This document shows, piece after piece, positions 1 through 64,000 of a stretch of DNA of 64,000 nucleotides (the stretch's first letter is position 1; each line of letters begins with the position of its first letter). The position numbers and the translations under genes were made by a program. Location of the stretch: the NCBI GenBank assembly GCA_017858135.1, contig JAFMBY010000001.1, forward strand, positions 18,628 to 82,627, given 5' to 3'. The notes beneath the pieces are model-generated. The model had not been told where the DNA came from. It saw only the letters and a program-made list of their open reading frames with translations, and did no database searches. Source of the stretch: Porticoccaceae bacterium (lineage in GTDB: Bacteria > Pseudomonadota > Gammaproteobacteria > Pseudomonadales > Porticoccaceae).

Positions 1-2
1 AT

Positions 3-1412
3 ATGCGCAAGACAAAAATAATTTGCACCATTGGGCCAGCTACAGACTCACAGGAAATGCTGGAAAAGCTTGCTAATGCCGGAATGAATGTGGCACGACT
101 TAATATGTCGCATGGCAGCCATGAATCGCACCGCAAGGTGATTGACGCGATCAGGGCTCTCAATCGCAAACTCAACCATCCGATTGCTGTATTACTCGAC
201 ACTCAGGGGCCGGAGATTCGCACCGGTGATATGGCGAATGACCTGCACCTCAACGCGGGAGACACAGTGTCGATTGTTGCCCGTGGGGCGGAAGATGTTG
301 AATCTTCATCTATTCATATCAATTACGATGATCTCATTAACGATGTGGATATCGGCGATATTATCACTGTCGATAACGGCTTGATAAATCTTGAGGTGCT
401 GAGCAAAGAAGAGCGCAATATGCAGTGCAAAGTAATTGATGGCGGTCTGCTCAAAAGTAAACGTCACGTCAACTTACCGGGCATTCGGGTCAACCTTCCC
501 GCAATCACAGAAAAAGATCGCCGCGATATAGAGTTCGGTATGTCCCAGGACGTTGATTTTATTGCCCTCTCTTTCGTTCGTCAGGCAGAGGACATTCGCG
601 AACTGCGAGAGCTGCTCGGAGAAAAAGCCGACAACATTAAAATTATCGCCAAACTGGAAGATCAGGAAGCGATTACCAATATGGTAGAGATCGTCGATGC
701 GGCCGATGGCATTATGGTGGCACGTGGAGATCTCGGTGTCGAGATTCCCCTCGAAGTGCTGCCGCGCATCCAGCGCCGTATTCTCCGTACCTGCGCCGAA
801 ATGGGCAAGCGCGCTATTGTCGCAACTCACATGCTTGAGTCGATGATCGAAAACCCCATCCCCACCCGCGCAGAGGTAACTGATGTTGCCAACGCGGTTT
901 ATGAGGAAGCCGATGCCATTATGCTCTCCGGTGAAACCACCGTGGGCAAATACCCGGTCAAATGTGTCGAGATCCTCGATCGCATTGCGCGCTCCACCGA
1001 GAGTAGTCGCGGTCTCAAGTTCACCGATAATCTAGTGATTGAAGGGGACAAACAGCAGATTGCCAAGGCCGCCGTCAATCTTGCGGAGGCCATTTCTGCG
1101 AAAGCGATTATTGTGCCGACAAAGCGCGGTCGCATGGCTAATCGCGTGACTAATTGCCACCCCCAGGAATCGATTATTTGCGCCTTTACCAATAGTGGAG
1201 CAACACGCCGTCAGCTGGTGCTAAACCGCAATGTCCTCAGTTATCAAATTGATTTTGGCAAGGACTCAGATGAAACACTGGCAGCCGCCGCAGCCATTAT
1301 GATTAAGCGCGATGAATTCTCGCCGGAAGATCGGGTAGTGGTGATTTCAGATACGCTTGCCGGCGATGGCATTGAAGCCATTCAGATTCGCCAGATTGCT
1401 GACCTACTCTAA
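3..1412 (+). CDS. pyk: Pyruvate kinase
   Basis: 469 aa; MRKTKIICTIGPA N-terminus, ARLNMSHG, DTQGPEIRTG, MVARGDLGVE, DAIMLSGET motifs. Confidence 0.97.
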   Translation: MRKTKIICTIGPATDSQEMLEKLANAGMNVARLNMSHGSHESHRKVIDAIRALNRKLNHPIAVLLDTQGPEIRTGDMANDLHLNAGDTVSIVARGAEDVESSSIHINYDDLINDVDIGDIITVDNGLINLEVLSKEERNMQCKVIDGGLLKSKRHVNLPGIRVNLPAITEKDRRDIEFGMSQDVDFIALSFVRQAEDIRELRELLGEKADNIKIIAKLEDQEAITNMVEIVDAADGIMVARGDLGVEIPLEVLPRIQRRILRTCAEMGKRAIVATHMLESMIENPIPTRAEVTDVANAVYEEADAIMLSGETTVGKYPVKCVEILDRIARSTESSRGLKFTDNLVIEGDKQQIAKAAVNLAEAISAKAIIVPTKRGRMANRVTNCHPQESIICAFTNSGATRRQLVLNRNVLSYQIDFGKDSDETLAAAAAIMIKRDEFSPEDRVVVISDTLAGDGIEAIQIRQIADLL

Positions 1413-1428
1413 TTAAAGCCCCCTCAAG

Positions 1429-1451
1429 TCCTCGGCTCTAGGAGCCGAGGA
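1429..1451. terminator. Perfect 10-bp hairpin between convergent pyk and ilvA
   Basis: TCCTCGGCTC-tag-GAGCCGAGGA; overlaps the last ilvA codons; no clear U-tract on either strand. Confidence 0.4.
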
Positions 1452-2952
1452 AAAACTGATAAGCTTCGTTATCAGTCTCGTTAACATAGTGGTAACCCAA
1501 GTTATCGAGAAACCCCGAAAGTTGCTTGAGGTCTTTTTTCGACGCCTGAATACCCACCAGTACGCGGCCAAAAGCTGAGCCGTGGTTGCGATAATGGAAC
1601 ATCGAAATATTAAATCCACCACCGAGCTGAGTGAGGAAATTTAGCAGCGCGCCAGGACGCTCCGGAAATTCAAAGCGGAAAACCTGCTCTTCACCAACCT
1701 GTGGTGAACGCCCTCCGACCATATGGCGAATATGTGATTTCGCCACTTCGTTTTCAGTCATATCCGAGACGGTGTAACCCTGCTCACGCAGCTCAGCCAC
1801 CAACTGATTGCGATCATCATCGCCAGTCACCTGAGCACCGACAAAAATATGCGCCTTGCTGACATCGCTAAAACGATAATTAAACTCGGAGATATTGCGC
1901 TTATGCATGGCTTTGCAAAACGATTTAAAACTACCGGGCTTCTCGTCAATAGTCACCGCCAAAACGGCTTCGCGCTTTTCACCAATCTCGGTGCGCTCGG
2001 AAATATAGCGCAGCCGATCAAAGTCTATATTGGCACCACATTGGATCGACAACAGTGTCTGTCCCTCAGTACCATGCTGCTCGACATATTTTTTTAGACC
2101 CGCCACACCCATCGCGCCCGACGGCTCACAAATTGCTCGAGTATCGTTATAGACATCTTTTATCGCCGCACAGATTTCATCAGTGCTCACGGTAATCACC
2201 TCGTCCACTAACTCTTTGAGTAGACGGAAAGTCTCTTTGCCAATTTGCGCAACGGCTGTGCCGTCGGCAAAAATACCGACTTCTTTAAGGCGCACTCGGC
2301 GACCGGCCTTTAAGGCGGCATCGAGACAGGCACTATCATCGGCTTCGACAGCAACAATTTTTACATCCGGGCGCACGTATTTAACATAGGCCGCAACGCC
2401 AGCACAGAGACCACCGCCGCCGACGGCGATAAAAATAACATCCAAATCTCCAGGCAGTTGACGGAGAATTTCCACTCCGATAGTGCCTTGACCGGCAATC
2501 ACATCTGGATCATCAAACGGGTGGATATAAACCAACCCTTTTTCAGTGACCAGCTTTTGCGCGTGAGCGGATGCAGCATCGTAAGTATCACCGACCAAAA
2601 CTACTTTTGCCCCGCGAGCCCGCACCGCATCAACTTTAATTTGCGGGGTGGTTTTTGGCATCACGATAGTTGCTTTAATAGCCATTTTTTTCGCGGCCAG
2701 CGCTAGGCCCTGAGCATGATTTCCGGCGGAGGCGGCAATCACACCATTTGCTCGCTGTTCATCGGAAAGCTGACGAAGTTTGTTATAGGCACCGCGCAAC
2801 TTAAATGAAAATACCGGCTGTAAGTCTTCGCGCTTTAACAACACCTGATTATTGAGTCGCTGAGAAAGTAGCGGTGCTGGATCGATCGGCGTTTCAATTA
2901 CCAGGTCATAGATACGCGCATCGAGAATTTTTTTCACGTACTTTTGCGACAT
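1438..2952 (-). CDS. ilvA: Threonine ammonia-lyase, biosynthetic
   Basis: LKREDLQPVFSFKLRGAYN (PLP Lys), ASAGNHAQG, two C-terminal ACT-like regulatory repeats (FEFPERPGAL). Confidence 0.97.
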   Translation of the reverse strand: MSQKYVKKILDARIYDLVIETPIDPAPLLSQRLNNQVLLKREDLQPVFSFKLRGAYNKLRQLSDEQRANGVIAASAGNHAQGLALAAKKMAIKATIVMPKTTPQIKVDAVRARGAKVVLVGDTYDAASAHAQKLVTEKGLVYIHPFDDPDVIAGQGTIGVEILRQLPGDLDVIFIAVGGGGLCAGVAAYVKYVRPDVKIVAVEADDSACLDAALKAGRRVRLKEVGIFADGTAVAQIGKETFRLLKELVDEVITVSTDEICAAIKDVYNDTRAICEPSGAMGVAGLKKYVEQHGTEGQTLLSIQCGANIDFDRLRYISERTEIGEKREAVLAVTIDEKPGSFKSFCKAMHKRNISEFNYRFSDVSKAHIFVGAQVTGDDDRNQLVAELREQGYTVSDMTENEVAKSHIRHMVGGRSPQVGEEQVFRFEFPERPGALLNFLTQLGGGFNISMFHYRNHGSAFGRVLVGIQASKKDLKQLSGFLDNLGYHYVNETDNEAYQFFLGS

Positions 2953-3092
2953 GTGTGTTCCATAGTGACATTTTGGTTATCAATGGTAAGTTGATAAACA
3001 AATTTACGCCAGCCTGAAAGCAATCAATCTGTTTTATTGCTGCTATCACCGTATAATTGTGGGCCCATCCAAGATAAACAACGAGGTAAGAC

Positions 3093-3773
3093 GTGGATCA
3101 GGATCAATTAAAGCGCGCAGTCGCTGCAGCCGCTGTCGAGTACACATTAAGCAAGATCAACCCCGACAGTATTGTGGGTATCGGCACCGGCTCAACCGCT
3201 AACTGCTTTATCGATTTACTCGCCGAACACAAACATTGCTTTCAATCAGCAGTAGCCAGTTCTGATGCTTCAGCTGAGCGTCTTCGCGGTCATGGCATTG
3301 AGGTTATAGAGCTCAATGCCGCCGCTGAGGTTACTATCTACATTGATGGCGCCGACGAAGCTAATCCCCATCTCGAACTCATCAAGGGCGGTGGCGCGGC
3401 ACTGACCAGAGAAAAAATTGTCACCGCCGTAGCCAATGAGTTTGTCTGTATTGCCGATGAAAGCAAATGGGTGGACTACCTCGGCACTTTCCCTCTGCCC
3501 GTAGAAGTTATTCCCATGGCGCGTAGCTATGTTGCGCGGGAACTGGTGAAACTAGGCGGTGATCCCGTTTGGCGTGAAAACGTGGTAACCGACAATGGCA
3601 ATCAAATCCTGGACGTACACCATCTCTACCCAGTCGCATCTGCGTGCGCACTTGAGGAAAAAATCAATCACATTACCGGCGTAGTCACTAATGGGTTCTT
3701 CGCGCTGAAACCAGCGGATATATTATTTTTGGCAACTCAGCAAGGTATTGTTACCCACCACCCAAAAACATAA
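3093..3773 (+). CDS. rpiA: Ribose-5-phosphate isomerase A
   Basis: [27 protein letters not shown]; GAGG SD before GTG start. Confidence 0.97.
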
Positions 3774-3788
3774 CAAGCGAGCGAAACT

Positions 3789-4784
3789 ATGAAGAAGTAC
3801 CATGTCTGTGGTCTCGGCAATGCCCTGGTCGACACAGAAATTGAAGTGACGGAAAAGAACCTCAATGAGCTGAATATTGAAAAAGGCTTGATGACTTTGG
3901 TCGACGAAGAGCGTCAGCATTTCTTGCAGGCCAGCCTCAGCGACCATTTGGTAATGTCCAAGCGTGCTTGCGGCGGCTCTGCTGCAAACACAGTTATTTC
4001 GCTAAGTCAGTTTGGCGGCAAGAGCTTTTTGTCTTGCAAGGTAGCGAACGACGATAATGGTCAGTTCTATATGCAGGATCTGCTTGATAATGGTGTTGAT
4101 CACAATGCACATGCACAGATCTCGGAGGGTATTACAGGAAAATGTTTGGTGATGATCACCGATGATGCCGACCGCACCATGAACACGTTTCTCGGCATCA
4201 GCTCCGAACTCTCCAGCGCCGATATTGATGCAGAGGCCATCAGTAACTCAGAGTATCTGTATATTGAGGGCTATCTGGTCACCGGGGAAAGTTCCCTACA
4301 CGCCATTCATGAAGCCTGCGATATCGCCCGGCAAGCAGGGACCAAAATTGCCCTCAGCTTATCGGATCCAGGGATTGTCGAACATTTTCACGACAGTCTA
4401 AAAAGCATTGTCGGGAATGGCGTTGATCTGCTGTTCTGCAATGAACAGGAAGCGCTGAGCTGGTGTCAGACAGACGATCTCGATCAGGCGCTAGAGCATT
4501 TGCAGGATAGCGCTGCGCAGTTTGCAGTCACTCTCGGCAGCAACGGTTCAGTGGTGTTTGATGGCAATGACTATCTGCGCGCAGCGGCACAACCTGTTAC
4601 CGCTATCGACACCAATGGGGCAGGTGATATGTTCGCCGGAGCCTATCTCTACGGCTTGACGCACGGATACTCCTGTCTGTCGGCAGCGGTATTTGCCAAT
4701 CGCGCAGCCAGTGCAGTGGTCGGTCAATATGGGCCTCGTCTGCATAGCGCCGAGTACGATGGCTTAAAAGAAGGGTTAAATTAA
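3789..4784 (+). CDS. PfkB-family carbohydrate kinase (adenosine/inosine kinase-like)
   Basis: GLGNALVD, CGGSAANT, DTNGAGDMFAG motifs. Confidence 0.88.
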   Translation: MKKYHVCGLGNALVDTEIEVTEKNLNELNIEKGLMTLVDEERQHFLQASLSDHLVMSKRACGGSAANTVISLSQFGGKSFLSCKVANDDNGQFYMQDLLDNGVDHNAHAQISEGITGKCLVMITDDADRTMNTFLGISSELSSADIDAEAISNSEYLYIEGYLVTGESSLHAIHEACDIARQAGTKIALSLSDPGIVEHFHDSLKSIVGNGVDLLFCNEQEALSWCQTDDLDQALEHLQDSAAQFAVTLGSNGSVVFDGNDYLRAAAQPVTAIDTNGAGDMFAGAYLYGLTHGYSCLSAAVFANRAASAVVGQYGPRLHSAEYDGLKEGLN

Positions 4785-4824
4785 CCACTCTCCGAGCAGC
4801 GGCCGGTACCTGTGCAGAGCAAGC

Positions 4825-7347
4825 TTAACGGCCGATTTGGTCCAGTGGCTGAGGGTGCTGAAATAGAAAACCCTGCAGGTAATCTACCCCGATCTTCTTC
4901 AGCAACTGCAGCTGCTGCTGATTCTCGACGCCCTCGGCCACAGTGGTAATGCCCATAATATGGCCGAGGTGGTTGATGGTGCTGACAACGGAGTAATCCA
5001 CGTCACTGTTTTCCATGGTGTGAATAAAACTTGAGTCAATTTTAAGACAGTCTATTGGCAGTTCTTTTAAATAGGCAAATGATGACAGGCCGCTGCCAAA
5101 ATCATCCAGAGCAATCGACACCCCCACAGAGCGCAATGTCGAGATTAAGCGCTTGGCCTCCTGTAAGTGTTTTACCGCGGCGGTCTCAGTAATCTCAAAT
5201 TGAATATGCTTTGGCGAAATCCCGGTTTCACTAAAACCACTGAGAATATAGTCAATGGCATTCTCATCTCCCACCGTGGTGCCAGACAGATTTACCGATA
5301 GCAGCGGCAGAGGTAAGCCCTTCGATTGCAGCCTCTGGAGGAATTTTAGTGAATGGCTAAATACCCACTTATCCAAATCATCTATCAACGAAAAGTGTTC
5401 GGCACCAGGAATAAATTCCGAGGGTGGTAAAATGCTGCCGTCACTGTCGCGCATGCGCACCAGCACCTCATAGCATTTGGCTGGCCCTGAAGTCGCGTTA
5501 ATGGGCACAATCGGCTGGGCAAATAGCGTAAAGCGATCTTCATCTAGTGCCGAGACAATCTTAGGCATGCTCGTGGCAAGGTTGCGTCGCCTGGCGACCT
5601 CTTCATTGAATGACTGAAAATGAATTTTATTTCTGCCTTTGTCGCGAGCCGTCGCGCAGGAAGAGCCTGCTGAGATCATCAGATCAATATCCGACAGCGC
5701 AGTTTCGTCAATCAGTATGGCGCCAATGCTCGCACCAATTTTCAGTACTTCGCCCTCCCAGGGAACGCGCAACTGTTTCAGTTCAGCGAGTATCTGCTCC
5801 GCCAGCAACATTGCCTTGTCGTAATTTACGCGATGTAACAATAGCGCGAACTCGTCATTGCCGATGCGCGCGGCGATATCGCTCGGCCCAGCAAGCCGCA
5901 TAAGCAGCTGGGCAAACTCTTTGAGGAGTTCGTCACCGGCGGTGTGGCCACTGGTATCATTGATGACAGAGAAATTGTAAAGGTCAATGTATAGCAGAGC
6001 GTGTATAGCTCCTTCCTGCCGAGCAATTTCAATCGCCTTTTGAATGCGCTTGGAAAGTGATGCTCGATTGGGCAACCCGGTTAGTGAGTCGTGCATCGCA
6101 TGCCATGTGAGGCGACTTGATACGCGACGCGCTTCGCTGAGCGGCCTGAATATAACTAAACACCTTGATATTCGCCCCATTAAATCACGTAGCGGAAATG
6201 CCGACACCGAAACACTCATGGTCATCGCGCCGCGGACTTTTAACAGCAATGATTGATCGGACTCGACATTAAGAGCCTTATTCAAGGCATCGTGCACCGG
6301 CGTCACCGCAACGCCGGTCTCCTCATTAGCGAGAGGCATAGCCATATGAATCTGGATCGGGCTAGACTTATCTAACTCAAAGCCCAGCAACTGTTCGGCA
6401 ATCGGGTTCATCTCCAGCAGGAAGCCCTCAGCATCGACCAGCAACACTGCATCGGCGATATGGCGAGCGGTCAAATCAAATAACTGCCCGCGGTTAATCA
6501 ACTCGTCAGCCTGCTGACTGGCCTCCGTGCGATCATGGCAGATAATAACCAGCTCGTCCTTCTCCGCCGCCGAATGGAATAATTTGATATCCAGGTAACG
6601 GCTTTCTCCCTGCGACGTAGCGGCGAGGAGATAGCCCTGTAGATGCTTGGCAGAGAGACTCTTCAGATTTTCCTCCAGATCAAGCCCCTCCATTTCATCT
6701 AGCCCGGGAAACAGAGTTCGCACAGAGCTGCCGAGCAACAGATCGTCATTGTAGGCAAATAGTTTCTGCGCTTTTTCGCTTACCCTAGAGATAAAACCAA
6801 AACGATCAGTGGTGATGTAAGCAGAATTTTCATCGATAAGAAAGGCGTTGGCCTGACCATGATCTGTCTCACCATCAAGCGCACCCGACTCAAGTTTGGG
6901 CAGTGCGGTCTGCTCGTTAGGCGTTTTTTTTACTGAGCTTTGCAATGTGAACTGGATTAAGCCGTAAATATTGGCGCCATCTTCATAGGCGGTCATTGAG
7001 ATCGCAAGTAGCGACGAACTGTCGCGAGAAAAGGCCTGGGCAAACTGATTTAAAAGTCGGCTATCTGCCGCGGGAGTAAACTGACGGTGACTAATAGTGC
7101 TAATCATCTCGTGTAATTCAGCAGTGAACGCACTGCCCAGCAGAGCCGGAAATAGCGCATAGAAACGCTTGCCTTGAGACTGGCCCGAAGAGACCTGGCA
7201 GAAATCAGCAGCTTTGCGGTCAATCATAACCACTCGGAAGTTGCGGTCTACGACCATGACGCCGCCCTTTAAGCGCGCGGCGACTAGGGCCCGACTTAAC
7301 TCAGACCCTGCTCCACTAACTCCTTTTATGTGGAAAATATCGTTCAT
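4825..7347 (-). CDS. PAS/PAS-GGDEF-EAL c-di-GMP signalling protein, probable phosphodiesterase
   Basis: PAS-like repeats; HDSLTGLPNR; degenerate GNDEF; EAL domain with EVLVRM, EITE, DDFGSGLSS, AEGVE, QGF. Confidence 0.9.
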   Translation of the reverse strand: MNDIFHIKGVSGAGSELSRALVAARLKGGVMVVDRNFRVVMIDRKAADFCQVSSGQSQGKRFYALFPALLGSAFTAELHEMISTISHRQFTPAADSRLLNQFAQAFSRDSSSLLAISMTAYEDGANIYGLIQFTLQSSVKKTPNEQTALPKLESGALDGETDHGQANAFLIDENSAYITTDRFGFISRVSEKAQKLFAYNDDLLLGSSVRTLFPGLDEMEGLDLEENLKSLSAKHLQGYLLAATSQGESRYLDIKLFHSAAEKDELVIICHDRTEASQQADELINRGQLFDLTARHIADAVLLVDAEGFLLEMNPIAEQLLGFELDKSSPIQIHMAMPLANEETGVAVTPVHDALNKALNVESDQSLLLKVRGAMTMSVSVSAFPLRDLMGRISRCLVIFRPLSEARRVSSRLTWHAMHDSLTGLPNRASLSKRIQKAIEIARQEGAIHALLYIDLYNFSVINDTSGHTAGDELLKEFAQLLMRLAGPSDIAARIGNDEFALLLHRVNYDKAMLLAEQILAELKQLRVPWEGEVLKIGASIGAILIDETALSDIDLMISAGSSCATARDKGRNKIHFQSFNEEVARRRNLATSMPKIVSALDEDRFTLFAQPIVPINATSGPAKCYEVLVRMRDSDGSILPPSEFIPGAEHFSLIDDLDKWVFSHSLKFLQRLQSKGLPLPLLSVNLSGTTVGDENAIDYILSGFSETGISPKHIQFEITETAAVKHLQEAKRLISTLRSVGVSIALDDFGSGLSSFAYLKELPIDCLKIDSSFIHTMENSDVDYSVVSTINHLGHIMGITTVAEGVENQQQLQLLKKIGVDYLQGFLFQHPQPLDQIGR

Positions 7348-7390
7348 CCTTTTACACCTTCAGTTTTAAACTTAGGGTTTTACTCCGTAT

Positions 7391-8461
7391 TTATCCTTGA
7401 GAGAGCAGCTCCCTGAGGTCGATAATAGCAGCGTTGGCGCGACTAATATAAGACGCCATCACCAACGAGTGATTAGCCAGCAGCCCAAACCCTTCTCCGT
7501 TAACAATCAACGGTGCGTTAACCGGCTGTTGGCTCATTTCAAGCTCGCGAATAATCTGCTGCACACTGGCGATAGCGTTCTTGCGCATCAGTACTTCCGC
7601 AAAGTCCACCTCTACCGCCTTTAAAAAGTGTAAGAGCGCCCAGGTCGTGCCGCGGGCCTCGTAAAAAGTATTATCGATCTGTAGCCAATTGGTTTTCACG
7701 GTAATCTCTCCCGCTGCCTGGGTCGACTGACGATTCGCCGCGTCACCGGAAAGATCGGTGTTGATACGCCGCTGGCCTACACTCGCAGATAATCGCTGCG
7801 AAAGGCTACCCAGCCTAGTTTCGACAGTACTTAACCAGTAGCGCAGATTGTCCGCCCTGGCAAAAAACTGCGCATCAGGCGCCGCGGGATCAACCAGCCG
7901 TTCAAGGTAACTGGTCAAATATTTTTGGCCATCTGCATACTCAGATTCCGGCCAGGGCACTGCCCAACTACGATGATCGATATGCAACCGTGGCTCGGCT
8001 ATCGCCAGATCTCTATCTTCGGTCGACTGTGACTGGGAGCGACTAAAAGCCTCTCGGTTAGCTTTACTGAGATCGCGAATTTGCACCAATACGCCGAACT
8101 CCCAACTGGGAATATTGTCTAGCCAAACACCTGGCGGCATCATGTCATTACTTAAATAACCCCCTGGCTTTTGCAACAGTACCTCAATCGTGTGAATCAA
8201 CGTCGCTGTTGTCGTTGCGCCGACCACCGGAGACTTTCCAGCAAGCACCAAATCCGCCTCAGCTCGAACATCAAAGAGATCTGGTTCAGCACTCCAATAC
8301 CAGCCAATGCCGATTAGTAGCAGGACAATGACTAACAGACCGGCCAATACGCCACGCAGAGAGTTGGTTTTTCGTGCGTCCACAAAACCGTCTGCGATTT
8401 TCTCACCGGACTCTAGGAAAGGCTTTCGTCCAACTGTTTTAAGGCGGCGCCAGAATTTCAT
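7391..8461 (-). CDS. DUF2333 family protein (N-terminal TM anchor)
   Basis: GWYWSAEP, LDNIPSWEFGVL, LSQRLSASVG, FYEARGTTWALL, NHSLVMASYISRANAA resemble this family; start overlaps the PCuAC stop (ATGA). Confidence 0.8.
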   Translation of the reverse strand: MKFWRRLKTVGRKPFLESGEKIADGFVDARKTNSLRGVLAGLLVIVLLLIGIGWYWSAEPDLFDVRAEADLVLAGKSPVVGATTTATLIHTIEVLLQKPGGYLSNDMMPPGVWLDNIPSWEFGVLVQIRDLSKANREAFSRSQSQSTEDRDLAIAEPRLHIDHRSWAVPWPESEYADGQKYLTSYLERLVDPAAPDAQFFARADNLRYWLSTVETRLGSLSQRLSASVGQRRINTDLSGDAANRQSTQAAGEITVKTNWLQIDNTFYEARGTTWALLHFLKAVEVDFAEVLMRKNAIASVQQIIRELEMSQQPVNAPLIVNGEGFGLLANHSLVMASYISRANAAIIDLRELLSQG

Positions 8462-8988
8462 TGTTGATCACCGCTGGCTGGCTGTTTATGCATACCATGT
8501 TTACCCATAGAGTGGTCATTCATAGAGTGACTTTTCATTTTAGGTGCAGGGTCAGATTTTTTAAACAGACTGCGGACTTCAGCAACCATCGCAACCGACC
8601 CGCAGTCCTCGGAGGTTAGGCTAATGCTGTGACTCTCGCCAGGCGTCAACTGCCGATCCACACCAAATAGCATTAGATGAAACCCGCCGGGGCGAAATAC
8701 CTGGGTCTCCCCAGCCGGCACTGTCAATGAGGGAACTGGACGCATTTTCATCATGCCGTCACTATGTTGATGCTCGTGAATTTCAAGCCTGCTAGCAATT
8801 GATGAGGAGCCGCCGGTAATTGTACAGGCTCGGTCGCTATCGTTGATCAACGATAGATAACCAACGGTGGTTTGCTGACCGGGAGGCGCAGCACGAATAT
8901 AGACATCTTCTGCAATCAGGCCATCGGCCGTCGCAAAATGTGCTGCCGTGCAGCAGAAAACGAAACAGCAAATTAATCGATTTTTCAT
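8458..8988 (-). CDS. Periplasmic copper chaperone PCu(A)C
   Basis: Start moved to ATG 8988 (AAGGA SD; signal-like N-terminus); IHEH...GMMKMRPV and PGGFHLML Cu-binding motifs; His/Met-rich tail. Confidence 0.88.
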   Translation of the reverse strand: MKNRLICCFVFCCTAAHFATADGLIAEDVYIRAAPPGQQTTVGYLSLINDSDRACTITGGSSSIASRLEIHEHQHSDGMMKMRPVPSLTVPAGETQVFRPGGFHLMLFGVDRQLTPGESHSISLTSEDCGSVAMVAEVRSLFKKSDPAPKMKSHSMNDHSMGKHGMHKQPASGDQQ

Positions 8989-9177
8989 ATTATTCCTTGC
9001 CCAAACTATAGCATGCCGCAAAGACATTGATCGCAAACAGATCTTTAATCTCCGCGGCCCAAGACGACTCATTAAAACCAGATTAGCGAGCACACACGTA
9101 TCACCGTGCATTATACTAGAGCACCGCAGAAATACAGCCATGAGCAAGAACATAAAAGAAGACATCTCGGACTGAAT

Positions 9178-10911
9178 ATGAAAACAGCAACACGACTCTT
9201 CCTGACCAGCCTGATTCTAATTGCAGGCTGGACTTCTGCGGCACCCGAAAATGATTTTCTGGCGCGCGAAACCAACAACAACTTGACCTTAATCAGTGGC
9301 AGTGGCGAATTTGTTCCCGTCGATCAAGCCTATGCTGTAACCGTTGTCGTTGAGAGCGAGCAGTTGCTGTTCAACTGGACTATTCGCGACGGCTACTATC
9401 TATATCGCGATCGCTTTAAGTTTAAGTCTGTTGATACCAATGCAGTTCTCGCCAACCCTGAATTTGCTAGCGGCACAGTCAAATGGGATGACTATTTCGA
9501 GACAGAACTCGAAGTCTACTACCGACAAACCAGCGTCAAGGTGCCTTTCGCAACTGAATCAACCAGGTTGAGGCTAGAAATTGAATCACAGGGCTGCGCC
9601 GACGCCGGACTCTGCTACCCTCCCTACAAACAGTGGCTAGACGTAGACTTGCAAAGCGGTATTGTTGAGATCAGCAGTCAACCGCCGGCAATTTCTTCGC
9701 CATCAGAGGACGGTATTGCACCAGAAAATCTGCCCTTACACCTTATATTGCTGTTTGCCCTGGCTGGCGGAATGATTCTCAACCTGATGCCCTGCGTGTT
9801 TCCAATTCTGTCGATCAAGGTTTTAAGTTTCACCATGAATCATAAAACGAATCGCAGCAAGCATATCCACGGCCTCGCCTACACGTTCGGTGTTGTGCTG
9901 AGTTTTGTTGCTATCGCCATCGCCATGTTATCGCTGCGCGCGGCAGGCGAGAGTATTGGTTGGGGCTTTCAGCTTCAATCTCCGCTGTTTGTTATCTTTT
10001 TGGTCTATTTGTTTTTTGTTATGGGGCTGGGTCTCTCCGGTTACCTCGAAATCGGCAGCAATCTGATGTCTCTCGGGCAGAATTCTCAAAGGCCAGAAGG
10101 ACTGCGCTCCTCCTTTATGACCGGCGTGCTAGCAACCACGGTTGCCAGCCCCTGCACAGCACCCTTTATGGGTCCGGCTCTCGGCTTTGCCATTAGCCAG
10201 TCCACTTCGATCGCATTGCTGGTCTTCGCTTTTCTCGGCCTCGGCATGGCACTGCCATTTATTTTGCTCGCCTGGGTTCCTGGCCTGACCGACAGGCTCC
10301 CAAAACCAGGTCCGTGGATGGAAGCCTTTAAGCAATTTCTTGCCTTCCCAATCTACCTGTCAGCTGTCTGGTTGCTGTGGGTTGTCGGACGCCAGACCTC
10401 GATCGATGTAGCTGCCGCGGTGATTATCGGTTTGGTCTTGCTGGTTATGGGCTGTTGGATCTGGAGGTTGAACAAAAAACCGACAACTCGGCTGGCTGCC
10501 GCATTAGTCCTTGGCGGGTCTCTTGCCATACCTCTCGCAGCCATATCTGAGGCCGAAGCCGAGCCTGATTTTTTGACTTATTCACCAGAATTGCTCGCTG
10601 ACCTGCGCGCCGACAGCCAGCCAGTGTTTATCAATCTAACAGCGGACTGGTGTATCACCTGTCTGGTTAATGAGCGTGTCGCCCTGAGCTCAGACAATGT
10701 TGTGCAGTTAATGCGCAACAATAATATCACCTACCTCAAGGGCGACTGGACCAACAGTGACCCTCAGATCACCGAACTGCTGGGGCGCTTCAATCGCAGT
10801 GGTGTGCCACTCTACTTACTCTATCCTCACGGCCAAGGTGAAGTGCAGATTCTTCCGCAAATCCTGACAGAATCAATGGTGATTGAGGCTCTAAATAAGG
10901 CCGTTGATTGA
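9178..10911 (+). CDS. dsbD: Thiol:disulfide interchange protein DsbD family
   Basis: Start at ATG 9178 gives a signal peptide; QGCADAGLCYPP, LNLMPCVFP, ASPCTAPF, thioredoxin WCITC. Confidence 0.92.
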   Translation: MKTATRLFLTSLILIAGWTSAAPENDFLARETNNNLTLISGSGEFVPVDQAYAVTVVVESEQLLFNWTIRDGYYLYRDRFKFKSVDTNAVLANPEFASGTVKWDDYFETELEVYYRQTSVKVPFATESTRLRLEIESQGCADAGLCYPPYKQWLDVDLQSGIVEISSQPPAISSPSEDGIAPENLPLHLILLFALAGGMILNLMPCVFPILSIKVLSFTMNHKTNRSKHIHGLAYTFGVVLSFVAIAIAMLSLRAAGESIGWGFQLQSPLFVIFLVYLFFVMGLGLSGYLEIGSNLMSLGQNSQRPEGLRSSFMTGVLATTVASPCTAPFMGPALGFAISQSTSIALLVFAFLGLGMALPFILLAWVPGLTDRLPKPGPWMEAFKQFLAFPIYLSAVWLLWVVGRQTSIDVAAAVIIGLVLLVMGCWIWRLNKKPTTRLAAALVLGGSLAIPLAAISEAEAEPDFLTYSPELLADLRADSQPVFINLTADWCITCLVNERVALSSDNVVQLMRNNNITYLKGDWTNSDPQITELLGRFNRSGVPLYLLYPHGQGEVQILPQILTESMVIEALNKAVD

Positions 10912-10920
10912 GTTAACGTA

Positions 10921-11060
10921 TTTTAGCCTCAAATTTTGACCTTTTTCCGGAAATTATCGCTTTTTAGAGGATTTTGCCCTTTTTAGCGGCGAAAATTGCC
11001 CTAAAAACGGCTATCGTCGTCGTTTTAGCAAAAACATATACAAGAAAACCGCCCATCGTG
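10921..11060. promoter_or_regulatory. Helically phased A/T tracts (predicted bent DNA) upstream of aroQ-accBC
   Basis: T4-5/A4-5 runs start at about 10921, 10934, 10942, 10951, 10961, 10972, 10980, 10992, 11003 (about 10-bp period). Confidence 0.6.
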
Positions 11061-11186
11061 CAAAATATAGCGGCCAATTTCTGTAAATTTCGCCGAAAAT
11101 GTTATTTTTCTAAGTATTCATAGACAGCACTTTTCTTTTCGGGCAGACTTCTCAACCTGTTAACCGACTCCTTTTCGGGACATCTA

Positions 11187-11627
11187 ATGGCTTCACTGCT
11201 GGTACTTCACGGCCCAAACTTGAATTTGCTCGGATCCCGCGAGCCAGAAATTTATGGTGCGGAATCTCTCGAGCAAATTAACGCCTCTCTAATCAAGGAT
11301 GCAACCGCGGCCGGGCACAGCCTGTCGGCGCTGCAAAGCAATGCCGAATTCGAGCTTATTCAGCGAATTCACGATGCCAAAAAAGAACATGTCGCGTTCA
11401 TTATTTTTAATCCTGGCGCCTTTACACACACCAGTGTGGCGCTGCGCGATGCGCTGCTCGGTGTCGAAATACCGTTTGTCGAGGTGCACCTATCCAATGT
11501 GCATGCTCGAGAGGCCTTCCGCCACCATTCTTATTTTTCCGATATTGCTGAGGGCGTTATATGCGGCTTTGGCGCGCAAAGTTACCGACTGGCGCTGCAA
11601 GCGGCGCTTGGCAAGCTTGATCATTAA
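11187..11627 (+). CDS. aroQ: Type II 3-dehydroquinate dehydratase
   Basis: [39 protein letters not shown]. Confidence 0.97.
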
Positions 11628-11647
11628 TCTTAGACCGAGAGAGATAC

Positions 11648-12100
11648 ATGGATATTCGCAAAGTAAAAAAGCTCATTGAGCTACTCGAAGAATCGAACAT
11701 CAATGAACTGGAAATTACCGAAGGTGAGGAATCCGTGCGCATCAGCCGCGGAGTGCCGGTTCAAGCTTATGCCGCACCAGCACCAGCTGCCCAGCCAGCC
11801 GCCGTCGCGGCGCCCGCCCCAGCAGCCTCTTCAGCCACTGTGGCCGCTGCTCCTGAGGAACCGGCGGGACATACCGTGCGATCACCGATGGTGGGCACCT
11901 TTTATGCCTCACCTGCACCAGATGCCAGCGTGTTTGTCGCGGTCGGCACGGCAGTGAAAGTGGGTGATGTATTGTGTATTGTCGAAGCAATGAAAATGAT
12001 GAACCAGATTGAAGCTGACAAAGCTGGCACCATTGGCGCCATTCTTGTCGAAGACGGCGAGCCTATCGAATACGATCAGCCACTGTTCACCATTGTTTAA
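11648..12100 (+). CDS. accB: Biotin carboxyl carrier protein
   Basis: [12 protein letters not shown], Ala/Pro linker, [15 protein letters not shown] biotinylation site. Confidence 0.98.
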
Positions 12101-12120
12101 TTGTAGCCAGGGATAAAATC

Positions 12121-13461
12121 ATGCTCGAAAAAGTGCTGATCGCAAATCGCGGTGAGATTGCCTTGCGTATTTTGCGCGCGTGCAAAGAATTAGGCATTAA
12201 GACTGTCGCCGTTCATTCCAAAGTGGACGCAGACCTAAAACATGTAAAGCTCGCCGATCAATCTATCTGCATCGGTCCGAATCCGTCGCAACAAAGCTAC
12301 TTGAATATTCCCGCTATTATCAGCGCCATGGAAGTCACCAACGCCACCGCTGTGCATCCAGGCTATGGCTTTTTGGCCGAAAATGCCGACTTTGCTGAGC
12401 AGGTAGAGAACAGTGGTTTTGTGTTTATCGGCCCCACCGCTGACGTTATCCGTATTATGGGTGACAAAGTGGCGGCCATTAAAGCAATGAAAGCGGCCGG
12501 CGTGCCCACCGTTCCAGGCTCTGATGGACCCTTGAATGACGACCCAGTAGCACTGCGTGCGATGGCGAAACAGATCGGCTATCCGGTCATTATCAAAGCT
12601 GCAGCGGGCGGGGGCGGGCGCGGAATGCGTATCGTCGAGAATGAAGAAAGCCTGGTTAACTCGGTAACGATCACTAAAACCGAGGCGCAGGCAGCGTTTG
12701 GTGATGGCACTGTCTATATGGAGAAATTTTTACAAAATCCCCGCCATGTGGAAGTCCAGGTACTGTCCGATGGTCAGGGACACGCGATTCATCTCGGTGA
12801 TCGAGACTGCTCACTCCAACGGCGGCACCAAAAAGTACTCGAAGAAGCCCCCGCACCAGGGATCCCTAGCGAGGCAAGGCAGGCAGTTTTTGACAGCTGC
12901 ACCAATGCCTGCATTGAAATAGGCTATCGCGGCGCAGGCACATTTGAGTTTCTCTATGAAGACGGCCATTTTTATTTTATCGAGATGAACACGCGTGTCC
13001 AGGTCGAGCATCCAGTGTCAGAGATGATTACTGGCATCGACATTGTTAAGGAGCAGTTGTTAATTGCCAGTGGGCACCCGCTGAGCTTTGCACAGGAGGA
13101 TGTTATCTTCCGCGGCCACTCGTTTGAATGCAGAATTAATGCCGAAGATCCTGTGACATTTCTGCCACAGCCAGGTACCATCACTTCGTATCACGCCCCT
13201 GGCGGTAACGGCGTGCGAGTCGATTCACATATCTACAACGGCTATCGCGTCCCACCTAATTATGATTCTCTGATCGGCAAGATTATTACCTATGGTCGTG
13301 ATAGAGAGTCGGCACTATCACGCATGCGCAATGCTCTAGACGAGATGATGATTGATGGTATTAAAACCAATATTGAGCTGCACCAAGATCTGGTTCGCGA
13401 CGCAGAATTCCAGAAAGGCGGCGTCAATATTCATTACCTTGAGAAGAAACTCGGACTGTAA
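12121..13461 (+). CDS. accC: Biotin carboxylase
   Basis: [38 protein letters not shown]. Confidence 0.98.
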
Positions 13462-13499
13462 TTTGCAGTCCGTTTTCCTTCTCATCTAGACCACACCCG

Positions 13500-14381
13500 A
13501 TGCAATGGCTGCAACTGATTGTCGACAGCACTCGTGACGCGAGCAATGCTATTGAAGATGCACTGCTAGAATGCGGCGCAGCGTCTGTGACACTTGAAGA
13601 TGCCGCCGATCAACCTATCCTTGAACCTGGCGTCGGTGAGACGCCACTCTGGGACAATTGCAGCATAAAAGCCCTCTTCGCGGCCAACACTGACACCGCG
13701 CAAATCAGCCAACAACTCGACCAAATACTATCCAGTAAAATGCTGATGCGCTGGGAACAACTCGAAGATAAAGACTGGTCCCAAGAGTGGAAAAAGTACT
13801 TTTCGCCAGTCAGATGCGGTGAACGCTTGTGGATCTGCCCCAGCTGGATTGAACCCCCTGAAGCCGATGCGATTAACCTGAGCCTCGATCCCGGCCTCGC
13901 CTTTGGGACCGGCAGCCACCCGACCACCCATCTCTGTCTGCGCTGGCTAGACAGGCAAGATCTTACTGGGCACAGGGTAATTGATTACGGCTGCGGCTCC
14001 GGCATTCTGGGTATTGCCGCACTGCTGCTCGGTGCAGAGAAAGTCATTGCTGTCGACAACGATCCTCAGGCGCTGCTGGCCACTCGCGATAATGCCGAGC
14101 GCAACAATATCGCTGCCGAGCGGATCACGACTTACCTGCCTGAAGATGTCCCGCGAGATGCAGTCGGCGACACTATGCTGGCAAATATTCTCGCCGCGCC
14201 ATTAATTGACCTGGCCCCGACGTTAACTTCGCTGACTGCAAGTAACGGACTGTTATGCCTGTCTGGCCTGCTCGAACATCAAGTTGATGCCGTCTGCCAG
14301 CCCTATAAAACGGATTTTAATTTTGATCTGCCGGCAATCGAATCTGAATGGGCACAGCTGGGCGCACGTAAAAACGGTTAG
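13500..14381 (+). CDS. prmA: Ribosomal protein L11 methyltransferase
   Basis: LDPGLAFGTGSHPTT, VIDYGCGSGIL, ANILA. Confidence 0.96.
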   Translation: MQWLQLIVDSTRDASNAIEDALLECGAASVTLEDAADQPILEPGVGETPLWDNCSIKALFAANTDTAQISQQLDQILSSKMLMRWEQLEDKDWSQEWKKYFSPVRCGERLWICPSWIEPPEADAINLSLDPGLAFGTGSHPTTHLCLRWLDRQDLTGHRVIDYGCGSGILGIAALLLGAEKVIAVDNDPQALLATRDNAERNNIAAERITTYLPEDVPRDAVGDTMLANILAAPLIDLAPTLTSLTASNGLLCLSGLLEHQVDAVCQPYKTDFNFDLPAIESEWAQLGARKNG

Positions 14382-14658
14382 TCGCCTGCGGCCAACAATA
14401 ATCCTGAGCGTTGACAATTATAGCGAGGCATATGATCGCCAAGCGCCGCCTTTCACCCGATCAATATCTGGAGCAACAGGCGCAGCGCCTACCAGCAAAG
14501 CCTATTTAAACTACCAATGGCGGGTTGACCAGAATCGAATTCAGCCTCATTGGTCTGAATAAAAAATAACTGATTTTTAATTGATCACTTTTTAATCAGC
14601 TGGCCAAGGGGTATCATTGTCGCCCTTGCAACTGCAGACCATTCTCTTCGAGGTAAAT

Positions 14659-15648
14659 TTGTTCAGTATCGGGCCCTATCAGATTAAGCGAAAGACCGTG
14701 TTGGCACCTATGGCAGGTGTGACCGATTTGCCGTTTCGCCAACTCTGCAGAGAGATGGGCGCCGGTCTGGTTGTATCCGAGATGGTCGCCTCAGATCCAA
14801 GTACCTGGTCGAGCAGAAAATCCACATTGCGCACTCAATTCGCCGATGAACCAGCACCCAGATCAGTGCAAATCGCCGGTTATGATCCACTAATGATGGC
14901 CGAAGCCGCGCGCTACAATGTTCAATTGGGCGCTGAAATTATTGATATTAATATGGGTTGTCCGGCGAAAAAAGTGCTCAAAAAAGCTGCGGGATCGGCG
15001 CTACTGCAGCATCCAGATTTGGTTCATGACATCCTTAATGCGGTTGTCGAGAGTGTTGATGTACCAGTCACCTTAAAAATCCGCACCGGCTGGGATCGTC
15101 AGCATCGCAATGCACTGACTATTGCAAAAATAGCTGAAGATGCAGGCATTGCCGCTCTCGCCATACACGGTCGCACCCGCGCCTGTCGCTTTGTCAAAGA
15201 GGTGGAATACGACACCATTGCCGAGGTTGTCTCGGCGCTATCTATCCCAGTCATGGCCAACGGCGATATTACCTCACCAGAAAAAGCCCGTGCCGTTTTA
15301 GAGCACACTGGCGCCGCCGCCGTGATGATTGGCCGTGGTGCTCAGGGAAATCCGTGGATCTTCGATCAGATCAACCACTTCCTCGAACATGGCGAAGAAG
15401 CTGCCAAACCCTCTCTCGGTGAAATTGAGCGTGTCGTTTGCCGTCATCTACTCGCGCTGCAAAATTTTTATGGCGCCTATGCTGGAGTGAAAATTGCCCG
15501 CAAACATATCGGCTGGTATCTCAGTACAGTGCCAGGCGGACGAACATTTTCACGCCAATTTAACCGCATCGAAAATCACCTCGAGCAGCAACAAATGCTG
15601 CGACATTTTTTTCAACAACCAGACGTCTATCAGGAATTAGCGGCATGA
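14659..15648 (+). CDS. dusB: tRNA-dihydrouridine synthase B
   Basis: LAPMAGVTD, INMGCPAKKV, LKIRTGW, HGRTR; likely start TTG 14659 after GAGG SD; precedes fis. Confidence 0.95.
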   Translation: MFSIGPYQIKRKTVLAPMAGVTDLPFRQLCREMGAGLVVSEMVASDPSTWSSRKSTLRTQFADEPAPRSVQIAGYDPLMMAEAARYNVQLGAEIIDINMGCPAKKVLKKAAGSALLQHPDLVHDILNAVVESVDVPVTLKIRTGWDRQHRNALTIAKIAEDAGIAALAIHGRTRACRFVKEVEYDTIAEVVSALSIPVMANGDITSPEKARAVLEHTGAAAVMIGRGAQGNPWIFDQINHFLEHGEEAAKPSLGEIERVVCRHLLALQNFYGAYAGVKIARKHIGWYLSTVPGGRTFSRQFNRIENHLEQQQMLRHFFQQPDVYQELAA

Positions 15649-15932
15649 GTTCTATGCATAAAGTCACCCCGGCTGCGCAGCAAGAAGATAATGGTCACAA
15701 GCAGAGACAGTCTCTTCAGCAAAGTGTCACCGAGGCCATGCAGCGCTACTTTTCTGATCTCGACGGGCAGGCAACCCGAGACCTCTACGGCATCGTTATG
15801 GCCGAGGTCGAGCCACCATTGCTGAAAGCAGTGATGGCCTACACCAGACAAAATCAAAGTAGAGCTGCCGAGACACTCGGCCTGAATCGCGGGACACTGC
15901 GTAAAAAACTCAAACAGTACGACCTTCTGTAA
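15645..15932 (+). CDS. fis: DNA-binding protein Fis
   Basis: LYGIVMAEVEPPLL...NQSRAAETLGLNRGTLRKKLKQY. Confidence 0.97.
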   Translation: MSSMHKVTPAAQQEDNGHKQRQSLQQSVTEAMQRYFSDLDGQATRDLYGIVMAEVEPPLLKAVMAYTRQNQSRAAETLGLNRGTLRKKLKQYDLL

Positions 15933-15950
15933 TTTCTCACCGAGGACTCC

Positions 15951-17525
15951 ATGAGCGACCTGAAAAAAGTTTCACGCGCCTTAATCAGCGTTTCTGATAA
16001 AACTGGCATTGTCGACTTCGCCCGTGCACTGACGGCACAGGGTGTTGAAATACTCTCCACTGGTGGCACCTTTCGGTTGCTTAGAGAGAATGATATACCA
16101 GCAACCGAAGTATCGGATTACACCGGTTTTCCCGAGATGATGGATGGTCGTGTGAAAACGCTGCATCCTAAAGTACACGGCGGCATTCTTGGGCGTCGCG
16201 GCACTGATGATGACGTCATGCAGCAGCACGGTATAAAGCCAATTGATATGGTGGTGGTTAATCTCTACCCCTTCGCAGCGACAGTTTCCGACCCCAACTG
16301 CACCCTGCCAACCGCAATTGAGAACATTGATATCGGCGGTCCAACCATGGTTCGTTCGGCAGCAAAAAATCATAAGGATGTGGCAATAGTGGTTAATGCC
16401 AGTGATTATCAAACGGTGCTCGAGGAGATGGCTGCCAATCAAGGACAACTTGATTACAGCACCCGCTATCAGCTGATGGTCAAAGCCTTTGAGCACACTG
16501 CGGCCTATGACGGTATGATTGCCAACTACTTTGGCGCTCGCAATACCGACAATCAGGCGCGTGACTTTTCCGATACTTACAATGTGCAATACCATAAGGT
16601 TCAAGAGATGCGCTACGGTGAAAACCCTCACCAGAAAGCGGCCTTTTATGTAGAAGCTAACCCCTCTGAAGCCAGTGTTGCCACCGCCAAACAGCTACAG
16701 GGAAAAGAGTTATCCTTTAACAATATTGCCGACACAGATGCTGCTCTGGAATGCGTTAAGCAGTTTGATCAGCCTGCCTGTGTCATCGTCAAACACGCCA
16801 ATCCATGTGGCGTTGCCGTTGCCACTGATATTAATCTTGCCTATGCATTGGCCTTTGCTACAGACCCAGAATCTGCGTTCGGCGGCATCATTGCCTTTAA
16901 CCGTGAACTGGATGCTGCGACTGCCGACGCTATTTGCGAAAAGCAATTTGTCGAAGTGATTATTGCTCCCTCTGTGTCAGCCGAGGCCGTTGCCGTGATC
17001 ACTGCGAAAAAGAATGTGCGACTGCTCGAATGCGGAACCTGGGGTACCGAGCGACCACAGGACTTTGACTACAAACGTGTTAATGGCGGGCTGTTAATTC
17101 AGGAGCGCGACAACGGCATGGTTGCAGAGAAAGACCTTAAGGTCGTCAGTGATCGGGTACCCAGCAGCGATGAAATGGCTGACATGCTGTTCGCCTGGAA
17201 AGTCGCCAAAATGGTCAAGTCGAACGCCATTATTTATGCCAAAAACAACCGCACCATCGGTGTCGGCGCTGGTCAAATGAGCCGCATCAATTCGGCGCGC
17301 ATTGCCGGCATTAAAGCTGAGCACGCCGGGCTCGAAGTAAAGGGCGCAGTGATGGCCTCGGACGCGTTCTTCCCGTTCCGTGATGGTATTGATAACGCGG
17401 CACAGGCGGGCATAAGCTGCGTGATTCAGCCCGGCGGATCCATGCGTGATGATGAGGTCGTTGCCGCGGCCAATGAGCATGGCATGGCGATGGTCTTTAC
17501 TGGCATGCGTCACTTTAGGCATTAG
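15951..17525 (+). CDS. purH: Bifunctional AICAR transformylase/IMP cyclohydrolase
   Basis: [41 protein letters not shown]. Confidence 0.98.
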
Positions 17526-17592
17526 CACGCGGGTTATTTTGTCTTCTGGCGGCGTTTAAAATGCCCTCAGAAGACAAAATTTCTGCCCGTGC
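17525..17592. repeat. Long imperfect palindrome between convergent purH and phrB (probable terminator)
   Basis: 13-bp perfect arms ATTTTGTCTTCTG (17536-17548) / CAGAAGACAAAAT (17568-17580), with outer GCACG/CGTGC pairing. Confidence 0.55.
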
Positions 17593-17642
17593 AAGCGCCT
17601 AACCAGTGGATAATTTTTCAGCCCGCAAGAGTATTTTTAACT

Positions 17643-19076
17643 CTAAAGCACATCATTTTTGGTCATTTTAAAGGCCGCCAGAGCTCTCTCTCGAGACTCT
17701 TTGATATCGATAATCGGCGCTGGATAGTCAGTGCCAATTTCCACTCCAGCCGCAGCAAGTATCTCCGCCGGCGCTAGCCAGGGCGCATGAATATACTTGG
17801 CTGGCATATTCGCCAACTCAGGTACAAAGCGACGAATATAGTCACCCTGCTTATCGAATTTTTCGCTCTGAGTAATCGGATTAAATATCCGAAAAAACGG
17901 CGCGGCATCGGCACCGCAACCGGCAATCCACTGCCAGCTTGCGCTATTGCTGGCGAGATCTGCATCCACCAGACAGTCCCAAAACCAGCGCTCGCCGCTG
18001 TGCCAGTGAATCAGTAGATTCTTCACCATAAATGAACCCACCACCATGCGCACACGGTTGTGCATATAGCCCGTATCCCAGAGTTCACGCATCCCGGCAT
18101 CGACTAACGGATAACCGGTTTTACCTTTTTGCCAGGCGCGAAGTTCGACGTCGGTATTTTCTGCCCAAGGGAACATATTAAACCGCTGCTGCAAGTTGTC
18201 AGTGGGCAATGTTGGAAAATGATAGAGCAGATAATATGAGAACTCACGCCAACCCAGCTCGCTCAAAAAGGTGTCCAGATTGGTTTCATTATCGATTAAT
18301 GCTGCCGCATCATTAGCAGCATACCAAGCTGTATTGACCGACATCTGGCCGAAGTGAAAATAGGGTGACAGCCGTGAGACATTCTTCTTATTGGGGAAAT
18401 TACGGCCCTCGCGATAATCTTGAATACCGTTGAAGACAAAATCATCTAAACGATCTTGGCCGCCCTGCTCACTAATATCCCAGTCCCCATGCATTTTTTT
18501 ATCCCAGTCGATAACTGGCAATAGGGATAAGTCTTCGACGGCAAAACTGCTGTCAGACTTGATCAACTGCATGGTTGTCGGCACAGCCAGTGGAGGCCTA
18601 GGAGCTGGCTTCTGCAAACAGCCTCTGCGGTAATAGGGGGTGAAAACCTTGTAGGGGGTGCCGTCTTTTTTTAGCACCTGCCAGGGTTCCCATAACAGCG
18701 AACCATTAAAGCTCTGCACATCGAGCCCTGCCTGTTTGAGGCTGCTCTTTATCTGTGCGTCGCGCTGGATACTTTGCGGCTCGTAACAGCGATTCCAATA
18801 AACCGCTTTCGCCGACATTGAAGCGCTAAGGTCCGAGAGAACCGTCAGCGCATCGCCGCTATAAATATTCAGCTTGCCGCCTAGGGTTTTATCCAGAGAC
18901 TGCAGCGCATGGTGCAACCACCAGCGACTGGCACCGCCTAGCGTCCAATCCTGATCGCTACTCTCATCAAGGATATAAACAGGAATGACCGCGCCAGCAT
19001 CACAGGCTGCTGTTAGAGCGGGATTGTCTGCAAGGCGAAGGTCCTGGCGAAACCAGAAAATGATCGGCTGTGTGAT
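17643..19076 (-). CDS. phrB: Deoxyribodipyrimidine photolyase (cryptochrome/photolyase family, class III-like C-terminus)
   Basis: Open frame extends 53 codons upstream of the track start to WFRQDLRLADNPAL; SRLSPYFHFG, GYMHNRVRM, WQWIAGCGADAAPFFRIFNP; start appears to be ATC at 19076 after AAGGA. Confidence 0.9.
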   Translation of the reverse strand: MTQPIIFWFRQDLRLADNPALTAACDAGAVIPVYILDESSDQDWTLGGASRWWLHHALQSLDKTLGGKLNIYSGDALTVLSDLSASMSAKAVYWNRCYEPQSIQRDAQIKSSLKQAGLDVQSFNGSLLWEPWQVLKKDGTPYKVFTPYYRRGCLQKPAPRPPLAVPTTMQLIKSDSSFAVEDLSLLPVIDWDKKMHGDWDISEQGGQDRLDDFVFNGIQDYREGRNFPNKKNVSRLSPYFHFGQMSVNTAWYAANDAAALIDNETNLDTFLSELGWREFSYYLLYHFPTLPTDNLQQRFNMFPWAENTDVELRAWQKGKTGYPLVDAGMRELWDTGYMHNRVRMVVGSFMVKNLLIHWHSGERWFWDCLVDADLASNSASWQWIAGCGADAAPFFRIFNPITQSEKFDKQGDYIRRFVPELANMPAKYIHAPWLAPAEILAAAGVEIGTDYPAPIIDIKESRERALAAFKMTKNDVL

Positions 19077-19185
19077 AGTGAGATCCTTTTATTTTAGTAT
19101 TTATCTACGGTTTTTAAGCGACGAGTGGATCCCCAAGCAGGGAATTAACACAGGTCTCTATTACAGCATATTTACTGGTTTACTC

Positions 19186-19201
19186 TGCTACAATCTGCGC
19201 C
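19186..19201 (+). promoter_or_regulatory. Extended -10 promoter for purD with GC-rich discriminator
   Basis: TGCTACAAT followed by CTGCGCC, about 35 nt before the purD ATG. Confidence 0.5.
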
Positions 19202-19228
19202 ATTATTTTTTCAAATTGGATGTAGGCA

Positions 19229-20518
19229 ATGAATGTATTGGTTATTGGGTCAGGTGGCCGTGAACATGCACTGGCATGGAAGGCCGCTCAGAGCACCGAC
19301 GTAGAAACGGTCTTTGTGGCACCGGGCAATGCTGGCACCGCCAGAGAAGCCAAGGTTAAAAATATCGCCATTGGCATAGACAACTTTGCAGCACTGGCTG
19401 ATTTTGCTAGTGCCAATAATGTCGGCCTGACCATCGTCGGTCCCGAGCAGCCGCTGGTCGATGGCATTGTCGACTTCTTTAACCAACGTGACCTGCCAAT
19501 CTTCGGCCCATCGCAAGGCGCTGCGCAACTTGAGGGCTCGAAGGCCTTTACCAAGGACTTTTTGTTGCGACACCAGATTCCCACCGGCGATTACCAGAAC
19601 TTTACCGATATAGATGACGCCATGGCTTACCTGCATCAAGTCGGCGCGCCAATTGTGATCAAAGCAGATGGTTTGGCCGCCGGTAAAGGCGTGATTGTGG
19701 CACTGACATTAGCCGAAGCGGAAGCGGCGGTTAAAGATATGCTGGCTGGTAATGCCTTTGGCGATGCTGGACATCGCGTGGTGATTGAAGAATTCCTCGA
19801 CGGCGAAGAAGCCAGTTTTATTGTCATGGTGGACGGTAAAAATGTTTTGCCCATGGCGACCAGCCAAGATCACAAACGCGTGGGCGATGGCGACACTGGC
19901 GTTAATACCGGCGGTATGGGAGCCTACTCTCCGGCACCTGTTGTGGATGATGTTATTTTTCAACGCATTATGGATGAAGTGATTTATCCAACTGTCCGCG
20001 GCATGGCCGCTGAAGGCAACGATTACACTGGGTTTCTCTACGCCGGGCTGATGATCATGGCCGACGGCACGCCCAAGGTAATCGAATATAACTGTCGCTT
20101 TGGCGACCCTGAGACTCAGCCCATTTTGCTGCGTTTACAATCCAACTTGGTCAGTCACTGTCTCGCGGCACTGGATGGCACATTGGATAGTCAGCAGGCT
20201 CTGTGGGATCCGCGCCCTGCGGTTGGCGTCGTACTGGCAGCGGGAGGTTATCCCGGCAGCTATACTAAGGGCGACGCGATAACAGGGCTCGACAGTTTGG
20301 GCAGCTCCATTGCAAAAATATTTCACGCTGGCACCGCTATTAATGGCGATCAGGTTGTCACCAATGGTGGGCGTGTACTCTGCGCCACGGCGCTCGGCAA
20401 CAGCGTCGCCGAGGCACAGCAAGCGGCTTATAAACTTGCTGCCAAAATCGAGTTTCAAGGTGTCTTTAAACGTAGTGATATTGCGTGGCGTGCAATAGAG
20501 CGCGAGCAGCAGGGTTAA
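19229..20518 (+). CDS. purD: Phosphoribosylamine-glycine ligase
   Basis: VIGSGGREHALAW, KADGLAAGKGV, GVNTGGMGAY, EYNCRFGDPE. Confidence 0.98.
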   Translation: MNVLVIGSGGREHALAWKAAQSTDVETVFVAPGNAGTAREAKVKNIAIGIDNFAALADFASANNVGLTIVGPEQPLVDGIVDFFNQRDLPIFGPSQGAAQLEGSKAFTKDFLLRHQIPTGDYQNFTDIDDAMAYLHQVGAPIVIKADGLAAGKGVIVALTLAEAEAAVKDMLAGNAFGDAGHRVVIEEFLDGEEASFIVMVDGKNVLPMATSQDHKRVGDGDTGVNTGGMGAYSPAPVVDDVIFQRIMDEVIYPTVRGMAAEGNDYTGFLYAGLMIMADGTPKVIEYNCRFGDPETQPILLRLQSNLVSHCLAALDGTLDSQQALWDPRPAVGVVLAAGGYPGSYTKGDAITGLDSLGSSIAKIFHAGTAINGDQVVTNGGRVLCATALGNSVAEAQQAAYKLAAKIEFQGVFKRSDIAWRAIEREQQG

Positions 20519-20631
20519 CCTTAAAAATGACTCTAGTGTTGTGCAAGATGGACAACCACAGCCAAAGTCACTAAAGTTCTGGGTGTTAATATCCAAGTAA
20601 AACTTTAACCACCGCTAATCCGGGACAAACC

Positions 20632-21288
20632 ATGTCGCAGTCGACGTCAAAACCAACGCTTTCAGTATTTGATCAGTTTGTAGTTCAAGCCGATCAGGCT
20701 CTACGCACACTTGCGGGCAGCGCACCAGCGCCTCAACGAGGCTCACCTGGCAAACATGCATCGGAAAGCGAGTTGTCAGAGCAGGAACGGCGGCATGCAG
20801 CAGGGTTAATGCGCGTCAATCATTCCGGCGAAGTCTGTGCGCAAGCGCTTTATCAGGGTCAGGCTCTTACCGCGAAGCTTCCTGAAGTGGGTCAGCAGAT
20901 GGCTGAAGCAGCGGCTGAAGAGATAGACCATCTGGCTTGGTGCGAAGAGCGAATCAGTCAGCTTGATGGTAGAACCAGTCTGCTCAATCCCCTGTGGTAT
21001 GCCGCCTCGTTTGGTATTGGTGCCGCAGCAGGCTTGATTAGTGACAAGCTTAGCCTCGGTTTTGTCGCCGCCACCGAGGAGCAGGTCTGTAATCACCTGC
21101 AAGCCCATTTAGACAAACTGCCTGAGAATGATCACAAAAGCCGCGCTGTGATTGAACAGATGCTGGTCGATGAAAAACATCATGCCGAAAGCGCACTCGA
21201 TGCCGGTGGCCACCCATTTCCAAGACCGGTGAAAAAACTTATGACTCTGGTCTCCGGCGCAATGACTGCAAGCAGTTATCGCCTCTAG
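20632..21288 (+). CDS. coq7: Demethoxyubiquinone hydroxylase (di-iron)
   Basis: [34 protein letters not shown] di-iron motifs. Confidence 0.94.
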
Positions 21289-21299
21289 TCAAAACGCCC

Positions 21300-22274
21300 T
21301 TAATCGAACAGCATCGACTGAGGCTCGTGGGGGTTTTCCAAATCGCGAGCCAAATCGACAATCTTCTCCGACAACCAGCGATGAATGGGCGAACCCATCG
21401 TGCGCTTATGCTGAAGTAATACCAACGGAACTGTTCCCTCGTGAGGAAGGTCGTCGGGGTAGGCTTTGGTGACGATACGATAAAGCTCGCGCTCCATACC
21501 AGAACCAAATTTAGCCGCCACCATCAAGCAATCAGAAGCACAGATGGTTTCAATCGCTGTCATCAGCTGGTTGGTGACCATGGCTTTTGAACGCTGACGA
21601 CCCTGCTCTCGGAGCGCCCGGTCAAAACGGGCATCCGTGCGCGCACTGACACGCTTAGCAATCAACAAATAGTACTGAACAAAGGGGTATTGAAGAATTT
21701 CATCCAGACTGACACGGGTTTTCTTCGCTAGTGGATGACCTTCACGCATCCAGATGGACGGACTAAAAATAGCCAAGTGAAGCGCAGTAATCTCGCTGGT
21801 GATATCTCTTTTTATATCAATGGCAAAATCCAATACGCCATCAGCCAACTCTCCGGCAACAGAATCGGTCTCACTAGAAATAGACAGAATCACCCCCGGC
21901 GCATATTTGTTCAATAGTGCGGTCAACTGAGACGCGAGCGAGATCGCAATAAATTCAGGGATCGCGATAGTAATCTCTCCAACATAGGTAGCTGGATCAA
22001 ATTCGCCGTCCGTCACCATATCGAGAATCCCGTCGAGCATTATTGGCAACCTTAACTGCAACTCCAGCGCCTTGGGTGTGGGAATTAATATATTGCCGGT
22101 ACGTGTAAACAACGGATCATCCAGCTGCTGACGCAGCCGTTGCAATACACGACTCATCGCCGGCTGAGTAATAAACAGACGTTGCGCAGCGCGAGTAACA
22201 CTTTTCTCTTCTAGTAGAGCTTGAAGCGCAACCAATAAATTGAGGTCCATGCGGGACAGTTTTTGGAGATTCAT
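21300..22274 (-). CDS. LysR-family transcriptional regulator (NodD/LeuO-like)
   Basis: DLNLLVALQALLEEKSVTRAAQRLFITQPAMSRVLQRLR HTH; LDDPLFTR; substrate-binding domain. Confidence 0.93.
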   Translation of the reverse strand: MNLQKLSRMDLNLLVALQALLEEKSVTRAAQRLFITQPAMSRVLQRLRQQLDDPLFTRTGNILIPTPKALELQLRLPIMLDGILDMVTDGEFDPATYVGEITIAIPEFIAISLASQLTALLNKYAPGVILSISSETDSVAGELADGVLDFAIDIKRDITSEITALHLAIFSPSIWMREGHPLAKKTRVSLDEILQYPFVQYYLLIAKRVSARTDARFDRALREQGRQRSKAMVTNQLMTAIETICASDCLMVAAKFGSGMERELYRIVTKAYPDDLPHEGTVPLVLLQHKRTMGSPIHRWLSEKIVDLARDLENPHEPQSMLFD

Positions 22275-22288
22275 GGGCCACTCTCATG

Positions 22289-22356
22289 TCATTACAAAAT
22301 GGTATATAAATAATGCAAACAATGCATTTGGATTATGACATAGCTATCAGTATATT
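22289..22356 (+). promoter_or_regulatory. LysR operator plus sigma70 promoter, copy 1
   Basis: T-N11-A box, ATGCA-N5-TGCAT (22313-22327) abutting -35 TTGGAT, 17-bp spacer, -10 TATATT. Confidence 0.72.
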
Positions 22357-22402
22357 GTCACACATAGGGCGATGTGCCCATAAACACCCACGGAGATAGA
22401 CC

Positions 22403-22525
22403 ATGACACTCGTATATATTCTAATCGGATTCACTGGATTAGCGGGTGCTGCAATTGCGAAAGATGACTTCGCGAACGTTAAAGCACCAAAAATCAAAGC
22501 TTCAGATAAGACGCTGGCCCACTAA
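22403..22525 (+). CDS. Small 40-aa protein MTLVYILIGFTGLAGAAIAKDDFANVKAPKIKASDKTLAH
   Basis: GGAG SD 7 nt upstream; lies between promoter copy 1 and a terminator; hydrophobic N-terminal half; below the ORF-track cutoff. Confidence 0.7.
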   Translation: MTLVYILIGFTGLAGAAIAKDDFANVKAPKIKASDKTLAH

Positions 22526-22577
22526 GCCAACGGCTTCTAGCCAAACCCCTCTTAATCCTTGCTATAGGATTTTTTAT

Positions 22578-22606
22578 AGGGGCCCATCACTGGGCCCCTT
22601 TTTTTT
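22578..22606 (+). terminator. Rho-independent terminator of unit 1
   Basis: AGGGGCCCA-tcac-TGGGCCCCT followed by a T run. Confidence 0.85.
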
Positions 22607-22705
22607 ATCCCGTAAAAAAGTCTCTCTGAATATTCTCTATGCACGATTTACATTGCGCGTGGTCAGAATGCGATACATTTCCTCACCACAGTTTCCTTCT
22701 CTACA

Positions 22706-22773
22706 TCATTACAAAATGGTATAACTATAATGCAAATAATGCATTTGCAGTATGATGCTGAGATTTCTAATAT
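22706..22773 (+). promoter_or_regulatory. LysR operator plus sigma70 promoter, copy 2
   Basis: 44/50 nt identical to copy 1 without gaps; ATGCA-N5-TGCAT (22730-22744), -35 TTGCAG, 17 bp, -10 TAATAT. Confidence 0.72.
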
Positions 22774-22779
22774 AAGGGC

Positions 22780-22903
22780 ATTGAAGTTGTACACAGTTTT
22801 CAAGACTTGCTGATTAGCAGTTCTTAACAGTTTTACCCCTACCCCTTCCTTTGTGATTTATCCAAGGATTTTTTAAGGAGCCTTCCTCAGGCTCCTTTTT
22901 TTT
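22780..22903 (+). ncRNA. Candidate ~125-nt small regulatory RNA
   Basis: Bounded by promoter copy 2 and a strong terminator; no SD/ATG ORF; C/U-rich CCCCT repeats and small hairpins. Confidence 0.6.
22875..22903 (+). terminator. Rho-independent terminator of unit 2
   Basis: AAGGAGCCT-tcctc-AGGCTCCTT followed by a T run. Confidence 0.85.
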
Positions 22904-22934
22904 GTCTGCGATTTAGGCCAATGGCAAAGCTCGT

Positions 22935-23354
22935 TCAGGCTTCAATCACCTCATAGCTATGAGTCATCTCTACTCCAGCAGCATTGAGCATAATTGATGC
23001 AGAGCAATACTTTTCAGCTGACAGCTCTACGGCACGCTTAACCTGACTCTCTTTGAGGCCGATTCCAGTCACTAGAAAACGTAGATGAATCTTGCTAAAC
23101 ACGGCCGGCACGGCATCGACTCGCTCAGCCTCGACCTCAGTGCGGCAATCGGTCACCTGCTGGCGACTTTTTGTCAGCATGCTCATTACGTCAAATGAAG
23201 CACAACCGCCCAAGCCTAGCAGCAACATCTCCATAGGCCGAATGCCCATATTGCGACCACCCTGACTTTCGGCACCATCCATGACTGCCGTGTGGCCGCT
23301 CCCAGACTCACCGAGAAACATAACACCGTCTACCCATTTGATTGTCGCTTTCAT
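22935..23354 (-). CDS. OsmC/YhfA family protein
   Basis: Start ATG 23354 (MKATIKW); RPMEMLLLGLGGCASFDV and SAEKYCSASIM with two conserved Cys; divergent from crp as yhfA usually is. Confidence 0.9.
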   Translation of the reverse strand: MKATIKWVDGVMFLGESGSGHTAVMDGAESQGGRNMGIRPMEMLLLGLGGCASFDVMSMLTKSRQQVTDCRTEVEAERVDAVPAVFSKIHLRFLVTGIGLKESQVKRAVELSAEKYCSASIMLNAAGVEMTHSYEVIEA

Positions 23355-23508
23355 AGTTTGCCTCGTTTTTGATGGGGCAAAGATTACCATACCGAATGCT
23401 GTAAAATTTATTCATAACAAGGTTTTTTTGACTACTATTAGTTTTAAGAGTCGCATATAAACCTCATATAAAGCGGCATGTTGCTAAACTTGTAAATGGA
23501 GAAACAAA

Positions 23509-24144
23509 TTGGCGCCTGCACCTCTCACACCGCATATTGAAAATGTGGAAGAATTCTTATCTCACTGTCACAGACGCCGATATCCGGCAAAAAGCACGAT
23601 TATTTATGCTGGCGACCAAGGAGATACCCTCTACTACATTATCAAGGGCTCGGTCACAGTCATGATTGAAGATGATAGTGACGGTAAAGAAATAATCCTT
23701 GCCTATCTTAATCCAGGTGATTTTTTTGGCGAAATGGGTCTCTTTGACCAACAGCACCGCAGCGCTTGGATCCGCACAAAGGCCGAATGTGAGGTAGGGG
23801 AAATTAGCTACGCTAAATTTATTGAGCTAAGCAACAAGTACCCGGCATTTCTCTTTGCCATCAGCAAGCAGGTCGCGCAACGTCTGAGAGACACAACCCG
23901 CAAAGTCAGTGACCTTGCATTTCTTGATGTTACCGGTCGCGTGGCGAGAACGTTGCTGGATCTTTGCAAAGAGCCTGACGCAATGACCCATCCAGATGGT
24001 ATGCAAATCAAGATTACGCGCCAGGAGATCGGCCGCATCGTCGGCTGCTCAAGGGAGATGGTTGGACGTGTGCTCAAAGAGCTGGAAGGTCAGGGACTGG
24101 TGTCCGTGGCCGGCAAAACCATGGTGGTATTTGGCACCCGCTAA
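23509..24144 (+). CDS. crp: cAMP receptor protein (Crp/Vfr)
   Basis: [18 protein letters not shown] cNMP pocket, [24 protein letters not shown]; TTG start with GGAG SD. Confidence 0.96.
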
Positions 24145-24941
24145 TTAAACAGCTCCGCTAGCCGCTCACCGGGCCGCTCGCTACGCATAAATGCTTCGCC
24201 AACCAAAAAGCTGTTGACATTGCGCGCGCGCATGGCGGCGACATCTTCGGCGCTGTGGATCCCGCTCTCGGTGATAACAATCTTGCCAGCGGGGATTTTA
24301 TCGAGCAGCTGATAGGTATTGTCGAGGGAAACCTCAAAGCTGTGCAGGTTGCGATTGTTGATGCCAACCATTTGATTGTCCAATTTAAGCGCCACGTCCA
24401 GCTCCGCTCCGTCATGCACTTCAATCAGCACATCCATACCCAGCGATTGCGCCAAGTCGTGCAGATGGGTCAACTGCTGTTCGGTCAATGCCGAGACAAT
24501 CAATAAAATGCAATCTGCACCCATGGCGCGAGCCTCATAGACCTGATAGTCGTCGATGATAAAATCTTTGCGGATTACTGGTAGTTGCGTCGCTTCGCGG
24601 GCCACCCGCAAATACTCATCGGCACCCTGAAAGAAATCCACATCGGTCAAGACCGACAGGCAAGCTGCCCCACCCTGCTCATAACTCTCGGCAATGGCGG
24701 CTGGATCAAAGTCCTCGCGGATCACGCCTCTACTGGGAGAGGCCTTTTTAATTTCGGCAATCACGGCAGATTGCCCTGCGGCTATTTTTGCGGCCAGTGC
24801 GGCGGCAAATCCTCTGGGAGACGGGGCCGACTGGGCTTTTTCAATCAACTGGGCGACAGAGGTCACTGCGCTGCGCTCAGCAATCTCTTCATGCTTACGG
24901 TCGAGGATTTTTTTCAAGATCGTGGGTGTATCGGAGCTCAT
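24141..24941 (-). CDS. trpC: Indole-3-glycerol phosphate synthase
   Basis: [37 protein letters not shown]. Confidence 0.97.
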
Positions 24942-24960
24942 TTTAGTTTCTCGCTGTTTT

Positions 24961-25998
24961 TTAGGCGTCTTGCTGGACCTGAGTAAAAGTCGCCAGATCA
25001 GTTAGTTTAGCCCTCGCCAATCCTGCGCCTATGGCGTCCTGCGCCATGGCAACGCCTTCTTTAATGCTATCGGCACAGCCAGCCACGTAAAGTGCCGCAC
25101 CGGCATTAAGGGCGATCAGATCGGCGGCTTTTGAGCCATTGGCCGTTGCTCGCTTGCCTAGTGCGTCTTTAATCAGCTCCAGGGACTGCTCGGCGTTATC
25201 GACGCTCAGGCCATCGAGGCTCTGACGCGCCAGCATAAAGTCTTCAGGGGCAATGGCGTATTCACTAACGACACCGTTCTTGTATTCAGCCACTGCGGTT
25301 TCCGTGGCGATGCTGATTTCATCGAGGCCATCGGCGGAGTGCACCACCATAATATGTTCAGCACCCAGACGCCCGAGCACCTCGGCCATGGGCTTGCAAA
25401 GGGCTTGGTCATAGACACCAATTAACTGCCGGGTAACCCCTGCAGGATTGGTCATGGGGCCAAGGATATTAAAAATAGTTCGCAGGCCAAGTTCGCGACG
25501 CGGGCCAATCGCATGCTTCATGGCGCTGTGATGGGCCGGTGCAAACATAAAGCCGACGCCTAACTCTTGTACGCAGAGCGCCACCTGATCGGGGCTGAGA
25601 TTTAAATTAACGCCGGCGGCTTCGAGGACATCGGCGGCGCCACTGTTGCTGCTGACTGAGCGATTGCCATGCTTGGCAACAGAACCACCGGCTGCGGCAA
25701 CCACAAAGGTTGCAGCAGTAGAGACATTAAATAGATTCGACTCATCGCCGCCAGTGCCCACTATATCCACCAGGCCTTCGCCGGATACGGTGACCCCAGT
25801 CACCAATTCACGCATGACTTCAACGGCGCCAGCGATCTCATCGATGCTCTCACCTTTCATGCGCAGGGCAACGAGAAAAGCGCCAATTTGAGCTTCGCTG
25901 GCATTGCCGGTCATGATCTGACGCATCACATCACGCATTTCTGCGGCGCAAAGATTTGTCCCCAGCACAACGGTTTCTAATGCTTGCTTGATATCCAT
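24961..25998 (-). CDS. trpD: Anthranilate phosphoribosyltransferase
   Basis: [32 protein letters not shown]; ATG at 25998. Confidence 0.97.
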
Positions 25999-26000
25999 GC

Positions 26001-26579
26001 TCAACCCTCGAGGAAATTATTCAGCAGGTCATGGCCATGCTGGGTCAGTATTGATTCAGGATGGAATTGCACACCTTCAATGGACAGTTCTTTGTGACGC
26101 ACCCCCATAATTTCATCGAGACTGCCATCGTCATTTGCAGTCCAAGCGGTGATTTCGAGGCAGCGGGGCAGACTGCTCTGCTCTATGACCAAAGAGTGAT
26201 AGCGAGTCGCTTCGAAGGGGTTGCTCAGCCCCGTAAATACGCCACTACTACTATGGTGTATAAACGAGGTTTTACCGTGCATGACCTGCTTGGCACGAAT
26301 AATCTTGCCGCCAAAAGCCTGACCGATGCTCTGGTGCCCAAGGCATATCCCCAGAATCGGCACGCGCCCGGCAAAATGCGTGATGGTCTCTACCGAGATG
26401 CCCGCTTCGTTGGGTGTGCAAGGACCTGGCGAAATAACAATTTTTTCCGGCGCTAGACGCTCGATATCGGCAATGCTGATCTCGTCGTTACGGTAGACCT
26501 GCACATCCGCTTTTAACTCGGCGAGATACTGAACCACGTTATAGGTGAATGAGTCATAATTATCGATCATTAATATCAC
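26001..26579 (-). CDS. trpG: Anthranilate synthase component II (glutamine amidotransferase)
   Basis: [31 protein letters not shown]. Confidence 0.96.
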
Positions 26580-28066
26580 TTATACTCTCCGGTCACTTTC
26601 TCGCAAACCATTGCCGCCGCGCGCATCAGCGCTCGGGCTTTATTGTTGGTCTCTTTCCATTCCAGCTCGGGAATGGAGTCCGCGACAACGCCAGCTCCAG
26701 CCTGAACATGCAGCTTGTTGTCTTTTATCACAGCAGTGCGGATGGCGATGGCGGTATCCATATTGCCATTCCAACCTATATAGCCCACTGCGCCACCGTA
26801 AATATTACGTTTCACCGGCTCAAGCTCATCAATAATTTCCATGGCGCGAATTTTCGGTGCGCCACTCAGGGTGCCAGCCGGAAGTGTTGCCTTCAACACT
26901 TCCAGTGCGCCCATACCATCAGTGACTTCACCCACTACATTAGAAGTGATGTGCATAACATGGGAATAGCGTTCGACGACCATTTTTTCCGTCACTTCAA
27001 CCGTTCCGGTTTTACTGATTCGTCCGACATCATTGCGACCGAGATCAATCAGCATAAGATGTTCAGCAATTTCCTTGGGATCGGCGAGCATCTCATCTTC
27101 CATCGCTTGATCTTCTTCGGCCGTAGCGCCACGTTTACGCGTCCCGGCAATCGGCCTCACCGTCACCTGCCCGTCTTCGAGACGCGCAAGTACCTCTGGC
27201 GATGATCCGACAATTTGAAAACCGTCAAGATCGAGAAAATACATATAGGGAGATGGGTTGAGGCGTCGCAGCGCGCGATAAAGATTGATCGGTTCAGCGT
27301 GAAATGGTGCCGACAGCCGCTGCGATGGAACCACCTGCATGACGTCACCGGCGATTACATAGTCTTTCACTTTATTAACCGCGGCTTTAAAGTCATGCTC
27401 ACCGAAACTCGACACAAAGTCTTGCTCAGAGAGGCCATCGGCAGCCATATTCATCGGCGGCAGCTGCGGCACTGATTGCTCCAATTGACCTTCTATTTGA
27501 TCCAAGCGAGCTTCCGCTTTGGCCAGTGCATCGGCGTCTTTAGCATCCACATGAACCACTAGCATGATGGTGCCAGAAAGATTATCGAAGATCGCCACCT
27601 CATCTGACGCCATCAACAGGATGTCTGGCGTGCCCAACTCATCGGGAGGCGCGCTGAGGGCGAGTCGAGGCTCAACAAAGCGCACTGTATCATAGCCAAA
27701 ATAACCGACTAGACCGCCGGTAAAGCGAGGCAGGCCGGGAAGGTCGGGCATGCTAAACAACTGCCGGAAGCGCTCTACCTCAGCTAATGGATCGCTGGTT
27801 TCACGATTGACCATGGCTTTGCCATCACGAATAATTTCGAGTCGTGTGCCAAATACTTTAAGGACCGTAGAGGTGTGCAGACCAATCAGTGAGTAGCGGC
27901 CCCATTTCTCACCGCCCTGAACTGATTCAAACAGATAAGAATTTGGCCCAAAAGCCAACTTTAAATAGACACTGAGGGGCGTTTCGAGATCAGCTAGCAC
28001 CTCGCGGGTAACTGGAATACGATTGTAGTCTTGGCGGGCTAACTCAGAAAATTGTTCGGGGGTCAT
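26576..28066 (-). CDS. trpE: Anthranilate synthase component I
   Basis: [56 protein letters not shown]. Confidence 0.97.
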
Positions 28067-28103
28067 AGTCGGGTCCTAGTTCTGTAACAGAGTGGTATTG
28101 TGC

Positions 28104-28119
28104 AGGCGCCAGTGCGCCT
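28104..28119 (-). promoter_or_regulatory. GC-rich hairpin downstream of the trp leader ORF
   Basis: AGGCGC-actg-GCGCCT on the minus strand; not followed by a U-tract. Confidence 0.5.
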
Positions 28120-28127
28120 CGGCTGCT

Positions 28128-28190
28128 CTAGCTGCGCCAACGCCACGTATGACAATGACTGCCAAACTGTTTAGAACTCGAATCTTTCAC
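28128..28190 (-). CDS. trpL: trp operon leader peptide MKDSSSKQFGSHCHTWRWRS
   Basis: GGAG SD, GTG start, TGG-CGT-TGG-CGC near the end; stop 62 nt upstream of the trpE ATG. Confidence 0.8.
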   Translation of the reverse strand: MKDSSSKQFGSHCHTWRWRS

Positions 28191-28287
28191 AAACCGTCTC
28201 CGATACACTGGTTGCTATTGTAATCAATTGAATCGACGCAACAACCGCCAACGCGAAAAGATTATTCAATATCCTGACTCTGGCCTA

Positions 28288-28956
28288 CTACGCTTTTGCC
28301 AGCTCGCTGCGCATACGGCCAATTACCTGCGCATAATCTTCGGCGCCAAAGATTGCCGAGCCAGCGACAAAGGTATCAGCACCAGCCGCCGCAATCTGAC
28401 GAATATTCTGCACCGTCACACCGCCATCTATTTCAAGACGAATATCCTGCCCGCTGCTGTCGATCAGCTTGCGTGCTTGCGCGAGCTTATCCAGTGTGGC
28501 AGGGATAAATTTCTGACCACCAAAGCCCGGGTTAACTGACATCAGTAAGAGCATATCCATCTTATCCATCACCCAGCGCACCGTTTCCAGACTGGTTGCC
28601 GGGTTCAGCACAAGACCGGCCTTGCAGCCGAGATCTCGGATCAATTGAAGTGAACGATCAACGTGACTCGAGGCCTCGGGATGAAAAGTAATATAGGTCG
28701 CACCGACATCGGCAAACATTCGGATCAGGTCGTCCACAGGTTGCACCATAAGGTGCACATCAATTGGAGCAGTCACACCATGGCCACGCAACGCTTTACA
28801 GACCATAGGACCTATAGTCAGGTTGGGCACATAGTGGTTGTCCATAACATCGAAGTGCACAACATCGGCACCCGCTTCGAGGACAGCGTCGACCTCTTCG
28901 CCCAGACGGGCAAAATTGGCAGACAGGATGGACGGGGCAATCAAAAAATCAGTCAT
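28288..28956 (-). CDS. rpe: Ribulose-phosphate 3-epimerase
   Basis: [45 protein letters not shown]. Confidence 0.97.
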
Positions 28957-29030
28957 AAAACACCAGTAATCATTTTAGGCGTAACTATGCGTGACTTCGT
29001 TATGGGGTGCAAACACTTTGCCCGACAAGA

Positions 29031-29092
29031 ATGTTTTGGCGCTGATAAATGCCAAAACATAAAAAAGACCATTTGCTGCCAAATGGTCTTTT
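29031..29092 (-). terminator. Terminator for the EF-hand gene plus an adjacent second hairpin
   Basis: AAAAGACCATTTG-ctgc-CAAATGGTCTTTT with a U-tract on the minus strand; adjacent ATGTTTTGGC-N10-GCCAAAACAT. Confidence 0.75.
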
Positions 29093-29115
29093 AAGGGGTG
29101 ACAACTTAATACCAC

Positions 29116-29424
29116 TTAGTCACCTTGTTGCTTTTCTTTCATTTTCTTTTTGCGTTCTTTCATCGCAGCTCTGGCCTCTTCTTTCGTCAACGAACCGTCA
29201 CCATTAACATCCATTTTGGCAAAACGCTCCCGCCGCTGATCGGTCATCTGCGCCAGAGCTTGCTCATGCTCCTGAGTAGAAATGGAACCATCACCATCTA
29301 GATCTGCACGCTTAAACATCTCTTTGACCGGGTGCTTCATTTCACCATGATCACCTTTATGGTGATCGGCCAAAGCGCCCATTGAGCACATAGCCGTCAA
29401 TGTAAAAATCATTAAATTACGCAT
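29116..29424 (-). CDS. Secreted EF-hand calcium-binding protein (102 aa)
   Basis: True start ATG 29424; signal peptide; DLDGDGSISTQE and DVNGDGSLTKEE loops; His-rich segment. Confidence 0.85.
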   Translation of the reverse strand: MRNLMIFTLTAMCSMGALADHHKGDHGEMKHPVKEMFKRADLDGDGSISTQEHEQALAQMTDQRRERFAKMDVNGDGSLTKEEARAAMKERKKKMKEKQQGD

Positions 29425-29485
29425 AACCCACCTTCTTATTAGTATTGAATCACCAACAACGTCAGGCTCGCCAATTGGTTGACGA

Positions 29486-31108
29486 TCAAGCGTATTGATA
29501 GTCCTTAAATTGGTCGCGCAAATCTTTTTTACTGATTTTCCCCGTTGCAGTGTGAGGAATTTCAGCGACAAAAATGCAGTCCTCAGGGATCCACCATTTG
29601 GCAATCTTGCCCTCAAGAGAGCTGAGCACGCTGGCTTTATCAGGGCTGGAACCTTCCACGGGAATAACGATTAGCAACGGCCGCTCAGTCCACTTCGGAT
29701 GAGAGACACCGATCACGGCCGCTTCCTGAACATCTGGATGAGCCATTGCTGCATTTTCCACATCGATAGAGCTGATCCACTCACCACCAGATTTAATGAC
29801 GTCTTTAATGCGGTCGGTAATGGTCACATAACCCTGCTCATCGATAGCGGCCATATCACCGGTATTGAACCAACCATCTTCATCTACTGCAGGTTTATCG
29901 TCCAGTCGGTAGTAACCACTGCAAACCCACGGCCCCTTAACCAACAAAACACCGGAGGCAACGCCATCCCAGGGCAGTTCATTGTTATCGCCGTCAACTA
30001 TTTTCATTTCGACACCATAGACGACACGGCCTGCGCGAACACGGTAGGTATCCTGCTCTTCCTGAGTGCCTTGTTTCATCCAATCCATCGGTCGATTGTA
30101 AGATCCGAGAGGACTCATTTCAGTCATACCCCAACCCATGTGCACCATAACGCCATGCTTTTCCATCTCCTGCATCAACGACAGTGGGCATGCAGAGCCG
30201 CCGGAAACCACTGATTTTAATGTCTCTACGGTTCGTCCTGAGGCATTGAGATAACCCACCAGCGCCAGCCACACAGTGGGCACGCCGAGTGAATAGTTAA
30301 CTTTCTCTGAGTTGATGAGATTGGTCAGCGTTTCACCATCCGCCATTTTTGGCCCCGGGAACACAAGCTTGGCACCAACCATTGGACCGTTATAGGCCGT
30401 ACCCCAGGCATTAACATGGAACATTGGCACAATAGGCATCACCACATCTTGCCCGGAGAGGTTCATGACATCCGGGGTTGAGCCGACAATGGAATGTAAA
30501 ACGGTACTGCGATGGCTATAGAGAACACCCTTAGGATTTCCGGTGGTGCCTGAGGTGTAACACATGGAGCTGGCACTGTTCTCCTCCAATTGCGGCCAGT
30601 CAAAGCTATCTGACTCGCCTTCAATAAACGCCTCGTAGCAATGTGCATTTTTGAGACTGGTCTCCGGCATATGTGCCGTATCAGTCATAACGACAAAGCC
30701 CTCTACATGGGGAAGCTTGTGCTGCAGCTGCTCCAGCAGCGGCACAAACATCGGATCAGTGAAAATAAACCGGTCTTCCGCATGATTAATAATAAATTCG
30801 ATCTGCTCTGGGAACAGGCGCGGATTAATCGTGTGACAAACCTGTCCTGAACAAGAAATGGCGTAATAAAGCTCAAAGTGACGGTAGTCGTTCCAGGCTA
30901 ACGTGGCAATGCGATCACCTGACTCAAAACCGACCTTCTTTAAAGCGTTTGCCATCTGGCGCACACGTCGGAAGGCATCTTTATAGGTATATTTGTGCAG
31001 CGGGTTATCGCCAGTTACTGAAACAATTTCACTTTTCCCATTAATTCGGTCAGCGTGATTCATTATTGTTGTTATGGTCAGCTGGGAGTCCATCATTAAG
31101 CCATTCAT
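29486..31108 (-). CDS. Acyl-CoA ligase, AlkK/DmdB-like AMP-binding family
   Basis: CHTINPRLFPEQ, YTSGTTGNPKGV, WGMTEMSP, TGD, DRIKDVIKSGGEWISS, TGKISK. Confidence 0.9.
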   Translation of the reverse strand: MNGLMMDSQLTITTIMNHADRINGKSEIVSVTGDNPLHKYTYKDAFRRVRQMANALKKVGFESGDRIATLAWNDYRHFELYYAISCSGQVCHTINPRLFPEQIEFIINHAEDRFIFTDPMFVPLLEQLQHKLPHVEGFVVMTDTAHMPETSLKNAHCYEAFIEGESDSFDWPQLEENSASSMCYTSGTTGNPKGVLYSHRSTVLHSIVGSTPDVMNLSGQDVVMPIVPMFHVNAWGTAYNGPMVGAKLVFPGPKMADGETLTNLINSEKVNYSLGVPTVWLALVGYLNASGRTVETLKSVVSGGSACPLSLMQEMEKHGVMVHMGWGMTEMSPLGSYNRPMDWMKQGTQEEQDTYRVRAGRVVYGVEMKIVDGDNNELPWDGVASGVLLVKGPWVCSGYYRLDDKPAVDEDGWFNTGDMAAIDEQGYVTITDRIKDVIKSGGEWISSIDVENAAMAHPDVQEAAVIGVSHPKWTERPLLIVIPVEGSSPDKASVLSSLEGKIAKWWIPEDCIFVAEIPHTATGKISKKDLRDQFKDYQYA

Positions 31109-31269
31109 TGTTAATTCCTCGGTGTCTTTTTAATTCTAATTCTAGTTATAGTTATAGTTTTCAGTGTTAAGACTAACATTGAGCCACGCTTCTTAATACT
31201 AGTAATCTGTGGACGACAAGTCACCCACTCTCGCTATTTACAGAGCAGAAACCGCATTCAGTGAATTAA

Positions 31270-31761
31270 TTAATGGTTATTAGGTATTTCTCGCAGATGC
31301 GTTTCAATCTCTTCGAAATCGGGCAACTCGAGCTGATGTCCGTCGAGAGCGAAGCTAACGCTGATGCAAGCTTCCATGGTTTCTTCATTTTCTGCAGACA
31401 GCGCGCTGTCTTCCTCGACCCTAAGCGTATGGGGGAAGCCTTTACAGACAATCGCATAATAGCGATGTGGGTGACCTTCGACGAGACTATTGAGCACCAC
31501 AATGCGCGTGTTATTGCCAAAATCGATACACGGCTGTTCTTGCTGTAAGGCAGCAAAATCAATCAGCGGAATCGACAGGTTTCGCCAATTGATCCAGCCG
31601 AACATCCACTGCGGTGATTGCTCCTCTACCACAAAATCCTGATTGAGAACGATCTCGGCAACGGCGGGCATGGGGACTAGCAGATTAGACTGTCCAATAT
31701 TGATTGATAGGCAATCTATTTGAGCGACGGGACTTTTGTGATCTAGAAAAAATAAACTCAT
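31270..31761 (-). CDS. chpC: CheW-like protein ChpC
   Basis: LLVPMPAVAEIV, WMFGWINWRNLSIPLIDF; last gene of the chp operon. Confidence 0.8.
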   Translation of the reverse strand: MSLFFLDHKSPVAQIDCLSINIGQSNLLVPMPAVAEIVLNQDFVVEEQSPQWMFGWINWRNLSIPLIDFAALQQEQPCIDFGNNTRIVVLNSLVEGHPHRYYAIVCKGFPHTLRVEEDSALSAENEETMEACISVSFALDGHQLELPDFEEIETHLREIPNNH

Positions 31762-32354
31762 TGGCTACAAGCCTCCATTTGAATTGTGTCCTCGTTTAAT
31801 CTTTTTGCAAGCTCTTCGATACTTCCGACAAAATCGATTTTACAGCAATCAATCACTGCTTGCGGCATTGCCGGCACGGTGCAGCCACTGGGATCCTGAA
31901 CCCACACCTGACCTGTATATTCCTTGATTACCTGACAACCTCGCGCGCCATCATTGCCCATGCCGGTAAATATAATTGCGCCGCAGTCTTGACGATAAAG
32001 CAGCGCCAAACGGTTGGCTAGTTGGTCAATGGATGGCGCGTACTGACCTTGCCAAGGTGACGCAAACCGCAACACCCAACCCTGCCTGCTCACTCTGGTT
32101 TCAAACTGTGGCGATATCAATGTGACTGTACCGGGTTTTATAAACTGCCCTGTCGATGGCTCCCTGGCAGGCCAGCCGGTGTGTTTTTCTATCATATTTA
32201 ATAAGGTCGCTACCTGCTGCACAGCTATATGTTGAACGTAAACAAAAGCCAAATTGTCACGCACAGGGATATGACTCAAAAACTCACGTATCGCCATTAG
32301 GCCGCCAGTGGAGGCGCCCAACAACCAAACTCTTTTTGCACTTGCCGGATGCAT
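31758..32354 (-). CDS. chpB: CheB-type methylesterase domain protein ChpB
   Basis: LGASTGG, YVQH, FTGMGNDGARG (Ser-His-Asp triad); no receiver domain. Confidence 0.85.
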   Translation of the reverse strand: MHPASAKRVWLLGASTGGLMAIREFLSHIPVRDNLAFVYVQHIAVQQVATLLNMIEKHTGWPAREPSTGQFIKPGTVTLISPQFETRVSRQGWVLRFASPWQGQYAPSIDQLANRLALLYRQDCGAIIFTGMGNDGARGCQVIKEYTGQVWVQDPSGCTVPAMPQAVIDCCKIDFVGSIEELAKRLNEDTIQMEACSQ

Positions 32355-32363
32355 ACTACAGCG

Positions 32364-35300
32364 CTAGTTCTGCACAGCAAGGAGTTCGCTTAGTGTCTCC
32401 AACAACTTCTCTTCCTGAAAAGGCTTACCCATATAGTAGTCTACTCCAAGCTCCATAGCCCTCTGACGATGCTTATCGCCCGTTCTGGAGGTAATCATAA
32501 TAATCGGGATATTGCATAAATCGGCGTTTTCTCGCACTCGGCTAGCAACTTCAAAGCCGTCCATACGCGGCATCTCAATATCGAGCAAGATCACCTTTGG
32601 CAGCTCTTCCTGCAGGGTTTTTAGAGCTTCAACACCATCTTTGGCAGTCAGAACTCTGTATCCCTGGCGTCTTAGAATTCGACTGGTCACTTTTCTCACC
32701 GTCACTGAATCGTCGACAACCAAAATGCTCGGTGAGATTTCATTAGAGTTAGCCAACCGCGCATCATATTCAAGATTTGCCCCGTCGACCTGACCAATGC
32801 GGGGCAAATCCACAATGGCAACCCGCGCCAGTTCATTGAGGTCAATAATAACAACCACTTGACCATCGCTTAGAATGGTTGCTCCGCCAAGCCCTGGTAC
32901 GCTTGAGAACTGCGAGCCAAGCGTCTTGACAACAATCTCTCTAGTACCAAGTATCTCATCGACCTGCACGGCAAAACGGCGGTTATCTGAGTGGAACAGA
33001 ACCAGCGCGGCATCGGTATCGAGACTTTCCGGGCGCTTTGTAATCTCGGGGTCAAGTAATGAGCCCAGATAACAGAGTTCGTAATCAATTCCAGCATAAT
33101 GGATGGTACTGCCATTGCTCAGTGCCGCATCAACGGCACTGAGTGGCATAAAGTGCACACCATCGATTGAGTTGAGGGAGAGAGCATAGTGATCGCCTGT
33201 CACATTGATCATTAGCGCTCGGTTAACTGACAGGGTGAAGGGTAAGACAATAGTAAACTGAGCACCAAAACCAGTGGATGTTTCGATATCCACTCTTCCT
33301 CCACACTGGCGCACCTCGCTATTAACCACATCTAGACCGACCCCACGACCAGAGATCTGGCTGATCGAGTCAGAGGTTGAAAATCCGGGATGGAAAATAA
33401 ACTGAGCGATCTCGTACTCAGAGAGGGCTGCATCGTCGGGTATGAGGTCCCTCTCTAAAGCAATCTGGCGGATCTTTTCCACGTTCAGGCCGCGGCCGTC
33501 ATCAGCTAAGTGTATGACGATATCTCCACCTTGCCTAAAGGTGGTAATCGCAATACTGCCTGTCGCCGGCTTACCCACTTTTAAACGCTCTGCCTCAGCT
33601 TCGATTCCATGATCAACTGCATTGCGAATCATATGTTCGAGGGGCGCTATCATTCGATCGAGAACTGATCGGTCCATCTCTCCCTGGATATTATCCATTC
33701 GCAAGTCTACCTTTTTGCCCAATTCCATACTCACTTGACGGACGATTCGGCGCAGTCGCGGAACAATTCTTGCGAATGGCACCATGCGTGTTTTCATCAA
33801 GCCTTCCTGGAGGTCGGTATTAATGCGCGATTGATGCAAAAGCAAGGTTTCAGTGCTAATCAACTTTTCATTGAGAGTCTCTTTTAAATCACGCAAATCT
33901 GACGCGGATTCCATAAGAGAGCCCGTCAGTTGCTGGAGATGAGAGTAGCGGTCCATCTCCAGAGGATCAAAACCCTCTGCCTCGCCGGAGGATTCGATCT
34001 GTTCGCGGCGATAGTCAATTTGCGCTTCGGTTTCTGTGCCCAGACGCCTGACTTGGCCCTGAAGACGATCGACTGTAGCGTCCATCTCATCAAGAAATTG
34101 GTTGAATTCGCTAAGCTGTTCTTCCACCCGGCCGCGAAAGATTATATTTTCGCCCGATAGATTAACCAGGGTGTCGAGCACTTCTGCGCCTATCCTGACG
34201 ACTTCCTTGATTTCACCCTTTATGGCATTGCTGTCCAGAGCTGCTGGCTGAGTCGTTCCAGGGCGCTGCATGTCCTGATCTATCTGCTGCTGACCGCTGG
34301 TGGAAGTAGCCAGTGCAGTCTGTTCAGAAAGGGTTGGGGACCTGACAAAGCCGGGAACGGAATCGGATGTCGGCTCCTCCTCTTCAGACTGTTCATCTGA
34401 GGTCTCATTCTCAAGGTCATCAATTTGTTTTCGCAGAATACTGGAGTCACCACTGTGAGCTATTTGGCGAATAATGTCATAGGCACTGACGAGCTTTTCC
34501 TGCTGTGTAATAGCGGCCTTAAAAAAACGCTTGTCATAAATCTTCGTTTCATCGATCAACGATTCGATTGCGTGAGCGCGATCTCCGAGCGCACCGAATC
34601 CGGCCATACGTGCGCCACCTTTTAGAGTATGCAAATCACGCTTTAGTCGATCGGCAAATTCTGTCTCTGTGGGGCTGGATCGCCATGCCATTACCAACTC
34701 TTCAATATGGCTGACAATATCATCGGCTTCCTCCACAAACACGCCGACAATTTCGTTATCGAGCTCTGTATCAACCAGCGATGTGGAACGGATTGTTTCA
34801 GATTCTGGCTCACTCACTTGCGGATGCGCGGGCTCAGTCTCGATATCAGTGCTTTCCATATCGACTAGCGGCTCTGTAATATCGCCTTCAGGCACTGTGA
34901 ATACGAACTCTGGCGGCGCTGAAGGTTGATCCTCATCAGGTAGCCGCGGCTCGACTTCATCAACATAATCCGACACTAGCTCAATGGGCTGATTACTGTG
35001 GGATTGCGCGGCGCTCGACGGATGTTCACGGCATTCGCTCAACTTAACCTTTTCAGCCAACCGCTGAGTGAGGTGCTCTTCTATTGTCAATAAACCATTT
35101 TTCTCAGACTCTGAAAGCGCAATGAGATCCTGATCAGCCGCCAACATATCAAACAGATTGAGTAAGTTTTCATGGCTGTCTTTTAAGCTATCAACTATTT
35201 CCTGATCCGGCATCATGCCTATTTTCAACAACAGCTCATAGATACGATTCATCAGCTCGGCCAACTGCAGGATGGGTGCAATATCCTGGTCAACTAACTG

Positions 35301-38300
35301 ATCAAGTATCGCGTTGAGATCGCTGACAAATTCATTGAAAATGACTCGAGGAGGAGCAGTTTGATGCTGTAAGTAATCATATAGGGCCGGATAATCCTGA
35401 AGCGACAACAACCCTTGCGCCATAAGCCTTTTGACCGCTGAAAAATCCTTGTCGTCATAGCCGCTATCGGGTTTTCGCACTAGATGGCCGACGGCTTTTT
35501 CGCGCAACTCGGCAAGACGCGCACGAAACATCGGCAGACCTGCTAACTCTTCGGCCACGCCGTCGGTCATCTCGACAAGGGTGTAGCGGATGTAGTCTGC
35601 AGAATTCTCGACCAAGTGAACAATGTCTTCATCGAGACAAATATGATGGTGATGCAATTCTTTGATAAATTCTTCAATCGGCGTGACCAGATCACCAAGG
35701 TCGGAAAAATCTGCCATCTCCGCCGTGCCTTTTAATGTGTGCAGCGCTCTCTGCAAGGCGAAGGGTGGGGTTTGATAAATTGGTGCTGTACTGCGAGCTT
35801 CGATGACAAAATCGTCGATTGTTTTTAAATGATCCTGAGCTTCATTGACAAAAATCTCCAACAATATTGCCTCATGATCATCGCCCTCAGACAGATCTTT
35901 ATCGGCAACATCCTCTTTCTGACAAGATGCTGGCGGCGTTTCAATTCCTGTGTCCAACACCTCACTGTGATTCTCAAGTGTTGGTGCAGAGTCCGAATCA
36001 AGCCCTCCTGGAGCCACGGCCTCAAGCAGAACCGTGGGTAGTTGATGCATTCTTTCACCGCCAGCGAGAAGTTTCGCTACCTCGACAATCCTGCTAATGC
36101 GTTCAGGATTCTGAATAGGATGCTGTTCGGCGAAGGCTTTAACCATCGCAAAAAATGACTGGATAGCTGCCTCAACGAGATCCACCATAACGTCACTGCA
36201 ATTGACGCGCCCATCAATTACATGATTAAGCATCTCTTCAAGTGACCAAGCCAAATTGCCAAGATCTGTGGCACCGACCATACGTCCGCTACCCTTAAGT
36301 GTGTGGAATGAGCGACGGACGGTGATTAATAAGTCTTTGTCCTCAAGCTGATTTTTCCAGTCAGGCAAAAGGGTTCTCAGTGACTCAAGAACCTCGTCAG
36401 CTTCCTCCACAAAGATCTCAATAATCTCTGCATCCACCACATCTTCTTCATCTTCAGCAAAGCTCGTCTCTTGCTGCACCACCGCGTCACTGTGTTGCGT
36501 GAACGCGTCCTCAATAGCCACTGCAACGAATGGCTCTTGCTGCTCCAATGAGACTAGCTCTGCTAATATCTCCTCTGGTTCAGCGTGTAACTCGTCGGCA
36601 CTGTTGTCCGTCTGTTGAGTCAGCCCTGCAGAATGATCGACTTTATCTTCAGCTAATAAGGCGTGGATACTCTCCTCAGCAGCAGTCAGCACATCATCTT
36701 GCTGCTCATCCGTTTCGCTGTGAAAGCGCTCCAGATAGTACTCAACAATCGTGATCGCATCAGCAAAAGTGTCGAGAGTATGCCATTCGATCTCGCGACC
36801 CTGCCCACTAATCATATTCTCAACATGTTTGCCACAGCCGCCAACGACCGAAGCAGCGCGAGACAGACCAATAATACGCAACGCCCCTTGTAGCTCAGCA
36901 AACAGTTGCGGCAGATGGGAGAGTAGCTGTAAATCCCACTGAGAATTGATAAATGCAACAACAGCTTCTTTAATGCGCTCGATACCAGTGCGCGATTCAG
37001 CTAGCAACGCCTGACTCGCGCTATCGAATTCAAATTGATTCTGTTGACTATCTAGATCAACTGTTCCAGAAAATTTATCGGGACTAGCGGCCCAAGTATT
37101 CAACGCCAACTCGATTTCAGCAAGACTCTGAACCGCATCGGTAACGTCCTGATCATTAATTCCTGAGCCATCAGCGGCAAAACTTTTTCGTAATTTTTTA
37201 TCAATTTTACTGATTGCATCACGCAACTTTCCCTGACCGACTAGGGCCAGTGAATCTGCCATATTGGTTAACACTGGCAACGTTTCACGAACTTCGTCGG
37301 CAGAGAGTCCTCCTTCGACAGAGAATCGTTCCAGTGCAGAGCGGACATTCGCCAACTCTCCCTGAATCGCTGTGACAAGGGAACGAACTACCAATGGATC
37401 ATACTGAGGTATCAACTGTCCCAGCTCCGGACTGATGGTCCCAGAAGGAAATGCATTGGCCAGATTATAGTCATGCCAAATCGCCTGTAACTGAACGGAG
37501 CCAGGCTGAATTGTGGTGAGATAGTAGAGCAGGTTTTTCAACAGCCCTACATTCGGGGCACAGATCTCTCCCGAGATAGCCTCTTTAGCCTGAATTTTTA
37601 ATTGCGTATCCAGTGCGCGAAAGAGTTTTTTTAGGGCGATGCTAAAGGTGATTTCACCGGCGGCAATAAGTCCCAGCACCTGCCGTGCAGCATGCCATAA
37701 ACTCTCTCGCCAAGTGCCTTTTGACAAGTCACCCACACGCCGGAGAACTTTTTCCAGATTGGCGTAATTGGCGTCTTTTTCCTGTCCTTTTATCAGCTTA
37801 ATTAGCGACAGTTGATAAACCTGCCGAAGCCGCTTAATTACGTCGCTGGTTGCCGGATTTGAATCGACTCTAATCTGATTTTCAGCTAGCTTTTTAAAGG
37901 CCGATAAATCCGGTGAAAATAAAATCCCTTCGGAAATAAGGGACTGTCCCTGGGCCGCTCGCAAATCATTCAGCAATAGAATAAGCGACTCGGGACGATC
38001 TTCACGACTAGAGAGTATTTGCCGCAGATAGATGGGCAGTTTGACGATCGCATGAACCAGAATTTCGCAAGCTTCATTAATATTTGAAACTTTTTTGTCA
38101 ATGATCGCCTGAGTTAAGGCTTCCATTTCTTCAACCAGCAAAATACAGCCTTCACATTCAAGTATTTTAAACGGGCCTATAATTTGGTGGAGGTGGCCAA
38201 TACAAAAATGTATTTTCGTTTCATCACTGGTATTTTGCGTAAAGGCTTCTAATTCACTAAAGGCAGCATTGAGACTGTTTTCGATTTCTTCTATCAGCCA

Positions 38301-38348
38301 TTCAAGTCCTGCGAATGTCTTTACACTTTTAATTTGAACGTCGCTCAT
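32364..38348 (-). CDS. chpA: Hybrid CheA-like histidine kinase ChpA (multiple Hpt, HATPase, CheW, receiver)
   Basis: 1994 aa; FHTLKGSGRM, LHTLKGTA, LHTLKGGARM Hpt motifs; EHMIRNAVDHGIE, GRGVGLDVV; C-terminal receiver LDIEMPRMDG. Confidence 0.95.
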   Translation of the reverse strand: MSDVQIKSVKTFAGLEWLIEEIENSLNAAFSELEAFTQNTSDETKIHFCIGHLHQIIGPFKILECEGCILLVEEMEALTQAIIDKKVSNINEACEILVHAIVKLPIYLRQILSSREDRPESLILLLNDLRAAQGQSLISEGILFSPDLSAFKKLAENQIRVDSNPATSDVIKRLRQVYQLSLIKLIKGQEKDANYANLEKVLRRVGDLSKGTWRESLWHAARQVLGLIAAGEITFSIALKKLFRALDTQLKIQAKEAISGEICAPNVGLLKNLLYYLTTIQPGSVQLQAIWHDYNLANAFPSGTISPELGQLIPQYDPLVVRSLVTAIQGELANVRSALERFSVEGGLSADEVRETLPVLTNMADSLALVGQGKLRDAISKIDKKLRKSFAADGSGINDQDVTDAVQSLAEIELALNTWAASPDKFSGTVDLDSQQNQFEFDSASQALLAESRTGIERIKEAVVAFINSQWDLQLLSHLPQLFAELQGALRIIGLSRAASVVGGCGKHVENMISGQGREIEWHTLDTFADAITIVEYYLERFHSETDEQQDDVLTAAEESIHALLAEDKVDHSAGLTQQTDNSADELHAEPEEILAELVSLEQQEPFVAVAIEDAFTQHSDAVVQQETSFAEDEEDVVDAEIIEIFVEEADEVLESLRTLLPDWKNQLEDKDLLITVRRSFHTLKGSGRMVGATDLGNLAWSLEEMLNHVIDGRVNCSDVMVDLVEAAIQSFFAMVKAFAEQHPIQNPERISRIVEVAKLLAGGERMHQLPTVLLEAVAPGGLDSDSAPTLENHSEVLDTGIETPPASCQKEDVADKDLSEGDDHEAILLEIFVNEAQDHLKTIDDFVIEARSTAPIYQTPPFALQRALHTLKGTAEMADFSDLGDLVTPIEEFIKELHHHHICLDEDIVHLVENSADYIRYTLVEMTDGVAEELAGLPMFRARLAELREKAVGHLVRKPDSGYDDKDFSAVKRLMAQGLLSLQDYPALYDYLQHQTAPPRVIFNEFVSDLNAILDQLVDQDIAPILQLAELMNRIYELLLKIGMMPDQEIVDSLKDSHENLLNLFDMLAADQDLIALSESEKNGLLTIEEHLTQRLAEKVKLSECREHPSSAAQSHSNQPIELVSDYVDEVEPRLPDEDQPSAPPEFVFTVPEGDITEPLVDMESTDIETEPAHPQVSEPESETIRSTSLVDTELDNEIVGVFVEEADDIVSHIEELVMAWRSSPTETEFADRLKRDLHTLKGGARMAGFGALGDRAHAIESLIDETKIYDKRFFKAAITQQEKLVSAYDIIRQIAHSGDSSILRKQIDDLENETSDEQSEEEEPTSDSVPGFVRSPTLSEQTALATSTSGQQQIDQDMQRPGTTQPAALDSNAIKGEIKEVVRIGAEVLDTLVNLSGENIIFRGRVEEQLSEFNQFLDEMDATVDRLQGQVRRLGTETEAQIDYRREQIESSGEAEGFDPLEMDRYSHLQQLTGSLMESASDLRDLKETLNEKLISTETLLLHQSRINTDLQEGLMKTRMVPFARIVPRLRRIVRQVSMELGKKVDLRMDNIQGEMDRSVLDRMIAPLEHMIRNAVDHGIEAEAERLKVGKPATGSIAITTFRQGGDIVIHLADDGRGLNVEKIRQIALERDLIPDDAALSEYEIAQFIFHPGFSTSDSISQISGRGVGLDVVNSEVRQCGGRVDIETSTGFGAQFTIVLPFTLSVNRALMINVTGDHYALSLNSIDGVHFMPLSAVDAALSNGSTIHYAGIDYELCYLGSLLDPEITKRPESLDTDAALVLFHSDNRRFAVQVDEILGTREIVVKTLGSQFSSVPGLGGATILSDGQVVVIIDLNELARVAIVDLPRIGQVDGANLEYDARLANSNEISPSILVVDDSVTVRKVTSRILRRQGYRVLTAKDGVEALKTLQEELPKVILLDIEMPRMDGFEVASRVRENADLCNIPIIMITSRTGDKHRQRAMELGVDYYMGKPFQEEKLLETLSELLAVQN

Positions 38349-39229
38349 TGAGCTTCTCCCTGTTCAATGGCCTCGACCTTGGTATAAGCCTGAATACTTC
38401 GCGGCGCAGTGCGTGCATAGCCTTCCGGTATCCAGTTACTCAATTCCCCTAGACCTAACATCAGGCAGCCATGATTATCCAGATGATTGATTAGCTGATT
38501 GACTATCTCGCGACGCTTCCAGCGACGAAAATAAACCAGCATATTCTGGCAATAAATCAGGTGCATTTTGCGCCGCATCAGAGGTGATCTATCGGTCAGT
38601 ATGTTGCTCGTCAAGAAACAAACCCGTTGCCGCAATTCGGCTTTTACACGCCACAAATGATCGCCAACCTGGTCAAAATAATCACGACATGCAGGCGCAT
38701 CAACCATCGCCATTTTGCTTGATCGATAGATGCCTCGACGCGCATGAAAAATCGCCTCGCGACTGATATCAGTCCCTATAATTCCGAAGCGCGGTTCTCG
38801 GCCCACTTCTCTCATCGCACGCTCAACAGTAATAGCCAATGAGTAGGCTTCTTCGCCGGTTGAGCACCCCAGGCTCCAAACCCACAATGGCCCGCTGAAA
38901 GCGTCTTGATTAATTGTCTCCTTGACCCAGCTTGACACAAAATCAATGGACGGGCGGTGACGAAAAAAGCTGGTTTCCTTAACCAGTAAACTGTCCACCA
39001 AACCACTCCACTCTTGAGCTCCCCTTGTGACATCAAGAGCCTCATTGAGATACTCATTAATATCGGGACAACCCAGCTCCTCCATTCTTCGATTGAGAAA
39101 TAGCGTCAAGGCGCGCTCACGATCAGGCGTAATTTGTACTCCTGTTCGCTCTTCGATAGCCGCGGCCCAAATAGTGAAATCGCCAAAATCACTCGTTCGA
39201 AGGATTTTACGCGCTGGCTTGTTCGCCAT
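38345..39229 (-). CDS. pilK: CheR-type methyltransferase PilK
   Basis: VKETSFFRH, WSLGCSTGEEAYSLA, GTDIS, IYCQNMLVYF. Confidence 0.9.
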   Translation of the reverse strand: MANKPARKILRTSDFGDFTIWAAAIEERTGVQITPDRERALTLFLNRRMEELGCPDINEYLNEALDVTRGAQEWSGLVDSLLVKETSFFRHRPSIDFVSSWVKETINQDAFSGPLWVWSLGCSTGEEAYSLAITVERAMREVGREPRFGIIGTDISREAIFHARRGIYRSSKMAMVDAPACRDYFDQVGDHLWRVKAELRQRVCFLTSNILTDRSPLMRRKMHLIYCQNMLVYFRRWKRREIVNQLINHLDNHGCLMLGLGELSNWIPEGYARTAPRSIQAYTKVEAIEQGEAQ

Positions 39230-39253
39230 CGGAAAGCCTTTATTTGCCGACTA

Positions 39254-41593
39254 TCAGATGTTTTTCCGACTGGTATCAGTCAACATTGCTTCAATTTCAG
39301 CTTCAAATTCTTCGAAATGTAAAAGCTCGTCTTCTCCATCCACCTGCAAATCTTCGTCATGATCCTGATCAATCTCTGCAACCGAGGTAAAATCAAGATT
39401 AAGCAGCTCGTGACCGTTATGCTCATCCATGTCGGGCGCGTCCTCACCTAACTCGCTATCGGCATTAACCTGTTCCTCGGCCTCTGAAGCCGTGGCTACT
39501 GCAAACATGGCTCCCAGCTGCTGATCATCAATCTCTTCCGGGTATTCATTGATAGACTCTTCGGTCGAATGGTTCTGTTTTTCACTGTGCGAGTCAGGAA
39601 GAATGAAGCCACTCACCGACTTCTTCATCTCTATTGCCATCTCTGCCAGCTCGCCGATAGATGAGGCGGTGTCATTGGTGCCAGAAAGAGTTTGAGAAGT
39701 AATTTCTTGAATCACATTCATGGTGTTGGAAATATGGCCAGACGTGGTGGCCTGATGCTTCGCCGCTTCAGAAATATCCTGGATTAACTCCGCAAGATTG
39801 GTCGATACATTTTCAATCTCTTCCAATGCGATACCTGCACTGTGGGCAAGTTCGGCGCCCTTAACAACCTCAGCAGTTGTCTGTTCCATTGAGTTCACCG
39901 CTTCATTGGTATCGGTTTGAATGGTCTTAACGAGTCCAGCGATCTGCTTGGTCGCTGTCGCTGAGCGCTCTGCAAGTCGCTGCACTTCGTCAGCTACCAC
40001 CGCAAAACCACGACCTGCCTCGCCGGCCATCGCCGCTTGAATCGCGGCATTCAATGCAAGAATATTGGTCTGCTCGGCGATTTCGTTTATCAGCGATACG
40101 ATGTCACCAATTTCCTGAGAGCTTTCGCCCAAACGCTTAATGCGCTTTGATGTGTCCTGAATCTGCTCGCGAATAGTATCCATGCCCTCGATCGTATTGC
40201 GTACAACCTGTGAGCCATTTTTCGCGATCGATACCGATCGCTCAGCAACAGCGGCAGACTCGGCCGAATTGGAAGAGACCTGATCAATAGTAATCGCCAT
40301 CTCGTTAATTGCCGCGGATACGCCTGCAATTTCCTGCGCCTGATGCTCGGCGCTTTCTGCAAGCTGCAGAGAGGTAGCGCTCGTGGCATCCGCTGATCGG
40401 GCAAGCTTAGCCGACGAACCAGCAACATTTTCAACCAAACTCCTCAGTTCGGCGATGGCAAAGTTGATCGAGTCTGCAATGGTACCCGTGAAGTCTTCAG
40501 TTACTGTGGCTTCAACTGTGAGGTCACCGTCTGCCAGATCCGAAATATCATCCAGTAACTGCAAGATAGCCTGTTGGTTTTTGTCTTTTATCTGTTCAGA
40601 TTCAATAAGGTTAAGACGCGTGATTCTGAAGTTGATAAAACCCAGCATAACCAATGCGGCAAAAAATCCAGCGACCGCAGCCAAGGTGGTCATATCATTA
40701 AATACACGCTGTCCAGCGCTACTTAGCCCTGCAACTGTGTTGTCCAAACCATCTAACTGCGTGAGTAAAACGGGAACATCAACCAAGAGAGCCGCTGCGG
40801 ACTGACGGGCGACAGAGAGGTCATCGGCGGAGTCATAAATACGATCGATGTCATTGGCAACTACATCAAATGATTCTTGAATGCGATCGATACTGGCAAG
40901 TGCTTCTTTGTTGGTAACCTTAGTTATACCGAGAATAAAGTTGCCGTTTTTCATTGAGTCGAGGGTATCGCGAAAGACATTAGAGTCACTCTTAAATTGG
41001 TCTGCGGCAACATTGGCATCACCACTGCCAAAAATCATTTTGTCAATATTGCGACCAATCCGCTCAATCAACCACAACTGCTCCTGCGCAATAGCAATTT
41101 GTCCGGCTGGCGCTGACTGGGCAATCAAGGAATCCACCACCTGCCCAGAGTTGTCCTGTACACGCGGCAACTTGGCATTCAACTCATTGGCAACGGTGGA
41201 TACAAACATTACCGTTTCTCGGCTGTCAGTTAAAAGATTTAACTCTTCACGGACCCGATGCCAGCTTGCAGTTACACCTCGAATCTGCGGCCTAGAGATC
41301 TCATTCTGTGCTTGCAGATCCAACTGTAAAGTTGTCCACAGTGTATTCATTTCCTGCGTCAAACCAGCCAGAGCATCGAAAGTGTCCTCTCTGGCAGCGC
41401 TGGCATCATCTGCCAATTTGGCAATACGCAATGCCTTAACCCGGAGGTTTGCGATACTTTGGATGTTGGCCTGATCGTTTTTAGCCTGTTTGTTAACCTC
41501 GATAACACTGTATGCCCCAAAGGCCAAGCAGGCGACGCCCAGTACGATAATCAAATTGCGAAAGTGCGATCCTTTGCCAGTACTCTTACTCAT
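39254..41593 (-). CDS. pilJ: Methyl-accepting chemotaxis protein PilJ with long acidic tail
   Basis: Two TM segments, HAMP (GDLTVEATVTEDFTGTIADSIN), QTNILALNAAIQAAMAGEAGRGFAVVADEV; likely start ATG 41593 after GGAGG. Confidence 0.93.
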   Translation of the reverse strand: MSKSTGKGSHFRNLIIVLGVACLAFGAYSVIEVNKQAKNDQANIQSIANLRVKALRIAKLADDASAAREDTFDALAGLTQEMNTLWTTLQLDLQAQNEISRPQIRGVTASWHRVREELNLLTDSRETVMFVSTVANELNAKLPRVQDNSGQVVDSLIAQSAPAGQIAIAQEQLWLIERIGRNIDKMIFGSGDANVAADQFKSDSNVFRDTLDSMKNGNFILGITKVTNKEALASIDRIQESFDVVANDIDRIYDSADDLSVARQSAAALLVDVPVLLTQLDGLDNTVAGLSSAGQRVFNDMTTLAAVAGFFAALVMLGFINFRITRLNLIESEQIKDKNQQAILQLLDDISDLADGDLTVEATVTEDFTGTIADSINFAIAELRSLVENVAGSSAKLARSADATSATSLQLAESAEHQAQEIAGVSAAINEMAITIDQVSSNSAESAAVAERSVSIAKNGSQVVRNTIEGMDTIREQIQDTSKRIKRLGESSQEIGDIVSLINEIAEQTNILALNAAIQAAMAGEAGRGFAVVADEVQRLAERSATATKQIAGLVKTIQTDTNEAVNSMEQTTAEVVKGAELAHSAGIALEEIENVSTNLAELIQDISEAAKHQATTSGHISNTMNVIQEITSQTLSGTNDTASSIGELAEMAIEMKKSVSGFILPDSHSEKQNHSTEESINEYPEEIDDQQLGAMFAVATASEAEEQVNADSELGEDAPDMDEHNGHELLNLDFTSVAEIDQDHDEDLQVDGEDELLHFEEFEAEIEAMLTDTSRKNI

Positions 41594-41653
41594 GTAATCC
41601 TCCATGTTGATTCGATGGTGCTTTGATTTATCTGCGTTACACCGCGCAATAAT

Positions 41654-42187
41654 CTAGACGGCGACACTCATAAACTGATCGTCCTCAAGCAGCTTTTTCG
41701 CGCAAAAAAGCGGTAGTGTTTGATGCTCTTCAACAAAAATGCCATCGATAAAACTGGCCATTGGACCCTGACTAGACGACGCTTGATGAAGGTCGACGGC
41801 GAGAGATTTAATTCCCTGGACTCCATCGACTACAACACCGACGTAGACGCCGTTAATATCCAGAACAAGCACGCGCCGCTCTCGCATAGTGCTACTTAAT
41901 CTACCACCCAGAAAGGCCGCGAGATCAACAATCGGCAGCAACCGGCCTCTAACATTCGCGAGGCCGCTAACCCAAGATTTAACTCGCGGCAGCTTTGTCG
42001 ACTCGGGCAGTTCAAGTATTTCACTGACCTCATTAAGTGGCATTACGTAGTCGTTGCCGAGCAGGCTGAACGCGATTAACTTGCGCATCTCGACAATTTC
42101 TTTTTGCGCAGGGAGTCCGTAAACCGACTGACTGAAACGGCTAGCCACATTGCTGATTGCTGAGAAAAATTTCTCCACGTTAGGCAC
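41654..42187 (-). CDS. pilI: CheW-like protein PilI
   Basis: PLNEVSEIL, LPRVKSWVSGLANVRGRLLPIVDL. Confidence 0.9.
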   Translation of the reverse strand: MPNVEKFFSAISNVASRFSQSVYGLPAQKEIVEMRKLIAFSLLGNDYVMPLNEVSEILELPESTKLPRVKSWVSGLANVRGRLLPIVDLAAFLGGRLSSTMRERRVLVLDINGVYVGVVVDGVQGIKSLAVDLHQASSSQGPMASFIDGIFVEEHQTLPLFCAKKLLEDDQFMSVAV

Positions 42188-42199
42188 GACGTTATTTAC

Positions 42200-42562
42200 C
42201 TAATTGAGAACGGCAGTAATTGCAGAGACCAACTGTCTCTCATCGATCGGCTTAACCAGATAGGCCTTGGCACCTTGGCGTTCACCCCAGACCTGATCCG
42301 CCTGCTGATTCTTGGCGGTAACAATAATGACGGGAATGTGCTGGGTGTCTTTGCCACGACTAAGCTGCCGGGTTGCCTGAAACCCATTCAGTCCAGGCAT
42401 AACAATATCCATTAAAACTACATCTGGCTGCTCATCGCGCGCCAAATTAAGACCCTGCTGACCAGAGTCCGCAGAGAGTACTGAAAATCCATTGCGTTCA
42501 AGAATGTTGGCTAACTTATATGTCTCCGTGGGAGAGTCATCCACAATCAATACTTTTGCCAT
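42200..42562 (-). CDS. pilH: CheY-like response regulator PilH
   Basis: VDDSPTE, LMDIVMPGLNGFQATRQL, VWGERQGAKAYLVKP. Confidence 0.93.
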   Translation of the reverse strand: MAKVLIVDDSPTETYKLANILERNGFSVLSADSGQQGLNLARDEQPDVVLMDIVMPGLNGFQATRQLSRGKDTQHIPVIIVTAKNQQADQVWGERQGAKAYLVKPIDERQLVSAITAVLN

Positions 42563-42587
42563 TTGATCAAACCTCTAAGTCCTTTAG

Positions 42588-42965
42588 TTAGTTATGGGTA
42601 TGCTTTTCCAGTACATCGAGTAATTCTGCACGACCAAAGGGTTTGGTCAGATAATCATCGGCCCCAACGATTCGACCTTTGGCCTTATCAAAAAGACCAT
42701 CTTTGCTCGACAACATAATGACGGGTGTAGATTTATAGTCGGGATTATTTTTGATTAATGCGCAGGTTTGGTAGCCATCGAGACGGGGCATCATGATGTC
42801 AATGAAAATGACATCTGGTCTGATATCGACGATTTTGGATAAGGAATCAAAACCATCTGACGCTGTAGATACATCGCAGCCAGCTTTTGCTAACAATGTT
42901 TCTGCCGTGCGTCTTATTGTATTACTGTCATCTATGACGAGCACTTTAAGGCCCTGAACATCCAT
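42588..42965 (-). CDS. pilG: CheY-like response regulator PilG
   Basis: IDDSNTIRRTAETLL, DIMMPRLDGYQTCALIK, KDGLFDKAKGRIVG. Confidence 0.96.
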   Translation of the reverse strand: MDVQGLKVLVIDDSNTIRRTAETLLAKAGCDVSTASDGFDSLSKIVDIRPDVIFIDIMMPRLDGYQTCALIKNNPDYKSTPVIMLSSKDGLFDKAKGRIVGADDYLTKPFGRAELLDVLEKHTHN

Positions 42966-43176
42966 ATTATCACCACTTTAAAACCACTTAACGCCTCAAG
43001 TACTGCCAATGTCACTCAAGTTATGGAATTTTAAACACACTTGTAATATATAATCCACACACCTGTAAATTTAATAATAAATTTGATCTATAGGTCACAG
43101 ATTTTTTTTTGGGGCACCGGCATCTCAATTGCCATATTCAGTTATAGCGCAAATCTCAGCTTAAGGTTGTCATTTT

Positions 43177-44139
43177 ATGAGCACTACGCTTGGGGTCATT
43201 ATGGACCCGATCCAATCTATATCATTTACAAAGGACTCAACTCTGGCGATCTTGTGGGCGGCTCAAGCCCAGGGGTTTGAACTTTTTTATATGCAACAGC
43301 ATGATCTATTTATCGAAAATGGTGAGCCGAAAGCGCAGCTGCGTCCGTTAAAGGTATTTGATGATCCAGACAAATGGTTCGAATTGGGCGAGAGTAAAGT
43401 CGCTCCTCTCGAGGAAATGGATGTCCTGTTAATGCGCAAAGATCCGCCTTTCGACAGTGAATTTATCTATTCGACCTACATCCTCGAAGCCGCAGAAAAC
43501 CGCGGTTCTCTGGTGATCAACAAACCGCAAAGTCTGCGTGATTGCAATGAAAAGGTATTTGCCACACAGTTTCCACAATGCACCCCGCCACTATTGGTCA
43601 GCCGTGATCAAGAACGCTTGAAAGGCTTTTTAGCGGAGCATAAAGATGCCGTCTATAAACCACTTGATGGTATGGGTGGCACATCGATTTTCCGTGCTAT
43701 CGAGGGTGACCAAAACCTCAATGTTATTCTTGAAACGCTCACCAACTATGGTCAGCAGATGATTATGGCGCAAAAGTATTTGCCGGAAATTACTCTGGGT
43801 GACAAGCGCATTCTAGTCGTCGATGGTGTCGTTATCCCGTTCTGTCTGGCGCGAATACCCACTGGTAGTGATTTTCGCGGCAACCTTGCAGCAGGCGGTC
43901 GTGGCGTCGTGCAACCGCTCAGCGAACGCGATCATTGGATTGCCCAACAGGTTGCACCGGCACTGAAAGAGCGCGGACTGATTTTTGTCGGCCTGGATAT
44001 AATTGGCGATTATCTCACAGAGATAAATGTGACAAGCCCAACCTGTATCCGCGAGATTGACAGTGCTGAAAACACTCAGATTGGTGAGCAACTGATCAAT
44101 GCTATACGCGCAAAACTGACCCAGTCGGGCCGGCGATAG
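43177..44139 (+). CDS. gshB: Glutathione synthetase
   Basis: VIMDPI, KDSTLA, MRKDPPFD, KPLDGMGG, RGNLAAGG, EINVTSPT. Confidence 0.97.
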   Translation: MSTTLGVIMDPIQSISFTKDSTLAILWAAQAQGFELFYMQQHDLFIENGEPKAQLRPLKVFDDPDKWFELGESKVAPLEEMDVLLMRKDPPFDSEFIYSTYILEAAENRGSLVINKPQSLRDCNEKVFATQFPQCTPPLLVSRDQERLKGFLAEHKDAVYKPLDGMGGTSIFRAIEGDQNLNVILETLTNYGQQMIMAQKYLPEITLGDKRILVVDGVVIPFCLARIPTGSDFRGNLAAGGRGVVQPLSERDHWIAQQVAPALKERGLIFVGLDIIGDYLTEINVTSPTCIREIDSAENTQIGEQLINAIRAKLTQSGRR

Positions 44140-44161
44140 TGTCGAGTCACTGGAACCGGCA

Positions 44162-44998
44162 ATGGAGAATTTAATCGGCGGCCGCTGGAACACTAACCCA
44201 CAACGTCTGCGCAGGACGTTCATAGCGGCACTGGTCTTTCATTTTTTTGTGCTAATTGGGCTGGGTTTTACCCTGCCATCCAGTTCAAATCCAAGCCCAT
44301 CCTTGGAGGTCACATTAACGCAATACCATAGCGATGACGCACCCGATAAGGCCGATTTTATTGCTCGAACCAACCAGTTTGGCAGTGACGATCAGGCGCA
44401 GGCCCTGCCAGCCTCAACCGACCTCCAGTCGGCGCTTGAGAGTCAAGATCAGTTTCGCGCCTCAGCTCGTCAGCAACAGCGACCCGAGCCCAGTGCGCAG
44501 GTCGTTGTGAGCCATAGTGGTAATGGCGGCATTTCCCGAAACGACGAGTCAGACAATCACAGCGCTGTGTATTCAGAAGATCGTGATATTGATGCCATGC
44601 GCGCAGAACTTGACCGGTTGAAACAGGCCTATAGCCAACTTCCAAGAGTCCTGCGTATGACCTCGGTGTCAGCTAAATCAACAGATGAGGCGGCCTACAT
44701 GGATTATTTCGAACAGCGGGTAGAGCAGATCGGCAATGTAAATTACCCAAGAGAAGCTCGCTCACGACGGATGTTTGGTCGTGTGCAGCTAGTTGTCGTG
44801 CTAATGGCTAATGGCAACATAAAGCGTATCGAGGTTTCAAAAAGTTCTGGTTCTCGATTGCTGGATCGGGCTGCGGTGCGCTCTGTGCAACTTGCGTCTC
44901 CTTTTAAAGCCTTCCCTGCAGAGCTATACGGCCGTGATGAAATTCATATTATTCGCACTTGGCAATATCAGTCCAATAATGTACTCACCACAAACTAA
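44162..44998 (+). CDS. tonB: Energy transducer TonB (TonB3-like)
   Basis: N-terminal TM with His, IGNVNYP, SSGSRLLDRAAVRSV, HIIRTWQY; same position as Pseudomonas tonB3. Confidence 0.85.
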   Translation: MENLIGGRWNTNPQRLRRTFIAALVFHFFVLIGLGFTLPSSSNPSPSLEVTLTQYHSDDAPDKADFIARTNQFGSDDQAQALPASTDLQSALESQDQFRASARQQQRPEPSAQVVVSHSGNGGISRNDESDNHSAVYSEDRDIDAMRAELDRLKQAYSQLPRVLRMTSVSAKSTDEAAYMDYFEQRVEQIGNVNYPREARSRRMFGRVQLVVVLMANGNIKRIEVSKSSGSRLLDRAAVRSVQLASPFKAFPAELYGRDEIHIIRTWQYQSNNVLTTN

Positions 44999-45047
44999 TC
45001 CGACCCTGGCCTTGAGTTTGGCGTCATAAAACCCCATATTGTTAAGC

Positions 45048-45626
45048 ATGGAAACGTTAAAACCAAAAAAGATAAGCAGCCTAAAAAATCACTTTCTGCT
45101 GGCGATGCCGGGGCTCAATGATCCGACTTTTTCTGACTCCGTTGTGTACATCTGCGAACACAACTCGGAGGGTGCCATGGGTTTGATTGTGAATAACCAA
45201 ATCGATGTGCCCGTTAAGGCGATATTTGATCAGTTAAAGCTTAATTATGAGGATGAATTCGCACGACCACTGCTCTTTGACGGCGGCCCAGTCCAGCGCG
45301 ACCGCGGCTTTATCTTGCATGCCAGCTGTGACCAACAATGGGAGTCGACCCTGGCTATTTCCGATCAGGTCAGCTTAACCGCATCGAGGGATATCCTCGC
45401 TGATATGGCTGTGGGTAAAGGCCCAAAAGATTCTCTGATTACATTGGGTTACTCGAGCTGGACGGCCGGTCAGCTTGAGCGAGAGTTGAGTCAAAATAGC
45501 TGGCTTACCATTCCGGCAGACGCCGAAATCATCTTTAAGACAGATTGCGCCAAGCGCGCCTCAGCGGCCGCACTGAGCATTGGCCTGGATCTGAGGATGC
45601 TCTCACATCAAGCCGGTCATGGCTGA
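45048..45626 (+). CDS. yqgE: YqgE/AlgH family protein (UPF0301)
   Basis: FLLAMPGL, YICEHNSEGAMGLIVN, GGPVQRDRGFILH, GYSSWTAGQLE. Confidence 0.93.
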   Translation: METLKPKKISSLKNHFLLAMPGLNDPTFSDSVVYICEHNSEGAMGLIVNNQIDVPVKAIFDQLKLNYEDEFARPLLFDGGPVQRDRGFILHASCDQQWESTLAISDQVSLTASRDILADMAVGKGPKDSLITLGYSSWTAGQLERELSQNSWLTIPADAEIIFKTDCAKRASAAALSIGLDLRMLSHQAGHG

Positions 45627-46056
45627 GGTCAACAAGCCCAAGAGACTGCTGGGCTTTGACTATGGTCTCAAACAGATCGGCGTTGCCAGCGGCCAAACCC
45701 TGACTTCGTCTGCCACTGGCCTGACTATTCTCAAGGCGGTCGATGGCATTCCCAACTGGTCTCAGGTAGAAAAACTGTTAACAGAATGGGACCCAGATCT
45801 AGTCGTGGTGGGACTGCCCTTAAATATGGATGACAGTGAAAGTGAGCTAAGTGGACGAGCGCGAAAGTTTGCTCGCCGCTTGCAAGGTCGTTTCGCCGTT
45901 GAGGTAGAAATGGTCGATGAGCGCTTGACCAGCCGTGAGGCAAAATCCATGGGCAGGGAACAGGGCAATCAAGATCTGACTAAGATTGATCATGTCGCCG
46001 CCGCGCTTATTTTACAGAGCTGGCTCGACTCACCCTCTATAGGGAGTCCACCTTAA
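45619..46056 (+). CDS. yqgF: Pre-16S rRNA nuclease / Holliday-junction resolvase-like YqgF
   Basis: LGFDYGLKQIGVA, VVGLPLNMD, DERLTS, IDHVAAALILQSW. Confidence 0.94.
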   Translation: MAEVNKPKRLLGFDYGLKQIGVASGQTLTSSATGLTILKAVDGIPNWSQVEKLLTEWDPDLVVVGLPLNMDDSESELSGRARKFARRLQGRFAVEVEMVDERLTSREAKSMGREQGNQDLTKIDHVAAALILQSWLDSPSIGSPP

Positions 46057-46068
46057 ACTGGCTCCTCC

Positions 46069-47217
46069 TTACCAACGTAATTTATCAGAGTAATCTTCTT
46101 CAATAGACAGATTGTCTGCGCTCGCGCCGAGCTCATCGACATAGGTGTCTGACTGCATTTTTATCATCAGGCGCAAATCATTTTTTGAATCCGCATGGGC
46201 GATGGCATTTTCGTAGCTAATCTGCTCTTGGACATAAAGCTCATAGAGCGCCTGATCAAACGTTTGCATGCCATGTTCAGTGGAATTGCCCATAATTTCT
46301 TTCAGCTTGTGTACCTCTCCTTTGCGAATAGTGTCAGCGACCAACGGCGTGTTGAGCAGAATTTCAATCGCCGCGCGACGGCTATCCCCCTCGAGAGTGG
46401 GCACCAGTTGCTGAGCGACGATGCCACGCATATTTAACGATAGATCCATCCACATTTGAGCATGGCGATCTGCCGGGAAAAAATGACTGATACGATCGAG
46501 TGCCTGGTTGGCATTATTGGCGTGCAATGTAGCCAGCACTAGGTGGCCTGTCTCAGCGAAAGTGATGGCGTGCTGCATGGTTTCAGGCGTGCGGATCTCA
46601 CCAATCAAAATCACATCCGGAGCCTGACGCAAGGTGTTTTTCAATGCCACCTCAAACGACTCCGTATCCACGCCGACTTCGCGTTGGGTAATAATACAGC
46701 CCTGATGCTGATGGACAAATTCGATGGGATCTTCAATCGAGACGATATGGCCTCGACTATTTTTGTTGCGATGCCCTATCAAGGCGGCGAGAGAGGTAGA
46801 CTTACCGGTGCCAGTAGCACCAACAAAAATAACGATGCCGCGCTTGTTCATCACCAGCTCTTTTAGAATCGGCGGCAACAATAGTGACTCAGGCGTGGGA
46901 ATTTCGCTCTCAATGCGTCGCAGTACCATGCCAATCTCACCGCTCTGGTAAAACGCACTGGCTCTAAAACGCCCTGCACTTTGACTGACAACAGCAAAAT
47001 TGAGCTCTTTGTATTGTTTAAACTCCTCCTTCTGGTCAGGCTTCATGGTGCTAAAAACCAGTGCCTCGCAATGACTTTGCGAAAGTTTCTTTTTACTGAT
47101 TGGCATCACTGCGCCATTGACCTTAAGGCAGGGTGGCAAACCAACGGTAATAAACAGGTCCGAGGCCTTTTTACTGACCATGTAATTAACCAGGTCTTCG
47201 AATGTCTGATCTAACAT
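46069..47217 (-). CDS. pilU: Type IV pilus retraction ATPase PilU
   Basis: ASDLFIT, GATGTGKSTSLA, NTLRQAPDVILIGEIR, TLHANNANQALDRI. Confidence 0.95.
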   Translation of the reverse strand: MLDQTFEDLVNYMVSKKASDLFITVGLPPCLKVNGAVMPISKKKLSQSHCEALVFSTMKPDQKEEFKQYKELNFAVVSQSAGRFRASAFYQSGEIGMVLRRIESEIPTPESLLLPPILKELVMNKRGIVIFVGATGTGKSTSLAALIGHRNKNSRGHIVSIEDPIEFVHQHQGCIITQREVGVDTESFEVALKNTLRQAPDVILIGEIRTPETMQHAITFAETGHLVLATLHANNANQALDRISHFFPADRHAQMWMDLSLNMRGIVAQQLVPTLEGDSRRAAIEILLNTPLVADTIRKGEVHKLKEIMGNSTEHGMQTFDQALYELYVQEQISYENAIAHADSKNDLRLMIKMQSDTYVDELGASADNLSIEEDYSDKLRW

Positions 47218-47228
47218 AGCTTTCCTCC

Positions 47229-48263
47229 TTAAAAACTATCTGGCATTTTAGCTTTTTCACGGGCCACATCTGGACTGATTAAGCGCTGACCGATCAGGTT
47301 TTGTAAACATTGATCGAGGGTCTGCATACCCAGGGCACCACCGGTTTGGATCGCAGAATACATCTGTGCAACTTTATCCTCACGGATCAAGTTGCGGATT
47401 GCCGGTGAGCCGATCATGATTTCGTGGGCAGCCACACGTCCACCACCAATTTTTTTCAGTAGCGTTTGCGAAATCACCGCCTGCAGCGATTCTGATAGCA
47501 TTGATCGAATCATCGATTTTTCGCTGCCAGGAAACACATCGACAACCCTGTCGATAGTCTTTGCCGCCGAGGTTGTGTGCAATGTGCCAAACACTAAGTG
47601 GCCCGTTTCGGCCGCTGTGAGCGCCAACCTAATAGTTTCGAGATCGCGCAACTCACCCACCAAGACAACATCCGGATCTTCACGCAAGGCCGATCGCAAG
47701 GCTTCACTAAAGCCAAGCGTATCGCGGTGTACTTCACGCTGATTGACCAGACACTTTTTACTCTGATGAACAAACTCTATCGGGTCTTCAATGGTCAAGA
47801 TATGGTCGTAGCGATTATCGTTAACATAATCAACCATGGCCGCCAATGTGGTCGATTTTCCCGACCCCGTGGGCCCAGTGACCAACACCAGTCCGCGTGG
47901 CATCAGCGCCAGTTTTTTAAAGATATCACCCATGCCAAGCTGTTCAAGAGTCAACACTTTCGAGGGAATGGTCCGAAAAACTGCGGCCGCACCGCGATTT
48001 TGGTAGAACACATTGACGCGAAATCGAGCGATCCCGGGAACATCAAACGAAAAATCCGTTTCGAGAAATTCCTCAAAGTCCCTTCTCTGCTTGTCATTCA
48101 TTATTTCGTAGATCAAACTGTGGACTTGGCGGTGTTCCATGGCAGGCAGATTGATCCGCCGCACATCGCCATCGATTCTAATAATGGGGGGAAGGCCCGC
48201 GGAAATGTGTAAATCTGACGCCCCCTCTTTGGCGCTAAAAGCCAATAATTCCGTTATATCCAT
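47229..48263 (-). CDS. pilT: Type IV pilus retraction ATPase PilT
   Basis: MDITELLAF, GPTGSGKSTTLAA, LREDPDVVLVGELRD, AIRNLIRE. Confidence 0.97.
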   Translation of the reverse strand: MDITELLAFSAKEGASDLHISAGLPPIIRIDGDVRRINLPAMEHRQVHSLIYEIMNDKQRRDFEEFLETDFSFDVPGIARFRVNVFYQNRGAAAVFRTIPSKVLTLEQLGMGDIFKKLALMPRGLVLVTGPTGSGKSTTLAAMVDYVNDNRYDHILTIEDPIEFVHQSKKCLVNQREVHRDTLGFSEALRSALREDPDVVLVGELRDLETIRLALTAAETGHLVFGTLHTTSAAKTIDRVVDVFPGSEKSMIRSMLSESLQAVISQTLLKKIGGGRVAAHEIMIGSPAIRNLIREDKVAQMYSAIQTGGALGMQTLDQCLQNLIGQRLISPDVAREKAKMPDSF

Positions 48264-48329
48264 GCTCTATCTCGCTTATTCCTTGCGGCAAGTAATGTTG
48301 CGTTAAACTCCTAATAACCTGATAAGTAT

Positions 48330-49022
48330 ATGCCAAAGATAAAAAATAACATTGACCGCGTGAGCAAACGTATCGATCAGAGTGCAACCGAGTGCGGGCG
48401 GGCCCCTAGCGACATACTTTTATTAGCCGTCAGCAAGACTCGCAGCACTGATGAAATTCGCCGCGCGATGGACGCTGGACTGACGCACTTTGCAGAAAAT
48501 TATCTACAGGAAGCGCTCGACAAAATCTCGCAGCTAGAGGATGAAGATCTGCATTGGCATTTTATTGGCCCGCTACAATCCAACAAAACCCGCAGTGTGG
48601 CCGAGCATTTTAACTGGGTACACAGCGTCGATCGCTTAAAAATCGCTCAACGCCTCAACGATCAGCGTCCTGAGGAGCTGGGGCCACTGAATATCTGCTT
48701 GCAGGTCAATATCGACCATGAGCCCAGCAAGTCTGGTTTGCCGGCAGACGCCGTGCTAACGGTTGCGCTGGAGGTCGTTAAATTGCCCAATCTGCGGCTG
48801 CGTGGACTGATGGCTATTCCGCAAGCGGAGCCGAGTTTCGAACAGCAGAAAATAGCATTTCAAAAGCTCGCTGAATTGCGCGAGCATATCAACCAGTCAC
48901 TGGACAATTCAGAGAAATTGGATACCCTCTCCATGGGCATGTCCAACGATCTTGAGGCCGCAGTTTCGCAGGGCTCCACAATTGTTCGGGTGGGTACGGA
49001 TATATTTGGCAAGAGAGAGTAG
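48330..49022 (+). CDS. yggS: PLP homeostasis protein YggS/PROSC
   Basis: LLAVSKT, FAENYLQE, WHFIGPLQSNK, LSMGMSND, VRVGTDIFG. Confidence 0.96.
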   Translation: MPKIKNNIDRVSKRIDQSATECGRAPSDILLLAVSKTRSTDEIRRAMDAGLTHFAENYLQEALDKISQLEDEDLHWHFIGPLQSNKTRSVAEHFNWVHSVDRLKIAQRLNDQRPEELGPLNICLQVNIDHEPSKSGLPADAVLTVALEVVKLPNLRLRGLMAIPQAEPSFEQQKIAFQKLAELREHINQSLDNSEKLDTLSMGMSNDLEAAVSQGSTIVRVGTDIFGKRE

Positions 49023-49027
49023 CACTA

Positions 49028-49843
49028 ATGGATAATATCGCATTTATTGGCGGTGGCAATATGGCCTCATGCATTATCGGTGGCATGCTGGCGAATGGCT
49101 TTCAGGCGCAACAGATTTGCGTCAGTAATCCCGGTCAAGAAAAACGCGAACGTCTTCAACAGGCCTATGGCATCGCCACAACCGCCGACAATCACGCCGC
49201 CGTTGCAAATGCTGACATCGTAGTAATGGCAGTCAAGCCTCAAATTATGGGCACAGTCGTTAAAGAGCTGGCAGCTTCAATAGGCCCCGAAACTGCGGTG
49301 GTTTCGATCGCCGCGGGTATTCAACTTGCCGATTTTCAGCTCTGGCTGGGCAGCAGCCAAGCCATTGTCAGGGTAATGCCAAATACACCTTCGATGGTAC
49401 GCTGCGGTGCTGCGGGTTTGTTTGCCAATAATTTGGTCAGTGAAGAACAAAAGCGATCGATTGAGACGATGTTTAACGCAGTCGGCATATCTTGCTGGGT
49501 TGACAATGAAGCGCTCATTGACGCCGTCACAGCCGTATCGGGAAGCGGACCCGCTTATTTTTTCCTGATGATGGAAACCATGCAACGGATTGGCGAAGAG
49601 CTGGGCTTATCCGAACAGACCGCACGCGAGTTGACGATTCAGACGGCTCTTGGCGCTGCTAAGATGGCCAGTGCCGGCGATCTCGACACAACACAGCTGC
49701 GCAAGCAGGTAACCTCTCCGGGTGGCACAACCGAAGCCGCCATTGCAACCTTTCAATCGTTGGATATCGAGGACAGTTTTCGTCAGGCCATGCAATCTGT
49801 CGTTAAACGCGCTCGGGAAATGGCTAGCGAGTTTTCCAGCTAA
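49028..49843 (+). CDS. proC: Pyrroline-5-carboxylate reductase
   Basis: FIGGGNMA, AVKPQ, RVMPNTP, SGSGPAY, VTSPGGTT. Confidence 0.97.
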   Translation: MDNIAFIGGGNMASCIIGGMLANGFQAQQICVSNPGQEKRERLQQAYGIATTADNHAAVANADIVVMAVKPQIMGTVVKELAASIGPETAVVSIAAGIQLADFQLWLGSSQAIVRVMPNTPSMVRCGAAGLFANNLVSEEQKRSIETMFNAVGISCWVDNEALIDAVTAVSGSGPAYFFLMMETMQRIGEELGLSEQTARELTIQTALGAAKMASAGDLDTTQLRKQVTSPGGTTEAAIATFQSLDIEDSFRQAMQSVVKRAREMASEFSS

Positions 49844-49873
49844 AATAATAATGAGTAACCCTAAGGACTATTT

Positions 49874-50446
49874 ATGAACGCGCTTGGTGGAACGCCGATT
49901 TATCTTCTCAGCTTAGCGGTACAAATCTACAGTTTTATACTGCTGATCAGACTGCTTCTGCAACTGGTACAAGCTGATTTTTTTAACCCGATCTCGCAGA
50001 CCATGTTTAAGCTCTCGGCACCAGTTGTCACACCGCTGAGTAAATTATTTCCTACCATCGGAACCCTCAATCTTGCGGTGCTGGCAGCGGCCATTTTGGT
50101 AAAGTGGTTGTTTTATCTGGTGATGGGCCTGGCCACCGGGGTCGGCCTACTGGAAATAGTGTTATATATTCCGATCGCCGCCTTTGATCTGCTCTATGCA
50201 TTGATAGAAATTTATTTCTGGGGCATTTTTATTCTCGCCATTTCCAGCTGGGTGGGCACAACCAACCATCCGTCGGTTCAGTTGGTGGGGCAGATTACTG
50301 AGCCTTATCTACGGCCTTTTCGCAAGGTGATTCCGCCGATCGGTATGATGGATATCTCGCCAATGGTCGCCATCCTCAGTTTAATGGTTATTCGCAATAA
50401 GCTGCTGCCGATACTCGGTGGTATGGTGCAGTCACTGGTTAGCTAG
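49874..50446 (+). CDS. yggT: YggT family membrane protein
   Basis: ADFFNPISQ and PPIGMMDISP repeats; follows proC. Confidence 0.9.
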   Translation: MNALGGTPIYLLSLAVQIYSFILLIRLLLQLVQADFFNPISQTMFKLSAPVVTPLSKLFPTIGTLNLAVLAAAILVKWLFYLVMGLATGVGLLEIVLYIPIAAFDLLYALIEIYFWGIFILAISSWVGTTNHPSVQLVGQITEPYLRPFRKVIPPIGMMDISPMVAILSLMVIRNKLLPILGGMVQSLVS

Positions 50447-50452
50447 CAGTCA

Positions 50453-51496
50453 TCAAGGCGCCGGATCGGGATATTGCTGGTACACCTCATCGAGATCCGC
50501 TTTAACCTCGTCAGACAGAGCGACCTGACAGGCATCAATGTTTTGCTTGAGTTGCTCCATGGTGGTGGCACCAATCAGGCAGCTGGCGACAAAGGGCTGC
50601 TGGCAAATAAATGCCAGCGACAGCTCAACCAGGCTCAATCCGTGTTTTTTCGCCACATCATAATAGGCCTGTGTCGCCGCTTGAGAGGTTATTCCACTGT
50701 ACCGTGCAAAGCGCGGGAACAGGTCTATTCGTGATCCAGCAGGCATAGCGCCATGCATATATTTTCCGCTGAGAACACCGAAGGCAAGCGGCGAGTAGGC
50801 TAATAAACCAATCTCTTCGCGGATGGCCATCTCCGCCAGACCATTTTCAAATAGCCGGGATAAAATACTATAGGGATTCTGAATGCTGACAACCTGAGGC
50901 ATATCCCGCTCACGAGACAGGCGCAGGTACTCCATCAAACCCCAGGGAGTCTCATTCGATATACCAATATGTTTGACCAACCCTTCAGCCACCAACTGCG
51001 ACAGCTCGGTCATGGTTTCTTCAATCGCGATACCATCAAGACTGGGGCGGTGAGTGTAACCGCGCTGGCCAAAATAGTTGGTCATGCGTTCCGGCCAGTG
51101 AACCTGATAGAGGTCGACATAATCTGTTTGCAGACGCTCCAGAGACCCTTCGATTGCACGACGAATATGGTCTGCACTGAGTCGTGAACCGCCTCTAATA
51201 TGATTGACGCCAAGAACGCTTGAGGGGCCCGCAACCTTGGTCGCCAGAACAATTTCTTTACGTTTGCCGGTCTGCCTCAGCCACTCGCCGACGTAGGTCT
51301 CGGTCAACCCAGCGGTTTCTTCTCGGGCTGGCACTGGATACATCTCTGCGACATCAAGTAGATTGATACCCTTTGAAACCGCATAATCCATCTGCTCGCA
51401 GGCTTCTTCCGAGGAGTTTTGTTCGCCGTAGGTCATGGTCCCCAAACCAACCAACGACACTTCTATATCAGTATTTCCCAAAGTCTTGTAAATCAT
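50453..51496 (-). CDS. tas: NADP(H)-dependent aldo-keto reductase (Tas-like)
   Basis: GLGTMTYGEQN, DVAEMYPVP, ATKVAGP, DLYQVHWP, SNETPWG, LAYSPLAFGVLSGKY. Confidence 0.88.
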   Translation of the reverse strand: MIYKTLGNTDIEVSLVGLGTMTYGEQNSSEEACEQMDYAVSKGINLLDVAEMYPVPAREETAGLTETYVGEWLRQTGKRKEIVLATKVAGPSSVLGVNHIRGGSRLSADHIRRAIEGSLERLQTDYVDLYQVHWPERMTNYFGQRGYTHRPSLDGIAIEETMTELSQLVAEGLVKHIGISNETPWGLMEYLRLSRERDMPQVVSIQNPYSILSRLFENGLAEMAIREEIGLLAYSPLAFGVLSGKYMHGAMPAGSRIDLFPRFARYSGITSQAATQAYYDVAKKHGLSLVELSLAFICQQPFVASCLIGATTMEQLKQNIDACQVALSDEVKADLDEVYQQYPDPAP

Positions 51497-51560
51497 GCTT
51501 TTCTATCCGGGCAAGTTGAGAACCCAGTCTAGCCGACTATGGTCGGATAAAAAATAGTCT

Positions 51561-51644
51561 ATGCTTGGGTGCGTTCAAAGTTGCAGTGTAAATTGCATTG
51601 AAAGTTGCGTTAACCAAGGCAGCCTCTTAGACTCAACAGCTTAA
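51561..51644 (+). other. Candidate Cys-periodic uORF / 4 x 12-bp imperfect repeat upstream of metX
   Basis: [27 protein letters not shown]; TGC at 12-nt intervals; stop 17 nt before the metX ATG; weak SD. Confidence 0.35.
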
Positions 51645-51661
51645 ACCAGAGCAGTCCATTC

Positions 51662-52822
51662 ATGGCATTAAACATCCGCGAAAACTCCGTCGGCATCGTA
51701 GCGGCAGAAAAGATCCTTATCGACACGCCACTTACCCTAGCATGCGGCGTGGTGCTGGCCAGCCATGAGCTGATGGTTGAGACCTATGGCACGCTGAATG
51801 CTGACAAAAGTAATGCGCTACTGATTTGTCATGCCCTGAGCGGCAGCCACCACGCCGCAGGGTTCTATGCTGGCGACGACAAACCAGGTTGGTGGGACAG
51901 TTATATTGGTCCCGGCAAACCGATGGACACTAATCGCTTTTTTGTTGTTTCGCTAAACAATATAGGCAGCTGCTTTGGCAGCACCGGTCCGACCTCAATC
52001 AACCCTCAAACCGGCGAGCCCTGGGGCGCGCAATTCCCCTCTCTGCGTGCTAGAGACTGGGTGGAATCGCAACGATTGCTCATGGAGCATCTCGGCATCC
52101 AGCGCTGGGCAGCGGTAATCGGCGGCAGTCTAGGCGGTATGCAGGCGATGCGCTGGGCGCTGGAACATCCGGATAAACTGGCTAATAGTATTGTGATTGC
52201 TTCGTCGATGAAGCTTTCCGCGCAAAATATTGCCTTTAATGAGATTGCCCGCCGCGCCATCAAATCAGATCCGGAATTTTGTGATGGCCAGTACTTGGAG
52301 AAAGATACCGCGCCGCGCCGCGGTTTAGCGCTGGCACGTATGATTGGTCATGTAACCTATCTGTCAGATGAGTTGATGGGGCAGAAATTTGGCCGCGAAC
52401 TGCGTTCGGGGACCTTTTCTCAGGGAGATGCTGAACCGGTTGAGTTTCAGATTGAGAGTTATCTCAACTATCAGGGTGATAAATTCTCCGGCGACTTTGA
52501 TGCCAACGCGTATATTTTGATTACCAAAATGCTCGATTACTTTGATCTGTCACGGGATTATGAAAACAACCCAGTACAGGCTTTTGGCCACGCCAAATGT
52601 GATTTTTTGGTGGTCTCATTCAGCAGTGACTGGCGCTTTTCGCCGCAACGCTCGCGAGAGATTACCGATGCATTAATAGCCGCAGGAAAAAACGTCTCCT
52701 ATGCTGAAATTGAGTCCGACCAGGGCCACGATGCGTTTCTGCTTCCCAACCGTCGCTATGAGCAAGTGCTAGGCAACTATCTAAGCAAGATTGCAGATAA
52801 GCTGGAGGACGTCACAATATGA
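51662..52822 (+). CDS. metX: Homoserine O-acyltransferase MetX (acetyl vs succinyl not resolved)
   Basis: [16 protein letters not shown] nucleophile elbow, SSDWRF, GHDAFL; precedes metW. Confidence 0.95.
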
Positions 52823-53463
52823 GCATGATTAATAGTGTGAGTCCAACCACCAACTTGAGCCAAACCAACAGCCTAAGCCTTGTAAACAGCTCGATCCATT
52901 CCTGGGTGCAAGCTAACGCACGCGTTCTCGATCTCGGCTGCGGCGATGGAACCTTACTGGCAGAATTGCAGCAAGATCTAAATATCCGCGGTTACGGACT
53001 TGAGATTGACGCTGAAGCAATCAATCAGTGTGTGTTAAAAGGCGTTAATGTTGTCGAACAGGACCTGAACAAAGGTCTCGCGAATTTTGACGACAACAGT
53101 TTCGACACCGTCATTATGACTCAGGCGCTACAGGCGATGCGTTACCCGCATCTGGTGCTCGATGAAATGCTGCGCATTGGCAGCGAGTGTATTATCACTT
53201 TTCCCAATTTTGGCCACTGGAAAGCACGTGCTTATCTGACGCTGCGCGGGCGCATGCCGGTAACCAAAGAGCTGACCTATCAGTGGTATGACACCCCCAA
53301 TATTCACTTTTTTACCTACCGAGATTTTGAAGTCTTGTGCCGTCAACGCAATATCAACGTTTTACGCAAACAGTTTGTCGGTGAACATTTTCTCGATCGA
53401 CAACTCAAAAACCTATGGCCCAACCTGTTTGCTGAAACGGTTGTCTATCATCTCAGCAAATAA
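52819..53463 (+). CDS. metW: Methionine biosynthesis protein MetW
   Basis: [33 protein letters not shown]. Confidence 0.95.
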
Positions 53464-53504
53464 TAGATCTGGGGTCTCTTGGCCCACCATGGAGGATTAA
53501 GCCG

Positions 53505-53939
53505 ATGAAATATTTACTTATGCTGCTAACTGTTCTGTCGCTGGCACTGCCAGCGGCCACTCTCGCCGACGATAAAGTCTACAAGCAATACGGCCCCTAT
53601 AAGATTTTCTACAGCGCGTTTAATAGCACCTTTATCGATCCCGATATCGCCGTCGCCAACCAAATTATTCGCGGCAAAGATAAAGGGCTGGTCAATATTG
53701 CCGTCGTTCTTGAATCGGGAACAGGCGTTGCCTCAGTGATTTCAGGCAATGTCTTCAATATTTTTCAGATGAGTCAACCACTGACATTTGTTGAGGTGCG
53801 CGAACAGAATGCGGTCTATTATCTAGCCCCATTCGACTTTGAAAATGAAGACTTTTTGACCTTTAAGATCTCCGTGCGTCCCGACGCGGAGAAGCCCGCC
53901 TATGAGCTTAAATTTCAAAAGAAAATGTATCACGACTAA
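53505..53939 (+). CDS. DUF4426 domain-containing secreted protein
   Basis: Signal peptide; YSAFNSTFIDPDIA, EVREQNAVYYLA; usual position between metW and rdgB. Confidence 0.8.
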   Translation: MKYLLMLLTVLSLALPAATLADDKVYKQYGPYKIFYSAFNSTFIDPDIAVANQIIRGKDKGLVNIAVVLESGTGVASVISGNVFNIFQMSQPLTFVEVREQNAVYYLAPFDFENEDFLTFKISVRPDAEKPAYELKFQKKMYHD

Positions 53940-53973
53940 ATTGGTGGACCACGGCTAAATTAAGGAGCCCGGC

Positions 53974-54576
53974 TTGAAAATTGTACTGGCCAGCAGCAAT
54001 GCCGGAAAGATAAAAGAATTACACGACATGCTGAGCGCGCTCGATATGCAGGTGGTCCCGCAGCAAGAACTGAATATCGAGGATATCGAAGAAACGGGAC
54101 TCTGTTTTGTCGAAAATGCCATTCTCAAGGCCCGCAATGCGGCACTTATGTCAGGCATGCCGGCAATCGCCGATGACTCGGGCCTGGAAGTCGATCTGCT
54201 CAATGGAGCGCCGGGTATCTATTCGGCGCGCTTCGCAGGTGAAGGTGCCAGCGATGCCAGCAACAATCAAAAGTTGCTCGAACTGCTCGGTGATGCGCCA
54301 CTGCAACAGCGTAGCGCCCGCTATCAATGTGTTATCGTCTATATGCGTCATGCCAACGATCCGACACCGATTATCTGCCAGGGCAGCTGGGAGGGTCATA
54401 TCGCCTTAGAGGCGCAAGGCGACGGAGGTTTTGGTTACGATCCGCTGTTTTATGTGCAGGATCTAAAGTGCCACGCTGCCGAAATAGATAAACAAGAAAA
54501 AAATCGTATTAGTCACCGCGGCAAAGCCATCCAAGATTTACTTGCGAAGCTAGCAAGCACCAGACGCGCGCCCTAG
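53974..54576 (+). CDS. rdgB: dITP/XTP pyrophosphatase
   Basis: LASSNAGKIKE, ENAILKAR, ADDSGL, APGIYSAR, FGYDPLF, SHRG; TTG start with AAGGAG. Confidence 0.97.
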   Translation: MKIVLASSNAGKIKELHDMLSALDMQVVPQQELNIEDIEETGLCFVENAILKARNAALMSGMPAIADDSGLEVDLLNGAPGIYSARFAGEGASDASNNQKLLELLGDAPLQQRSARYQCVIVYMRHANDPTPIICQGSWEGHIALEAQGDGGFGYDPLFYVQDLKCHAAEIDKQEKNRISHRGKAIQDLLAKLASTRRAP

Positions 54577-54600
54577 CAAAGACAGATTAAAGAAAGATTG

Positions 54601-54774
54601 ATGCAAAAATTCCACACCAACATCTACCTTAAACACCTCTGTGCTGTCACGCTCATAGTGATTGCGCAACTTGTCAGCGCCCAAGAGCCAACTCTGGTGA
54701 CCACTGAGCAGGGTGTGATGAGCGATAAACTCGACTTCCTTGAGTCACTATACAAAAAGCGAATTTCCCAATAG
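54601..54774 (+). CDS. 57-aa ORF with signal-peptide-like N-terminus (possible truncated gene)
   Basis: MQKFHTNIYLKHLCAVTLIVIAQLVSA-QEPTLVTTEQGVMSDKLDFLESLYKKRISQ; fills the rdgB-hemW gap. Confidence 0.45.
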   Translation: MQKFHTNIYLKHLCAVTLIVIAQLVSAQEPTLVTTEQGVMSDKLDFLESLYKKRISQ

Positions 54775-55919
54775 ATACCGCACTCGAACTACCTCCCCTT
54801 TCGCTGTATGTGCACATACCCTGGTGTGTGCGCAAATGCCCCTACTGTGACTTTAACTCTCATGCTGCCAGCAATAAGATTCCAGAACAGGCTTATATCA
54901 AGGCACTGATTGCTGATCTTCAGCAAGATCAAAAATGGGCACAGGGTAGAAAACTCACCTCGATCTTTTTTGGCGGTGGCACCCCCAGCCTTTTTTCAGC
55001 TGCAGGCATAGGCCAAATACTCAACGCCGCAGAACGCCTTATCGGCTTTGAGCGCGATATCGAAATAACCCTTGAGGCCAATCCCGGCACTGCAGAGCAG
55101 GAAAAATTTAGCGGCTTTCGCAGCGCCGGTGTCAATCGTCTTTCGATTGGCATCCAAAGTTTTAATCATCAGCACCTGCTGCAATTGGGTCGCATACATG
55201 ATGGCGCCCAGGCATTGTCTGCAATTGAAACTGCACGGCGAGCAGGATTTGATAATTTTAATCTCGACCTGATGCACGGCCTCTCGGGTCAGACAGTTGA
55301 CCAGGCGCGCAGCGATCTGCAGCAGGCCATCGATAGCAGTGCAACGCATATTTCCTGGTACCAGTTGACCATTGAACCCAATACAGAGTTCTACTCGCGC
55401 CCCCCACAACTGCCTGAGGAAGACGCTTTGGTCGATATCCAGCAGGCCGGCATGGCGCTGCTCGACGAGCACAGTTACAGGCAGTATGAAGTCTCTGCCT
55501 TTGCCCAGCAGGGACAGCGCTCACAGCACAATATGAATTATTGGCAGTTTGGCGACTATCTCGGCGTAGGGGCTGGCGCTCACGGCAAAATCACCATGCC
55601 GGCTGAAAACTGTATTCTGCGCACCAGCAAAACCCGTCAGCCGGACAATTATCTGGCGCGAGACCCGTTAACACTGGCGCAGCAAAACCCTATCGTCGTC
55701 AATGAGCTTGCTGTGGAATTTATGATGAATGGACTGCGCCTTCGCGATGGCCTCAGCGCTGACTATTTCACTCCACGCACCGGCCTGCCCGCCTCAAGCA
55801 TTGCCAAGCAGGTGGCGAAGCTGCAGTCTCAAGGGCTGTTGGAAGTCGGTGATCGCCGCTATCAGGCAACGCCGCTCGGCTATCAATTTTTAAACAGTTT
55901 GCTGCAGGGGTTTTCCTAG
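54771..55919 (+). CDS. hemW: Radical SAM heme chaperone HemW (YggW)
   Basis: LPPLSLYVHIPWCVRKCPYCDFNSH, FFGGGTPS, EANPGT, YWQFGDYLGVGAGAHGK; the conserved N-terminus needs a start upstream of 54810, best candidate ATA 54771. Confidence 0.92.
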   Translation: MDTALELPPLSLYVHIPWCVRKCPYCDFNSHAASNKIPEQAYIKALIADLQQDQKWAQGRKLTSIFFGGGTPSLFSAAGIGQILNAAERLIGFERDIEITLEANPGTAEQEKFSGFRSAGVNRLSIGIQSFNHQHLLQLGRIHDGAQALSAIETARRAGFDNFNLDLMHGLSGQTVDQARSDLQQAIDSSATHISWYQLTIEPNTEFYSRPPQLPEEDALVDIQQAGMALLDEHSYRQYEVSAFAQQGQRSQHNMNYWQFGDYLGVGAGAHGKITMPAENCILRTSKTRQPDNYLARDPLTLAQQNPIVVNELAVEFMMNGLRLRDGLSADYFTPRTGLPASSIAKQVAKLQSQGLLEVGDRRYQATPLGYQFLNSLLQGFS

Positions 55920-55983
55920 AGTCTGTTGACGTTTAATTTGCTAAACTGCACAGCCACGAAACACGAGAGTTATAAATACAGCC

Positions 55984-56937
55984 ATGAGCGACTCAGTCTC
56001 AGCAAGCAATCAGCTGCCGCCCCATGAAAGCGCACGTTTACTGCGTTTGGCAACCTATGCCTCGACATCCGTGGCACTGGTTTTGATTGCCGCAAAACTG
56101 TTTGCCTGGAGCGCATCGGGCTCAGTCAGCCTGCTGGCTACGTTAATCGACTCCATGCTTGATGCACTGGCCTCGATCATCAATTTGATCGCTGTGCGAC
56201 ATGCTCTGACGCCAGCGGATAAAGAACATCGCTTTGGTCACGGTAAAGCAGAAGCTCTGGCAGGTTTAAGTCAATCGCTGTTTATCGCTGGTTCTGCCGG
56301 ATTTTTACTCTTCGAGGCCGCACAGCGCGTGATCAATCCGGTAAAGGTTGAGTCTATTCAGCTGGGCATTGTTGTGATGGTGATTTCGATTGTCGCGACG
56401 CTACTACTGCTAAGTTTTCAGCAGCATGTGATTCGCAAAACCAATTCCACCGCGATTCGAGCCGATGCCCTGCACTATCGCACTGACCTGATGGTCAATG
56501 GCAGCGTGATTGTCGCCCTGCTATTAGTGAGTATTGGCGGCTGGCCTGGCTTCGACGGCCTATTTGCTGGAGTCATAGGGATTTATATTCTCTACAGCGC
56601 ACGTGAAATTATTATTACCTCTTACGATCATCTTATGGACCGCGAACTGCCCGACGCTGATCGCGATAAGATCAAAGCGCTGGTATTGGCTCATCCCAGC
56701 ACCCGCGGACTGCACGATCTGCGCTCGCGTCACTCCGGCACCATGACCTTTATTCAACTTCATCTAGAGCTAGATGATGATCTAAGTTTGTTGGCAGCGC
56801 ACAAAATATCCGATGAAGTAGAAGCGCTAATATTGACCGCTTTCCCAGGTTCCGAGATTATTATTCACATAGACCCACAGTCTGTGGCCGCTCAAGAAAC
56901 CATGCCCGACTTCGCCAGTACAGAAGAGCATAGCTAA
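55984..56937 (+). CDS. fieF: Cation diffusion facilitator FieF-like
   Basis: DSMLD, PADKEHRFGHGKAEALA, ADALHYRTD, HLELD, IHIDP. Confidence 0.9.
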   Translation: MSDSVSASNQLPPHESARLLRLATYASTSVALVLIAAKLFAWSASGSVSLLATLIDSMLDALASIINLIAVRHALTPADKEHRFGHGKAEALAGLSQSLFIAGSAGFLLFEAAQRVINPVKVESIQLGIVVMVISIVATLLLLSFQQHVIRKTNSTAIRADALHYRTDLMVNGSVIVALLLVSIGGWPGFDGLFAGVIGIYILYSAREIIITSYDHLMDRELPDADRDKIKALVLAHPSTRGLHDLRSRHSGTMTFIQLHLELDDDLSLLAAHKISDEVEALILTAFPGSEIIIHIDPQSVAAQETMPDFASTEEHS

Positions 56938-56942
56938 GAGTC

Positions 56943-59087
56943 TTAACGCTTGAGATTGCGCCCTAAGTAACGCTGTAGGATCGCCAACAATCTGTGTGGC
57001 ACATGCTTGCGCTTCCACTCCCCGGCCACAAACCGATTGCCCTCGCTCAGTGTTGGATAGCTACGAATTGTTCCCAGTAGTTTATTCAGCCCGAGGTTGT
57101 GTTTCATCGCCAGCACAAATTCATTGATCAACTCGCCGGCCTGCGGCCCAACAATGGTCGCACCAAGAATGCGATCTTTGCCGGGAACCGTCAGTACCTG
57201 AATAAAACCCTGGGCGTCATTGTCGGCTATAGCGCGATCGAGATCAGACAGATCATACTGGGTTATCTCAACAACAATACCCTGCTGCTCTGCCTCTCTC
57301 TGATTAAGCCCCACCCGTCCAATCTGCGGATCGGTAAATACCACCTGCGGCATAATTCGGTAATCGACGCGGAATTTTTTAAAGCGGCCAAGCAAGCCGT
57401 TAACAGCTGCAAACCATGCCTGATGACTAGCAGCATGGGTCAACTGGTAGGGCCCAACCACATCGCCACAGGCCAGAATATTGGGGTAGCAGGTGCGCAG
57501 GTAATCATCTGTGGTAATGGTGCCATTGGCATTCAGGGGAATCCCCAACGCCTCAAGACCGAGATTTTCGGTATTGGCTGTCCGGCCTATGGCAATCAGC
57601 ACGCGATCAAATTCCATCTGCACCAGCTCAGAACTTGATTCAGAGCTAGATTCAGAGCTGGGTGTTAGCTCGGCGAGACAGTGATCTGCGTGAGATTCAA
57701 ACTTTTCAGCGCTGTAGTTAGTCAGTACCCGCACACCCTCAGACTCAAGGCATTGCTGCATAAATGATGCAACCTGCTGGTCATCTCGCGGCAGTAACTG
57801 CGCCTGCATCTCGACCAATGTGACCTGCGACCCGAGACGCTGGAATGCCTGCGCCAACTCACAGCCAATGGCGCCACCGCCAACAATAAGAAACCGCTTA
57901 GGCAAATCCTCTAGCTTCCAGAGTGTTTCAGAGGTCAGCGGATCAACCTGATCAAGCCCCGGTATGGACGGCATGGTTGGCCGTGCACCGCTGGCAATAA
58001 TAATTTTCTCGGCGCTGATTTGCTGCCCGTCAACATCAACTACCCAGGGTGAAATTAGCTTAGCATTGCCGTACACGCAGTCGACCCCCAAATTGGTGTA
58101 GCGCTCAACCGAATCATGCGGCTCAATGGTGTTGATCACATTCTGAACACGCCCCATCACTCGAGTGAAATCCACTTTCGGAGCGCCGACATTAATGCCT
58201 AGCGCAGCAGCCTTTTGCATATCGGCCATGGATTTTGCCGCACGGATCAATGCCTTACTCGGCACGCAACCGGTATTAAGACAGTCTCCACCCATCTTGT
58301 CCCGCTCAATTAGCGTGACTCGCGCCTTGAGCGTCGCACCTATATAGGCACTGACTAATCCGCCACTGCCGGCGCCAATAACGATAAGATTGGTGTCAAA
58401 TTTGCGCGGTTTTTTATAGCCGCGGTAGCGCTTGCGCCGATCCACCACATTGACCACAGCGCGCACCAACAAGGGAAACAGCGCTAACAGCAAAAACGAT
58501 GAAATAACCCCGGGAGTCATAATCCCGGCAGCAGAAAACTCGTCAATACTGCCGATCGAGGCTCCAGCATTAACATAAACAAAAGTGCCCGCCAGCATTC
58601 CCAGCTGACTAACCAGATAAAAGGTCGATGTTTTAAGTGGCGTTAGCCCCATCACCAGATTGATCATCCAAAACGGGAACAGTGGTATCAGTCGCAGACC
58701 AAACAGATAATAACCACCCTGCTTTTCGATACCCTGGTTGATGGTGCTCAAATGTGAAGAAAACGTTGCCTGCACCCAATCACGCAGCAGGAAGCGTGAC
58801 ACCAAAAAAGCCAAAGTAGCTCCGATAGAACTGGCAAAGGACACCAACAAGATGCCAGTCCATAAACCGAACAGCATGCCACCAATAATCGTCAGCAGTG
58901 CCGCACCGGGAATAGAGATAGCAGTCGCAATCACGTAGATTGCAAAATAGACCCCCGCGGTGAGAAGGGGTTGCTGCGCGTAAAGATCACGGAAAAAATC
59001 TAGCGAGAGATAACGCTGACCGTCGAAGGCAAAATAGGCCCACAATAGCCCGCCGATTGCCGTGATCAGTATTATTTTTTTTGCCAT
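56943..59087 (-). CDS. VTT(DedA/TVP38)-domain membrane protein fused to a class I pyridine nucleotide-disulfide oxidoreductase
   Basis: N-terminal LSIPGA-like VTT segment with LRLIPLFPF; GAGSGG, GGDCLNTGCVPSK, GGGAIGCE, YPTLSE. Confidence 0.88.
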   Translation of the reverse strand: MAKKIILITAIGGLLWAYFAFDGQRYLSLDFFRDLYAQQPLLTAGVYFAIYVIATAISIPGAALLTIIGGMLFGLWTGILLVSFASSIGATLAFLVSRFLLRDWVQATFSSHLSTINQGIEKQGGYYLFGLRLIPLFPFWMINLVMGLTPLKTSTFYLVSQLGMLAGTFVYVNAGASIGSIDEFSAAGIMTPGVISSFLLLALFPLLVRAVVNVVDRRKRYRGYKKPRKFDTNLIVIGAGSGGLVSAYIGATLKARVTLIERDKMGGDCLNTGCVPSKALIRAAKSMADMQKAAALGINVGAPKVDFTRVMGRVQNVINTIEPHDSVERYTNLGVDCVYGNAKLISPWVVDVDGQQISAEKIIIASGARPTMPSIPGLDQVDPLTSETLWKLEDLPKRFLIVGGGAIGCELAQAFQRLGSQVTLVEMQAQLLPRDDQQVASFMQQCLESEGVRVLTNYSAEKFESHADHCLAELTPSSESSSESSSELVQMEFDRVLIAIGRTANTENLGLEALGIPLNANGTITTDDYLRTCYPNILACGDVVGPYQLTHAASHQAWFAAVNGLLGRFKKFRVDYRIMPQVVFTDPQIGRVGLNQREAEQQGIVVEITQYDLSDLDRAIADNDAQGFIQVLTVPGKDRILGATIVGPQAGELINEFVLAMKHNLGLNKLLGTIRSYPTLSEGNRFVAGEWKRKHVPHRLLAILQRYLGRNLKR

Positions 59088-59324
59088 CGCTGACGCTCCT
59101 TTAGCAATATTCTGCGCTCTCAGAACGCCAGTTCAACTATCCTGATCGCAGACACGCGATCATTTTAATGGATTATTCAGCCGTATCTTTAGGCTGAAAA
59201 CTGATGTTACCCAAAGATCGCCATTGTTAGTCTTTTTTGCATTGAGACTCATGCGCAGTGAATGGTAACATGAGCGCCGAATCCTGCTTCTGGCAATAAC
59301 CTTAATTATTTGTGGAGACCCTCT

Positions 59325-59651
59325 ATGAGCGACACTATCGTTCACACGACAGATTCTAGCTTCGAAAGCGATGTACTGCAGTCAGATGTTCCTACTCTGG
59401 TAGATTTTTGGGCGGCCTGGTGTGGTCCCTGCAAAATGATTGCGCCACTGCTAGACGAACTATCTACCGAATATGCGGGACGTGTAAAAGTCTGCAAAGT
59501 GGATGTTGACAGTAATCCAGAAACGGCAGCGAAATTTAATGTCCGTGGTATCCCAACATTACTAGTCTTTAAAAATGGCAGCGTCGAAGCGACCAAAGTA
59601 GGCGCTCTCTCCAAAGCCCAGCTAGTCGAATTCGTCGAGAGCATTATGTAA
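59325..59651 (+). CDS. trxA: Thioredoxin 1
   Basis: [20 protein letters not shown]; ATG 59325 after GGAG; precedes rho. Confidence 0.97.
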
Positions 59652-59656
59652 CCCTG

Positions 59657-59684
59657 TTTGCGGCTCTGGTCACTGAGCCGCAAA
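59657..59684 (+). terminator. Hairpin after trxA
   Basis: TTTGCGGCTC-tggtcact-GAGCCGCAAA; short U-run only. Confidence 0.5.
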
Positions 59685-59690
59685 ATTTCC

Positions 59691-59925
59691 TTGCGCTTTG
59701 GTCAATGCGCGCTATACTTCGAAGTATTCAAATATGTTTCACCCCACGTAGGCCCCCCAATTAACTGCTTTCGGTACTGTTTACAGTTCCAATTAACGCG
59801 CTACTTATCTGTACGATGTAGAACGTCTCAACCGGCGAGCCTTACTCAAGATTTAAATTACTAAAAATGGCTGCGAAGCCAATTCCTTTTCCCAAACCCT
59901 ATAGCAAACCTAAAATATCCCTCCT
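59691..59925 (+). promoter_or_regulatory. rho promoter and long C-rich leader (probable Rho autoregulatory attenuation region)
   Basis: TTGCGC-16-TATACT at 59691-59718, then about 200 nt of C-rich, G-poor leader; Rho autoregulation through its leader is established in E. coli. Confidence 0.55.
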
Positions 59926-61185
59926 ATGAATTTATCAGAACTAAAACAAAAACCAATTGACGAACTATTAGAAATGACAGCCTCTGCCGGGCTCGACAAC
60001 TTAGCTCGTTCAAGAAAACAAGACATCATCTTCGCCCTGCTTAAACGCCACGCAAAAAGCGGTGAAGATATTTACGGCGACGGAGTTTTAGAAATTCTCC
60101 CGGATGGCTTTGGGTTTTTACGCTCAGCCGGCGCCTCTTACCTAGCCGGGCCGGATGATATTTATGTATCACCCAGTCAGATTAGACGCTTTAACCTGCG
60201 CACTGGCGATGGCATCTCCGGCAAGATACGTCCGCCAAAAGACGGTGAGCGCTACTTTGCTATGCTCAAGGTTGATGAGATCAATCTCGACGCCCCGGAA
60301 AACGCTCGCAATAAAATTCTCTTTGAAAACCTTACCCCTCTCTTCCCCGACCAGCGCCTGACTCTAGAGGCAGGCAATGGCTCGACAGAAGATTTGACCG
60401 GCCGAATTATTGATTTGGTCTCGCCAATTGGTAAAGGCCAGCGCGGCTTAATTGTTGCGCCGCCGAAAGCCGGTAAAACCATTATGATGCAGAATATTGC
60501 GCAATCGATTATTCGCAATAATCCCGAATGTATCATTATCGTTTTGCTGATCGATGAACGCCCGGAAGAAGTAACCGAAATGCAGCGTACCGTGCGCGGC
60601 GAAGTGATTGCATCAACCTTTGATGAGCCACCAAATCGCCATGTGCAGGTTGCCGAAATGGTAATCGAGCGCGCCAAACGCCTGGTAGAGCACAAAAAAG
60701 ACGTCGTCATTCTACTCGACTCCATCACGCGTTTAGCCCGTGCCTACAACACCGTTATTCCCTCCTCCGGTAAAGTGCTGACCGGTGGTGTCGACGCACA
60801 CGCCCTCGAAAAACCCAAGCGTTTCTTTGGTGCGGCGCGAAATATTGAACATGGCGGCAGCCTCAGTATCATCGCCACCGCGCTGGTCGATACCGGCTCA
60901 AAAATGGACGAAGTGATCTACGAAGAATTTAAAGGCACCGGTAATATGGAGCTGATTCTCGATCGCAAGATTGCTGAAAAGCGCGTCTACCCATCGATCA
61001 ATATACGTCGCTCTGGTACCCGTCGCGAAGACCTTCTGATGGACGAATCAGAATTGCAACGAGTCTGGATTTTGCGCAAGTTACTGCATGATATGGAAGA
61101 CGTTGCGGCAATCGAATTTATGACCGAAAAGCTCAAAGGCTTTAAAAACAACGCCGAATTCTTTGGTGCCATGAAGCGTAAATAG
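59926..61185 (+). CDS. rho: Transcription termination factor Rho
   Basis: [47 protein letters not shown]. Confidence 0.99.
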
Positions 61186-61248
61186 TGCGCCAAATATAGT
61201 GCAGCCTGCGTATCATAAGCTTGATGCAATGACCTAGGCTAAAGCTCG

Positions 61249-62721
61249 ATGAAATATTCTGACCTACGCGAATTTATAGCTTTCCTCGAACAACGGGGAG
61301 AGCTAGTTCGCATTACGCAAGAAGTCGACCCCAATCTTGAGATGACCGAGATTAGTGACCGTACGCTACGTGCCAAAGGTCCCGCCCTACTGTTTGAAAA
61401 CCCCAAAGGTTACAACACCCCAGTACTCTGCAACCTATTTGGCACCCCAGATCGTGTTGCTATGGGTATGGGTCAAGAAAAGCTTAGCGCCCTGCGCGAT
61501 GTCGGCACGCTGCTCGCTTTCCTAAAAGAACCCGAACCACCCAAAGGACTGCGTGATCTCTGGGAAAAGCGCCACGACTTCAAACAGGTATTAAATATGC
61601 CTGTAAAGCAAATCAAAAACCCGCCCTGTCAGGAAGTGGTTCTTGAAGGCGATGCGGTCGATCTGGATAAATTACCGATTCAAACTTGCTGGCCAGGCGA
61701 CAAAGCACCACTGGTTACCTGGGCACTAGCAGTGACCCGTGGCCCAGAAAAAGAGCGCCAGAATCTCGGCATTTACCGCATGCAAAAGATCGCCAAAAAC
61801 AAATTAATTATGCGCTGGCTGGCCCATCGTGGCGGTGCCCTCGACTATCGCGACTGGCAAAAAAAGTATCCCGGCAAACCCTACCCGGTAGCTATTGCTC
61901 TAGGTGCCGACCCAGCCACCACACTGGGTGCCGTAACCCCTGTACCAGACACATTGTCCGAATATGCCTTCGCCGGCTTGTTGCGCGGCGAAAAGACTCA
62001 GGTCGCCAAGTGCCTCGGCAGCGATTTGCAAGTGCCGGCCACAGCGGAATATATTCTCGAAGGTTTTTTGCATCCCGGCGAAGAAGCCGACGAAGGCCCC
62101 TTTGGCGATCACACCGGTTATTACAACGAAGTCGAACGCTTCCCGGTCTTCACTATCGATCGTATCACTCATCGTAAAAATCCGATCTATCACAGCACCT
62201 ATACCGGCCGACCACCCGACGAACCGGCTGTACTCGGTGTCGCACTCAACGAAGTATTTGTGCCGATACTGCAAAAGCAATTTCCAGAAATTGTCGACTT
62301 TTATCTGCCGCCAGAAGGCTGCTCCTATCGCATGGCCGTGGTTAGCATGAAGAAACAATACCCCGGCCACGCCAAACGCGTGATGATGGGAGTCTGGTCA
62401 TTCCTGCGACAATTTATGTACACCAAATTTGTGATCGTCACCGACGATGATATTGATGTACGCAACTGGGAAGACGTGATCTGGGCCATGACCACCAGAA
62501 TGGACCCCGTCCGCGACACGATGATGGTCGAAAACACCCCCATCGACTACCTCGACTTTGCCTCACCTGTATCTGGCCTCGGCTCTAAAATGGGTATGGA
62601 CGCAACCAATAAAATGCCCGGCGAAACGGACCGCGAATGGGGTGAACCCATCGTAATGGATGAAGCCGTTGTGCGGCGCATTGATGATCTTTGGGATGAT
62701 CTGGGTATTAACCTTAAATAA
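61249..62721 (+). CDS. ubiD: 4-hydroxy-3-polyprenylbenzoate decarboxylase
   Basis: [38 protein letters not shown]; follows rho. Confidence 0.97.
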
Positions 62722-62757
62722 GGGTTCCTAATTACAAGCGACTGAAAATTCAACAGT

Positions 62758-62821
62758 CTATAACAAGCAAAAGTGGCACTGTGCCTCGGCTAGACCCGCG
62801 CCGCCACTTTTGGCGTTATGC
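62758..62821 (+). repeat. attC-like palindrome (or large-loop terminator)
   Basis: ATAAC-AAG-CAAAAGTGGC...GCCACTTTTG-GC-GTTATGC, 58 bp from TAAC to GTTA. Confidence 0.35.
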
Positions 62822-63222
62822 CATATTATGGTTATCAAAAACTCAATCACCAAGTCTATCCCTTAGCTTCTCAATCGCACTCTTAAAAGACTCCCACACA
62901 AAGCGAAGATTGATTGCCAAAGGGTTGCAGCACAACGGTTAGTTCTCGACGTTTAATAACTGCATCTGTGGTATAATCATTTGTTGCCGTTTCTCTTCTA
63001 CGCGCGTTAACTCGGCGTAACATCAATCACAGCAATTTTATCGGCGCCACTTCCATCTTGGCTTCGCAGTTCTCGCTACGTTACATTTTTCATCTATATC
63101 TTGTAATTTTTATACCTTTACGCTGCACTGCTTTTGCCTGCTGATGCTCACGCTGTGCAGGCGAAAATCGCTATCCACTTAAAAATTTTTTAAACATTAT
63201 AAAGCACCACTTTGGGGTCATT

Positions 63223-63876
63223 ATGAGTACAGGCAATACTGAATTACGAGCGTCACAACCAACCATTCTTTCCTTTGTAAAAGACCTCCCCAACTTGTGT
63301 TCACTTGCGGGATTGGGCTGTACTATTTTATCTATCTACTTCAGCATTCTTGAAGTTTATTACGCCGCAATGATCGGCATGATTTGGGCCGTTGCGTTTG
63401 ACTGGGCGGATGGACTTATTGCACGACGAATGAAAGGACGGACAGGCAACGACCGCGCTTTTGGCGGTCAGCTGGATCTATTAATCGATATTGTCAGCTA
63501 TGGCGTCGCTCCAGCCGTTCTTCTGCTGAGCTATGGAAATTTCCAGCCACATTTTCTCGCTGGCGCTTTCTTAATGCTTGCCGCGAGTGCAATACGGTTG
63601 AGCTATTTCAGTACCTTCGGTTTTTCTGAAGGGGCTAAATATACGGGTCTGGCTCTCGATAACAACAATATAATTCTGGTATTCATATTTTTATTTGAAA
63701 GTACTTTCAGTCAGGGAATTTTTTCGGTCGTTCTTTACGCAACTGGTCTAGTACTTGCGATCCTAAATGTGTCCCAGATTAAGACGCCAAAATTTTCTGG
63801 GAATCCGGTGAACGTCTATATTCTGGCGCTTTATACGCTTGGAATCACAGCGATCTATGGCTGGAAACTTTTATAA
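63223..63876 (+). CDS. CDP-alcohol phosphatidyltransferase family protein
   Basis: LPNLCS and DWADGLIARR...FGGQLDLLID match the D-x2-DG-x2-AR-x-G-x3-D-x3-D signature; multiple TM segments. Confidence 0.9.
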   Translation: MSTGNTELRASQPTILSFVKDLPNLCSLAGLGCTILSIYFSILEVYYAAMIGMIWAVAFDWADGLIARRMKGRTGNDRAFGGQLDLLIDIVSYGVAPAVLLLSYGNFQPHFLAGAFLMLAASAIRLSYFSTFGFSEGAKYTGLALDNNNIILVFIFLFESTFSQGIFSVVLYATGLVLAILNVSQIKTPKFSGNPVNVYILALYTLGITAIYGWKLL

Positions 63877-63941
63877 GAAGCAACGGAACTGAAGAATCGC
63901 AGCGGCGAAAATTAGCTTAGTAAGAGGATTTAAATAACATA

Positions 63942-64000
63942 ATGATTGTATATACGGTAGGCACCTTCGACTTGTTACATGTAGGACACCTTGCTTTATT
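63942..64000 (+). CDS. Cytidylyl/adenylyltransferase family protein (TagD-like), 5' fragment truncated by the window end
   Basis: AGAGG SD; MIVYTVGTFDLLHVGHLAL contains the HxGH motif. Confidence 0.8.
   Translation, partial: MIVYTVGTFDLLHVGHLAL

Follow-up and report, generated by a model that had tools for sequence, protein, structure and literature searches.

Why would a bacterium keep two nearly identical operator-promoters, one behind the other, beside a single lysR gene, and what might they be driving? The locus belongs to a member of the SAR92 clade (GTDB genus HTCC2207, family Porticoccaceae), a group that is abundant in coastal and polar bacterioplankton, and it lies in a window of 64,000 nucleotides, by which we mean the whole stretch of DNA that was analysed. 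Our answer, to which we would give a probability of about two-thirds, is that in this SAR92/HTCC2207 cassette a LysR-type protein activates a dual-function RNA together with a non-coding sibling, and that the two RNAs, aided by Hfq, act in trans. We found no literature on small RNAs (sRNAs) in the SAR92 clade, and no paper on the system.

Which regulator, and which operators?

The regulator is a protein of 324 amino acids encoded on the minus strand (21300..22274), and its Pfam domains, HTH_1 (PF00126, E 6.9e-18) and LysR_substrate (PF03466, E 1.6e-16), are those of a LysR-type transcriptional regulator (LTTR). No NCBIfam equivalog matches it at cut-off: the top hit among the best 25 of 51 matches is BsrA, which scores 104 bits where 480 are required, and GcvA, at E 2e-7, falls far under its own cut-off. 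The VtlR/LsrB model is absent among the best 25 of 51 matches, and so is OxyR, which led us to reject an OxyR identity. The original prediction had placed the cassette between coq7 and osmC/crp, and this is indeed where it sits, with COQ7 beside lysR (20632-21288) and OsmC (minus strand, 22935-23390, or to 23354) and CRP (23509-24144) beyond the two units.

The heart of that prediction was a duplicated operator-promoter, and here it held in every particular. A repeat search returned a direct, ungapped 50-nt repeat (22289-22338 and 22706-22755) with 44 of 50 positions identical (88%), and both palindromes of the T-N11-A type, each abutting a -35 and followed by a 17-nt spacer and a -10 box, are present. 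Copy 1 (22289..22338, plus strand) comprises an ATTAC box, a GCATA-like half-site, the palindrome ATGCAAACAATGCAT (22313-22327), whose core TGCA-N5-TGCA is the T-N11-A box, and the -35 TTGGAT (22328-22333), after which the spacer leads to the -10 TATATT (22351-22356) and to a probable start of unit 1 near 22363, as judged from the -10 box. The dyad itself, TGCAAACAATGCA (22314-22326), lies 40 nt from the lysR start codon, abuts the unit 1 -35 and is kept in relatives. Copy 2 (22706..22755, plus strand) has the palindrome ATGCAAATAATGCAT (22730-22744), the -35 TTGCAG (22745-22750), the same spacing and the -10 TAATAT (22768-22773), with unit 2 predicted to start near 22779-22780. Genome-wide scanning, which had been suggested as a check, found exactly two sites in 2.44 Mb for a 40-nt degenerate motif with at most three mismatches, both of them in the window, and 0 matches for a control pattern. 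Copy 1 had also been said to overlap the divergent lysR promoter, and this fits the minus-strand promoter GTGACA-18-CATAAT (22361 to 22332) that a generic promoter scan predicts. The same scan missed both plus-strand promoters because their -35 hexamers match TTGACA at just three of six positions, and such weak boxes are compatible with activator-dependent promoters. In the mechanism that we propose, LysR would bind the T-N11-A palindrome abutting the weak -35 in both near-identical promoters and, on receipt of its signal, would activate both; bound at copy 1, it would probably repress its own, divergently oriented promoter too. Transcription and LysR binding are both steps that we infer from these elements.

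Does LysR read the box?

The arrangement of LysR with two units is found again in about 55 related genomes, in which both copies of the operator follow the consensus ATTAC-N6-GCATA-N6-ATGCAAAYAATGCAT-TTGGAT-17-TATATT. LysR orthologs occur in 24 of the 25 same-genus genomes searched. Porticoccus and other Porticoccaceae have them as well, 47-52% identical. In Porticoccus, where LysR is 51% identical, the two tandem units share a different box, AATACATTT(G/C)A(G/A)TCATG, and since this box is altered in both units where LysR has diverged, the operator changes along with its regulator. Co-occurrence and co-variation with LysR can be observed in silico, and they favour the earlier proposal that two promoter copies stand under one LTTR.

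Further afield, the picture is more varied. A covariance model of the type A 3' module (R1) matches 56 of 151 Porticoccaceae genomes. We count four verified genera or lineages rather than five, because the match in genus g23 (L144) lacks the CCCCU seed and resembles a plain terminator that follows a coding gene. In genus g31 the RNA units no longer adjoin lysR, whose ortholog lies on another contig; the units nevertheless retain the TGCATTTGnnTATG promoter element, so that the operator stays with the RNAs, again in line with the prediction, even where the regulator gene is not adjacent. In the lineage L105-L110, lysR is kept and no recognisable unit adjoins it. These last two cases are what might be expected if the RNAs are real but ATGCA-N5-TGCAT is recognised by some other DNA-binding protein, the linkage to lysR being merely historical. 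We consider this unlikely, given that the palindrome is of the T-N11-A type and occupies the classical divergent position, that linkage persists in four genera or lineages, that the box changes in both Porticoccus units exactly where LysR has diverged, and that the ortholog is still encoded in all ten of the g31 and g23 genomes tested.

What does the first unit encode?

On our favoured reading, with LysR as activator, promoter 1 would yield an RNA of about 244 nt (22363..22606, plus strand; ends placed from the -10 box and the terminator), a putative dual-function RNA made up, in order, of a 5' hairpin, a small ORF and a 3' sRNA module. The 5'-UTR hairpin, GGGC/GCCC (22367-22379), changes on both sides among relatives, for example to GAGC/GCTC. 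Behind a GGAG Shine-Dalgarno sequence (22392-22395) that is conserved among relatives lies the ORF (22403..22525, plus strand), whose 40-residue product, MTLVYILIGFTGLAGAAIAKDDFANVKAPKIKASDKTLAH, has one hydrophobic helix, predicted to be a membrane helix, and a basic tail. That the first transcript would be a small-protein mRNA had been part of the prediction, and the ORF does evolve as a protein: in a set of 38 distinct nucleotide versions the in-frame pN/pS is 0.24, compared with 0.95 and 3.2 in the other frames, and the variable columns divide 11/6/25 by codon position. The ORF is under purifying selection. The peptide matches no Pfam or NCBIfam family, and its own family is small, with 13 clusters in a set of 1.8 billion representatives. 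A search for encoding contigs returned only long metagenome contigs, which are uninformative on transcript ends.

The conserved type A module (22540..22606, plus strand) begins 15 nt past the end of the ORF. It carries the seed CCAAACCCCUCUUAAUCC (with CCCCUCUUAAUCC at 22546-22558), the hairpin AAUCCU/AGGAUU (22554-22571), a U-rich linker, a terminator stem (22578-22599) and a U-tail, and it matches R1 with 81.9 bits (E 2.5e-15). In 44 distinct type A versions ACCCCTCTTAATCCT is nearly invariant and the terminator stem covaries; the stem of the 3'-proximal hairpin is invariant and so yields no covariation evidence. A selected ORF with its Shine-Dalgarno sequence and a separate module thus appear, as far as sequence can tell, to share one short transcript, and in the proposed mechanism the 40-aa single-helix membrane peptide would be translated from it, with the 3' end, whole or processed, serving as the sRNA. 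It is this combination of selected ORF and conserved RNA module that makes unit 1 look like a dual-function RNA of the SgrS/SgrT kind, and unit 2 its non-coding sibling.

Is the second unit an RNA or a relic?

Promoter 2 would drive the sibling, a putative type B sRNA, non-coding and about 125 nt long (22779..22903, plus strand), which matches a second covariance model, R2, with 123.6 bits, and in which we saw no conserved ORF. Its related seed would be ACCCCUACCCCUUCC, set in the same scaffold: stem-loop 1 (about 22802-22825), a single-stranded seed region UUUUACCCCUACCCCUUCC (about 22831-22849), stem-loop 2 (22849-22867), a U-stretch, the terminator stem (22875-22897) and a U-tail. A fold of three hairpins with the seed mostly unpaired is predicted in 46 versions, with modelled mean unpaired probabilities of mostly 0.5-0.9 for the seed. 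In counts that rest on an alignment fitted to the three-helix R2 model, 90.3% of cells are paired compared with 70.5% in shuffles, and 22 of 25 pairs change on both sides. The covariation score is 0.404 against 0.139 in shuffles, none of 500 shuffles reaching as high and slid controls attaining at most 0.126, which speaks for the non-coding RNA that had been foreseen here.

One could argue that the locus is essentially a small-protein gene, with unit 1 the mRNA of the peptide, unit 2 a decaying, ORF-less duplicate, and the 3' ends nothing but terminators. Coding selection on the ORF is clear, a promoter and 3' architecture common to both units is what tandem duplication should leave behind, and targets for the seeds, to which we turn below, were not found. 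We nonetheless regard this as distinctly unlikely. A small-genome SAR92 subclade has lost the ORF, yet unit 2 persists there, and so do the promoter and the 3' module of unit 1; ACCCCTCTTAATCCT, which is no part of the terminator, is more conserved than the C-terminus of the ORF or the terminator stems; and the covarying stem-loop 1 and the seed of unit 2 are conserved in 50 genomes, unlike a relic. The original notion of a small-protein mRNA and a noncoding RNA under one LTTR therefore survives as regards the selection on the ORF and the structure of unit 2, and has to be amended for unit 1, which is not solely an mRNA.

What might the RNAs do?

For the dual-function RNA and its sibling that we favour, the 3' modules offer the best clue. 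Both combine a near-invariant seed, CCCCUCUU, with a hairpin, a U-stretch and a terminator, which is the anatomy of Hfq-type sRNAs: each unit has its own predicted promoter, a U-rich stretch beside a hairpin and, as had been claimed and as a terminator scan agreed, its own intrinsic, Rho-independent terminator (stems at 22578-22599 and 22875-22897, with a T-run after each). Among the 3' modules of relatives the seed stays nearly invariant as the terminator and stem-loop 1 covary, the element CCCCTCTTAATCC hardly varying in the 44 versions. This anatomy, its conservation and its covariation are in silico observations. Both RNAs have the seed CCCCU(C)UU in common, which marks them as true siblings, and R1 finds exactly two sites in the genome, namely units 1 and 2. 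The prediction that no described Rfam family would be met also held, the best E-value being 0.22. Sub-threshold Rfam matches, such as L20_leader (23 bits against a cut-off of 58.7) and suhB/mmgR (22 against 41), were discarded as terminator-driven, and no AbcR or ar15 family appeared in cmscan at E-values up to 10.

The genome encodes an Hfq that is 77% identical to that of E. coli, and with its help the pyrimidine-rich seeds of both RNAs may pair in trans with G-rich sites in mRNAs, most likely in the Shine-Dalgarno regions of their targets. Hfq dependence, this anti-Shine-Dalgarno pairing and the targets themselves are inferred. Single-genome target scans covered seed complements in the whole genome and then translation-initiation regions only, and gave 18 matches at -18 kcal/mol or lower for the type A seed, a number inside the range of 8-44 obtained with shuffled seeds. 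The top candidate, a TetR-family gene (-26.1 kcal/mol), was set aside because its site is some 100 nt into the coding sequence. When a complete second genome (G023, 2.21 Mb) was added, joint matches over 858 ortholog pairs fell below the shuffled-seed mean, and the top joint candidate, a DUF692-type gene, owes its match to conserved GAGLGLR codons that follow the true start. Two plausible candidates were also picked by hand: in 25-30 relatives, complementarity is not kept in an MFS transporter gene with the Shine-Dalgarno sequence GAGAGGGGG, where just a GGGGGU run is conserved, or in an aldehyde dehydrogenase gene (UUAAGAGGG). As for the neighbours (lysR, the small ORF, osmC, crp, coq7 and trpC), their pairing energies are average.

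Could the RNAs instead sequester a protein, as CsrA/RsmA-type or Hfq sponges, and pair with no mRNA at all? CsrA is encoded in the genome, the copies in the window contain the GGA motifs AAGGAU, AAGGAG and AUAGGAU, and base-pairing targets were not found, but we think this very unlikely: the GGA motifs, just one or two per RNA, lie in stem arms and not in loops, the AAGGA of stem-loop 2 is AAAGA in most relatives, and the invariant element is a C-rich stretch. A CsrA-sequestering RNA of the RsmY/RsmZ type, with several conserved GGA motifs in loops or single strands, was accordingly rejected. A last alternative, that the DNA here is conserved as a regulatory or structural spacer which is never transcribed, its promoter- and terminator-like elements lying idle, would suit transcripts known from prediction only. 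It is highly improbable: the three helices, all on one strand, show compensatory changes and variation in the ORF depends on codon position, which indicates selection at the RNA and protein levels and not at that of DNA.

What could the cassette mean?

If a LysR-driven pair of sibling RNAs is indeed what the cassette encodes, it may, more speculatively, be the core of a post-transcriptional regulon that extends across the Porticoccaceae, in which a ligand-sensing LTTR, a peptide plus anti-Shine-Dalgarno seed RNA and a sibling reprogramme transport or metabolism, and from which streamlining removes the peptide arm, leaving the RNA arm in place. We hold this broader idea only tentatively, and rather doubt it, but the hosts of such a regulon are marine bacteria that are abundant and contribute to the breakdown of organic matter from phytoplankton blooms, and streamlining would then be a natural experiment in building and dismantling dual-function RNAs. 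The successive states of the module across genera (ORF and seed; seed only; an ORF reading into the sibling; units unlinked from the regulator) should be useful for understanding how such RNAs evolve. The locus offers a well-defined, conserved riboregulatory module, comprising a regulator, a pair of predicted sibling sRNAs that share an invariant seed, and a membrane micropeptide specific to the lineage. The module is open to testing in existing SAR92 isolates, since the cultured strains HTCC2207, MOLA455, H921 and H231 each have the cassette. A new Rfam family would also be justified, we think, as would annotating the small protein where it has been missed, in hundreds of marine genomes and MAGs.

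How does it compare with known systems?

In GcvA-GcvB and OxyR-OxyS, an sRNA gene is divergent from a LysR-type gene with the regulator box in the shared intergenic region, and unit 1 likewise diverges from lysR with its predicted box in between. GcvB and OxyS, though, are single sRNAs without sibling or ORF, the GcvB seed is G/U-rich, and the SAR92 RNAs have no Rfam match to either. PrrF1/PrrF2, OmrA/OmrB and Qrr1-5 are duplicated neighbouring sRNA genes, each with its own copy of a regulated promoter and a shared seed, and with lineage-specific gain and loss of copies. The tandem SAR92 units resemble them in duplicated promoter and shared seed, whereas their regulators are Fur, OmpR and LuxO/sigma-54, and the RNA families are unrelated.

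Closer to unit 1 is SgrR-SgrS/SgrT of enteric bacteria (PMC2760806), where again an RNA of some 230-245 nt is divergent from the regulator gene, with an ORF of about 40 codons in its 5' part, a conserved region for base-pairing immediately before the terminator and relatives that vary in retention or use of the ORF. Our regulator, however, is LysR-type and not SgrR, no Rfam SgrS match places the RNA in that family, the peptide, a predicted membrane helix, bears no relation to SgrT, and a duplicated promoter would drive a second, non-coding sibling.

The closest analogue, we think, is the VtlR/LsrB system of Alphaproteobacteria with AbcR1 and AbcR2, sRNAs that pair via short C-rich motifs, mainly with transporter mRNAs (PMC7486931; PMC5461406), and with small proteins besides: VtlR, itself an LTTR, is a direct activator of abcR1, of vrsA and of atu1667, which encodes a small protein (PMC7486931). 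The SAR92 cassette would, like this system, join an LTTR to a promoter box shared by sibling sRNAs and to a small-protein gene, here a predicted one. They differ in that the SAR92 RNAs have no sequence relationship to AbcR and no Rfam AbcR match, that their LTTR is a lineage-specific gammaproteobacterial protein without an NCBIfam equivalog, that the operator ATGCA-N5-TGCAT is specific to the SAR92 lineage, and that one of the sRNA transcripts would itself carry the small-protein ORF. By analogy, then, the cassette may be regarded as the gammaproteobacterial counterpart of the alphaproteobacterial VtlR-AbcR circuit.

Architecture of the cassette

A repeat search of the window recovers a 50-nt direct repeat at 22289-22338 and 22706-22755, ungapped and 88% identical, and each copy carries a 15-bp palindrome with a T-N11-A core (ATGCAAACAATGCAT, 22313-22327; ATGCAAATAATGCAT, 22730-22744) abutting a weak -35 (TTGGAT in promoter 1, TTGCAG in promoter 2), with a good -10 after a spacer of 17 nt (TATATT, 22351-22356; TAATAT, 22768-22773). 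A generic sigma-70 scan lists neither of these promoters because their -35 hexamers are weak; it does predict GTGACA-18-CATAAT on the minus strand (22361 to 22332), which would serve the divergent lysR (21300-22274) and overlaps copy 1. The terminator scan gives each unit its own stem, followed by a T-run (22578-22599 and 22875-22897). In all of these respects, from the repeat itself to the overlap with the lysR promoter, the original prediction is borne out. A 40-nt degenerate version of the motif, allowed up to three mismatches, finds exactly two sites in the 2.44-Mb genome (96.5% complete), both at this locus, and its reversed control pattern finds none.

Domain and family profiles identify COQ7, the LysR-type regulator, OsmC and CRP around the cassette. 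The longest OsmC ORF (22935-23390) has 151 aa; gene callers on identical metagenome contigs begin at an internal Met with a better ribosome-binding site, giving 139 aa (MKATIKW...), and the true start is probably 23354.

The small protein

Unit 1 was predicted to be a small-protein mRNA, and its ORF (MTLVYILIGFTGLAGAAIAKDDFANVKAPKIKASDKTLAH, 22403-22525, plus strand) varies as coding sequence should. Across its 38 distinct nucleotide versions, the variable columns of the first 29 codons fall 11/6/25 at codon positions 1/2/3. The in-frame pN/pS is 0.24, and the two alternative frames give 0.95 and 3.2; nearly all versions have a GGAG 7-9 nt upstream. The peptides run to 34-47 aa through a C-terminal tail of variable length. 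An exhaustive search without profiles, run over 1.8 billion representatives, returned only 13 clusters, all with an identical N-terminus, and neither Pfam nor NCBIfam holds a matching family. Taken together, this argues for a real, lineage-specific small protein, predicted to comprise one hydrophobic helix and then a charged, net basic tail.

The paired RNA modules

What is new here is that both units end in a conserved module of which the terminator is only one part. In unit 1 this is (A/U)ACCCCUCUUAAUCCUUGCUAUAGGAUUUUUU followed by a G+C-rich hairpin and U-tail; in unit 2 it is UUUACCCCUA(A)CCCCU(U)CUUUG and then a hairpin, a U-stretch, a second hairpin and a U-tail. Among 44 distinct versions ACCCCTCTTAATCCT is almost invariant, and the terminator stems show compensatory substitutions (for example GGGGCCC/GGGCCCC, GGGACCT/AGGTCCC and GGACCC/GGGTCC). 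A streamlined SAR92 subclade has the identical seed AAACCCCUCUU in both units, which marks them as true siblings.

Modelled by covariance, the unit-1 module has exactly two matches in its own genome, 22540-22606 and 22830-22903, and matches in 56 of 151 Porticoccaceae genomes. The breakdown of this tally by genus is slightly inflated, since the match in genus g23 (L144; G087:C3, ~2505-2567; E 3e-5), a hairpin and terminator directly behind a coding gene, is without the CCCCU seed and probably a false positive. The model of the whole of unit 2 (125 positions, three helices, 103 aligned instances) has 90.3% of cells paired against 70.5% in shuffles, double changes at 22 of 25 pairs and a covariation score of 0.404 against 0.139 in shuffles (0 of 500 as high) and at most 0.126 in slid controls, figures somewhat inflated by the fitting of the alignment to the model. 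Stem-loop 1 has many pair types per position in the 50 type-B (unit-2-type) sequences alone, and independent single-sequence folds of 46 versions give the three-hairpin shape again, with the seed mostly unpaired. Rfam, searched at E up to 10, holds no matching family, only sub-threshold, terminator-driven matches. RNA family and small protein alike look new and undescribed, and their kind, regulator-linked sibling sRNAs of which one is dual-function, is known; the original interpretation is supported and sharpened.

Spread and lineage variants

Near-identical loci occur in HTCC2207, MOLA455, the SAR92 clade isolates H921 and H231 and many Porticoccaceae MAGs, and 24 of the 25 same-genus genomes searched have the LysR ortholog, which Porticoccus also has at ~50% identity. 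Among 62 sources (61 loci plus the window), the unit-1-type 3' module is found in 55, the unit-2-type module in 50 and the small ORF in 40. Both operator-promoter copies are conserved, with the consensus ATTAC-N6-GCATA-N6-ATGCAAAYAATGCAT-TTGGAT-17 nt-TATATT.

The variants show which component persists from lineage to lineage. From the streamlined subclade with small genomes (~1.4 Mb; L089-L104; for example L093 reverse-complemented, 3489-3920) the small ORF has disappeared; promoter 1, a non-coding body, the unit-1-type (type A) module and unit 2 are still there. In the subclade of G002, G018, G014 and G006, a non-coding type A unit comes first and the ORF unit second, with no type B, and G010 has one unit only. 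The ORF of genus g25 has no terminator of its own and continues directly into operator copy 2. Its transcript probably extends through the sibling sRNA, for which there would also be a separate internal promoter; in one example (L147; G078:C16, ~2237-2544) a diverged ORF (MALVYIMMSFAGLTGAAIARDEL...) stops 8 nt before copy 2.

Genus g35 keeps the LysR-adjacent layout. In genus g31 the LysR ortholog (~70% identical) and the units lie on separate contigs (by position in G092 and G136; units at L145, G136:C27, ~2263-2516, and L141/L142, G092:C14). These units retain TGCATTTGnnTATG as promoter element, and in one of them a related ORF of 28 aa, MTMEIVYGAMIFSCVLLAAIATQDFMSS, precedes a ACCCCUCUUAUCC module. 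Porticoccus has two tandem units after lysR, with a common but different box, AATACATTT(G/C)A(G/A)TCATG, and CUCCCUC seeds immediately before the terminators. That the operator changes with the regulator and stays with unlinked RNAs is the best available indirect evidence for LysR as its cognate factor.

In the lineage L105-L110, whose LysR is ~70% identical, no sRNA unit can be recognised in the AT-rich stretch next to lysR (for example L105 reverse-complemented, 3440-3640). Here trpC comes next, instead of OsmC and crp, and a diverged T-N11-A box (TGTCATAATAACA) persists.

Probable mechanism and target scans

The most likely mechanism is that LysR binds the dyad beside the weak -35 boxes and, on ligand, would activate both promoters while autoregulating at copy 1. 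Unit 1 would be a dual-function RNA, providing a membrane peptide and a seed module that acts as whole transcript or 3'-derived fragment, and unit 2 a classical sRNA. CsrA and Hfq are both encoded in the genome, the latter with 77% identity to its E. coli counterpart; both RNAs may use Hfq, and their C/U-rich seeds may pair with G-rich stretches of mRNAs, probably at ribosome-binding sites.

The search for targets failed. Seed-target scans of the genome alone gave no excess over shuffled seeds, the strongest match lying inside a TetR-family coding region, and a two-genome comparison of 858 ortholog pairs gave fewer joint matches than shuffled seeds. Neighbouring genes are not predicted as targets. 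Two plausible sites, one at the translation start of an MFS transporter and one at that of an aldehyde dehydrogenase, lack conservation among 25-30 orthologs. In most of 30 genomes the MFS ribosome-binding site (C43:7720-8970, minus strand; orthologs L148-L177) is an unusual GGGGGU run, complementary to ACCCCU/ACCCCC of the seeds and too short to call a target. The top joint match, a DUF692-like gene (assigned by eye), is explained by conserved glycine-rich codons and probably spurious; it directly follows a Cys-rich small peptide ending ...CGGEKAAQEGTCGGEKADSEGKCGGAA (C100, minus strand, reverse-strand offset ~22380-22530, outside the window), and the pair resembles a bufferin-type RiPP operon.

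Comparison with known systems

We found nothing relevant in the literature on sRNAs in SAR92 or HTCC2207. The principle of regulator-linked sibling sRNAs is not new; what makes this cassette worth an experiment is its ecological host, clean anatomy and evolutionary series of dual-function states. Unit 1 is like SgrS/SgrT in architecture (PMC2760806): in both, the regulator gene lies divergent to an RNA that has an ORF of ~40 aa in its 5' part and the seed in its 3' part. It does not qualify as a family member because it has no Rfam match and its regulator is LysR-type. In function, the nearest analogue is VtlR/LsrB, an LTTR of Alphaproteobacteria whose system has no sequence relationship to the SAR92 cassette. 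Through a common promoter box, VtlR/LsrB directly switches on the sibling sRNA abcR1, another sRNA, vrsA, and atu1667, a gene for a small protein (PMC7486931).

Follow-up and report, generated by a model that had tools for sequence, protein, structure and literature searches.

In the 64,000-nt window considered here, which is the whole stretch of DNA that was analyzed, a frame of 40 codons lies beside a divergently oriented LysR-type regulator gene. The locus raises the question of whether this frame is a genuine gene, where its product would reside, and whether the short transcript that carries it also acts as a regulatory RNA. A sequence-only reading of the window had described a hidden peptide, membrane-anchored or secreted, with its own promoter and terminator and possibly encoded on a dual-function RNA. 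The present analysis favors, with a probability of roughly 0.6, a putative dual-function RNA under LysR control that is akin to SgrS/SgrT or VcdRP. The coding half of this claim holds, with a dN/dS of 0.14, while the RNA half is supported rather than proven, by the conservation of a 3' core, the architecture of the transcript, a sibling small RNA, and a clade of relatives that has kept the RNA without the open reading frame (ORF).

Judged by the relatives of its LysR protein, the genome belongs to the SAR92/HTCC2207 genus of the family Porticoccaceae. The region of interest, comprising the LysR-type regulator gene (21300..22274, minus strand, 324 aa, with Pfam HTH_1 and LysR_substrate domains) and two small units transcribed divergently from it, is flanked on one side by coq7 (20632-21288, plus strand) and on the other by an OsmC/YhfA-type gene (22935-23390, minus strand) that scores above the cut-off of NCBIfam PRK10738. 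Within 22935-24144, a 211-aa ORF adjoining the OsmC-family gene was read, from sequence alone, as a Crp/Vfr-type regulator, and this pair resembles the yhfA-crp adjacency of E. coli; the LysR/sRNA cassette thus sits between coq7 and a YhfA-type and putative Crp/Vfr-type pair. A 631-nt region was matched in 24 of 25 sampled genomes of the SAR92 genus and had no match in the sampled genomes of other families of the order.

The frame itself, MTLVYILIGFTGLAGAAIAKDDFANVKAPKIKASDKTLAH, occupies positions 22403..22525 on the plus strand, with an ATG at 22403, a TAA at 22523-22525, and a Shine-Dalgarno (SD) element GGAG at 22392..22395, 7 nt 5' of the start codon, so that both the 40-aa ORF and its GGAG are found exactly where they had been reported. 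Among relatives, the frame MTLVY[ILV][LM][IL]GF.GL.GAAIAKD.F... is intact at a constant distance from lysR in 40 of 61 SAR92 species, and GGAG or AGGA stands at the equal distance (-12 to -7) in all 37 distinct relatives. Codon-position statistics, based on the first 26 codons of 35-37 distinct sequences, give 9, 5, and 22 variable sites at positions 1, 2, and 3, respectively, and thereby a 3-nt periodicity of substitutions (third versus first and second positions, Fisher p = 2e-6), with an NG86 dN/dS of about 0.14. The frame is open in 37/37 distinct sequences, and stops occur in frame +1 in 37/37 and in frame +2 in 33/37. These data strongly support a genuine small-protein gene under purifying selection. 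The gene is not hidden in public data, as had been supposed, since the exact peptide has already been gene-called on 42 public contigs, and the named members of its 90% cluster carry the label 'hypothetical protein'. Several public calls (P0003, P0004, P0028, P0048, P0055, and others) extend the peptide by about 26-40 residues upstream, through the LysR operator, as in MQTMHLDYD... from ATGCAAACAATGCATTTGGATTATGA; these extended calls are probably start-site mis-annotations.

Homologues, a search for which had been proposed as a check, were recovered with a peptide profile in 13 of 20 Porticoccaceae genera, and 43 cluster representatives were recovered from 1.8 billion proteins; none appeared in about 196 genomes from other families of the same order. 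On this survey, the peptide family is restricted to the marine family Porticoccaceae. Its members share a core hydrophobic helix (...GL.G[SA]AIA[KW][DE][DE]), as in the examples MVITALTYTILAVSALLGSAIAWDDLKRALKSKARHG, each preceded by a strong SD, and the peptide genes of other genera are quite different in nucleotide sequence. When the peptide or its alignment was used as query, the best E-values were 0.85 in Pfam and 0.024 in NCBIfam, far under the cut-offs, and the PDB sequences held no match to the peptide at E <= 10. The peptide genes are often found in tandem, with 2-4 units per array, including four units in L113 and two in L116, between LysR and OsmC in each case, and three in L114; the flanks were examined in L113 and L116, and both arrays belong to the coq7 / LysR / OsmC locus.

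Two further arrays were observed. In L117 (G060:C5:37500-48000), the LysR locus is not where the four near-identical peptide-plus-module units, MIVPAITYLVLAVSGLIGSAIAWDDLKKAARKA, are placed; three of them stand about 1 kb apart and the fourth about 6 kb beyond, with 3' flanks that are near-identical and repeated too, which suggests a recent duplication or a repeated element. In L115 (G069:C28), a partly N-masked locus, at least four short peptide genes of 26 aa, MLLTYIILGFTALAGAAIAKDEMSKL, are spaced 480-530 nt apart or further, and one copy, with a CTG start and a degraded seed, is possibly decaying.

The product combines a hydrophobic N-terminal part with a hydrophilic tail. The 17-residue hydrophobic stretch noticed earlier is present at residues 3-19, and the mean Kyte-Doolittle value falls from 1.95 over residues 1-19 to -0.82 over residues 20-40. 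The predicted transmembrane helix spans residues 2 to ~22, and the tail beyond it is charged. AlphaFold2, run with the family alignment, predicts a single helix over residues 2-26, with a mean pLDDT of 88 for residues 1-10 and 83 for residues 11-20, followed by a low-confidence tail without secondary structure. The N-terminal helix, LVYILIGFTGLAGAAIA, is rich in small residues and ends at an invariant G-x-A-I-A-[K/W]-D; the invariant residues are L3, Y5, L13, G15, A17, I18, A19, and D21. Conservation lies in the helix, and the tail past residue ~24 varies in sequence. Tail length is variable too, with some 7 to 34 residues following the AIA motif, and whole peptides of the family measure 26-53 aa. 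In about 60 family members read, no basic residue (K or R) precedes the hydrophobic core. Of the two locations that had been offered, membrane-anchored or secreted, the membrane one is supported by the conserved helix, the lack of a positive N-region, and the AlphaFold2 model, and the secreted one is less favored; the product is most likely a single-pass inner-membrane protein, as predicted from sequence and model. The tails are basic in most genera and therefore suggest an N-terminus outside and a C-terminus inside, with the caveat that the net charge of the tail is negative in part of SAR92.

The regulator next to the two units has several features of LysR-type systems. Its protein falls under the cut-off for every named NCBIfam equivalog, the top one being BsrA with 104 bits against a cut-off of 480, and its gene is kept adjoining the small units across Porticoccaceae. 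A 50-nt operator/promoter box precedes unit 1 (22289..22338, plus strand) and recurs before unit 2 (22706..22755, plus strand) with 44/50 identical positions, and the box of unit 1 is conserved between genera. It contains the palindrome ATGCA-N5-TGCAT (22314-22328), which overlaps the -35 element in both units alike, a layout that is typical for LysR activation sites. In the whole 2.4-Mb genome (G000), ATGCA-N5-TGCATT occurs at two sites, both of them at the small units. The putative sigma-70 promoter of unit 1 (22328..22356, plus strand) consists of a -35 TTGGAT (22328-22333), a 17-nt spacer, and a -10 TATATT (22351-22356). A consensus scan of the plus strand gave only a weak match for unit 1, and the -35/-10 assignment rests on cross-genus conservation, since SAR92, the ORF-less clade, L093, and Porticoccus all have TATA(T/G)T 17-18 nt past a TTGGAT/TTAGAA/TTGAAT-like hexamer. 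The transcript's own promoter, which had been claimed from sequence, is thus supported by the repeated 50-nt box together with this conservation, and the transcription start is placed near 22363. Interleaved with it on the minus strand is a promoter-like site, GTGACA-18-CATAAT (22332..22361; 10/12 matches in the consensus scan, with an extended TG), which probably serves lysR itself. With its HTH_1 and LysR_substrate domains, its divergent target, and the palindromic box near the -35, where binding is predicted, the LysR protein would activate both small transcripts, and by the strict palindrome motif its direct regulon may consist of these transcripts and its own gene alone.

Downstream of the frame, an 82-nt 3' UTR (22526..22607, plus strand) has the layout of a small RNA, with a C/U-rich seed, a first hairpin, a U-run, and a terminator, and the whole transcript of unit 1 would be about 245 nt long (about 22363-22607), its 5' end being a predicted one. 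The structured 3' UTR of about 80 nt and the terminator described earlier are both recovered, the latter as a Rho-independent terminator (22578..22607, plus strand) with a 9-bp GC-rich stem (22578-22599), a 4-nt loop, and T8. Within this UTR lies a near-invariant 26-nt core, CCCCTCTTAATCCTTGCTATAGGATT (22546..22571, plus strand), made up of the seed CCCCUCUU and the hairpin AAUCCU/AGGAUU. In a scan of 62 loci (61 relatives and the window), the core CCCCUCUUAAUCCUUGCUAUAGGAUU was exact in 30 and present with at most 4 mismatches in 54, and the mean pairwise identity over these 54 loci was 95.5%. The corresponding values for the ORF are 86.0%, 95.6%, and 69.8% at codon positions 1, 2, and 3, so that the core is conserved to the same degree as the second codon positions. 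In other genera too, most peptide genes have a CCCCC(U)-type motif and then a terminator behind them.

The terminator stems covary among relatives (GGGGCCC/GGGCCCC, GGGACCC/GGGUCCC, CGGGACC/GGUCCCG, AGGACCC/GGGUCCU, and GGGACUC/GAGUCCC), and hairpin 1 gives no covariation support because it is invariant. An anti-terminator was considered, with ACCCCU, further upstream, as the competitor of the terminator's 3' arm; it was rejected, as the seed is constant while the terminator stems change. In the predicted fold, the seed has an unpaired probability of 0.78 and the SD one of 0.52, the latter indicating that sequestration is not strong; the minimum free energy (MFE) structure pairs the CUCU of the seed with the GGAG of the ORF itself, through 4 bp that are absent from the centroid structure. 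A 5' hairpin in the same fold probably lies outside the RNA because it includes the -10 region. The features of Hfq-type small RNAs are present, namely a Rho-independent terminator with a U-tail, a prior U-rich stretch with a hairpin, and an hfq gene in the genome (104 bits), and the assignment is a predicted one. At gathering thresholds, no Rfam family matches the window, and the best sub-threshold hits are terminator-like resemblances, e.g., mmgR with 22 bits against 41. The conserved core could also serve a role in cis, in mRNA stability, processing, or protein binding.

The second unit (22780..22905, plus strand), whose 5' end is placed from a -10 TAATAT at 22768-22773, is read as a sibling small RNA. 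Its seed, ACCCCUACCCCUUCCUUUG, is related to that of unit 1, and after a hairpin and a U-run it ends in a terminator at 22875-22897 and a T-run. No ORF of at least 25 aa starts inside it, and it contains no conserved ORF. As in unit 1, its elements run from a C/U-rich single strand through a small hairpin and a U-run to the terminator, and the 3' ends of the two units have a 38-nt repeat in common, at 71% identity, which agrees with the earlier remark that the 3' UTR resembles the neighboring noncoding RNA.

The frame has been lost in part of the genus. In a 15-species SAR92 subclade (L059-L074), a deletion has cost unit 1 its SD, its start codon, and about 12 codons from there on, and the operator/promoter, the -10 element, and a near-identical 3' core are kept. 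This subclade is monophyletic on the LysR tree (support 100/99), and those members matched to sampled genomes have genomes of 1.0-1.5 Mb; in Porticoccus, the RNAs at the locus are all ORF-less. A frame disrupted in close relatives beside a conserved RNA had been named as an outcome that would speak against the peptide. It was found in this one subclade, and elsewhere the frame is under purifying selection. Because the loss is confined to one clade and purifying selection prevails elsewhere, the RNA appears to have value without the peptide, and the comparison shows, at the level of sequence, that the coding and RNA functions are separable and that the ORF is not spurious. In a second SAR92 clade (L075-L080), the small units have been lost, and the stretch upstream of lysR lacks operator, peptide, and sRNA module alike; this clade has a long LysR branch (0.6) and different neighboring sequence.

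Targets of the seed were sought in two prediction rounds, and no conserved mRNA target emerged from them. The first round, which took in all SD-preceded start codons, was swamped by internal false starts, and the second was run on a greedy set of 2136 ORFs. The best matches in the genome itself were the genes for a BCCT transporter, at C130:5168, and for an aldehyde dehydrogenase, at C130:17805 on the minus strand, each with a 9-nt seed complement at its SD and each heading one of two convergent operons of a single cluster. This pair was rejected as evidence, as six BCCT orthologues in other SAR92 species are without complementarity, and about 9 such 9-nt seed complements at SDs are expected by chance on our own estimate. 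An 11-nt perfect complement on contig C59 was also rejected, as it lies within a kinase-like ORF and not at a ribosome-binding site. As a side observation, the G000 region C130:5100-17900 is a catabolic-looking cluster that codes for BCCT transporters and aldehyde dehydrogenases (two of each), an iron-type alcohol dehydrogenase, a membrane dipeptidase, a CoA-transferase fusion, and regulators of the IclR and LysR types.

Four other explanations of the locus have to be weighed against the dual-function RNA, two of which concern the nature of the peptide. If the peptide were secreted, residues 1-19 would act as a Sec signal, signal peptidase I would cut after A-I-A, and a Lys/Asp-rich peptide of about 21 aa would be released. 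The invariant A17, I18, and A19 do satisfy the -3/-1 rule, with small residues placed as in an AxA signal-peptidase site, and G15 at -5 suits a helix breaker ahead of the cleavage region. A single-pass membrane protein is nevertheless favored because a basic N-region is lacking in every family member, and because conservation falls on the supposed signal and leaves the supposed mature part free in sequence and length, the reverse of what is seen in secreted peptides; release of the peptide is accordingly considered improbable. A type I toxin-like membrane peptide, restrained by the sibling small RNA or another RNA, would fit the short hydrophobic helix with its charged tail and the tandem multi-copy arrays adjoining small RNAs, all of which are a common layout among type I toxins. 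Several results speak against it, however: the duplex of unit 2 with unit 1 has an energy of -42 kcal/mol, and shuffled controls average -49, so that there is no special complementarity between these two, which disfavors a toxin-antitoxin arrangement; a consensus scan found no convincing antisense promoter within the ORF; and the SD is not strongly sequestered. The fixed chromosomal locus, with a dedicated LysR regulator and a distribution over 13 genera, also speaks against a toxin, which is regarded as very doubtful here.

The other two explanations concern the transcript. A purely noncoding small RNA with a chance 40-codon frame would agree with the streamlined subclade, which lives without the ORF, and with Porticoccus, whose locus has ORF-less RNAs only. 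It is contradicted by the dN/dS, the periodicity, the frame open in every distinct sequence, and the conserved SD; a chance ORF is effectively ruled out because of this substitution pattern and because recognizable homologues in other genera have different nucleotide sequences and strong SDs of their own, leaving this explanation exceedingly improbable. An ordinary small-protein mRNA has more in its favor. Here the peptide would be the sole effector, and the role of the 3' UTR would be confined to its own transcript, whether it serves termination, stability, or processing or offers a binding site through which translation of the peptide itself is controlled. Coding is firmly supported, the two rounds of prediction yielded no conserved target in trans, and the CUCU of the seed does pair with the GGAG of the ORF in the MFE fold, if only through 4 bp and not in the centroid. 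Against it, the 15 species without the ORF start keep the promoter and the core, where a pure cis element would lack its object; a related module with equal element order ends the ORF-less unit 2; and conservation of the core at the level of second codon positions exceeds what a terminator needs. An ordinary mRNA is thus thought unlikely.

The preferred reading, a dual-function RNA, would work as follows. A LysR-type regulator would drive the two tandem small units through an operator overlapping a weak -35. Unit 1 would be the mRNA of a 40-aa protein whose conserved helix may bind a larger membrane protein or self-associate, and its 3' UTR would constitute an sRNA-type module with an exposed C/U-rich, anti-Shine-Dalgarno-like seed, ACCCCUCUU. 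Whether still part of the full transcript or cut out as a processed 3' fragment, this module would probably work together with Hfq and target ribosome-binding sites in other mRNAs, with the ORF-less unit 2 as a parallel agent. The steps that we infer from the sequence data are the transcription start, activation by the LysR protein, insertion of the peptide into the membrane and its topology, dependence on Hfq, and base pairing in trans. On balance, a function at the RNA level beside the coding one is very probable for this transcript. A broader proposal, advanced tentatively and with somewhat less than even confidence, is that of a Porticoccaceae cassette, in which the only operator-bearing promoters of the LysR regulator drive tandem dual-function RNAs, each of them combining a transmembrane micro-protein with an anti-Shine-Dalgarno seed.

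The locus would add two undescribed families, one of small proteins and one of sRNAs, in SAR92, a marine clade that is widespread and includes several strains in culture (HTCC2207, H921, H231, and MOLA455), and a literature search found nothing on small RNAs of SAR92/HTCC2207. It is also a concrete case in which automatic annotation yields 'hypothetical protein' or nothing. To our knowledge, only a handful of dual-function RNAs are known, nearly all of them from model pathogens. Dozens of natural variants are available at this locus, with 1-4 tandem copies, coding and noncoding siblings, and a clean ORF-loss clade. If the cassette is true, they form a natural series from all units coding (four in one genus), through one coding unit and one pure sRNA (the window), to sRNAs only (streamlined SAR92 and Porticoccus), which would document the conversion of an mRNA into an sRNA. 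Which function came first in dual-function RNAs, and how often one of them is lost, is an open question (PMC12612679). The arrangement also suggests that the output of the LysR regulator in these small genomes passes mainly via small RNAs and a micro-protein, and, if the cassette is true, analogy with SgrS/SgrT points to a common membrane pathway on which both the peptide and the seed act.

Comparison with known systems shows both likenesses and differences. Small regulatory membrane proteins of enterobacteria such as AcrZ, MgtS, MgrB, PmrR, and KdpF have 30-50 aa and one transmembrane helix, are induced by a specific transcription factor, and act through binding to a larger membrane protein. 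The present peptide matches them in size class and in its single predicted transmembrane helix and differs in being without similarity to any Pfam, NCBIfam, or PDB entry. With the 3' UTR-derived Hfq sRNAs of the CpxQ, GlnZ, and SroC type, the mRNA likewise closes at its 3' end with a seed, hairpin, U-run, and terminator; here, in contrast, the parent mRNA is tiny and monocistronic, and processing is putative. As with sibling sRNAs, a paralogous stand-alone sRNA adjoins under an equal operator.

The closest parallels are the dual-function RNAs SgrS/SgrT and VcdRP, in which a 5' ORF is followed by 3' base-pairing and Hfq-binding parts (PMC12612679, PMC8672173). VcdRP of Vibrio cholerae has in common with unit 1 an upstream small ORF, a 3' base-pairing element (predicted here), and a Rho-independent terminator, and its 3' fragments are freed by RNase E (PMC8672173). 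The two RNAs show no homology, however: VcdP has 29 aa and binds and activates citrate synthase (GltA), and vcdRP is repressed by CRP, whereas a dedicated LysR regulator is present here. The SgrR/SgrS-SgrT system of enterobacteria resembles the locus in a divergently encoded transcription factor, in an ORF of about 40 codons in the 5' half of a short transcript, and in a base-pairing region and Hfq/terminator module in the 3' half, those of unit 1 being predicted. Some SgrS homologues are without sgrT, so that in both cases certain lineages keep the RNA without the ORF (PMC12612679). Unit 1 nevertheless has no sequence or Rfam relationship to SgrS; its regulator is LysR-type and not SgrR; its peptide, unlike SgrT, is a predicted transmembrane helix; and its units are tandem-duplicated, with 2-4 per locus in other genera.
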